The notes beneath the pieces are model-generated. The model was not told the DNA's origin and ran no database searches. It was given only the letters and a program-made list of their open reading frames with translations. A DNA stretch of 64,000 nt from Podarcis muralis (taxonomy: Eukaryota), in contig NC_135668.1 in assembly GCF_964188315.1 (NCBI RefSeq), positions 41,416,001 through 41,480,000 on the forward strand, read 5' to 3'. The translations under genes and the position numbers were made by a program. Within the stretch, counting starts at the first letter, position 1. Each line of letters starts with the position of its first letter. Of the stretch, positions 1 through 64,000 are shown in pieces.

Positions 1-350
<350 letters not shown>

Positions 351-1006
351 TAAGATGGGGCTTGGGTCAGATCCAGAAAGTCTCTTCTTATTTTTCTCAT
401 AACGTGATGGTGGCCACCAACTTAGATTGCATCAAAAGGGAATTAAGGAAATACAATGGAAGGTAAGGTTTATCTACGGCTGCTAGTCATGAGGGATACA
501 TGCTAGCTCCAGGATCAGGCGGGGGGGGGGGGGATTGCCTCTGAATTGTCATTGTTTTGTGATTGTCAGTTTATTTACATACCATATTTTCCTCAAGCAA
601 ATCTCTGCTCAAAGCAGTTCACAAAGTCTAAATACAGTGATATGGTACCAATGCATAATAAGACATATAATATCACTGCAACATACTAAAAAATTGATAA
701 GCAGCAATTAACACTTCATTTTGCATATATAAATGTTTAAGTAAGCATGCAGCTGGAGAGTAATAGCAGACGATGAACACATTCTGCCTGTTGGTTTCTG
801 TGCTGCATCCTAGCGGGGGGGGAAGATATCAACAAAAGCATGTTCCGTATCTTCCATAGGCTCACACCTAAGGGGTCAAAGAAGGCAGTGACTCCTGTCC
901 GGGCTGCTGTAAGGATGGATTTATTTCAGGTCTGTGGCTTCACAGGCCTAACTATTCCGGCCTGTTTCCGCTGTCCTGCTTCTCTGAGACTGTTTGCATC
1001 CTCCTG

Positions 1007-1298
1007 GGTCACATTCACACCATACGTTTAAAGCAGTATGATACCACTTTAAAGAATCAAGACGTCCCGCAAAGAATCCTGGGAGTGCTAATTTGTTAAG
1101 GGTGCTGAGAGCTGTTAGGAGGCCCCAATCCCCCTCACAGTTAAGCCATTCTGAGAATCCTCCTTCTGTGAGGGGAGCAGGGGTCTGCGAAGAACCCTCA
1201 GCACCCTTAACAACCTGCAGCTCCCATAATTCCTTGGGGGAAGCCATGACCATCTAAAGCGGTATTGTACTGCTTTAAATGTGTGGTGCGGATGTGGC
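1007..1298. mobile_element. Palindromic MITE-like DNA-transposon derivative (superfamily unassigned)
   Basis: ~45-bp imperfect terminal inverted repeats (cacattcacaccatac..tttaaagcagtat) and inverted internal arms; related copies near 12440-12625, 13540-13785, 28545-28770. Confidence 0.7.
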
Positions 1299-2044
1299 AG
1301 AGGTTTCCTGTCCTTTCTCTTTTGGCTGAGGCAGCTGTATACCTCCCCTCCCATCAGGCAGGTGAATGGGAGGACACTGCCTAGCTCCTTCCAGAGCAGG
1401 AATCCAGGCAAGGATTCCTCAGAAGCCATTCCTTGTTTGCTGCTTGGTGGTAGGGGACCAGGGCCTCTTTAAAGGGCAAAGTGCTGGCGAATGAGCCCCT
1501 GCAACTCATTACAGCGTCCCAGAAGCATCTGGCTGGCCACCATAGGACAAAAAGATGCTGGACTAGAGGAGCCTTTGATCTGATGCATCATGACTGCTTC
1601 TTAGTACAACACAGGATGCAGTCCAAACAAAGTGAAAGCACCGTTAACTTTCCTTAATTTCAGCAGAAGAGCCTGTTAGAGTCCAGCGCTTTGATAATGA
1701 CCACAGAGATTCTACTGACTTGAGGAAGGAGTTCATTACTGGGGGAAAACATTGCCCTTCTATTATTTATTGTACTGGTGCAACTCAAGGTGCAAGGGGT
1801 GGCTTTAGGTACTGATTATACGAAGGAACCAATGCAGTGCTGTCATCTAAAATACAGGTATAGAAGGGGGACCTGTTGCAGTTTCAAGTGTTCCTCTTCA
1901 AGCAGACAGTCATGCCCTCTTCCAGGACGCTCCGTTCCTTTCCCACCCCCTTTTTCATTTCCATCTTCCCAAGGCTACATGCTAGTGATGGATGAGGCCA
2001 GAAGCACAAGGAGGCAGAGCAATGTGTGTATATTTTGCCTGTGT

Positions 2045-2158
2045 AGGGAAGTTTTTAGTGTTTGTTACGTCTTACTGTGTTTTCATTTGTTGGAAGCCGC
2101 CCAGAGTGGCTTGGGTAACCCAGTCAGATGGGTGGCATATAAATAATTTTATTATGAT
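2045..2158 (+). mobile_element. L2-clade LINE 3' tail
   Basis: gaagccgcccagagtggc...cagatgggtgg..ataaataa tail, same as 5790-5965 and 21530-21666. Confidence 0.7.
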
Positions 2159-2924
2159 AGTTTCTATGCACCCTGACACCACCACCCCTCTCTAAGGCAA
2201 GCAAGAGGCATTATCAGGGTTCCAGGACACATTTCACAACCAGGGAAGAAGAAAAAAGGAGCGAGACAAAGCAGGGGTGGTTCAAGATGTGGCCCAAGAG
2301 GATATGTGGCCTTGAGAGAGCCCCGAGAGCCAGACAGAGAGGTCTGAAGGGCCACATTTGGGAGCCTGAAGTCTGCACAGTTGGAATATCGTGGAGAAGG
2401 ATACATGATTTCAAGAGGCACACTGAGATTAGAGCAGATGTTTAGAGGAGCATTCGCAGTGTGAGCTTTTGAGTGTGCCTCTCCAAGACCTTACAGTTCA
2501 GAAACATTATGCTGCATGCGGAAAAATTGTTACAAAGCCTCTTAGCTTTCTTTTCTTTCTTTTTTCTTCCTTTTTTCAGCATTTTTTCGCTTTGCCACCA
2601 CTTGCATTACTTAAACTTACTTCTAATGCCAGATAAATGCTGTGAAACTGACAGAAAAATTAGGACATCTCTAAGAGCCATTTTTCTGATATTTTGTGAA
2701 CAATGCCAAGGCTGCCACACACAGAAAATCACTACGCACCTCTAGATTCAAAGAGCAGTGTAATGAGACCTGCCTTTTATGAAGGATAAATAATAGGGCA
2801 GAACTAAAGGATGGGGAGAGGGTAGCTCATTTTCCGTAAACTTCTTCAGCCACAGTGATTTCCCCACCCCACACCCCACCCCACCCAAGGATCATGTCAA
2901 AATGGGGCTGAATGCCTATTCAGC

Positions 2925-3065
2925 CTGCCTCTGAATGACAGTTGCTGGGATTCGCAAGTGGGGACAGTTCAGCTGTGCTCACGTCCAGCTTGTGGGCTTC
3001 TCACAGGCATCTGGTTGGCCAAGAACAGGATGCTGGACTAGATAAGCCCTTGGTCTGATCCAGCA
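2925..3065 (+). mobile_element. CR1-type LINE 3' tail fragment
   Basis: aacaggatgctggactagat..ccttggtctgatccagcagg; similar pieces at ~1515-1605, 3775-3925, 28790-28870, 35970-36200 (-), 44150-44210, 52470-52610. Confidence 0.6.
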
Positions 3066-3947
3066 GGTGCCTACAGTGAGAGCTCATGCCATCTGAATAA
3101 ATCAGGTAGAATTCGACTGCCTTGGCAAGCGAATTATATGATCAAAGCCATAATAAGCCAGACAGAAACAGCATGTTTAATATAACTGAATAATCGGGGT
3201 TGGCCACAGGGGGCTTGCAAGGGAGGGGGTCACCTCAAAATATAAAACTTAAGTCTCTGAGAACCATGAAGAGTGTCCAAGCAAGGGAGACGGAGCCTTA
3301 GCCAATTTACAACAGAAGATCAAACCGTTGCCTCCTTTCACAAAAGGAAGAGCTTAGATAATTGGCACGAGTTGCAAATTACACAGGCGACGTGGCAGGA
3401 ATTGTAGACACTAGTATGTCATTCCTGGCCCACAGACCCACTGGAACACACAGCATAGTTCTCCAAGTCTGAGAGGGCCTTCTTGAATGAAGGCATTTTG
3501 CCCTGGAGGTGGTATGTATGTTTTGGCAGAGTTCGGCGAGTCCCTTCCTGGCATTAACCCCAACCACCTCTATCCCAATTTCCATATGTGAATTTTGAGC
3601 TAGTTTCCTACAGGCAGTTTTAAGCACCTTTCATGTAGCACCGTGGACACTCAATGAAGCTGGATGTTAGAAAGTTCAGGACAAATGAAAAGAAAGCACT
3701 TACTTCTTCGCAGAGTGCAAAGTTAAACTATGGAGCTTGCTTCCACAGGAGGGCACCAAATTGGATGGCTTCAGAATCCCAATTGCTGGAAACCACAGGA
3801 GGGAAGAGTGCTCTCATGCTTGAATCCTGCTTGTTGGTTTCCCACAGGCAATTGTTCAGCCACTATGAGAACAGGATGCTGGACTAGATGGGCCCTTGGC
3901 CTGATTCAGCAGGCACTTGTTATGTCCATTCCAGTGATTGCTCTGTA

Positions 3948-4173
3948 CAGTGGTACCACGGGTTACATACGCTTCAGGTTACAGACTCCGCTAACCCAGA
4001 AACAGTACCTCGGGTTAAGAGCTTTGCTTCAGGATGAGAACAGAAATCGTGCTCCAGCAGCGCGGCAGCAGCAGGAGGCCGCATTAGCTAAAGTGGTGCT
4101 TCGGGTTAAGAACAGTTTCAGGTTAAGATCGGACCTCCGGAACGAATTAAGTACTTAACCCGAGGTACCACTG
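3948..4173 (+). mobile_element. Tc1/mariner (Tigger-like) MITE in XYLT1 intron
   Basis: TIRs cagtggtacc(a/t)cgggtta / taacccgaggtaccactg flanked by TA on both sides. Confidence 0.85.
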
Positions 4174-4271
4174 TACTGCTTTTAATGAAGGGGGCGTTCC
4201 TATTTTTGTATTGCTACACACTGTGCCAGTATTTCATTAGGAGGCGTGGTCTATGGGTACTTTTACGCAGA

Positions 4272-4580
4272 ATTATTTATTTATTTATTTCATAAAATTT
4301 ATACGCTGCTTGATTTGTCAAAGGGAACTCAAAGCAGTTTACAAAAAAAAAACAACGTAAAGCAGTAAAATTATCACCAAGAAAAGTTAACAACAGTAAT
4401 TTAAGACGTTCGAAAAATTAAGGTAGCAATAGATTAAAAACTCACGCCAACTTTCTAAACATCTGGGTAGCTTTGTCTAAACAAAAATGTTTTTAACATC
4501 CACTAGAAAGAGCACAGTGAAGGTGCCTGCCCGATATCAAGAGGCAGGGAGTTCCAAAGGGTGGGTGCCGCCACACTAAA
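4272..4580 (-). mobile_element. L2-clade LINE 3' fragment
   Basis: (ATTT)n tail and degenerate L2 ORF2 C-terminal sequence (gagttccaaagggtgggtgccgccacac). Confidence 0.55.
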
Positions 4581-4700
4581 CCACCAAATGGTTTTGAATG
4601 GCAGCCCTACGCAGAGCGTGCTAATGGTAGTTTTGATCTGAAGGTCAGACTGATGTGAAGCATCTCAACTTTGGATTTCGGTTTGTTGTTGTTTTTACAG

Positions 4701-5023
4701 AAGAAGCCACGAGGTTGCACGGCGGACCTCCAAAGAACGCCTACATGGAGCAGAGCTTCCAAGGCCTCAACCCGGTTCTGAACATTCCCATCGACGCTGC
4801 GCAGGTGGACCAAGCAAAGAAGAATGCAGCCCTTACGGGCAGCAAGCTGGAGAACTGGGTGGACAAACTGGTGGGAGGCATGTGGTCAGCTGTGGATATC
4901 TGCAGCACAGGCCCCACCTCCTGCCCAGTCATGCAGGCCTGTAGCCAGACATCTTGGAGTTCACTCAGCCCAGACCCAAAATCTGAGCTGGGGCCTGTTA
5001 AACCCGACGGCCGTTTGAGGTAG
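4701..5023 (+). CDS. XYLT1: Xylosyltransferase 1, last coding exon
   Basis: Acceptor tttttacag|AA completes the phase-1 codon; encodes [20 protein letters not shown]...[17 protein letters not shown], stop TAG 5021-5023. Confidence 0.96.
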
Positions 5024-5379
5024 CACAGGGTACACATCCCTCCACTGGCTTTTAAAAGGGAATTTAACATGGTTGCTCTTGTGACATGGGGGGGGGGGGA
5101 GGATTATCCACCTGCCCTTCTAAACTTGGGCTGGTTTCGAAGTGGATTAACTGCCAGGCATCCTTCAAGAAATCGTACAATTTAGTTTTCACGTAGTTCT
5201 TGGAAGTGGTACGGAGGGTCGACAGCTAATTTCATCGAATGGCTGTCATTTTAAGCTCCGGGAAGGTGTGGAGAGAAGGAAACCGGTTTTTAAAACATGC
5301 CTTAAGTTTTTAGCGCGGGTGCAGTATCAAGGCTACAGATTATTTAAAACCTCAGTCTGAGGTTTATTGGCTATTTTAT

Positions 5380-5459
<80 letters not shown>
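5380..5459. repeat. Compound (CA)n(GA)n microsatellite
   Basis: Directly visible. Confidence 0.98.
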
Positions 5460-5462
<3 letters not shown>

Positions 5463-5789
5463 GAAATGAGTAGCAAAATGGCAGCCGGTTGCAGATGCTG
5501 AAATTGCCATCGCTCCCCATGCCATCACTTCCCAAAGCATTCCCACAGCAGCCTAGCAAAAGTGTTGACATTATCACTATGCCAAGCAGTGTTTTCACTG
5601 GCAAGGACTTGGGGCTCCCCATCCCCCTTTTCTTATGTATGTAACTATGTATTTATTTATTTATTTCAGTCTGACACACACAAAGACCCCACAACTCTCT
5701 GATATTCACAAGAGTTCAATATTTGTCATAGCAGACTACAAAACACTTGCAGAGAGCCCCAATGGGAAGAAACCCCTTCCTCTACCGCA

Positions 5790-5965
5790 GCATTTTTAAG
5801 AAGTGGTTTCAGGTAGGGGAATAGCAGCTGTTTAGGGAAGTTTTTAATGTTTAATGCTGTATTGTGTTTTTAATATTCAGTTGGGAGCCTCCCCGAGTGG
5901 CTGGGGAAACCCAGCCAGACGGGTGGGGTATAAATAATAAATTATTATTAGTAGTATTATTATTA
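5790..5965 (+). mobile_element. L2-clade LINE 3' tail in XYLT1 3'UTR
   Basis: tttagggaagtttttaatg...gagtggctggggaaacccagccagacgggtggggtataaataataa plus (TTA)n tail. Confidence 0.75.
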
Positions 5966-6149
5966 TATAGTGATAACAGGGAAAGAGTTCAACTACTCCC
6001 ACCAGCCTGTGCTTAATCTTGAAGCTACAGGGACCTGGTGATGGATAAGGAGTCTCTCTGCCTCAGGCCCTCAAGAGCTGCTGCCGGTCAGAGCAGTCAC
6101 CCCTGGGCTTGGTTTAAGGCAGTTTCCAATATTCTGATTTTAGAAGGTT

Positions 6150-6400
6150 GCAGGAGGGAATCCTGGGTAGGGCGCAAGGCAGGAAGACCAGCAGTAGGTG
6201 GCGCCAGTGCAAGGCAGAGGCATCTCATTTCTAGTCTTGTCCCCATCTTCCTCCCTGATAAATTTCTACTGAGGGCAAGGAGAAGGAGGAAGGTGACAGC
6301 ACTGTGCCCCCCCCCCCCAAGAATGGTTGTCAGCAAGAAGACAGGCACATGGGCTTATGGGAATCAAGGCCGAGACTGGTGGGGCAATCACCCCAGTGGC
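6150..6400 (+). mobile_element. hAT-like MITE, CTCF-motif family copy
   Basis: Shares gacca.cagtaggtggcgc.ag...ccccatcttcctccctga core with 26477-26741 and 31111-31250. Confidence 0.6.
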
Positions 6401-6464
6401 TCAGTTTGGGACAAATGACTCTTTGGGGCTAGTGTTAAAAGCTGCTCTTCCATAGGATGGAGAG

Positions 6465-6480
6465 CAGCGCCCCCTGGAGT
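6465..6480 (-). promoter_or_regulatory. CTCF-like motif ACTCCAGGGGGCGCTG
   Basis: Matches core CCASYAGRKGGCRSY at most positions; motif match only. Confidence 0.45.
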
Positions 6481-7037
6481 GCATTTATGAGTTTTACCTG
6501 TGACATTTTAGCAGGTCTTGAGCACAGTTTTTCCACTTTTGGGAGCTGGTGGTATATCATTTGGTCCCCAGGCAGCCTAACACTGAGGAAAAAGTACAGA
6601 TTCTGTTAACATTCAAATAGCATTTTAGTCCAATTAATTTCTAGCTAAGCTCTTTGGCATAAGTTGTGCAATCTACATATACAAGTGGGTGTGTTTGTGT
6701 AAAAATAGCCAGTTAATGTATTTTTTCTAAAAAGGTTTCTTTCTCTTCTCTCCCCCCCCCCCCACATTTTGCGCCTGTGTAAAACTTTCAGGCCTACTCT
6801 AGTGTAATCCTGTGCATGCGTACCTGGGCGTAAGGGCACTTCCAGGCTGCCACTGTTTTGCTGTGGGATTCAGTCACATACTGGCAAGTTCAAGTTGTGC
6901 AGTTGTAATTGATCGGGAGGGTCCTGTGTGACAAACCAGCTTCCCTGTCCCACCCCAGACTGAACTTCCTTGAGATAAGGAAAGTGATGGCAAATTGCAT
7001 TGGAAAGTGTTGGCTTTTAAGACCACATCACCTAACC

Positions 7038-7370
7038 CAGGGGTCTGCAACCCGCGGCTCCGGAGCCGCATGTGGCTCTTTTACACCTTTGCCGTGGCTC
7101 CGGGGCGGATACTAGCGAGGGGAGGAGGCGCATTGGGCGCCCCGACACTCCCCACTGTGGTGGGCGCTGTACTTGCTGTGACGTCGCATGGGGACGGTGC
7201 GTGCGTTAGTCACGCACCGTCCCGACGTCACCTTCCCGCCCACTGTCAGATCGCGGCTCCGGAGATATATTTGTTTTAAATGTTGCAATGGTTTTGCGGC
7301 TCCCAGTTGTTTTTTTCCTTCGGAAACGGGTCCAAGTGGCTCTTTTTGTCTTAAAGATTGCAGACCCCTG
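7038..7370 (+). mobile_element. Young hAT (Charlie-like) MITE
   Basis: Perfect 13-bp TIR CAGGGGTCTGCAA/TTGCAGACCCCTG, perfect 8-bp TSD ACCTAACC (7030-7037, 7371-7378), CpG-rich. Confidence 0.93.
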
Positions 7371-9160
7371 ACCTAACCTATCTCACAAACAAAGCAGAAC
7401 AAATGTCCATTCAAACAGCCACCTCCTTGCAAACAAATGAGGTTGGATGGTCAGTAAACTGGTACCCTGGAAGCAGCCTCAATCCCAATTAGTTTAGTGG
7501 GGCTTCCTTCTGAGTAGACCTGCACAGACTTGCACTGTTCTGTAAGCTCACCTGTTGGGAGAGCCTGACGACAGAAGAAGCACGTCGCAAGAATCAGTTA
7601 AATTCCCTTTTAAAACAACTGCAATGGTGACCGTAAACAAAAAAAGAAACTTCTGAGTTTCCAGTGGCTTGCTAATGTTTTTCCTCTCACCATCCTGTTT
7701 GGTTTAAAGCTACTACCGTTCGCTTTGGACTTTGAAATTGCAGTGTCAGCTGTGCTGGCATGAAGGCAGAGCATTAAATGTTTAGAGCTGGCAGCAAAGG
7801 AGGCTACATAGGAGGGCGGTTTTAGGTATTTATTTGTATTTTTAGTCAATGACTAATTAGTAGGTGCTGCTTATGCAGCTTGGAGATTATCTTATCTTAC
7901 TAACGAAAGCTGCCTTTATTAAGAAAAGGCCTTTTTTTAAGAAAAACAAAACAAAACAAAAAGACATCTCATTTCTTCCCCCTTCCCTTTTCCTGCATTC
8001 TTGATTTCCACCCAAATAAGAATTCTGACTACAAAAAAAGAAAACCTAGATATTCCAATTGCTGATAAAAGAGGGGAGAGAGGATGTAACCCATTCCGTC
8101 AGAAATCGTCCAGTCAGAGGTAGCAGCTGCTCGTATCAGTGTACCCATCCATGTCTATCAGAATCCTAGAAAACCACAGTTCTATAGGTCCATGATCTCT
8201 GCCATTGTCCCTGCTGGCAAGGGCTGATGGGAGTTTGAGTCCAATAACATCTGGAGGGCCATGGATTTCCCTGTCCATGGCTTAGGTGCTTCTGTAAGAA
8301 GACCTTCTCTCCTGGAGAACCGTCCCAAGTCCTAGCAGAAGACCAGGAGCCCAACATTCTCATGCTGAAACAAGGAAAACCTAGATTTCCATCCAGCCTT
8401 GCGGGGCTTATTCATTCATCTGTGTTCATCACTCTCTGAGCTGCACCTAAGTGGTCTTCCTTGAAAACGACTGTGCTGAGTTGATGTGAGCCAATGGCGT
8501 TTGATGTTTGGCAGGCATCTCCCATGCTTGGGTCATTGCTTCAGGTTGTGCTCACTGAGCGCCGAACGATGCATATGCAAATCTGCCCAAGCTGGGATTT
8601 TGTCCCTCAATCTCCTTGAGCGTCTCAGGTCAAGGCAGCTTCCTAAATCTATGGCGCAGATCACTCAGCATGCAGCACTCCCCACAGTTGCTCCCAGTAG
8701 ACTGTGATGCATCTTGAGCTGGACTCCCTGGTTATGTGGACTGTGGAAACAGATCCACCGCCTGGAGCTTCTAGCACACAGATGAAGCCCTACACCGGAA
8801 TTCCCAAAAGCTTCATCTGTAGGCTGAATGGATGGGAAAGTAACTGCTGAGTCCACCAGGTTCGGCTTGCCTGCAACATCCGCTCATTCTTAGCACATCA
8901 GCACCCTGTGGATGCAACTCTTTGCACATTGGCAGAAGAATGAGATCTGCGGCTCAACGGGCACATAACCGTGTGCAGGATCTGAGCCACATTCTTTAGA
9001 CCATTCTGGGCGCTCCACTTTCACTCCACCTACCCAACAGCTCTTGTGCTACAACACCTCCATGCGGAATGTAACAGGTTTGAACTCATGCAAGGAATCT
9101 TTGCGGTTGTTCAAGAGCTTCCAGGGAGCACAAAACCCCAAGATACCACTGAGCAGCTTA

Positions 9161-9354
9161 GGGAGGGCTTAGCTCAGCTGTAGATCCTCTGCTTTGCACG
9201 CAGAGGGTCCCAGGTTCAGTGCTTGGCATCTTCAGGTAAAGCTGGGAGTGAAACCTCTCTGAAACCCTGGACAGCCACTGCCAGTCAGTGTAGACAATGC
9301 TGAGCTCGATGGACCAGTGGTCTAACTCAATATAAGACAGCTTCCTATGTTCCT
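9161..9354 (+). mobile_element. tRNA-derived SINE (Squam3-type)
   Basis: tRNA-like head (agctcagctgtagatcctctgctttgcacgcagagggtcccaggttca) plus gaaaccctggacagccactgccagtcagtgtagacaat body; reverse fragments at ~25100-25215 and ~49400-49480. Confidence 0.75.
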
Positions 9355-9835
9355 TTCATTAGGCAGCTGTAAGAGTCCTTATGTAATGCAAAATATTCTT
9401 TACTCTCCTCCTTCTCCCCCTCCCCTGATTCCTGATGCTTCAGAGGTGGCCCTTTGCACTTCATTCCGAAGCATTAAATATATATGTATGTCTTTTCCAG
9501 CTTAGTATCACGGTAGCAGTTTATGTCATCTGTTTTTCTTGACAAATTCAGAATCTGTTAATCAGGCATGGTGGGGAGAACTGTGGCCCTCCAGATATTG
9601 CTGGACTACAATTCCCATCATCCTGCAGGGGGGGCTCCATCCTTGCAGTTTCCTCCCCCAAAACACCTGTTTTCATTCTCTCACTTTCCTGCCCAATTGC
9701 TTCTGCCTTGGTTACCTTCTTTTGCTACCAAAGGTACTACCTCACTAATACTTTGAAACGTGTTTACCTAATGAAAACAAGAAAAGAGGGTTTGGGGAAA
9801 GTGGGGGGAAATAGCTGAATGTACAATCTATGCAA

Positions 9836-9882
9836 ATTCTTTCTTTCTTTCTTTCTTTCTTTCTCTCTCTCTCTCTCTCTCT
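9836..9882. repeat. (TTTC)n(TC)n microsatellite
   Basis: Directly visible. Confidence 0.95.
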
Positions 9883-10480
9883 ATTTTAGTAATTTAAAAT
9901 AAAAAAAGACAAAGAAAGAAAACTTATAAGTATTAGAACTTGCCAAATAAACAGCAAGATACTGTACAGGTGCCTCTGATAGCAGAGCGATCTTCTACCC
10001 GGCACAGTTCATTGTGCCGTATTTGTATATTATAAAAAAAAAGAGTTGTCTTTTGGTTCCGTTTATGATTAGAATCACCCTTGATGGAAGGAGGTGGTTG
10101 GCGTTGCTTTGTTAAAGAACAGCACCTTCAGATTTGCTGGGGAAATATGCCGGACGAAGAAATGGAGCGTGCTTTGTAGGGTTTTCTTTTTTTATGTTGG
10201 TTGCCATTAACAAACAGCGATGGCAACAGCAAAAAAGTGTGGGGCACTGGCTCCTTTTTAAAAAAAGCTTGGGAGGCTGTTGGTTGAGAGATTTCCCTAT
10301 GGGTAAATCAGGTTATCTGGACTGTTTCCAACTCAGTGTTCATGCCATGGCATCCTATGAGTTGCCCCTTTTAGAGAAGCCTTAAGTTCTTTCATCTTTT
10401 TTTCAATGTGGCCTTAAAACTGTGTGTGTGTGGAAATTTTAGCTGTTGTATATTCTTTCTCTCTTGACTATTGTCAACGT

Positions 10481-10486
10481 ATTAAA
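10481..10486 (+). terminator. Candidate distal polyadenylation signal (ATTAAA) of XYLT1
   Basis: ATTAAA followed by a GT/T-rich tract (gactgtggcctttttttt). Confidence 0.45.
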
Positions 10487-10824
10487 AAACAAAAGCACCT
10501 TGAGATGACTGTGGCCTTTTTTTTCCCCTCACCCTCCTGCTGCTGCTGTACAACTGTCACTTTTTACACACTGCGCAAGTCCACGAAAGGACATGTTTAC
10601 AACTGCAAGATCCTGGGGGAGGATGGGACAAGGCAACATTATCCTTTTGCAGAAAAGATCAGCAGTATCCATTTTTGCAGAAAGAAAGGAGGCTTTGCAA
10701 ATATCGGCAGTTTTCCTTTTGCAACACGTTGATGGTAAGACACAAGGATCTCTCTCACCAATGGGGAATGTGCCTTGGAAGAATTACCCCTGGGTTTTTA
10801 CACCCATGAAAATCTATTCCGCAC

Positions 10825-11080
10825 ACCTATCTGAGTGCAGAGAAAGGTGACCAAGAAGATAAAGGGTCTGGACACCAAGCCTTATGAGGAATGGTTGAGG
10901 GAGTTGGGTATGCTTAGTCTGGATAAGAGGAGGCGGCGAGGTGATATGATCGCCAAATATCTGAAGGGCTGTTGCATGAAGATGGAGCAAGCTTGTTTTC
11001 TTCTGCACTGGAGGGTAGGACCCGAACCAATGGATTCAAGTTACAAGAAAGGAGATTAACAGAATCATAGAGCTGTAGAG
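10825..11080 (+). mobile_element. CR1 LINE ORF2 C-terminal fragment
   Basis: QRKVTKKIKGLDTKPYEEWLRELGMLSLDKRRRRGDMI is typical CR1 ORF2 C-terminal sequence. Confidence 0.85.
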
Positions 11081-14000
11081 ACAATTGTCTATTCAGGGAG
11101 GTTCACTGACCAAAGATTCAGTCCAGTGCAGCTCATCAATGCAAACAAGGAAGCGTAGGACAAAACATTTGCAGGATCACGAGTCCTGGGGTTCAGCCTG
11201 CAACAGACCCAGTTAGTGGAGGAGTTGTGAACACCATCATCATTTTGTATTCAGTAACTGCCCTTCACTCACCCAGGGCAGGTTATAACTCTAAAAATAT
11301 AATGCAATTAAAATGTACCAATTCATTTGCAATCTAGCTGGGTTGGAAGTTTCCACAGGAAACTTTTCTAGTGAACTTCAGGAGATGGTGGAGAACAGAG
11401 GAATGAAATGGGGGAAATCAATGAATTTTCAGGGATTGGGGACACCATTTTTTGCCACTCAACCGCTTTATTTGATTTAAAACAAACAAAAAAAAGCTTT
11501 CTGACTTCTTTGTCTCAGTGTCCATGAGACAATCAGTTGCCCAACCTCGTTCCTGTTTTTCACAAAATGGCCTGGTGGGAACATCTTGAGACCCCTCAAG
11601 ACTGTTGGTGTTCATTCTGTATCATATCATTAATGCAATAATAGTGCATAAGTGATGGGTTTATAGTAGACCGTTCCACACATCATTCTGTTTTATTAGT
11701 TTTTCTGTGATTCTTCCCCACCATTACCACATTATTACTGTCTGGAGGGGCACCCCGGCATTACAGTTCAATGAAAATGAAACCAAAAAAAGCCCAGACA
11801 TTGCTTGCATAAGTGACAGGATTCCAGCAAGAAGTTTCAGGACATGCACTAATCGGGCAACGAAGCAGCATGTCTGCCCCATAATTTTTAGAGGTGTGAA
11901 CAGAATGAAAACAGGATTACATATAACCTCCCCAAGACCATTTGGAGCACAGGCTATTAAGGATTCTTCAGCTGTGATTCCTGCATTGCTGGACTAGATG
12001 TCCCAACTCTACAATTCTGTGGTTCTATGGACGTGCAGTACAGCCTATCATCATCATCATCACCATCATCATCAAGGTTTCCCAGCCTTGCTTTGGGCTG
12101 TTCTTCTGGAAGGAGCAGTGTATAACCCAGCCTTGGCCAGCAGAGAAGGGGGGTGGAATTATGCTCCCAAATGCCTGCCCCCCAAAGGTGTTTCATTGAG
12201 CTCCCCCCCCCTCCTCCTCTTCCAAGTAGCAGAAGAAAATGCAACTCTGCTCTAGGCACAGCAGGGGAGCCTGTTCCTTGCTTGGCCCCATGCCAGTCAG
12301 ATGTTCTTGATCCAAGTGGAAGCTGGCATCTCTTCCCCACCCCATGGCCCCCACTACGGACCCTTCTAGATTTCCATTTATTGTGCATTCATGATGACTG
12401 GCGCTCATGATTGTGTCAGGGCAGGTATAATCCCACTCCTAATACAGTTTGCACCCCTATTACCCTCACAGAGCAACAACTCCCAGAGTTTCCTATGAAG
12501 AGGGATGAATTGTTAAACCACTCTGGGAATTGTATTTTTGGGAGAAGAATAGGGGTCTCCTGTAGCAGCGCTCAGCACCCTTAACTAATTTCAGCGCCTG
12601 AAATTCTTTGGGGGAAGACATAGCGATATGTTTTCGCATCGCTTTCTTCTGAATATGGTGAGTCAGTTTACCCCTTTGCTCATTCTGTGGGGCCCTGGAC
12701 TACTCCCTGGCAAGTCCCACACTGACAGCACTGACGGGAAATTTTCAGTCTACAACCACACCTCCACCCATCCCCATGTTCTTCTTTCATGAAAGTTCCC
12801 ATTTGTGATGAGAAATGTCACAAATGCAAGGCAGAAATAGCTAAACTTTGGCTAAGTAGCTGTTCTTGGATGCCACCAAAGCTTCTCTTGCCATGTGGAT
12901 TTGTTAATTTGCTGCGGTGCAAACAGCAACCGGCTGATGGGCACAATTTATGACTTGTGAAAAGTAAAGACACTGCAAACCCACCCTTAAAGAGGAAAAT
13001 GAAACACTTAAAGCTTTTTGTTTTCTGCTTACTAAAGTGGTTTGTTGCTAAGAAACTGAATGAACCATTGCCCGTTAGCATACATCCACAGCTTGTTGTC
13101 TAATGCCAATATTTTCTCTGCAAAGATGGCATGCTAAGTTGGCCCTACAGAGCAGAGCAGATATGATCAATGGGTTGCTTTTGCAGTCCAGAAGTCATTC
13201 CATGTCCCACAGAGGCTGTAAAAAGAGGTTTCTCTCTTAGTTGGTATGTGTTTTTAAATCCACAACCAAATTATTTGAAACTCTTGTTCAGAAGTCATTC
13301 AAATTCCAAACTTCTCAGTTTGTTTAGCATCAGGATTAAGAAAAAACACAACCCTATCCATGCCTACTTAGAAGAGAGGTGAGGAACTTCCAGCCCATTG
13401 ACCAAATTTGGCGCAACACTGGTCCCAATTTGACCCAGGAGGCCACTTCCCCAAAACCACACCCATCTGCCTCACAGCTGGTGTCATATGTGACATCAGG
13501 TGTGCGGCAGGTAGAGATGTCGCTGCAAAATGGGGGACTTGATCGTGCAGCCCACCCTTTCTGAAGTTGTTAGGAGATGCTTATTTCCTCCACAGAACTA
13601 CCATTTCCAGTGTGCTTTAATAATCAGCTCCCCTTCCCAGGGAATATTGGGCACTGTATCTCTCTGAGGAAATAGGGCCTCCTAACAACTCTCATCACCC
13701 TTAAACTACACTTCCCAGTATTTTTTTGTTTTTGTTTTTTGGGGGGGAGCCATGACTCTTAAAAGTGATATAACACAAGTCATGGGTGGGGATCCTCAGG
13801 CCTTGCTAGTCTGGATGGAGAATCGAGAGGCACATCCTTGGCCTGTGGCCCCTGGAATGTTGCCCTGAAGGAAATGTGGCCCTTAAGGCTGAAAACATTC
13901 CCCGCCCCTCTTCTAAGGTCTGCTCCCTTTGCGTGTAAGCAGATTGTTGTCTTTCCTAATATAAATCAGACCAGACTAAGCTGAACTCAGGTAGTTGACA

Positions 14001-16507
14001 GCTACCAAACAGCTAGTTGTATGCTTCCTATATGCAGTAAAGCTTCCCTCCACCACCAGTGCAAGTTACTCTTGTCTGATCACAGCAAACCAGAGCTGTC
14101 AGACTGCCTGCGTTGGCACCAAGTCGGTGCAGCTGGAGGTCGAAGAACATGGTTTTTACAGTTGCAATATGGTTGATGCAGCCCGTGAGGCCTTGCTGTT
14201 TGGATAATAATTACCTCCTATTGACAACAGCTGAGCTTCTCCAAGAAGCGCACAAAATCAATGCGCTGGGCATGACTAGCTGGATGACAGGAGCTCCCTG
14301 TATTACTCAGGAGGAACTTTCCAGGGGAAGATCAGGCCAGACTGGCTGCTTCTCCGTTTGACTGATGAATAAACTTATTAAGGGCCTGACAGGGTGCCCT
14401 CCAGAGGAACCATCTGCCGGCATTACTCGCGCAGAGTTACAACAGCAAGGTAGCGGTTATGTTTTAGTCATGAGTGCCAACAAGTGGTTTCAGCAGGATC
14501 TTTCCAGGGGGAAGAAAAGACTCCGGGCCTGCCAAGTATTTGGAAGGTACTGACGGCATGCACATGGCACTAGGTAGGCAAACAATTACTTATGAAGCGA
14601 AGCAGCCACTATGTCAAGGGGCTTGGCACCCGGAAGCTAGAGAATGCTGGAGGCCATAGACTTGTGCAGCGCATGTCAGGAGGGTGCGCGCTTAGAGATT
14701 CATTTCTTTCCATGTTAATGAAGGGAGAAGGAAGATGGGGGGATGACAAGACAAACAAATAAAGGCAATGAGTGTAAAGAAGAAAGGGGTTAACAACCAC
14801 AAGAGCAGAAAAGAAGCCAAAAGAGGAGATTTTGTTCCTGCAGAGAAAAAGACCTGTGCCAAGCTAACCAGAGGCAAGGTGGACCTGAAGGACAGGGGGG
14901 GCTCCTTCTCCTCCTCCTTGCCTGCATGCCACAAAAGATGCCTCTCATCCCTACAGATCTCTCTCCATAAAAAGTGGTGAGCAGAGCAGAGCCATGAGCC
15001 ATGAGACAGAGACAGATGCAGGCAGGAGAAAAAGGCTGGGGTGAATCTGCAGCTTCTGCCTGCAACTGTCTCTGGAACTGGTGGGGGAGGGATTGGTTCC
15101 AGCGGCAACAGTAAGGGAAGAGGAGGGAAGGGAGCCAATCAACAACAACACAACAGGCAGAAGCTGCTGGTCCATTCCCGGCCTTTTCTTCAGCCTGCAT
15201 CGCTCTCGGTCGGCATCCCTCCTTCATCCCTTCCAGCTTTGTCGCTACCCCACCGCTGCTTCTCCACAGGTTGTGGCAGCTGAGGTAGCTACTCTCCCCT
15301 CTCCTTTGCCACAATCCCCATTTAACAACATGAAGGAGTGCCTGGGCACCTTTGGCACACCCTCTGCGCATGCCTATGCTGGAGACTTTAGACGATGAAA
15401 AGAAAGTTAAATTAGCTTGCCTTTGTAAGCGAAAAGGAAAAACCTCCATCCTTCCCCTTCCACATCGTTGTCTGATTACGTCTCCACCACTAGTTTCCAT
15501 CTAAAATAAAAGAGTTTTATTGCATGTATGATGGCTTTGCAATAAATTGGTCCTCTTGAATAGAACATGGAAAGCTTTTTGAGATTTGACTGTTGAGGTA
15601 TTGCCCAGTGCCTCTCCAGGTATATTCTGCAGTGCCTCATTGATGGAATAATATTGGTGGTGGATTCATACTGGACTGTCCACACATTACTCCACTTTAT
15701 CAGTTGTGTTGTGAGGCTTCATCCAAGGTGTGGGGGGGGGGCATCTTCACTCCCTCCTGTGGAAATGAGCTCCATAGTTTAACTATGTGCTGCAAAGTAC
15801 TTTCCTTTGTCTGCTCTGAACCTGCTAATCATTCAGCTTCAATGGTAAAGGAGGATGGGATTTCTAGTCCTGCAAGATACGGAGGGCACCACGTTGGCCA
15901 CGCTTGCTCTAGAACTGCTTCGCAACAGCTGCAACCTTCACCTCAAATGTCCACCGCTTGCATGTGCTTGTTCTTGAAGAGATTGGGGGAAGGGGCCGTT
16001 TCCTGCACACAATGACCACAAAAGCATCTTCCCTCTCTTCCTTGTGGCAAGAACTGACATTTTATACATTAGTGGGCATAGTTAATGCAACTCCTAGGAA
16101 GGAAGGACCATGCCAGGCATTTGAATTTAATTCACTGCTGCACCCTTAGGCAAATGAGATCTTCACTTGTTTTCTGCTCCTTCTCTGTTTGCAAGAATGT
16201 TTCCTGCCCCCTCCCCACAAAAAATAAAATCAACAAAATTGTAAGTTTAAAGAAAAACCACCCTCCTGCAACTTGACATTTGCAATGCCTTTTTTTTAAA
16301 AAAAGTTGTCTGTCTCAAAAGACAGAGAAAGTACCTAAAGAATGTCCCAGTTTTCTGATATCCAGGTTTCAGCATCAAATGGAAACGATGGGCTCATTAT
16401 CCTGCTTGACATGTGGGGAGGGGGGGCAGCATCTGTATCTTCCTCTACATAAAGAGCAGCCTCCATAAAACATGGAGAGAGCCAGCACTGAACCAGCTTG
16501 TCTACTG

Positions 16508-16848
16508 CAGGTGAGGGGAGCCTTTTGCAGACTGAGGACCGCATGTCCTTCAGGGCAACCTCCCGAGGGCCACAAGCTAGCAGTGGAGGCGGCCAGAAGC
16601 AAAAGTGGGCAGAACGACAAGTTGTAAATCCTGTCTTTTCTATAGTAGACTCCACACAGAGAGAAGAGGGCAGAGCTTTCTCTCCCACACCCAGGCAAGC
16701 AAGACTCACGGTCAGAGTTCAAGGACAAATTCCAGGCAGGCTAAACCTTGCAGGTGTGATGTGGGACAGGTGAGAAGCGTTATGGAGGATGGGGTGCAGC
16801 CAGGAGAGAGTCCGAAGGAGCCTTTGGCCCGAGGTTCCCCACCCCCTG
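16508..16848 (+). mobile_element. ~340-bp hAT-like MITE
   Basis: CAG...CTG ends, degenerate 8-bp TSD (gtctactg/gtttattg); related copies ~24051-24359, ~31990-32200, ~55543-55930. Confidence 0.55.
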
Positions 16849-17175
16849 GTTTATTGCTCAAAGCAAGTATTCTTCAAGGAAGATGCAGCTATATTTGGCC
16901 CGTCGGCAAACTCCCCAGCGTATGTATTCGTGGCTCAGTGTGAGGGTTTTTCCCTCCCTCTCTTCTGAATATCACCTTTATGGCACATTTTTCATACATA
17001 ACATTCTTAGGCTTCCTAATCCAGTTCTGCTCTTTGTGTCTGGAGCCAGGGCTGGTATGGCTGCTGTGTACCTAGGGAATGTGAGGGGGGTGGAGGGGTG
17101 GGAATCTCTTGGGGGCCCAGCTCTGCAATTATTATTCTCCTTCAAAATACTAAAATGGAAGCGTTGTCGATTCCG

Positions 17176-17189
17176 GTTGCCATGGTGAT
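17176..17189 (+). promoter_or_regulatory. RFX X-box-like motif in a small CpG patch
   Basis: GTTGCCATGGTGAT, 11/14 to GTTGCCATGGCAAC; 8 CpGs in ~17161-17225. Confidence 0.4.
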
Positions 17190-18010
17190 ATTCTCCACGC
17201 CGCTCCTCCGTGGGCTGCGTCGGCCCACAGGCCCTGTAAGATTCTCTAACTTAGCCCTTTGCTTTAGTTTGTTTCGGCTGAGGGAGAAGAAGTTCACACA
17301 AATTGGCCCGGGGTTGTCACCACATGCAAAAACTCGAGGGTCCTGTCCACACCATATATTTCACAGCCATGACTTCCCCCAGGGAATTCTGGGAACTGTT
17401 GTTCGTTAAGGATGCTGAGGGATGTTGGCTCCCTTTCGTGTGCCTGGTGGCCATGTAGCGTTCTTCATAAGTTCTGGTTCATAAGTGTCCAATGCCATCT
17501 CCACCATCGCAGGTCAACAGCTAAATCCAGACACTTCTATAGCCTCGATCTCCTGAGAAAGCCCCCTTAATCCAGCTTGTATTCTTCTTTCTGATGGTCA
17601 CTAGACTCACAATAGCTCAGCAGCGGGAAATCACTTTTGAATTGCCCCTTGAAATGCGGCTCAATAAAGTCTGAGGGATAGCTGTGGGATGTAATCCACT
17701 GGGAGCAGTCAAATACAACATTCCTTGTTTTGCTAGAGTGGACATGCAAGGGAATGTTTGGTTCAGCCAGTCGAAACTTCCTGTTCCTCCTGGCTGGAGC
17801 ATCCTTCCTTGCATGTGACTGGTAAGTGGGCGTGACCTTTCCAGACCTGGTAAAAGGCCAAGGCATGCTGCCACTCTCTCTCCTTTTCCATCTTCCTTTC
17901 ATCCCGCGAACTTCCTGGAATGAACTGCTGGCTGCCAGTCAAGCAGTCCCTCAGGTCATCTCCCTTATGAGGTAAACCTGCATTTAGTTATGTTAGTACC
18001 TTTAAGCCTA

Positions 18011-18366
18011 GGGGACGCAGGTGGCACTGTGGGTTAAACCACAGAGCCTAAGACTTGCCGATCAGAAGGTTGGTGGTTTGAATCCCCGTGACGGAATGAG
18101 CTCCCGTTGCTCGGTCCCTGCTCCTGCCAACCTAGCAGTTTGAAAGTGCACCAGTGCAAGTAGATAAATAGGTACCGCTCCAGCGGGGAAGGTAAATGGC
18201 GTTTCCGTGTGCTGCTCTGGTTCGCCAGAAGCGGCTTAGTCATGCTGGCCACATGACCCGGAAGCTGTACGCCGGCTCCCTCGGCCAATAAAGCGAGATG
18301 AGCGCCGTAACCCCAGAGTCGGTCACGACTGGATCTAGTGGTCAGGGGTCCCTTTACCTTTACTAA
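18011..18366 (+). mobile_element. Sauria SINE (Squam1), full length
   Basis: gggacgcaggtggcactgtgggttaaacc head, (CCTTTA)n tail, 11-bp TSD CTTTAAGCCTA (18000-18010, 18367-18377). Confidence 0.9.
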
Positions 18367-19206
18367 CTTTAAGCCTAAAGCCTGCCTTCAGGGATCACAC
18401 CGTGCTCTGCCTGATCGTGAATAAACTTTCTTTTTATTGCTTATGAATGGTGGTGTCTTTATTCTTTTAGGAGGGATTCAAGGGGTCTTACCAGGAAAAT
18501 ATGAGGACACATTTCAATCTGGACAAGCCAGATTGAATTGCGTATTGTCTTACACGAGTTTGCAACTAGTTTTCTACTGTGTAAAGGGGAATGCACTCTG
18601 CTAAATAAGGAACTTGTTAGGAAGGATATTAATAAACAATATATCCTCTCCTGCCACCCTAAACATTCCCACAATAGCTTTGTCGGAGCATTTAACCCAA
18701 CGAAGGAGAGCAACAAGAGGTATTTCTAAGAAAGGCAAGTTTTATGGTGCAGACTTCCCCCTTCTCCCCCCCCCCACCCTGTTCACAAGGAACAGCACAC
18801 ATGAATTTCTCCTGTACCTCAAACTCCAATGGGGTGGAGGGGGGTGTTACTCCTGAGTAATCTCTGAAGGGTGCAGATTGATTTACTATGCTTCTGTACA
18901 TGGTAGGTACCATTTCTACAATTCTATGATTTGAATGCTTGCTTTAGTTTGACTGGATAGTTTATCTGCATCACATGAGCAACAGAGTCAGGAGATGAAC
19001 TGGCACCCAATGCCAGCTAGGAGGCCTTTAACACAACTGAGAGTTTCAGCCACCAGTTGTAGCCAACATAATTGTTTCCCACACTTTTTTTGCAAAAAAG
19101 AAAAAAAGGAAGGAAGCTGGAACTTTGCCCGAATCATGCAACTTTCCTAATCAGCCAAATATTGCTATTAGAAACCCAGTCCAAGATTCCCAGTGCATCA
19201 TTCTTT

Positions 19207-19207
<1 letters not shown>

Positions 19208-19237
<30 letters not shown>
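19208..19237. repeat. (CA)n microsatellite
   Basis: Directly visible. Confidence 0.95.
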
Positions 19238-19240
<3 letters not shown>

Positions 19241-20054
19241 GCATATTACACAGCCAGTCAATCTCCTTTGCTGAATGTGTCTTCTCAGCCCCCTCATCCT
19301 CAGCACTCAGCCAGGTCCCTTGCACGAGCACTTAACACTGAATTAATTAGCACATCAATGGCTGCCTCTTTCCCATTAGTAAGTTCTCATCTGACACTAA
19401 TTCTCTTTGGGGTGGGTGGGAAGGGAGCCTATTTAGCCCTAACTCATGTAATGGCTTCTGAAAAGTCCTAATGCAATTAGAGAAGTGCATTAAAGACACT
19501 TATACTTAAAGAAGTGGCAAAGAACTGCCTGCACCACAGCGATTGTATACGCATGATAAAGTCAGCACAGCAAGCAATGAATCACGTTCAGCTGGGAAGC
19601 GTCCAAACAACAAGCCTGCTCTGAGGCACCTTCTGTGAGCCCTCCTCACACACCCCTCAAATGCCACAAATTAAGTGGGGCTCCATGAATTCATGGAAGC
19701 CGCCCTAGCTTATGTTTGAAGACTGGCGTCCTGCTTCCATCGCCTCCATGTCCTCTGGGGCAGACAGAACAGCAGCCTCCGCCATAGGTTTCACCGCCGC
19801 CGTGGCTGACCTCTGCCGCCACCATATTCCCGGAAGTGGGCACAGCGCTTCCGGTGGCCATGGCAAGGCCGAGTAGGCTACAAGAAGACTAAGGACTAGC
19901 TGGGGGGGGGGGAGAGAAAGAGCCGGCACAGGTAAAGCGGGAGGGTTGGCTGGGGCACGAAGATTGAGCAGGGGAACAGTGTGCCAATCTGGTGGGAAAG
20001 AGTGTGTGGATCACATGGGGTGGGTGGGAGAAAGAGCGCACAAAGGTAAATAAA

Positions 20055-20505
20055 ATAATAATACTTTTTATTTATACCCTGCCCTCCCCAGCCCAAGGCC
20101 GGGCTCAGGGCGGCTAACAAGCAATAATAAAAACAAGTTGAATGAATACAACTTAAAAACAAGATTAAAATACAACATTAAAATATAGAAATATTAAAAT
20201 ATTAAAATGCAGCCTCATCACAGGAGGAGAAAGGAAAAAGAAAAAAGAAAGAGGGAGGGAATCAAATTGGCTCCAAGCCAAAGGCCAGGTGGATCAACTC
20301 TGTCTTAGAGGCCCTGCGGAAAGAAATCAGATCCTGCAGGGCCCTGGTCTCATGAGACAGAGCGTTACACCAGGCCGGAGGCAGTGTTGAAAAGGCCCTG
20401 GCTCTGGTTGAAGCCAATCTAACTTCCTTAGGGCCCAGGACCACTAGGGTGTTGCTATTTATGGACCTTGAGGCTCTCCGTGGGGCATACCGGGAGAGGC
20501 GGTAT
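20055..20505 (-). mobile_element. L2-clade LINE 3' fragment
   Basis: YAPRRASRS...RARAFSTLPPAWCNALS...SFRRASKTELIHLAFG resembles the L2 ORF2 C-terminus. Confidence 0.8.
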
Positions 20506-21139
20506 AAAATAAAAGTGTGTGTTTTGTTCCACCCACTTTTCACTTGGCCCTGCCACCATTGGCATGTGGCCCCTGGAAGGTCACTCACAATGGAATGTGG
20601 CCCTCAAGCTTAGAAGTCTTCCTGGATTACATCCAAGTTCCACTCACTACAGCCCTCCCATCGCCAACCTGAGCTATTGCTATGAGAGAGATTCCCTCTC
20701 CTTTGCCCTTAAAATATGATAAACAGAAGCGCGCCACTGCTGCACATCAATCTTCCATTTTTAGCTGTCACGGCTAATAGTCATTGATAGGCTTATCCTC
20801 TGCGAATTTGTCTAATCCTTTTTTAAACCCATCTAAGCTAGTGGCCCTCACCAAGGAATTCCGTAAGTTAATTAGGCAGCGCATGAAGAACGGGCTTCCT
20901 TTTATTCTGACGTGCTCATGGGATTATCAGATTGTTAAGTGCCTCGGCAGATAGAAAGCTGAAATATGTTATACACAGTTCGAGACATTCCGATTACTTG
21001 AAAAAGTCTGGGAACGAGACGCTTGGAAGTTTGTCAGCTGAAACCTGGGACACGGAAGCTGGCTGCGTGAGAGAAGCCGGCATTCCAGTGGGGAATGAGC
21101 CAACCTGCTCATAGAACGCAAGGAGGTGATAAATAGTAA

Positions 21140-21290
21140 CAGAATCACAGAACCGTAGAGTTGGAAGGGACCTCCAGGGGACATCTAGTCCAGCCCCCTG
21201 CAATGCAGGAATTGCAGCTAAAGAATCCCTGGCAGGTGGCCATCCAACCTCTGCTTTAAAACCTTCAACGGAGGAGGTCCCACCACCTTC
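21140..21290 (-). mobile_element. CR1 LINE 3' end
   Basis: agaatcacagaaccgtagagttggaagggacc...ctagtccagccccctgcaatgcagg; same as 63934-64000; another CR1 piece at ~20765-20895. Confidence 0.7.
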
Positions 21291-21291
21291 A

Positions 21292-21666
21292 GAGTCTCGA
21301 CCCAGTATACCTGAAGGAGCGTCTCCACCCCCATCGTTCTGCCCGGACACTGAGGTCCAGCGCCGAGGGCCTTCTGGTGGTTCCCTCATTGCGAGAAGCA
21401 AAGCTACAGAGAACCAAGCAGAGGGCCTTCTCGGTAGTGGCGCCCGCCCTGTGGAACGCCCTCCCAGCAGATATCAAAGAGGTAATCAACTACCTGACAT
21501 TCAGAAGACATCAGAAGGTAGCCCTGTTCAGGGAAGTTTTTAATGTGTGACATTTTAGTGTATTTTTGGTCTTTGTTGGAAGCCGCCCAGAGTGGCTGGG
21601 GAAACCCAGCCAGATGGGCGGGGTACAAATAATAAATTATTACTAATTATTATTATCATCATCATC
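21292..21666 (+). mobile_element. L2-clade LINE 3' fragment
   Basis: DPVYLKERLHPHRSARTLRSS...RAFSVVAPALWNALP...LFREVFNV* followed by the family tail and (TTA/TCA)n. Confidence 0.88.
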
Positions 21667-22137
21667 TAGGTGAGCGTGGGACTCCAGTGGATGTTGCTCT
21701 ATTGGGACAAATAGGGTTTGGTCATCTTCCACCTGCCTGCCTCCTTCCTTACAACCAGCTCTACCTGTCAACTTCCTCCTCCAAAGTTCTGCCCTTGTAG
21801 AAGCTCCTACTCCTCCCAGTTTTGCCAGCCTATCTGTGTCCCCCCCCCCCCAGCAGATTTCCCCGCTTTGGATTGCTGTGTAAACGCTTACGTTATTAAT
21901 CCTATAGCCGTCGCGTTCAGACTAACCAAGAAATCAATCATATGTTTTGAGAGCTAATAAGAAAATCCATAAACTGGACAGAACAAATAGCTAACAGATT
22001 TTCTCTGCCCTCGGCTGCAAATCAGGACAGTATCAAATACAAACACAAGCCCAATAAAATTAGTCTAGAGCAGGAAAAAGCATCAATTCTTTTAAAAGTG
22101 TTTTTTTTTAATTCAGTTTTTCTTCCTGTCCGGCTTG

Positions 22138-22290
22138 CAGAGCCAGTGTTAGAGTGCTGCACTAGGACCTGGGAGACCAGGGTTCAAATCTCCACTCGGT
22201 TCAAATATTTTCTTGGAGGAAAAAAATAAGGTAAGGGGGAACCATGTATGCCACCTTGAGCTCCTTGAAGGAAGGGTGGTATGTAAAAAC
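22138..22290 (+). mobile_element. MIR-like/CORE-type SINE fragment
   Basis: ttagagtgctgcactaggacctgggagaccagggttcaaat head; similar fragments at ~50190-50300 and ~54580-54700. Confidence 0.55.
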
Positions 22291-25200
22291 AACTTGCTGA
22301 ACAATTTGCAGGAACTTCATTTACCTCTAATAAAGTGAGCTGTGGGTTTTGAAATGTTACAATAGATCAACGTATGGCCTCTGCTGTTTGGCGTGTGTTT
22401 CTTAAGCCTTTGTGAGTCACCTTAGCAATTATTTTCAGCCAGGTTTACTGAATTATAAAGAGTAACAAAGTTTTTAGAGCGGGGCGGGAAGAAATGTGAA
22501 TACATTTGAAGTGCCATGGGCCGCTACAAATGATATACCGTGATGGTTTAAGGATTTTCATGACGATCTCAGTATTTTCTGCGCAGTTGGAGGGTATGCC
22601 ATACAGCACATTTATATATACCCTATCAAGGGAGGACATTGGTAATCTTTCATAATATGGCGCCGTGAGAGACCAAAATTTGCGCCCCAAAAGGGAACTT
22701 GTCAATTATGGATCTTCTCCATTTGCACCCCTTCAGCTTGGCATCCTGTGGGGGAGAACCACCTTAAATCCGGCGCTGACCCTAAACCTCTGGCTTAGGC
22801 CTACCAGTACAAATGGACCTATTCTAAGTTGTAATCCAAAGATGAGGAGCCTCTGGCCTTCCAGATGTTGGTCTCCCATGCTGGCTGGGAATGATGGTTG
22901 GACATCCGAAGGACACATCCCATTCGGGCAACAGCACTGCAAAACAGGATGAGGGAGTGGGGTGGCCAGGGAGGTATTTCAGGGACCAGATAATGGGTCT
23001 GGAGGCACATTCACACCCCAGGCCTGAGGTTCCCCACTCCTGACCTAAAAGCAAGGGCATCGCTTTAAACTTGGGAAACATGCAGCCAATTTACTCAGAG
23101 TTATCCAACAGTTGGAAGACATCAGATTTTTCCTTTCACAGTTGATACTTTGCCTGTCATTTTCAGGGCTCGCTTAAAAAAAATTAATGCACATAGCATG
23201 TTATTAACGGTTTTAGCCATCCTCGATGCTTTTGAAGCTGAGTGGTTTTAGTTTATATAGATCTGTAAATCAGTCCTGTGGCATCCGCTGTGATTTATTA
23301 ATCCATTCAGTTTGCATCCTGCCCTTCCTCTTAATGCAGCCAAAGGCAGCGAGAGAATCACTAGAACATTATCATTAAAATCCCAGCTCTAAAAATGCTT
23401 TGAAACCAATCACAGTCTCTTGGTCACTGATTTCAGGGTTGGTTTCAGCTATTGATATTAGGGACCAAAGCCTTTAGTGTGGCAGGCTTTGCTCTGTGGA
23501 ACTCCTTGCCAAGAGAAGTCCAGCAGTTCTTACTGAAATATCCCTTTCCCACCAGGGAAGAAGGGTTTCCAGCAACTTCTCCCCCTTGTAGTTCCTGGGG
23601 TTCAGCATCCTAGCCTGGGTGGGACACCAGAGATGTTCTGTACTTTTGTCCATTTAGATTGCAGCAGGAACAGGTCCATTTCAGAGGCCAGCATCTGAAG
23701 AAGTCTTCCGGACTTCATTACTGTATTATGGAAACACTGCAGTCCCCAACAGAAAGGCGTATCAAAAGACCTGGAGGCTGCCTGGCATGACAAAACAGCT
23801 TCTAGGCATCTGGATGTTTATTTGAAGTTCATCTCAGTTCCTCCAGCCTGCAGCTGGACATCCTCAGCAGCTGATTTGATCCGGTTGAGCTGAGGACCAC
23901 TTGAAATAGCTTCTATCATTTCCTGACGACGTTTCAGAACCCTCAGATCTCCAGCAGGATGGAGCCCATAATACACCAAAGTCTTCTTTCCGGTGTTGCA
24001 TTTATTTCATTAACCAATCGAGGACGGCTTTCACTGAAAACTATTTCAAACAGGTGTGAGGAACTTTTCCAGCCTGAGGGCCACCTTTCACTATGAGGAG
24101 CCTTCTGAGGGTCATATTCCTGAGTTGGGTGGAGCCAGAAGCAAAAGTGGGTGGGGCGATAGATACGACAGTATAAATCTGAGGTTTTGACACAAACACC
24201 TCTCTCCAACCAGGTACATGAGAAACATTGTCTCAGTTCAAGGTCACATTCTGGCCAGGCAAAAGGTCTCAAAGAGCAGGGGGGCAGGGGCATAGCCTGG
24301 GTAGTGAGTGGACATGGCCTCAGAAAAGCCCCTGAGAAGCCTGAGGCCCCTCACTCCTGGACTAGAACTTTGTTATTCACACAATTTTTGCCACAGATGC
24401 TCAGCTTTCAACTAAAAAAACCAAAACTTAGCATAATGTATGTTTTGAGAGGAAAAAAGCTGCAAAAATCTGTATTTAAATGTAACATTTGGGCAGATTT
24501 GTTAACTGCAAGCAGCAACAATTTTGCGCAAGGGCTCCATTCCTGGTGCCCATATGCGTTGGTGGAGCACGCATAAACCCTCTCCGCCCTGTTAAGTCCT
24601 ATTTATGCCCCCATTACGTCCTGCTCCTGTTACACCCCCATTCTGTCCCCTTCTGGGTCCAAAAGGCCACACACATCTGTGATTGAGCGTCAATTGGACG
24701 TGCACAAAATGGTCGCCACCTGTACTTACCTGCACATGTGAGAAAGTGACACACGCCATGCTACTCAAAGTAGACCCACTGAAATTTTAAAAACCTTGTT
24801 AGTTGTGCCCATTAAAATTTAATGGGCCTACTCTAAATAGGACTAGCACTGGATACAACCCAGAGTGATTCATCAATCCCTTTCTTTCAAAAAGCATTTG
24901 TAACAGTAGTATCAGGCGATATTTATCTTGTTAGCAACACGGACAAAATAAGCGGTTTTTGCTTCTTTCATATAGCAGTGACATTTTCATTTCATCCCAA
25001 TAAATCAGCAATGGGGAACCAGTGGCCCTCCTGATGGAGATGGCATGATGCTCTGACGTGGAATTTAGGAACCTACTTTAGACTGAGTCAGACCAATAAG
25101 TCCATGTGGCTTAGTATTGTCTACACTGACTTGGCAGCGGTTCCCCAAAATTTCAGATGGAGCTCTCTCCCAGTTGAGGATTGAATCTGGGACCTTCTGC

Positions 25201-25578
25201 ACACTACAGCCCATCCCCTTAGGATTCCTGACCTATTTCACAGACCACAGATATTCCAGGGCTGTGTCATGAAATGACCTGAGAATTTAAAAGAAGTGAA
25301 AGCGTTGGTCCCTCCGCTAGCAAAACTGTCAAAACCTTAAATAAAACGAGGATCGCTTTCCATGCAGCCTTTCTTTTCTTCTTCTGCTCTCTTTTGCCAA
25401 CCTGTTATCGGTCCCTTCACTTTCACCTGCATATTAAAAGGAAGCCGCTTCCATAATTCATTACAGAGAAGTGAAATAACAACGGCATCAACATGAAACA
25501 AAAAAGTCATGTTCATTATTAGCATATAAATGGCACATTCTGTCTCAGTGTCACAAAATCACTTACGTTTTCATTGAT

Positions 25579-25708
25579 NNNNNNNNNNNNNNNNNNNNNN
25601 NNNNNNNNNNNNNNNNNNNNNNNNNNNNNNNNNNNNNNNNNNNNNNNNNNNNNNNNNNNNNNNNNNNNNNNNNNNNNNNNNNNNNNNNNNNNNNNNNNNN
25701 NNNNNNNN
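25579..25708. other. Assembly gap (130 N)
   Basis: Run of N. Confidence 1.
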
Positions 25709-26109
25709 GGCTATCCTCACCATATTTTCTTTTAATAATGAAGCAATTAAAAATACATGGATTGAAGATCTTATCTGATTTTTCTTCTGGCCTGCCTCTC
25801 CATTATTCATGAAGGGATGTGTTTAATTCAGAATTAGTAATTGCAGTTATTTCTAGCACAAATTGGGCCTTCTATTCTGTGCCATACTTCAATTTATTTC
25901 AGCAAATAGATAGATGGGAATATAAGCATGCCTGCCTCCCCCCCCCCAAAAAAAAAAAATTGAAATGGCACGTCAGCAATGCCAAACAAAATGTCATGAA
26001 CGGTCTTGTGACCCAGTGGTAATGCAGAAGAATGCTTGCAAATCAGAACAAACTAGGCATGCCCAATAATTTGTTTTAAAGACGCGTTTCCAACAATAAA
26101 ACAATAAAA

Positions 26110-26380
26110 GAAAGCAAATTGTCTCTTGGCAGCAGAGGTAGCATAAAACAATTTGCAGAGGGGACAATAAAACGCTTTTTACCTGGCCTAAAGAAGGTGC
26201 TATGTGACCCTGCCAGGGGTGACATTATTCCATCAGTCAGATGCCACCGCAGAAAAAGCACACGCTGGGAGGTGCTCACAGCTGGGCCTCTGAAGAGGAT
26301 CTTCAGGCAGAGATGTAACGACAGGTGGGGATCTTTCAGGTAGGCTAGTCCCAAGCCATCTAGCACAGGGATGGGGAAAC
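26110..26380 (-). mobile_element. Degenerate L2 3' fragment
   Basis: LGLAYLKDPHLSL... resembles L2 ORF2 C-terminal region. Confidence 0.6.
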
Positions 26381-26476
26381 TTCGTTTTTCTTGGCAATGC
26401 TCCATGCGGTTGTGAGTTTGGATGCTAGGAATAAGGAGATCTGAATGAACACGCCTCAAACCCAGAGACATCCACG

Positions 26477-26741
26477 CAGTGGTGGCTGGTGCCCATTGGA
26501 GGTGGTAGGGTGGAAGGAAGGGAGACCAACAGTAGGTGGCGCTAGAGCCAATGAGAGGCAGAGCCAACTAATTCTTGTTTGGTCCTCATCCTGCTCCCTG
26601 ATGAGTTCTACAAGGGGCAAAACTGATACAGAGGAGGAGGAAACAAACAGCAAGGACTACCCTCTGGACGGGGCTTGGAGGGATCAAGACTGAGGTTGGT
26701 GGGGCAGTGCCCCATTTGCCCTAATGGACCAGCGTCCACTG
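26477..26741 (+). mobile_element. hAT-like MITE, CTCF-motif family, full length
   Basis: Imperfect TIRs cagtggtggctggtgcccatt / aatggaccagcgtccactg; flanks catccacg / cgtccata consistent with a CpG-decayed 8-bp TSD. Confidence 0.7.
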
Positions 26742-27913
26742 CGTCCATACATTCATAACCTTGAAGTCAGTTATTTTAATGTATTTTTGGAGCGGGTTGG
26801 AAGAAACAAAAAGAAATACTTTAAGCAGAGTCCAAAAACTGATTGTTCTCCCTTCCCCTGAAAACAGAGAATAAGAACAATCGGAAAGAGAAGAAAGAGT
26901 AGATTGATGTGCAGCGGGGGAGGGGGAGTGCATCTCACGATAACGAAGACAAGAAAGGGATATGCAGAAACACAAATATTAATTCTATCAGAAGCATTTG
27001 TTTAAGACAATGCAGCCTTGAGTTTTGTTGAAGTTCTTGTCTTAATATAGTGACTGAAAATTGCTCAAATGTTTCCCCTCCCTTTTCATGCGCCATGTCT
27101 TGTTCAACCAAAACGGCAACATTGCTTTCTCGGACTATTGTTACGTTCAATAGCCAATCTAGCAAACAAGGCTTTCAAGTTTTAAACCATGTCGAACAAA
27201 GCAGAGATACATCCTCCTTTGCAAGAAACAGGATGGCAAGAGAACTCAAAAGGGTGACCTGGTATTTCAGCCGAGTGAATCGAGAACACTATAGACTGCC
27301 TGATGAGCTCAGACGCCAAAATAAAAAGGATTGTTACTGGGATTTTTTTTGTTAAATCAATGAATAAGAAGCATCCTCTGGTCATTCCACATTAATCTGT
27401 TTCAGAGACGCTGCTGCATGGAAGGCATGTTTAATTTTGGTACTAGTTTCAAATGAGTTCCATTGCTTCCTGCGATTGTCGGTAAATCTGAAGTTCCATA
27501 TTATAAAGTGCCACATCTGGCCCAGACCACGGAGTCCTCCAGACACCTCACAAGTCATGTACCTTGAGGAGGAAGCAGACCTCTCTGAATCCAATGAACA
27601 AGATACCCTTGGTTTCGTGACAGCTGAAAACACCACAGAGCATTTCAGCAGCAAAAAAAAAGCCAGAGTTCCTTTTCTTATTCCAAATGTTCTCATTCCA
27701 AAACCAAGAAATGGAACATGTGAACCATATGTCTAGCTTCCCTCTTTCTTTTTTATTTTGTATTTCAAGTTGCGGTGGTTTTAACAGGAATGACAAGGGA
27801 GGCGAAATTCCATTGGTTTTAACAACGGAAAGCCCTATCTTTTGTGTCTGTCCCAGGATGCACTGCTGGCCATCAGTCAGATGGCTTCAAAAGAGAAGCA
27901 GGCATATTCATGG

Positions 27914-28480
27914 TTGTTGTTGTTGTTGTTGTTTAGTCGTTTAGTCGTGTCCAACTCTTCGTGACCCCATGGACCAGAGCACGCCAGGCACTCCTGTCTT
28001 CCACCGCCTCCCGCAGTTTGGTCAGGCTCATGTTTGTAGCTTCGATAACACTATCCAACCATCTCATCCTCTGTTGTCCCCTTCTCCTTGTGCCCTCCAT
28101 CTTTCCCAACATCAGGGTCTTTTCCAGGGAGTCTTCTCTTCTCATGAGGTGGCCAAAGTATTGGAGCCTCAACTTCACGATCTGTCCTTCCAGTGAGTAC
28201 TCAGGTCTGATTTCCTTAAGAATGGATGCGTTTGATCTTCTTGCAGTCCATGGGACTCTCAAGAGTCTCCTCCAGCACCATAATTCAAAAGCATCAATTC
28301 TTCGGTGATCAGCCTTCTTTATGGTCCAGCTCTCACTTCCATACATCACTACTGGGAAAACCATGGCTTTATCTATACAGACCTTTGTTGGCAAGGTGAC
28401 GTCTCTACTTCTCAAGATGCTGTCTAGGGCTGTCATTGCCCTTCTCCCAAGAAGCAGGCGTCTTTTAATTTCGTGGCTGG
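27914..28480 (-). mobile_element. BovB (RTE) LINE, 5'-truncated
   Basis: Open frame SHEIKRRLLLG...AMVFPVVMYGSESWTIKKA...IDAFELWCWRRLLRVPWTARRSN...LND*; (CAA)n tail; 10-bp TSD ATATTCATGG (27904-27913, 28481-28490). Confidence 0.95.
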
Positions 28481-29468
28481 ATATTCATGGAGGAGAAAGC
28501 TATTTCCATGGCCATTATTCATAATGACTATATATGGCAGGGACGGATCATACCAGTCATGGCTTCTCCCAAAGGAAACTTAGGAGATGTAGTTTGTTAA
28601 GGGTGATGAGTTGTGTGGAGACCCTTAGCTACAATTCCCAGGGTGGTTTAACAATCAGTCCCTCTCCCCAGGGACCCCTTGTCATGCTACAGTTCCCAGG
28701 ATTCTTTGGGGGAAATCACAACTGCTTAAAGTGCTACAATACTGCTTTAAATGTATAGTGCAGATGGGAGCCTAGTCATTTAGGAGCAACAGCACAGGAA
28801 GGATAGTCTGGTTTGCCACTGAGAAACTAGACTAGACGGGCCTTTGGTCTGATCCAGCTGGGCTTCTTAGGTCCATATGTTTAGAGGACCATTGATTTCC
28901 ATGGGTCTGCATATGACTAAGTTGGAGATTTCCCATGGATCTTTACATTTTGAATGAGAGTTCTGCATTCACCACAGCTTTTAAAGAACACCAGCTCAAT
29001 GTTATACAACATTATCAGTTGCCATTCCAAAATTGTTCATTAAAACACAAGAGGTCATGCCCTCTAGATTAATTGATTCCAGAGATGAAAACACACAGAG
29101 AGAGACACACTACTTAATTGGGAGGGACATAAAAATAAAACTTACCAGCTCAAGTTGTAAAATCAGGTAAGCAATAAAATTAAAAGGAGGCTGGTGCATT
29201 GCAAACTGAGAATCCGTCTCCTGCATTGCCAGAACTCTCGCTTTTGCACAGCATTAGCCAGAGATTTATCGTTCACTGGGCACCACTAAAAATATCTAAA
29301 TGCCTGGACAATGGCACATTAGAGCCTTGTAAAATGAAAATTGAAGTAGGACTTGAAAGAGAATAGCATGAAATAACAGATTTAACTACTTCTGTACAGC
29401 TATGAAGAAAGCCGGTAAGACTGAGATTATGGTGCCAAGAAGCACACTTTCCATTTTTGATAGATTGT

Positions 29469-29758
29469 GGGGCCACATTCACACCATACAATTAAAGCTC
29501 TGTGATACCACTTTAAACAGTCATGACTTCCCCTCGCCCAAAGAATTATGGGAGCCACAGTTTGTTATAGGCGCTGCGTGTAGTTAGGAGACCCCTATTT
29601 GCTTCTCAGAGATACAATTCCCAATGTTTCCTGGGACTAATTGTTAAACCACTCTGGGAGCAGAATAGGGGTCTCCTAACAATTCTCAGCACCTTAAAAA
29701 AAAAAAGTCTACATAATTCTTTGGAGGAAGCCATGACCATTTAAAGTGGTATCATACA
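29469..29758. mobile_element. Palindromic MITE (same family as 1007-1298)
   Basis: ggccacattcacaccatac start, inverted internal arms, ends tttaaagtggtatcatacag. Confidence 0.7.
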
Positions 29759-29764
29759 GTCACA

Positions 29765-30105
29765 TAGGGATTTGACTCTCAGAGTCTAACTGCCAATGTG
29801 GGCAGTTGGAGTTTGGATTAAGTGGCCTCAGGAGAGGGAGTTGGTCTGTTGGGATAAGCTAGGCAGTGCAGTTTGATCCCATGAGGGGAAAGAAAATTGA
29901 GAAGGGGCTGAATGGGTATTGCTGGTTAAGAACAATAATAGCCATTCTAGGTGGGGAAAGTCTTTCTTGAGACTTAGTTTGGGAAAGAGTGTCATTTAAA
30001 ATTCTCTGTAAAGAGTGTGCTTCTTAAAACTAAGTCGTTGTGCCTCACTCCTGAAACCATCATGCTTTAAACCCTCAAAGAGAGTAAATAAATAAACAAT
30101 ATGTT
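29765..30105 (+). mobile_element. LTR-like fragment
   Basis: Purine-rich U3-like sequence then AATAAA; composition only, termini not identified. Confidence 0.3.
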
Positions 30106-31110
30106 GGACTTTCTTCGCCAACCAAGTTTGCGCAACGACTGGGGCGATGGAATAAAAACTTGCCCGCAATATCTCTGCTTATCTTTATTTTAAATAATAA
30201 TCAAACAGCTGCAACTCACAACCCCTCACCACTCTGTCTGCACCAGCCAGTACCATACAAAGCATTTGGTCAACTTAAATACAGTTTTCAAAATAATCAA
30301 TTACCCTATCACATCGCTGCATTCGGTGCAGCAGGTAAACTCCCCCCTGCTAATTAGTCAAATTGTTAAGAACTCACAGATGTGCTGCCATGCAGGTTAT
30401 AATTACAAACACACACCTCTGCGTAGCACCATTGACCACATCAATATTAAGGAAACCTAACACAATATAGTTTGGTTTCAGCAATTCATCCGCATACTGT
30501 GACCCTCTGGGTGGGGAATGAGTGGACACTGGGCAGCCTTCACAGAAGTACAATACATCGTTGTTGTGTAAACAAACACTACCACAAATGGTTAATCCCA
30601 GGTCTTTCCTGCATTAGTATTGGGTAGAGTATTATCTATTAAGACACCCATACAATCTGCCATGTTACCTAGCACCCATCTTCAGTGAGGGTGTCTGTGA
30701 CAATAAAATGGCGGGGGGCTTTAACAACCCAACTCCCAGAGTCCCCCAAATTCATTATTGGTCAGAGAAGAATGAACTGATGCAGGATCCAGTGAAAGCT
30801 AGGCAGATCTTTTTTTTTATTCTGTTGCAACAGAAGCCACACACACTTTAGGTAGGCGAGGATCCAGAACAAAAGTGTGTAAGGCTGTAGAAATTGCCCA
30901 GCCCCTTAGCCAAGGACCACCCCAAAAGCATGGGTCGCAGAAAGAGGGTGTCTACAACAGAAATTTGAGTGTGTGGCCTGCTTCCTGTCTGTCAAGATAT
31001 CTTATGTTTGCTAGGTGCACCTGTGTCACCAAGCAATAGACAGAATGACACTATTAAATTCTACAGTGATGAAAGCTCATGGAAGAAAGAAGTCGTCCAT
31101 GGGTGATCAG

Positions 31111-31250
31111 CAATGGTGGCTGGTACCCACTGAGATGCAAGATCAGGGATGCCAATAGCAGGTGGCGCCAGAGCCAATGACAAAGCCAACTCATTCTAAT
31201 ATTGACCCCATCTTCCTCCCTGTTGAGTTCTAGGAAAGCAACACTAAGGG
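31111..31250 (+). mobile_element. hAT-like MITE, CTCF-motif family, 3'-truncated
   Basis: caatggtggctggtacccactg start and agcaggtggcgccagagccaatg core; a further copy lacking the core at ~41868-42005. Confidence 0.6.
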
Positions 31251-31439
31251 TCTGTACATGCTGCCCCTTTGAAGCACCTTTGAAGCACATTCTGCCCTCC
31301 AAGAATTCTAGGTACTGTAATTTGTTAAGGCTTGCTAGGAACTGTAACTCTGTGGGGAGGGAGTTTTTTGAAGGAAAGAGTGTGCTTTGAATGCGCTTTA
31401 TCATTTGTAGGCAGCCTGAGACTATGGAGGAGGAAGCTG

Positions 31440-31700
31440 ACGGCCGGGGCTATCCTCCTGATATCAGGGAATTAAATATGCTTCCTTGCAGCTCACCAGA
31501 GTCTTTCCTGACTCTCTCTCACTTGGTGATCAAGCGCAGCTTTCTCTTCCTGCACTGACTCCCCATCCCGGCCTATCCTAGCTTCCTTCGCCACCCCCTC
31601 GCCCGCCAAAGGCTCAGCAATAACAGATTATTTTTTTGCGACCTACTTTGTCGAGAAAATTGCCTGTATTCAGCCTGACTTTGCTGTCACAACTCTCGAG
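31440..31700 (+). mobile_element. L2 ORF2 internal fragment
   Basis: FATYFVEKIACIQ resembles the L2 EN-RT linker motif. Confidence 0.5.
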
Positions 31701-32203
31701 CAGCGATAACATTTTTGCTACATTCTTCTCTCTTATCTCTGAAAAAAATCACCATGGTAATTTTCTTAATGCTTTCAAACTTCCATTGCATAGCCGAAAG
31801 ACTCGGAGCGCAATGGAAGCAAGCAACATGCCTGGGAGAGAACATTGTTGTCGTAACCAGCAATAACGAATGCTGCCCAAATTGTCTGCGCAAGTGTGCC
31901 ATTTGTTGAAGGAGGGAAAAGTGGCGTTGGTCCTGTGTGTGGGAGTGTAAGGGATGCGTGTGGACATACATGTGCTTGGCTGTCAGCTTACACCAGGGGG
32001 AGGGACCCTTTTTCTTCCTGAGGGCCAAATTGCCTTCTGGGTGAACCTTCTGGGGGCCACATGCCAGAGGCAGGTGGGACCATAAGCAAAAGTAGGTGGG
32101 GAAACAAATGTAAATTCTACTTTTGTGCAGTAGGCTTGATTCTACACACAATCACACACCCCATTCACACCCATCTATTGTAGACAGATGCCACCCACCT
32201 CTG

Positions 32204-32616
32204 TTGTAGTCCCACGCTGCTCAGTCACGGCAGAGCTCAGGGGTGGGCAAGGCCAGCTAACCAGCCAAGTCTCAGGGGGGTATTTGCCTGGGGGCAGAGT
32301 CCAAATGCAAGTTTCAGTCCAGTCCTAAGGTCGGGAGTATCTCAGTTCACGTAGACAGACGGTCCAGGGGTCAAGAAAGCCAAGAGTCAAAGGTCGCAAG
32401 AAGCGGCAAGGTCTGGCCAGGAACAACAAATGTTGTTTCCAGCAACTGACTGAGGCTGGGAACTCTGCTTAAGGAGAGTGGAGCCAGCTGGTTCTCATCA
32501 GGAGCAAGAAGGCTGATCACCCGCAGGTGGAGTCACTCTGCCTTCTGCTCCTTCAGGCTGCTGCTCAACAGGTGAAGCCGACTCCTGGCCCATGAAAACC
32601 CCTGTCATTTGCCTCT
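32204..32616. mobile_element. LTR-like insertion flanked by 17-bp direct repeats
   Basis: Solo-LTR-like composition; GATGCCACCCACCTCTG at 32187-32203 and 32617-32633. Confidence 0.45.
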
Positions 32617-32739
32617 GATGCCACCCACCTCTGGCATTTGACATACAGATGGTAAAGGTTGAAACCACAGAGAAAAACCAGCTGTGTGCCTGCCTTCTCA
32701 TTACTGCGCATGATTGAGGAACAGCATTGTACACTTCGC

Positions 32740-33345
32740 CTTTTCTGTCTATACTTCCATCTTCCCTACAAGACCCTCTTAGGTGTTTAAGATCAGCAGA
32801 GGCCTCCTTTCCAACTTTTTCCTACACAAAACTGGGAGGCCTGCCTTCCAGGACATGCTCCTGGGCAACTCACATGACCCACACCTCGCAAGAGAGAGCA
32901 AGATCGCTGCACCCAAAATGGCCGCCAAGATGGCCGTCATCAAAAAAATGGGATGTCCCATTTTTCCTGAGGCACTTGGAAGGTATACAGAGGGTAGTTT
33001 CCAATCTATGGAACTGGCACTGTTACACGTGCCACGTAGCACTCTTAAGAAATGTACATTTTATGTGGCAGCACTCATACTTTGGAACTTCCTGCATATT
33101 GATATCAGCCAGGCACCAACTTCACTGTACTCCTTTCAGTGCCTGCTAAAAACAATTTTATTTAGACCAGCCTAGCCAGAATGCTGACATGTGTTTTAAT
33201 CTGTTTTTAGTTTAGAGCTGGTTTTAATTATTTGAATGTTTTAAATTGCTGTTTTTAACTCTTCTGTTCTTTTTGTAAATTGCTTTGAGTTTTTATTTGC
33301 AGTCATGTGGCGTATAAATTTTATGAAATAAATAAATGAATGAAT
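32740..33345 (+). mobile_element. Old L2 3' fragment interrupted by an insert (~32820-33000)
   Basis: AALILWNFLHIDISQAP...FQCLLKTILFRPA* and (AATA/AATG)n tail. Confidence 0.65.
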
Positions 33346-46678: not shown

Positions 46679-46764
46679 CCAAACTGACGTGAAGGTAGCA
46701 GGTTGTTCTGCCACTTTTCCAAATCCTTCAGTTGGACATCAAATCTGGGGCTGATCACACCACA
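46679..46764 (-). CDS. RPS15A: RPS15A exon 4
   Basis: tag|[29 protein letters not shown]|gtaagt; 86 nt. Confidence 0.98.
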
Positions 46765-47984
46765 CTATCAAGCCAAACAAAGGGGGAAAGACTTAACCAT
46801 ATTTCTAATGTATTACTTGCAAAGTTGAAAAGTCATTGAACTGAAGGATGTGGCATTAAAGTATTTTCAATAAATTTGATGTGCTACCCAATTCAACAGG
46901 AAGTGGAACCAGGGAAAAGTGCCTGGGAACAAGAAATGTTTGTGGGTTCAGGGGCTGTGATTTATAGCCAGTTCATATAATCCTGAACAGGATCCAGATG
47001 GCACTGTCAGTTAGGAACAGGATGAAACCATCTTGCTTGAGTTAAGCAGTGTCTGAATGGGAGACAAACTGGGAACCCTGCCTAGAACACATCTGAGTTG
47101 CATGATGGAAGGCAGCATAGAAATGGATTTACATGATGAGTTACATGATAGAAGGCAGCATAGATGGCCGAGGGGTGATGGTGGCAAGAGAGGCTCTTCT
47201 CTGTGGTGGCCCCCAGCTAGTGAAATGACCTCCCTTCTGAAGCCCATATTGTCAATATTATCACCATCATCAATTAAATTTATATACTGCCCTATACCTG
47301 AAGGTCTCAGGGCAGTTCATGGAACAATGCGTTTTGATGATAGGCTGAGACACATTTCTTTACCTAAGCCTTTGGATGAGTGCGTATCTTCCCTCCTCCT
47401 ACTCTGCTGTGTGCTGCAGTTCTGTGCTACTTTTGTTATTCTGATAACTGTGTTTTATTTTACAATTTCAATAACACACTGTTCTTAATTGTTATATTTT
47501 GCAACCCACCCAGCGACCATTTGGCGAACGGTGCGCTATAAATACAGATAACAAAATAAATAAATTGAAGCGCTGCCTCACACCAACATACAGGAGTTGA
47601 ACAAGAACATGTCAAATGCAAACACTGGCTTTGTCACAAGCCGCAGGGCACAACAGAAACCTTGGCATTATGCTACTTTGACAGGGCTGACAGAAATGCC
47701 AACATTTCTGCCAAGAGGCAGAGGTACATGCCAGTCTTCAACTACACTAAGGTTGCGTATTATATGCAAATTGCCTTCTGTGGAGTGTGACAAGCAACTA
47801 GCCTTCTTCACAACTTTTGAAGCAGCAGAGATGGGCGAGGATTGTCGCGGCAGCTAAGAAGTGATTTTGCCTCCTCCCCATTGCCGAATTTGAGGAGGAT
47901 GGAAGGGAGATGTTTGACTGCTGTACTAGCAGCAAGGGCCAGACAGCCGCATCCTATGAGGCTTAGTTTGGTCAGAATAAAGTA

Positions 47985-48181
47985 CAGTGGTACCTCAGGT
48001 TACAAACACTTCGGGTTACAAACGCTTCAGATTACAAACTGCTAACACGGAAGTAGTACCTTGGGTTGAGAACTCTGCGCACTAGCAGCACAGCAGGCCC
48101 CGTGAGCCTCAGGTTAAGAACAGTTTCAGGTTAAGAACGGACCTCCGGAACAAATTAAGTCTGTAACCAGAGGTACCACTG
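47985..48181 (+). mobile_element. Tigger-like MITE in RPS15A intron 3
   Basis: cagtggtacctc / gaggtaccactg TIRs with TA flanks. Confidence 0.85.
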
Positions 48182-49868
48182 TAGAGTTAACACTAAATAC
48201 ATTACTTATGGTAAATGAGCCACCGTAGCCGCTAGAGGACTGTGAAAATTTGTTTCTCAGGCTTTTTCGACTTGTCTACCTGTGTACTATCTGAAACCAG
48301 AGGGGCGCATTGGCTGCCAGATGTGAATATTATCATTATTTTCAGCTCTCTTGCCCCACTATAGCTTTCCACTTGATTACTGAAGTAGTGTTGTGCTTGC
48401 ATTAGGACCAACTGACAAGTCACAAAAATGGTGCGCTTTTGAGTTCTGTGGGACCAAATTCTTCCTCTGACAAGATGTTAAAGAAAGCAAAAAAGGAGAA
48501 GGTGGGAAGAGGAAAATGTTGCTGGCACAGGGCTACTCCATTTCTGCTTTATTTTGCCTATTTTGTGATTTTCAGTTGGTCCCAATGAAGGTCTTGTGAA
48601 TTTTCTAAATGAAGTCAAACAGCTACCGCCATTTTTCTTATTACTTCTAATAAGAAATTTGAAATCATTTATTTCAACAGGAAAGAAGACAGGCTCTGGA
48701 GGCCTCAAAAGCACACACACAATTTTGTGATATTCTGTTCTAACCATGGTTTTGTAATGTCTCCTATGAGCCAGCACAGCTAACTTAAACTTTTCAGTAA
48801 GAAATGATTCAGAACTTGGGTATGAATAGTTATATAATTTCATCCTGAATTTGTAATATCAGCCTGTAACTAACAATCAAGTCAAATATTTTGAAAACAA
48901 AGACAGAAAAAACATGTTCTGAAAACTATCGCAATACTCTTTTAAAAGTATAACAATATATACCGCCCTGTAACAATACTCTTAAAACTTGCAATATCCA
49001 GAACACAATGCACACATTAAAATTTGGTATCTAAAAGTGGCATGGAGAAGAAAATATAAATACAACCCATTTCAAAGATCCACCTGTAAGATGCTATGCC
49101 CTAACAGATCTGAATATATCAGTTTACCATCTATTTTCAGTTCTGGGCCTATTTACATTTGACCAAGCAGTCACAATACTAGGTAAGAAGAAGAAAATAA
49201 ACTCCAATCTCAGGAAAAATTAAAAACTGAGAAAATAAAAGCCCAAGAATCACTGGCAATGTGAATGCATTAATGCACATCTCAATTCAATAACGTAGAA
49301 ATCAAGTTAGAAACAAAATTATACAAATACAGTAGTAAAGTAAGAGTCTGCCTTATCAGATGTCTGGGTTCAAAGAGTTCAAAAGTCTCTTCACTGACTA
49401 GAACCAGCTCTCTAGTGTTTCAGGCAAGGAGTCCTTGCCATCTGCACCCAGAGATGCCAGAAGGTGAACCAGGAACCATAGGTTGATCGGAAGAGGCTTC
49501 CCAAGATTGATTTCAAAGAGGTCAAGGAGAAAGAAGAGGATCCATTGATGACAGCCACTTAGGTGGCACCCTAAAGGCTGTTCTCCAAGGATTTTTAAGA
49601 CAAGCAGAGTAGATGTCTTCCGATTGCCAGTTTTAAGGTACAATGTTGTCAACTCAAGTGAACCAGCACAGCAGCTGTTGCAGAACATTCAAAGGACCAG
49701 AGGACCTTGAAATGATATTCCTTAAAGCTCCAGGATTCACAGCTGCTTCTTTTCAAGCCATTCCCATTAAGGACCTCTTAAAGCCACTTGCTTATAACAA
49801 AAGTTCCCGTTTGGTCAGGCATACAATAATATGAACAAAACACATGGTCTGAACTGGCCCTAGGACTA

Positions 49869-50171
<303 letters not shown>

Positions 50172-50460
50172 CTATGAGGGTGGGATATATGAGCCAGTGT
50201 GGCATAGCAGATACTATTTGACTAGAACTAGGAACACAGGGGTTCAAATTCTTGCTGTGCCATGGAGACTTGGCTTGCATTTGGCAAGTTACTATTTCAC
50301 ACAGCCTATGGCATTCAAAGTGATTCAATTTGCAAAAACAAAACTGGAAGCCATTTTATAAAATCGAATGCTGCATGTTAATACAAGGATTACCATAGGT
50401 TTTTCAGGCTATTGTGCATGCTATCATATATATCAGCATACTTCGCTATTTCATTTAGTA

Positions 50461-50689
50461 CAGTGGTTCTTCGTGTTACATACTTAATCCGTTCATAACA
50501 GGAAACTGCTCATAACATGAGACGCACTTTCTCGAATGGCACCTCCCGCTGCTGCAGCACCGCCGGAGCGCAACTTCCGCTCACATCCTGGAGCAAAGGT
50601 CGCAACAAGGGGCATCTACTTCTGGGTTAGCGGAGTGAATAACCCGCAGCATTCGTAAGGGGGATGGTACGTAACATGACGTACCACTG
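50461..50689. mobile_element. Tc1/mariner MITE, divergent subfamily, RPS15A intron 2
   Basis: cagtggt..cgtgttac / gtaacatgacgtaccactg with TA flanks. Confidence 0.75.
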
Positions 50690-51080
50690 TATTGCTGCTT
50701 GTTTTTTTTTACAGAGTATGTACATGTAAGGACAGAGCCTTCTTGGCTAAACAATCAACTAATGATGAGAACAAAAATGGATGGTCCCTGAACCCCCTGG
50801 AGGAAGGACGAAGCACAGGTTAAAGAACTACTTGCACTGTACAATTTGAAGGAACAAGTTACTTGGCTTATGGTGAGCTGACCATTTTCACTGCCCCCAA
50901 CCCCAAGTACGCTGCTTCAACCACAGTCATCTTCAAACAAAACTTTTAAGTAATTAAGCCCAGTTTCAACCTATACCCACATCTAACTTTGAATATAATA
51001 TATTCACTGGCAGCTTTCCCAGCCAAGGTGATATCAGAGTTTAAAAGGCCAAAAAGCTGAATCTTTCCTGGACTGTTTTA

Positions 51081-51281
<201 letters not shown>

Positions 51282-53409
51282 CTAACATGTATCAGTTTTC
51301 TTTCTTCAAATGGTGGCTCACTGGATTGCGTCGGGATGTTGGAAGCAGCACAAAACATAGGGAGCTAATTAAAAGAGTAATCAAAACACACTTTCTAAAC
51401 AAATGTAAGGATATTACACCATAGATAACAAACAGCATGTATTATCTGCTGTTACGGTGTGGCCACTCCAATTGCAAATAAATCGTTTAGTTCACTGGCC
51501 AGTTAAAGCTACAAGCTTTAATTCCCAAGACAAAGCAAGTTAAGAACAATTCTGCTCTTAAGTTTTGGATAAGGGTAGTAAGTTGATATAATAGCCTCAG
51601 TAACTGCCTACAGAAAGGGGTGACTGTCACAGTGAATAAGTAGCAAGTACTGAATTGCAAGGGCACTACATTGTGTGTATTTCCAGAAAAAAATAACTGC
51701 AACTGTTGAATTCTTTTCAAAGAGCTCTAACAACCCAAAATCATAAAAAGTGTAGATTCAGCGCAGCCTTGCAAACAAGTTCACAAGGTACTAAGCTCAA
51801 ATGCTTACACAGTTACATCTGGTACAGTAGAAGTTTAAACACAAAAAGGATTAATTGCCTCCAATTCATAAGAACTGCCCAGGTTGGATGCTCTGAAGGC
51901 TATTCTTACTTAGGAGTTGCAATCAGGAGAGTATTTGCCCAGTGCTGTTCATACACACATGCCCCCTAGTGCAGCACACACAAACACTTCAAAATTTAAG
52001 AGCTGCTTATGAATGAAACAAGATGGTTTTGGGAGACTGTAATAGCTTTTTTGTGCGCAATTATCAGGCACTCATTGGGACTACATTAAGCTACCCTGCA
52101 TCAAGACACAGAGACTAGATTGGGCATATCTTCAAAGTCTGTGTTATTATTCTTTTTTAAGTCACATTTCCCCCTAGAAAGACCTTTAACAGATTATGTA
52201 GTTGCCATGACTACATGGGGGTGAAGAGTAGAGTCCCTTTGTACTCAAAGGGACACATATATTATACTTTGCATTTTCAGAAAAGAAGTCTTATACTGCC
52301 TCTGGGGTTCTAGTCCAAGCAAAGCCCTGAAGAATTATATTCCTTAGCCAGAAAAACACAGACATTGCCAGGATTCCTTAATTTGGGTTAAAACAATTAT
52401 CATATTTTGACACCTTGAACAAAGTCATATATTCATGTTAAGGACAAGGAGCAACAATGTTCAGGGGCACTATTGAATGCCAGTTGCTGGGGAGTCAAAG
52501 TGAGGGAGGCCCATTGCCCTCAAGACCTGCTTGTGACCATCCCAGAAGCATCTCTGAGAAACAGGGCACTGGACTTCACAACTTTGGTGTGATCAAGCAA
52601 GACTTACACAGCAACTCTTTGAATTATTAACACAGCAAGCAGCTCTGATGTATTTGCAGTAAGAATGCCACAAGAGATGGGCTTTTGTGTCGTCCCCCCA
52701 CACCACTTACAAGTTTAACACAAGCTCGTGAGTGCAATACTTTCCCGAAGCCAACGATCCCCAAAAGGAAAGAGTTATATTGTAAGCACTTGGTAAGGCA
52801 AACTACCCGCTCCAGCAACTGGAATGCATGAGAAGCTGAGGGCCCCAAACTTTGCTGCCCCAGTGAAGCATCCAGCGATCCGGGACGACCCGGAGCTGAA
52901 TGCCACCCATGTCGGCCAGCTATATCGCAGCAGCCTGCAAGCCACCCCCGCCCAAGCTGGTGCAGGCGCCCATGCCTCGCGAGGACCTAAAATGCAACCA
53001 CGAGGGGCACATGGAAGCTCCACTACGTGCCCTGGGGCTTACACGCATGTAAAGTAAGTTGCAGCCCGAGCGCGTGAACACGCAGCCGTGCCCGGCGTTC
53101 TTCGCCCAGCAAGGCACCTTCTGCCTGCCGGTCAAGGCCTCCCCGGTCAGGCACAGCCCGCCAGCCCAGCCCTTCCTCCACTCAAAGCCCCAGACCAAGG
53201 CATTCCTCTCCCAACCGCTCTCCCCCCCCCCCGGCTCCGTTCAGGCGGCCGCCGCGAGGCCCAGGAGAAGCGCGGTCATCTCCAAATAAGCTGCGCAGGT
53301 CGAGCGGAGCCCCAGCTTCCAGGAACCGGGTCGACAGCGGCCCAAGGAGACAGGATGGGTTCGATATACGACGGATGCCACCCAGGAACGGCCATCACCC
53401 GCTACTCAC

Positions 53410-53434
53410 CAGTGCAGCAATATGGCGGAAAAAG
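53410..53434 (-). other. RPS15A: RPS15A non-coding exon 1 with 5'TOP (TSS ~53434)
   Basis: CTTTTTCCGCCATATTGCTGCACTG|gtgagt; TCT initiator match; YY1 motif AATATGGCGG 53419-53428. Confidence 0.85.
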
Positions 53435-53508
53435 GAAGGCGGCCGGGCGAGCGCGGGGTGTTATGGGAAATCGAGGCGGCAGGATAACAAGGAAGTGGCG
53501 GGGGTTTC

Positions 53509-53518
53509 TCTCGCGAGA
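53509..53518. promoter_or_regulatory. TCTCGCGAGA (CGCG element) palindrome
   Basis: Exact motif ~75 bp upstream of the TSS; ETS site GGAAGTG at ~53491. Confidence 0.8.
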
Positions 53519-53624
53519 TTACCTTGTTCCCGGGTTAAAATGCCTCGGGGAGATTTACGCTCAGCCAGTGCTCGTCAACGGCTACGCTGTGGACCGTAGA
53601 GAACAAAATGTAGAGATATCTTGT

Positions 53625-53884
53625 CAAAACAAAAAAAATTCCTTCCAGTAGCACCTTAAAGACCAACTAAGTTAGTTCTTGGTATGAGCTTTCGTGTGCA
53701 TGCACACTTCTGCACACGAAAGCTCATACCAAGAACTAACTTAGTTGGTCTCGTATCTGAAGAAGTGTGCATGCACACGAAAGCTCATACCAAGAACTAA
53801 CTTAGTTGGTCTTTAAGGTGCTACTGGAAGGAATTTTTTTTGTTTTGACTATGGCAGACCAACACGGCTACCCATCTGTAACTG
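53625..53884. mobile_element. Penelope-like palindromic insertion (PLE-2) upstream of RPS15A
   Basis: 88-bp perfect arms 53623-53710 / 53762-53849, partial tandem copy in the spacer, 12-bp TSD GAGATATCTTGT (53613-53624, 53885-53896). Confidence 0.87.
53753..53790 (+). ncRNA. Minimal type I hammerhead ribozyme motif
   Basis: Identical to the 41424-41461 motif; core CTGAAGA 53757-53763, GAAA 53779-53782, predicted cleavage after C53786. Confidence 0.8.
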
Positions 53885-54289
53885 GAGATATCTTGTGTTA
53901 AGGCTGAATCGACACAAAGGGCTCAATTTTCTGATCTTTTAGGATGCGATCTTCTGCGTACTCATTTGGGAGCAAACCTGTTGAAATCACTGGGACGTCG
54001 CTTTGAGTAGATAGCTGCAGTGCTCAGAATGTCTTTGAGCTGGATTTTCCCAGGATTTTTTTAATTTTTTGGCAGCAGCTTCTCCACTCAGAAACGGAAA
54101 GAATCCGCAAACCTATGCATGCCACATTTGAGGGGAATTCTTAAAAATAAAATTTTGGAAGCAGAAAACATTTTAAAGTGCAACATGTCTGCATGCAAGT
54201 CAATGAAGCGCAAGACTTCTGTGTTCAACGGACCGCTGGATTCAGGCTTGATCTCTCGATAAATTTTACATAGGTGATTATATGAGTTA

Positions 54290-54550
54290 GAAAAAGTACT
54301 TCCGCCAAGATTTCTCAACGGCAGCTACCCGGAAGTTGCCGACACTACATTTTCCTATCTCTGTGGCCTGAAGGCAAGGCGTCTTCAAACAGCTCGGCAG
54401 GAGTTGGCAGAGAGCGGATTCCCAGCCGCCCTTTCGGTTTTGGTATCCAGTAGCAACCAAGAACGCTTCCGGAAAAGGGGCGGGGCCAGGCGACGGTTTG
54501 TCGGTGCTCAGCCTGTTTCTGTCACTGCGCGGCAGGACTCCGTCGCATGA
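54290..54550. promoter_or_regulatory. Second CpG-rich promoter-like module
   Basis: ETS motifs (54298, 54329, 54467), GC box 54477-54486, ZNF143/SBS-like ACTACATTTTCC 54344-54355. Confidence 0.55.
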
Positions 54551-54827
54551 ATTCATTCTACTGTATACGCACTACACGTTTTATCCCGTTTCCTCCAGGC
54601 CACACACACGCGAGTTGCTCCAAGGCACCATATAGGGATCTTCCCTTTCCTCCATTTTACTCTCACAGCCACCTTAAGTGAGATAGGCTAGGGCACAGTC
54701 CATAGCTGTCAACTTTTCCCTTTTCTTGCGAGGAATCCTATTCGGAATAAGGGAAATTCCCTTTAAAAAAGGGAGACGTTGACAGCTATGGCAGAGTCCC
54801 CCAACCTTGGGTTCCTCAGGTACCGTA

Positions 54828-55069
54828 CAGTGGTACCTCGGGTTAAGTACTTAATTCGTTCCGGAGGTCCGTTCTTAACCTGAAACTGTTCTTAACCTGA
54901 AGCCCCACTTTAGCTAATGGGGCCTCCTGCTGCTGCCACGCCGCCGGAGCACCATTTCTGTTCTCATCCTGAAGCAAAGTTCTTAACCCGAGGTACTATT
55001 TCTGGGTTAGCGGAGTCTGTAACCTGAAGCATATGTAACCTGAAGCGTATGTAACCCAAGGTACCACTG
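54828..55069 (-). mobile_element. Tigger-like MITE
   Basis: Same family in reverse orientation, TA flanks, small internal tandem duplication. Confidence 0.87.
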
Positions 55070-58000
55070 TATTTTAATGGGAGTACAACGCCCGCCGCCC
55101 TTGACTATTGGATAAGCTAGCTGGGGATGATGGGAGTTGTAGTCCAAGGACGTCTGGAGACCTAAGGTTGAAGAAAACTGGGCTAGACTAGGGTAACAGA
55201 GACCAGGTTGCCTGGCCAGTTTCATCAATGATTTGAACCTGCCTCTTACATGATTCATGTTGCCTTCTTGAGGGTAATGAGGCAGATCTGGTGCTGTGCC
55301 CCGAGTTTTGGTACCATCCAGAAGCAGGCTGAAGCAAACGCCTCAGGTGGTGGAATCCGTGGGGTAGCGCCCCACCCACTGCCGCCACCCAAGAAGTGAG
55401 GGCAGGTTCCGGCAAGCGCTCTGCAGTTATTCTAGTGCAGTCGCCCCCATGGAAAATGTGACACGTTCTCAGTCCTTTATTTAAGAAGCATGAAGGGTTC
55501 CCCACCCAGGCAGCTCCTCTGTCTGTCTCCGGTTAGGCCTAGCATGGGGAATCTTTCTCAGCCAGAGGGCTGTATTCCTTTCTGGGCAACCTTCTGAAGG
55601 CAGAAATGAGCACAGGAACAAATGTAAATGTTAACATTATTTATTAACAGCATTTATATGTGGCCCTTTAGGCACAAAGTCTCCTAAGAGGGGCTTGCAA
55701 AAATCAACAACCTAAGTTTACCTTTGTACAGTAGTTTCTATGCACTCACAAATCTTTCTCCATCTTCCATCCAGAGAAGGAAGAGGAATTATGAAAGTTC
55801 AGTGACACATTTGAGACAGGCAAAAATAATTGGGGTGTGAAGCAGTGCCAGGGGAGAGGGTGTGGCTGGGGGGGTGTTTCAAAGTCCAGGGAGATAGCAT
55901 TTGGCCCCTTGGCCTGAGATTCCCCAGCTTGCTAGGCCCTATAATGTTATATAGATGTTACCAAGGAAAATACTCAGAAGATGCCAAACCACTTTCTTAG
56001 GAAGGGATAAAAGGAAGTCTCAAGCAGATGAGGAAATATTTTCAGCCTCACAAGATTGAGGCATGAGGCATTTCCTAAAGAGACAGTTTTACCAACACTG
56101 AAAGGATGACATTATGCAACAGAGTGGAGGATAACTTGAGGGGAACCTAAAGGCCTCAGCAGCAGCCTTTAGAGGCAGGGGTAGTCAGATGGTAGTCAGA
56201 GTAGAATCTACTAGTAGATCTCTGGTGATGATTGGCAGTTAGCTCATAAACGGTTTGTGCTTGCAAAGGAGCATCACCATCAACCAAAAGTCTTTTTCTC
56301 CTCTTAAACTAGCTAGCTCAAATCAAGAAAGCCTGGGAAGTCTGAAGATTTGTCTTTAAAAGGGGGGGGGGGCTCTAGATCTGGTAAGGAAAATAAATTT
56401 AAACTGAGTATGTGCTGAAGGCTGTTATGCTATTCTACATCTGCATTCCTGAGCCACTATTTTCCATCTGGCTCTGTTTGAAAGTTCAAAACTGAATTCT
56501 GCCCACATGTGTCTTAAGACATCAATAAGTTAGTTCCAATTTTGCTATGACTTTATTTTCCTGGTTAGATGAATGGAGAAAAGCAGACAGGGGCCTTACA
56601 TACACATTCAATAATTGCCATTTTTTCCTTCTACTAGCATTTTTATTCAACTTTTAGCTCTCTAGATAATACATTTATTATCCATCTACATTACGTATCA
56701 ACGCAATCAAAAGTAAAGCAGCAGCATTAACCAAAAAAAGGCTGGTACATGGAACTTATTTCCCCTCCCTCCAAGTCTTTTCTCTACCTTCCCACCCTAC
56801 ATGGCTCCCTCGTAAATCATATTACAACATTGCTTTCCCTTCACGTAAAACACTGCACTCCTACCCAAACTAGGTAAAGTTGGTTTAGTTATCCTGTCTA
56901 AAATAAATACACAAAATCAGGGAGTGGGGGGTGGGTAGGACTTATGGGAAAGTGTGATGTTTTTGAAAGAAACCTGTTCCTGTCACTTAAGCTATCACTA
57001 AATCATTCCAAAATAGTTTTATATTTCACCATTTTGTTGCTAGTGCCCATAACTGCTAGATACAGGAACTGCCATCACAGACTTCCAATGACTAAATATA
57101 ATTCATTTTGCAACTGTAAGTTCTCATTTTTCTCAGGATTTGTGTGCTGCTTCTAATGTCCAAAATGAAGGTATATTTTCAAATATGGTATCCATGAATG
57201 GGAGGAATACTTACTACAATGATAACTAAGTTGGCATACCGAAATATTTCAACCCAAGGAGCAGTAATAGGTAATGTTGCTCCTTCCACCTCCGGAAGAA
57301 AACCTGCTTCAGGGATTTCTCTTTTCACTAGCCTTAGTAAGAGGCTTTGTATCTTCTCCTAAGGCAGAGATCTTGTGAGGTTGCTCTAATGAGTCCGAAA
57401 ATGGTTTTCCATTTGTTTGGAAAAACAGAATGCCCTGACTAAGAGTCACATGTCACAAGAGATCCAACATAGGCATGTTTAAGTGTTGAACGCCACCCTA
57501 GTGTCCTTATGCAGATAAGTTATCTGCACCATGTTACATACTAGTATGGCAGTAAAAAATGAGCCACATCCCACCCCTGGCTTTCAAAAATGTTAGATGT
57601 GCGTGAAGAGAGAAAGACTGCTTTTTAATGTTGCGAGCCAATTAGTAAGAGAGTGATGATAAAAATAATATTTGTGTTACTTCTAGTTAGAAGACTTTCT
57701 ATTCCTTGCTGCCAATGCTGCCAACACAGTTATGGCCTTTCGGGCTTCACTATAGGCAATATATCACAAGAGCAACTTAAAAACTTTGTCCTTTTGAGAC
57801 ACATTTACAAAAAATGTGTACTGAATTACAGTGTTTCAGAGAAAACTGAAAGGTTGTGAACTTAGAATGAAAAGCAACTACAATCTGTAAAGCAGTAATG
57901 TAAGCAGCAGATCTCATTTTGTCAAAAAAGATAATAATGAAACAAAAAAGTTTCAAGATTTCTCAAGTCTATATTTTCAAACGTAAGATAACACTGTTCA

Positions 58001-58374
58001 TCAATTTACAATTAAGACAGAAATTTGCCTGTAAAACGGAAATTTAAGATGCCTATCATTTTAACAGGTTACAAACTTTTACTTAAGAAATGTGTAGTAA
58101 AAACAAAATAGCATTAAGAAAACACAAATAACTCCAGAGACTTGTTGGCAAGACAGACGCATCACGTATTTTCAACATGATTTTATATAAGACCATATTT
58201 TTAAAAAACTACAGACATGTTTCACAACACCACAACTAGAGCTATTTAAATAATAGAAGCAATGAAGTTGACTGTCTGTGCATCCTGACTTAAGTTTTTT
58301 CATTCAGTTTCAGTGCAATTAAGTTGCATTGCAGAGCTACAACTACAACTGGGATTCAGAGTTTAGGAGCTTTG

Positions 58375-58380
58375 TTTATT
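58375..58380 (-). terminator. ARL6IP1: Candidate ARL6IP1 polyadenylation signal
   Basis: AATAAA ~400 nt after the stop with a GT-rich downstream tract; more distal candidates at 56642 and 56674. Confidence 0.4.
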
Positions 58381-58774
58381 CAAATCACCTGTCACCTACA
58401 ACATCGTACATTTAGCAATTTAATTTAGAGGGCATTTTGAAGTAAATCTAGACAGTCCAGAGGGTCCTTAAAATGCTCAAGAGGAATGGAAAATGTTACC
58501 CAGTTCACCACCACCAGTTGTTATTGATCAGTCTTATTACAGTATTGAAGTTGCTAGTCACACTTACTGTAAGAATAACTGTCCGTGTTAGAAGACTATT
58601 AGTGTGTGACTGAGGGACCATACAGTTCCTGTTTAAACAGCGTAAGAAGGGCCCTTATTTAAAATCAAAAAGCGATGACTGAAATAAGCACTTCTATACT
58701 ATTAAACACACAATAATTCGTTGAATTGTTCCCAGAACACAATTATACTATAGAGTGAATTAGCAAGCAATGTT

Positions 58775-58893
58775 TCATTCGTTTTTCTTCTCCTTTTGCT
58801 TCAGGAGTTTGTTGACCTCCCTTTTTGCCATTCCAGCATATTTTGAAATTATTCCGTGCTTGTTTAACCCAGGAAACAACAAGAAGCAGCTCA
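58775..58893 (-). CDS. ARL6IP1: ARL6IP1 exon 6
   Basis: cccctag|(V)SCFLLFPGLNKHGIISKYAGMAKREVNKLLKQKEKKNE*; 119 nt. Confidence 0.96.
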
Positions 58894-59067
58894 CTAGGGG
58901 AGTAAAGAAGAAGTTATCACCAACTATGTTCATTTGCAAATTCATCCCCCATACCGACTCATCTAATTTATGTTGCAATCGCTTCATTATAGGCATCCCA
59001 ACTACAAATATCTCCCCCATTCTCTACTGTGGAAAAATACAGCAATATATTATTCTGCACCACTTAC

Positions 59068-59152
59068 CAATAAGGTAGGTGAGGAAGAGGTTATGAACTT
59101 GCTGTCCTATCCAAGCAATCACAGCTAAGGAACAGAGCATTGTCATGAAGTA
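59068..59152 (-). CDS. ARL6IP1: ARL6IP1 exon 5
   Basis: ctag|YFMTMLCSLAVIAWIGQQVHNLFLTYLI|gtaagt; 85 nt. Confidence 0.96.
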
Positions 59153-59742
59153 CTAGAAGAGAAATAAGAATGGTAGCAGTCCTTAAAAGTAAGTTATGAA
59201 GGCATGATAGTTACCTCTCTAAGTACTTTCCCTGCTGCTATTAAAAGCAGCATTATTGATTTAGCATGGATTCTGAATGAGTGAACAAACAAACACACTT
59301 AGCAGTATATCTCATTCACTTCAGTGGAAATTTATTTCAAGCAAGTAGGTTTTAGGAGCTTAGTTTATATTGTTATTGGCTTGCTGGGTGCATTAGGACG
59401 ATGTTATAAATTGCAGACAGGAATATATTTGCATACCACTACAATAACTGTCCTAGAGACTATGAAGCAAAAAACAACAACCAAAAAGTGCCTGAAACAA
59501 AAGTGGGGGAGGGGGGGAGAGTAAAATACTCAAATCAAGATACCATAAAAAGCTCTGATCAGATGGTGTGTGCACTTACTAAAGCATTTTAGGTAAGAAA
59601 AAGGGATTTTCATTTAAAAAACAAATATACATGCCAGTCACCAAAAGCATTTGTTTTTGTATATGTAAGGCAGAATGGATTTATAAAGCAACATCCAATT
59701 TGCAATAAGGATGAAACATTTTCAGAGAAGCACATATATTAC

Positions 59743-59860
59743 CATTTTAGGCTTTTCCTCCTTAAATGTGAAAAGACGTTTCCACCAACCAACAATTCCA
59801 CGCCGTGTTTTTACCAGGTTGCTACAAATTTCATGGAACCGCTGCTGTTGCTCAGTAGTC
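59743..59860 (-). CDS. ARL6IP1: ARL6IP1 exon 4
   Basis: ttaaag|TTEQQQRFHEICSNLVKTRRGIVGWWKRLFTFKEEKPKM|gtaata; 118 nt. Confidence 0.96.
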
Positions 59861-60507
59861 CTTTAAAGAAATTATTTTGAACAAAACTCTTGATATTATG
59901 GTCTCGCCTCCACTTTAGAAACTGCACATGAGCAACCATTATCATCTCGACCTCCCGCCACCCAGTTCAAAATTTGATGCCATTTTAATGTCCCGTTCAT
60001 ATATGTAAAATATATATTTCTTTGATTCTCTACTATAACTATTCACTGTTAGGGTGATCAACAAATCCAAGAATGAGAAGATCATATATATTTTAATGGA
60101 CTAAAACTTGCATTAATTTGCAGTTGACATGTGTTCTGAATGACCAGATATTATGAAGAATTTACCATTAGCTGCAAATCTGTGTCCTATTCAGCAAATC
60201 ACCATTTCCAGCAAAGAGGTTCTTCAGCTGTCTCAAAACTTTCAGTTAGATGGCAACATCTTTATATATATTTACACCCCAAGAATCCATGACAGCCAGT
60301 TGTTTAAAGGCTACAGCTCTGTTTTTAGTCTACTATCAATGTGCATGGTGCTGTAGAGAGTAACATAAGGGGGGCGGGAACAGGAGGAAAAGATAGGTTC
60401 CTGCCTCAATGACCTTGCAGTCTAAACATAATTATACAAGCAAAGGTATCAAACAGAAAAAAGAGACAACCGAGCCTTTAGTATACACAGATATTGTTGC
60501 TCTAGGT

Positions 60508-60641
60508 CAGGCATAGGCAAATGGTCCTCCAGATGTTTTGGGACTACAACTCTCATCATCCCTAGCTAAAAGGACCGGTGGTCAGGGATGATGGGAATTG
60601 TAGTCCCAAAACATCTGGAGGGCCGAGTTTGACTATGCCTG
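60508..60641. mobile_element. Short palindromic hAT-Charlie MITE in ARL6IP1 intron 3
   Basis: caggcatag/ctatgcctg TIRs, perfect TSD CTCTAGGT. Confidence 0.9.
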
Positions 60642-60791
60642 CTCTAGGTAGTAGAACAACACTAGTTATGTCAGAACACTAGGTAGAAGAATTTTTGTTC
60701 AGGACTGATGCACATAGTTAACACTGAATATATGTTGGTTCAATTCTATTCTTGCTAAATTTTATACTTAAGGGACTGTCAAACAACATAC

Positions 60792-60911
60792 CATTTACTG
60801 GAGCCAAAAATTCTAGGAGCAAGAGCAGGTACAAGGTAGTCAGCCAAACAAAGCAGCATAACAAAGCAAGAAACACCTGAAAGAACAGATGGGTCCAAGT
60901 AGTAGATCATC
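60792..60911 (-). CDS. ARL6IP1: ARL6IP1 exon 3
   Basis: caacag|MIYYLDPSVLSGVSCFVMLLCLADYLVPALAPRIFGSSKW|gtatgt; 120 nt. Confidence 0.96.
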
Positions 60912-61396
60912 CTGTTGGGGCAAGAAAAATGTTGTTATCTAGCGGCAAAACATTTAACAATGTGATTAAAGGAGGTGTGGAGAAGCAGCAGCCTCCAAAT
61001 TTTATTTTGAAGTACCCAACTCCCATCAGCCCCAGCCAACATAGCCAGTGGTTGAGAAATAACGCCTCAATTTAGTTTCTGCAATGGCATAATCACAACA
61101 ATGGGAGAGTAGGTTGGAAGGAGAGAGAAAATGGAAGTTTGGAAGGAATAAAAAGTTGTTGCTCTTCCCTATCATTTCCAGTTAATAGGCCCTTCTATGA
61201 AATAAAATGAATAGGAATGCCCCCAAGTTTGAACATATATTTGGTTTGTTTATAGCAGCATTGTTTTTCCAGCTGCATAAAACTTCCCATGTACTTTTTA
61301 TACAGCAGAGCAGTACTGAGAATTTCAGGAAAGTAACTACTAGCTTAACTGTCTTTAGCATTATTATTTTTTGTAACTTTCTCTCCAATAACTTAC

Positions 61397-61530
61397 AGAA
61401 AGATGAAGGAAACTACAGCAATCATAGCAGGTGGAAACCATGGTTTTTCCCAACGAAGGATTTTGTCTGTCACCAGAATCACTTCACCCCATCCTTGCAA
61501 CTGCTCTTCCAAGCTAGCTGTCTCTGCAGC
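61397..61530 (-). CDS. ARL6IP1: ARL6IP1 exon 2 (exon 1 beyond window)
   Basis: cacag|AAETASLEEQLQGWGEVILVTDKILRWEKPWFPPAMIAVVSFIFL|gtaagt; 134 nt. Confidence 0.96.
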
Positions 61531-63873
61531 CTGTGAATAAAAGCATTTTAACATATGCAATTGCCCCAGGCAGAAAAATGCTTACACAATGCATATGCTT
61601 CATTGGACATGTAGGCTATCTTATGTTAGACAATATAACAGCTTTATCCTTACTTTGCTTTACAGAATATAACTCAGTTTTTTATGTCTGCATCCTCTTA
61701 ACTGGTCCTTTTAATTTGAAGCTTTATGTCTATCATGCAACAAAATATCTGGTTACTCCCAACTAGGAGAACAGTGCCATATTCCTAGGATATATTTCTA
61801 CATACTGAAACTTCAACCCAGAATTCCCATGAGCAGAACAGGATGCTCTGGCTAGAGCAAAAGGGTTGTGGATGCAATTTACACCAATTCTTCCTTCCTC
61901 CTGCAGCGAATGAAAAGCTGCTCTAGAGGTTTGGGGATTCCTTAAGGTCAGAGGGGAAAGGGGAAATTGACAGAAATTGTCTTTCCCACATTCCTCAAGC
62001 AGGACCCTCTTCTAGAACCACAATGTTAACTCTAGATCCAGTAGTTAGGATTTTTCATAACAAAGAGCTATTCTACCTGCCATTTATTGTTATGGCACCA
62101 TTCTGTGAAAACTGCTCCAGGACCTTATTTTGAGACTTGTTCTGATTCCAGCTTGGATATTAGGATAAAATTTATCTGGCTTATGGAGAACCCAAATCTT
62201 ATGATCTTGAACTTGGGCAGCATGAGAAAGTAACTCAATATAAACAAAATATTTAATGTCTTTTTTTTGCAAGCAATATATATTTGAAATTAAACTGTTT
62301 TTACATTATTTATTATCCTAACAGTGTTAAATGTTATGCAAGGTTCTGTGTGCAAAACTGAATTTACCAAAATTTTAATTAACTCTGAATAACTGTTACT
62401 TTGGACATCCTACACAGCTGTGTTTTGTACTGGCTGCTGTCTCAGCCCAGGACCATAAACTGAAGATTTGTGAATAGTACGTAGGTGAAACTTTCATAAT
62501 GAACCATGAAGGGGGTGGGGGGGGAGAGAGAGACCTGCCACTGAGGTCTACACACTGTATAAAACTCCTCCTAGTCTAGCATGTTTAATGCTTCCTTATT
62601 TTGAATTCTAATTTCTGTTCTTCAATTTCTGTCCATTTCCTAACATGGCCTTCTAGATCAGCAAGATATAGCGAGTTCTAGCCAATAAATTTTGTTTCTA
62701 AACATTTCTCTCTTCCCTTGAAGCTTAGATCTGTGAATATTCCATCGCGCACACACAAACCCTTAACTCATGTCTTTGAAATGATTCAGTCACAAGACAA
62801 ACTAAACTGTTGTTCTGCCTGGGTTAAAATCTCTCCTTCCCATCAAGTTCACTCAAGTTATATTGGGCCATCTATGCGCACACAGCCTCAGTGGCTGCAT
62901 AGGGCCATTATAAAACAGGGGGAGACTCAAGTGCACTGTCTTCAACTCAAAAAGCAGGGTATACTAAGCATATGACATAGTGAAAAATGTAGCAGATAAC
63001 ACTGTGGATACAAATGATCTGCATTTCAAACTCAAAGAAAAGGCACACACAGTATCTGCGCTCCTCTGTTCATCAACCATAATGCTCAGTGCTGTGCACC
63101 TGACTTTCAACCACCTATCCCTGAAGCGCTGCAGCTCCTTTGACAGCCTAAACAAAGCACCCTGCTTATTTCTGCTCCTATTAGCATAAGCAGGCTGGCC
63201 AGGTGTGTCTCTAATACTACAAAGGAAGATGACATAGCAGAGTCCTACTGGAGAAACCGGAAAATGAAACCTGATCTTTTTCAAGATGGCTTGCCTAGAA
63301 TATTTTTTAATGTATTATTTGGTGGGAAGAAAAGCCTCCATCCCTACCCATTTATAAGGAGGCTATTTTGCCTTTCAGCTCTCCAATTCTGATCCCATGT
63401 TCCTACAAAACACTACTGCTGCCTCTGCCAGCTTCTAAAACCTTGTGCATCAGCAAAATATAATGGGTTCTCTCCTGATTTTGGATCCTTCCACAGCTCT
63501 CAAAAGGCGAAATTTGAGGTGACATATTTACCTTGGAATAAACCCAATTTACTCAGGCCTTCATTCTGAGTAAACATGACTAGACCATGGGGTGTTATTT
63601 AAGTTCCAGAAGGACAGTTTCATACAGCCAACACACAAACAACCTTGGGGCACCTTTAAGGCTTATGGTGGCAGAAGCTTCACAGGCTAAAACCCCATTA
63701 ATCAAACGCACAAAATGTTATTATCCATCCGTATGTGTGTGTATATATAAACACACACACACTTATCTATTTACACACAGGTGAGTGTTAATACAAATAT
63801 GCACATACTGATAGGTAACAACGTGTGTGTGAAAGAAGACATTCATACACACACCATCAAACAACCACTTCGT

Positions 63874-63933
63874 GCATCCGACGAAGCAGCCTTCAGTCCA
63901 CAAAAGCTTCTGCCATCAAAAATCTGCGGGTCT
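63874..63933 (+). mobile_element. Degenerate Penelope-like hammerhead relic
   Basis: gcat-ccgacga-a-...ccac-aaaa-gctt-ctgc resembles a decayed PLE hammerhead. Confidence 0.35.
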
Positions 63934-64000
63934 TAGAATCGCAGAATTGTGGCGTCGGAAGGGGCCCGAGGGTCATCCAGCCCAACCCCCTGCATTGCAG
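63934..64000 (-). mobile_element. CR1 3' end (runs off window)
   Basis: Same sequence type as 21140-21290. Confidence 0.65.

What the first reader, a model, noticed from the sequence alone, without database searches (positions are those of the whole stretch)
53625..53884. PLE-2: hammerhead-bearing 88-bp palindrome inserted ~190 bp upstream of the RPS15A TSS
Seen: 260-bp insertion with 12-bp TSD at the edge of the CpG island, separating the core promoter from the module at 54290-54550. Its structure is inverted arm + partial tandem copy + full unit. Inference: a tolerated young insertion in a housekeeping promoter that may extrude a cruciform under transcriptional supercoiling, attract silencing, or be transcribed divergently.
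Basis: partly seen in the sequence, partly recalled or inferred. Interest (0 to 1): 0.7.

Follow-up and report, generated by a model that had tools for sequence, protein, structure and literature searches.

The report
Young Penelope-type insertion upstream of RPS15A
A 260-base piece of a very abundant lizard jumping gene (a Penelope-like element carrying a small hammerhead ribozyme motif) landed about 186 bases upstream of the ribosomal protein gene RPS15A so recently that two other animals of the species still carry the empty site; it is an ordinary young transposon insertion, and nothing shows that it changes the gene.

Summary
Window 53625-53884 is a 260-bp insertion flanked by a perfect 12-bp target-site duplication. 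It lies at the upstream edge of the RPS15A CpG island, about 186 bp from the predicted TSS. It is built of an inverted arm, a 41-nt partial direct copy and a full 133-nt unit.

This is the textbook layout of a Penelope-like element (PLE) insertion: strong 5' truncation, a partial tandem, an inverted truncated copy, and a 35-37-nt tail at one end only. The + strand carries one complete PLE-type minimal hammerhead motif. Rfam does not recognise it.

New here: DNA contigs from two other animals (two studies) run straight from 53612 to 53885. They carry the empty site, so the insertion is polymorphic and very young. The family is extremely abundant and has two alternative 3' ends, as published for the Anolis PLE.

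Cruciform extrusion, silencing and divergent transcription remain untested. The recognisable core promoter motifs lie between the insertion and the TSS. As RNA, the insert would fold into a roughly 99-bp hairpin that buries the ribozyme.

The scan has already found and followed up the same kind of head-to-head PLE palindrome elsewhere in this genome (s1-152546). Verdict: a new member of a known kind, of low interest.

The parts
53613..53624 (.). Left copy of the 12-bp target-site duplication GAGATATCTTGT. Its last 2 nt (GT) also match the element (microhomology).
53625..53711 (-). Inverted, 5'-truncated, tail-less copy of the unit (unit positions 10-96). It ends at the tail-less 3' end (...GTTTTG) and lacks the CUGA of the hammerhead core.
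   Evidence: 87/87 complementary to 53761-53847; same outer end as the second copy at 41366.
53711..53751 (+). 41-nt partial direct copy (unit positions 21-61). It contains a second GAAAGCUC site at 53718-53725 and forms a 41-bp hairpin with the left arm across a 10-nt loop.
   Evidence: D1, I2; DNA fold -49.4 kcal/mol, z -17.7
53753..53884 (+). Full 'leader' unit of the Penelope-type element. Its 5' end at G53753 is a recurrent breakpoint genome-wide.
   Evidence: tables 5 and 7
53753..53790 (+). Minimal hammerhead motif. Helix I is GUAU (53753-56) with AUAC (53787-90). The core CUGAAGA is at 53757-63, followed by an extra A at 53764. Helix II is the palindrome GUGUGCAUGCACAC (53765-78). GAA is at 53779-81 and A15.1-G-C-U16.1 at 53782-85. 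C17 is 53786, so the predicted cut lies at 53786|53787.
   Evidence: motif; isolated unit folds into helix I plus helix II; published descriptor features
53848..53884 (+). 35-37-nt 'tail', present only at the right end. It is AC-rich (CAGACCAACACGG) and pairs with GUUGGUCU at 53805-53812 in the fold of the unit.
   Evidence: table 7: loose ends of other copies cluster at 53845-53850 and 53879-53884.
53885..53896 (.). Right copy of the 12-bp target-site duplication.
   Evidence: In runs X3 and X10 one contig joins 53612 directly to 53885 (table 8).
53407..53439 (-). Predicted RPS15A exon 1 (5' UTR). It has a TOP-like start CCTTCCTTTTTCC and the donor CTG|GTGAGT.
   Evidence: Read from sequence. 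Coding exons confirmed. RNA reads stop at about 53431 (table 2).
53491..53518 (.). Core promoter motifs between the insertion and the TSS: ETS-like GGAAGT at 53491 and the palindrome TCTCGCGAGA at 53509-53518. A YY1-like ATATGGCG lies at 53420, outside this range.
41366..41578 (.). Second copy of the same family ('PLE-1'). It shares both outer ends but has a different central junction, and its complete hammerhead core is on the minus strand (CUGA at 41457).

Best explanation
The 260 bp are one recent retrotransposition product of a very abundant Penelope-like element (PLE) family of this lizard. Only the roughly 133-nt hammerhead-bearing 'leader', which forms the 3' end of every PLE insertion, was copied.

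Inferred mechanism:
1. The PLE GIY-YIG endonuclease cut both strands of an AT-rich target 12 bp apart.
2. The bottom-strand end primed reverse transcription at the distal start site, so this copy carries the tail.
3. The top-strand end primed at the proximal start site, using a 2-nt GT/AC microhomology, so this copy has no tail.
4. One cDNA ran to the RNA 5' end at G53753, added one nucleotide and jumped to a second template, which gave the 41-nt partial copy.
5. The two cDNAs were joined head to head next to the self-complementary helix II.

The result is a passenger insertion. Its hammerhead motif is a relic of the element's own biology. In any read-through RNA it would be locked in a roughly 99-bp hairpin. 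The RPS15A core promoter (ETS, TCTCGCGAGA and YY1-like motifs plus the TOP start) lies intact between the insertion and the gene.

Shown: the insertion, the TSD, the architecture, the motif, the polymorphism, the family abundance and the two classes of 3' end. Inferred: the order of priming and jumping events, and the absence of an effect on RPS15A.
For: - Perfect 12-bp TSD and exact anatomy.
- The empty site with a single TSD copy lies in one contig each of X3 (3241 nt) and X10 (3225 nt), from two studies. Record coordinates are contiguous across 53612|53885 (table 8).
- The arms are 87/87 identical. The copy at 41366-41578 is identical except for 1 nt and the centre, and has the same outer ends.
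- Summed contig depth on the element is 4e5-7e5, against 10.6-11.9 on the flanks. Loose ends of other copies cluster at 53753, 53845-53850 and 53879-53884.
- Literature on PLE insertions: 5' truncation, partial tandem, an adjacent inverted 5'-truncated copy and a 30-40-bp tail at one end (PMC8557442).
- The Anolis PLE protein cuts and extends both strands. It starts RT at two internal sites with the tail between them, in an AC-rich stem-loop, and prefers AT-rich targets (PMC11167929).
- The min-HHR features are met: extra nucleotide between A9 and G10.1, G10.1-C11.1, palindromic 15.2-16.2, and a short helix I (PMC4209133; motif; fold).
- Hairpin fold of the whole insert: -181.9 kcal/mol, z -24.6.
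- Polymorphic Penelope insertions are common in lizard populations (PMC7561263).
Against: - No reverse-transcriptase ORF is linked to this unit in the window. The PLE assignment rests on architecture and on earlier notes of this scan.
- There is no sequence match to the published Anolis PAc hammerhead region.
- Rfam hammerhead models give no hit even at E<=10.
- I did not see reads of the insertion allele itself. The only two animals laid carry the empty site, and the 0.91 word share of X1/X2 does not prove the junctions.
- The double-priming order of events is a model. A single-cDNA snap-back is not excluded for this copy.
- The lack of effect on RPS15A is untested.
Confidence: 0.8

Rival explanations
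1. The insertion is a functional cis-regulatory variant of RPS15A. The inverted repeat extrudes a cruciform, or yields hairpin RNA that attracts silencing, or it separates the core promoter from an upstream module, and so lowers or alters expression.
For: - It sits about 186 bp upstream of the TSS, at the CpG-island edge.
- It has perfect 87-bp arms, and 41-bp arms with only a 10-nt spacer.
- The predicted hairpin is very stable.
- Contigs of X15 (guessed to be RNA) cover 53903-54521, so some transcript may end or start within about 20 nt of the site.
- It is absent from 2 of 2 other animals, which fits a mildly deleterious allele as well as a young one.
Against: - No expression, methylation or structure data exist for the carrier allele.
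- The stranded RNA run X23 shows 0 reads in the unique upstream flanks.
- The recognisable promoter motifs all lie proximal to the insertion.
- Tens of thousands of similar copies exist in the genome, and polymorphic Penelope insertions are common.
Confidence: 0.1
2. The inverted arm arose by snap-back of a single cDNA at the palindromic helix II, which then primed on itself. It did not arise by a second, independent priming event on the other DNA strand.
For: - The 14-nt helix II is self-complementary (duplex -25.2 kcal/mol).
- The central junctions of both window copies, and of several other genomic copies, lie in or next to it (joints from 53702-53709).
Against: - A snap-back copy should run back through the tail to the start of the cDNA. 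Instead both window copies end the inverted arm at the same tail-less position, which is also a common 3' end genome-wide.
- Many other copies have arm junctions far from helix II (53647-53673; table 5).
- The PLE protein extends both strands in vitro.
Confidence: 0.15
3. It is a DNA transposon of the foldback or MITE type with long terminal inverted repeats, not a retroelement.
For: Long perfect inverted repeat and a TSD.
Against: - The ends are asymmetric: a 35-37-nt tail on one side only.
- There is an internal partial tandem copy.
- The centres differ between copies that share the same ends.
- Other genomic copies have variable 5' truncation and extra nucleotides at their junctions (tables 5, 5c).
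- The hammerhead motif and the whole layout match PLEs.
Confidence: 0.03
4. It is an assembly artefact: a repeat wrongly placed in the source assembly.
For: - I laid no read of the insertion allele.
- Palindromic PLE insertions are known to trouble assemblies.
Against: - A misplaced repeat does not create a perfect 12-bp duplication of the very sequence that is single-copy in the empty allele.
- The word share of the likely source runs X1/X2 is 0.91, against 0.61-0.74 elsewhere. This alone is weak evidence.
Confidence: 0.03

Closest known systems
Penelope-like element insertions with an inverted 5'-truncated copy, a partial tandem (pLTR) and a 30-40-bp tail (Evgen'ev & Arkhipova 2005; Craig et al. 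2021, PMC8557442)
   Same: Strong 5' truncation, a partial tandem copy, an adjacent inverted truncated copy, a tail at one end only (35-37 nt), a variable-length TSD, and a hammerhead motif in the repeated part.
   Different: The insertion is only 260 bp and has no ORF. A link to an autonomous element of this genome was not tested here.
PAc (Poseidon of Anolis carolinensis) in vitro system (PMC11167929)
   Same: There are two alternative 3' ends with the tail between them, and an AC-rich stem-loop at the start region. The target is AT-rich. Synthesis from both strand ends would explain the head-to-head product.
   Different: No sequence similarity to the PAc hammerhead region was found. In PAc the ORF starts in stem II and the cut lies 26 nt downstream. 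Here an ATG in the helix II loop opens only a 9-codon frame.
Minimal hammerhead ribozymes of PLEs (Cervera & de la Pena 2014, PMC4209133)
   Same: CUGANGA and GAAA cores, an extra nucleotide between A9 and G10.1, G10.1-C11.1, a long helix II, a 4-bp helix I, no helix III loop, and a palindromic AGCU around 15.2-16.2. Motif pairs on opposite strands 100-700 bp apart were already noted there.
   Different: Activity was not tested. Only one complete core is present at this locus, and it is buried in a long hairpin.
Twin priming of human L1 (Ostertag & Kazazian 2001; recalled from knowledge)
   Same: Both ends of a staggered break prime reverse transcription, giving an inverted 5' segment.
   Different: In L1 the second priming is internal on the same RNA and gives an inversion with deletion. 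Here both arms start at defined element-specific 3' sites.

Membership tests
Penelope-like element (PLE) insertion | Flanking target-site duplication of variable length | tested here: met
   Perfect 12-bp TSD. The second copy has an 8-13-bp TSD.
Penelope-like element (PLE) insertion | Partial tandem copy and/or an adjacent inverted 5'-truncated copy | tested here: met
   Inverted arm 53625-53711 and partial direct copy 53711-53751. Layout as in PMC8557442.
Penelope-like element (PLE) insertion | 30-40-bp tail present at one end only; two alternative 3' ends in the family | tested here: met
   35-37-nt tail at the right end only. Loose ends of other copies lie at 53845-50 and 53879-84.
Penelope-like element (PLE) insertion | Derived from, or mobilised by, an element encoding a PLE reverse transcriptase with GIY-YIG endonuclease | not tested
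   There is no RT ORF in or near the insert, and the host genome outside the window cannot be searched with these tools. Earlier notes of the scan (s1-152546, s1-152566) report such elements in this genome; I did not check them.
Hammerhead ribozyme, PLE minimal type (min-HHR) | Conserved core C3-U4-G5-A6-N7-G8-A9 and G12-A13-A14, A15.1-U16.1, H17 | tested here: met
   CUGAAGA at 53757-63, GAA at 53779-81, A53782...U53785, C53786.
Hammerhead ribozyme, PLE minimal type (min-HHR) | Extra nucleotide between 9 and 10.1, a G10.1-C11.1 pair, long helix II, short helix I, palindromic 15.2-16.2 without loop 3 | tested here: met
   A53764. G53765-C53778. 5-6 bp helix II. GUAU/AUAC. AGCU. Features as listed in PMC4209133.
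Hammerhead ribozyme, PLE minimal type (min-HHR) | Self-cleavage (as a dimer or protein-assisted) | not testable with these tools
   No assay was possible. Published PLE min-HHRs cleave weakly and only as dimers or with protein. In the whole insert the motif is locked in a -182 kcal/mol hairpin.
Rfam hammerhead families (Hammerhead_1, _3, _II, HH9, HH10) | Score at or above the family's gathering threshold | tested here: not met
   No hammerhead hit at gathering, nor at E<=10 on 701 nt or on 89 nt. This is expected for a motif without helix III. The miRNA hits are generic hairpin matches below threshold.
Retrozyme (non-LTR, circRNA-forming tandem HHR element) | Two or more complete hammerheads in tandem delimiting a unit that is excised and circularised | tested here: not met
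   There is only one complete core on the + strand. The upstream partial copy lacks CUGANGA. There is no evidence of circular RNA.

The most novel reading that the evidence does not exclude
The self-complementary helix II of the PLE hammerhead may act at the DNA level. On this reading it is the preferred place where two like-sense cDNAs, primed from both ends of the staggered break, anneal and are joined. The ribozyme stem would then help to create the head-to-head insertions typical of PLEs. At this locus the resulting hairpin, placed between the RPS15A TSS and a possible divergent or upstream transcript, would make a natural allele for testing what a long inverted repeat does to a housekeeping promoter.
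Probability: 0.1. Interest if true: 0.55.

Novelty: new member of a known kind. Interest (0 to 1): 0.2.

Why it matters
The locus adds little that is new. It is one more young copy of a known and very abundant element type.

Its practical value is as a segregating natural allele, with and without a 260-bp perfect inverted repeat about 186 bp upstream of an essential, highly expressed ribosomal protein gene. Heterozygous lizards would therefore allow a clean allele-specific test of whether such palindromic retroelement insertions disturb a CpG-island promoter.

The two window copies and the read data also fit the published in vitro picture of PLE integration: two RT start sites, and extension of both strands.

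Tried and rejected
- **Rfam.** At gathering and at permissive thresholds there was no hammerhead hit. The miRNA-family hits (MIR1222 and others, 16-56 bits against gathering scores of 43-100 bits) are generic long-hairpin matches on both strands, and I rejected them.
- **Metagenome contigs.** An exact search with the 30-nt core found nothing.
- **Anolis PAc supplement.** A search for our core, tail and cut-site words found no related sequence.
- **Findings index.** A look-up by sequence was blank.
- **Upstream ORFs.** Pfam on the two ARL6IP1-like ORFs gave no hit.
- **Retrozyme reading.** Rejected: there is only one complete core.
- **MITE/foldback reading.** Rejected: the ends are asymmetric, there is a tail, and the centres vary between copies.
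- **A 61-nt tandem-unit reading of the partial copy.** I considered it and set it aside. Long-form copies elsewhere continue upstream of G53753 with a different sequence (...CTTCTGTTTCAGT; table 7), so the partial copy is better explained by a template jump.
- **Word shares of the other runs.** They cannot genotype the insertion, because the element's words occur elsewhere in the genome.

Full report
**What is in the sequence**

The 12-mer GAGATATCTTGT occurs at 53613-53624 and again at 53885-53896, enclosing exactly 260 bp. Only six exact 12-mers recur at 150-400 bp spacing in the whole window, this pair and the element's own internal repeats among them.

The 260 bp consist of the following pieces:
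- An inverted arm, 53625-53711. It is the perfect reverse complement of 53761-53847 (87/87). Two further bases of the TSD (GT) also match.
- A 41-nt direct partial copy, 53711-53751, identical to 53772-53812.
- One unaligned C at 53752.
- A full unit, 53753-53884.
- The last 35-37 nt of the unit (53848/50-53884), which have no counterpart in the inverted arm.

'88-bp palindrome' is slightly loose. It is an 87-bp inverted repeat with a 49-nt spacer. The left arm also pairs with the partial copy as a 41-bp inverted repeat with a 10-nt spacer (I2; DNA fold -49.4 kcal/mol, z -17.7).

**Gene context**

RPS15A is on the minus strand. They carry the RPS15A peptide, and two reach the Pfam Ribosomal_S8 cut-off.

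Exon 1 is read from the sequence as 53439-53407, with a TOP-like CCTTCCTTTTTCC start and the donor CTG|GTGAGT. RNA reads of X23 stop at about 53431. The proximal edge of the insertion is therefore about 186 bp upstream.

The CpG island spans about 52700-53600 and its last CpG is at 53595, so the insertion sits about 30 bp beyond its edge. The recognisable promoter motifs all lie between the insertion and the gene or within exon 1: ETS-like GGAAGT at 53491, TCTCGCGAGA at 53509-53518 and YY1-like ATATGGCG at 53420.

The 'module' at 54290-54550 is a second, single-copy CpG-rich block (54200-54620, CpG o/e 0.9-1.0) with ETS and GC-box motifs. Nothing links it to RPS15A.

**The hammerhead**

The + strand has one complete core, with these parts:
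- Helix I: GUAU (53753-56) with AUAC (53787-90).
- CUGAAGA at 53757-63.
- An extra A at 53764.
- Helix II: the palindrome GUGUGCAUGCACAC (53765-78).
- GAA (53779-81), then A-G-C-U (53782-85) and C17 (53786).

These are the traits that Cervera and de la Pena list for the minimal hammerheads of PLEs (PMC4209133). They are a nucleotide between 9 and 10.1, G10.1-C11.1, a long helix II, a 4-5-bp helix I, and palindromic 15.2-16.2 without loop 3.

The isolated unit folds into helix I plus helix II. Rfam's hammerhead models do not score it at any threshold tried, as expected without helix III. The miRNA-family hits are generic hairpin matches below gathering.

The minus-strand copy in the left arm lacks CUGA.

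As one RNA the insert with its TSDs folds into a hairpin of about 99 bp (-181.9 kcal/mol, z -24.6) that buries the core. Two cores together prefer an intermolecular helix II duplex. Published PLE minimal hammerheads cleave weakly, as dimers or with the element's protein, and cleavage is not needed for insertion in vitro. Catalysis at this locus is therefore unlikely and was not testable.

**What kind of element**

The layout is the one described for PLE insertions in PMC8557442 and PMC8969392. Its features are high 5' truncation, a partial tandem, an inverted 5'-truncated copy at the 5' side, and a 30-40-bp tail at one end.

A second copy in the window (41366-41578) has the same two outer ends. 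Its inverted arm stops at the same ...GTTTTGA, and its tail differs by 1 nt. Its central junction is different, and its complete hammerhead core is on the other strand.

**Evidence from public reads**

- *Polymorphism.* In two DNA runs of the same species from two different studies (X3, X10), a single contig of 3.2 kb lies on 53000-53612 and continues without a break at 53885-54600. This is the empty site with one TSD copy. With a 12-bp TSD and 31-mer assembly, such a contig can only come from an allele without the insertion. The insertion is therefore polymorphic. These animals may still be heterozygous, because contigs show presence, not absence.
- *Abundance.* Summed contig depth over the element is 4e5-7e5, against 10.6-11.9 on the flanks. 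The tool warns that this is no copy number, but the family is plainly very abundant.
- *Recurrent breakpoints.* Other copies break away from this locus at three recurrent places. These are before 53753 (the unit's 5' end), behind 53845-53850 (the tail-less 3' end) and behind 53879-53884 (the tailed 3' end).
- *Junctions in other copies.* Many other copies join variably truncated inverted arms directly to 53753, with 0-20 extra letters (tables 5, 5c).

The two 3' ends match the two RT start sites with the tail between them that were shown for the Anolis PLE protein. That protein also cuts and extends both DNA strands, starts in an AC-rich stem-loop and prefers AT-rich targets (PMC11167929). Here the tail is AC-rich and pairs with 53805-53812, and the target is AT-rich.

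**Mechanism (inferred)**

1. A staggered double cut 12 bp apart.
2. Bottom-strand priming at the distal start site (tailed copy), and top-strand priming at the proximal site with 2-nt microhomology (tail-less inverted copy).
3. One cDNA reaches the RNA 5' end at G53753, adds a nucleotide and jumps to a second template, giving the 41-nt partial copy.
4. The two cDNAs are joined at T53711, next to the self-complementary helix II.

A single-cDNA snap-back at helix II is the main alternative. It is disfavoured because the inverted arms of both window copies end at the defined tail-less site rather than running back through the tail.

**Age**

The arms are identical. The two window copies differ by 1 nt outside the centre and share a minority C at 53873, where most genomic copies have T (table 3). 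The insertion is absent from two other animals. Polymorphic Penelope insertions number in the thousands in Anolis populations (PMC7561263), so this is expected behaviour for an active family.

None could be tested on the carrier allele. X23 (stranded RNA, 12% of the run read) has no reads in the unique flanks 53432-53593 and 53918-54600. Its reads on the element come from other loci: 98% run on into unlike sequence.

X15, whose kind is only guessed to be RNA, covers the start of the gene (53176-53400) and 53903-54521, but not 53432-53593. If it is RNA, an upstream or divergent transcript ends or starts about 18 nt from the insertion site. Its strand is unknown.

The insertion allele itself was not seen in reads, because my single read-laying run went to non-source animals and RNA. 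An assembly artefact is very unlikely given the perfect TSD, but it is not formally excluded.

**Earlier work in this scan**

Notes on this genome call it a wall lizard (Podarcis); I did not verify this. They report over 200 hammerhead observations. One follow-up (s1-152546) concluded that small palindromes of this type are two copies of a roughly 135-base hammerhead-bearing PLE leader inserted head to head. My independent reading agrees.

**Housekeeping**

The N run at 25579-25708 was left untouched.

**Verdict**

It is a real, young, polymorphic PLE-type insertion, a new member of a known kind.

Noticed in passing
window 54200-54620: A second small CpG-rich block (CpG o/e 0.9-1.0) about 800 bp upstream of the RPS15A TSS. 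It carries ETS (CCGGAAG) and GC-box motifs and is single copy in DNA contigs. It may be a separate promoter.
   Followed up: partly
window 53903-54521: Contigs of run X15 (kind only guessed as RNA) cover this stretch and the start of RPS15A (53176-53400), but not 53432-53593. This may be an upstream or divergent transcript with one end about 18 nt from the insertion site. Its strand is unknown, and the stranded RNA run X23 shows nothing there.
   Followed up: partly
window 58775-59020 and 61393-61560, minus strand: Two ORFs end in ...GMAKREVNKLLKQKEKKNE* and contain ...AAETASLEEQLQGWGEV.... From memory they resemble ARL6IP1 exons, which would keep the human gene order ARL6IP1-RPS15A. Pfam gave no hit.
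   Followed up: partly
window 53753 (unit 5' end); other genomic copies seen: G53753 is a recurrent 5' breakpoint genome-wide. It is often preceded by a single extra G at junctions with inverted arms, which could be a cap-copied G marking the TSS of the leader RNA. Long-form copies instead continue upstream with ...CTTCTGTTTCAGT, which looks like a 3' splice site abutting helix I.
   Followed up: no
window 41366-41578: A second head-to-head copy of the same family (PLE-1). It has 81-nt perfect arms 16 nt apart, its complete hammerhead core is on the minus strand, and its TSD is ACTCTTCT(T/C)CA. Its presence in other individuals was not checked.
   Followed up: partly
window 53000-54600: The flanks differ from the two other animals at about 0.9% (X3) and 1.5% (X10) of positions, with several small indels. 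This points to high diversity or to different populations.
   Followed up: no
window 53765-53778: Helix II of the hammerhead is a perfect 14-nt palindrome. Cofolding two cores prefers an intermolecular helix II duplex (-32.2 kcal/mol against 2 x -7.6 kcal/mol), which is not the published helix III dimer.
   Followed up: partly
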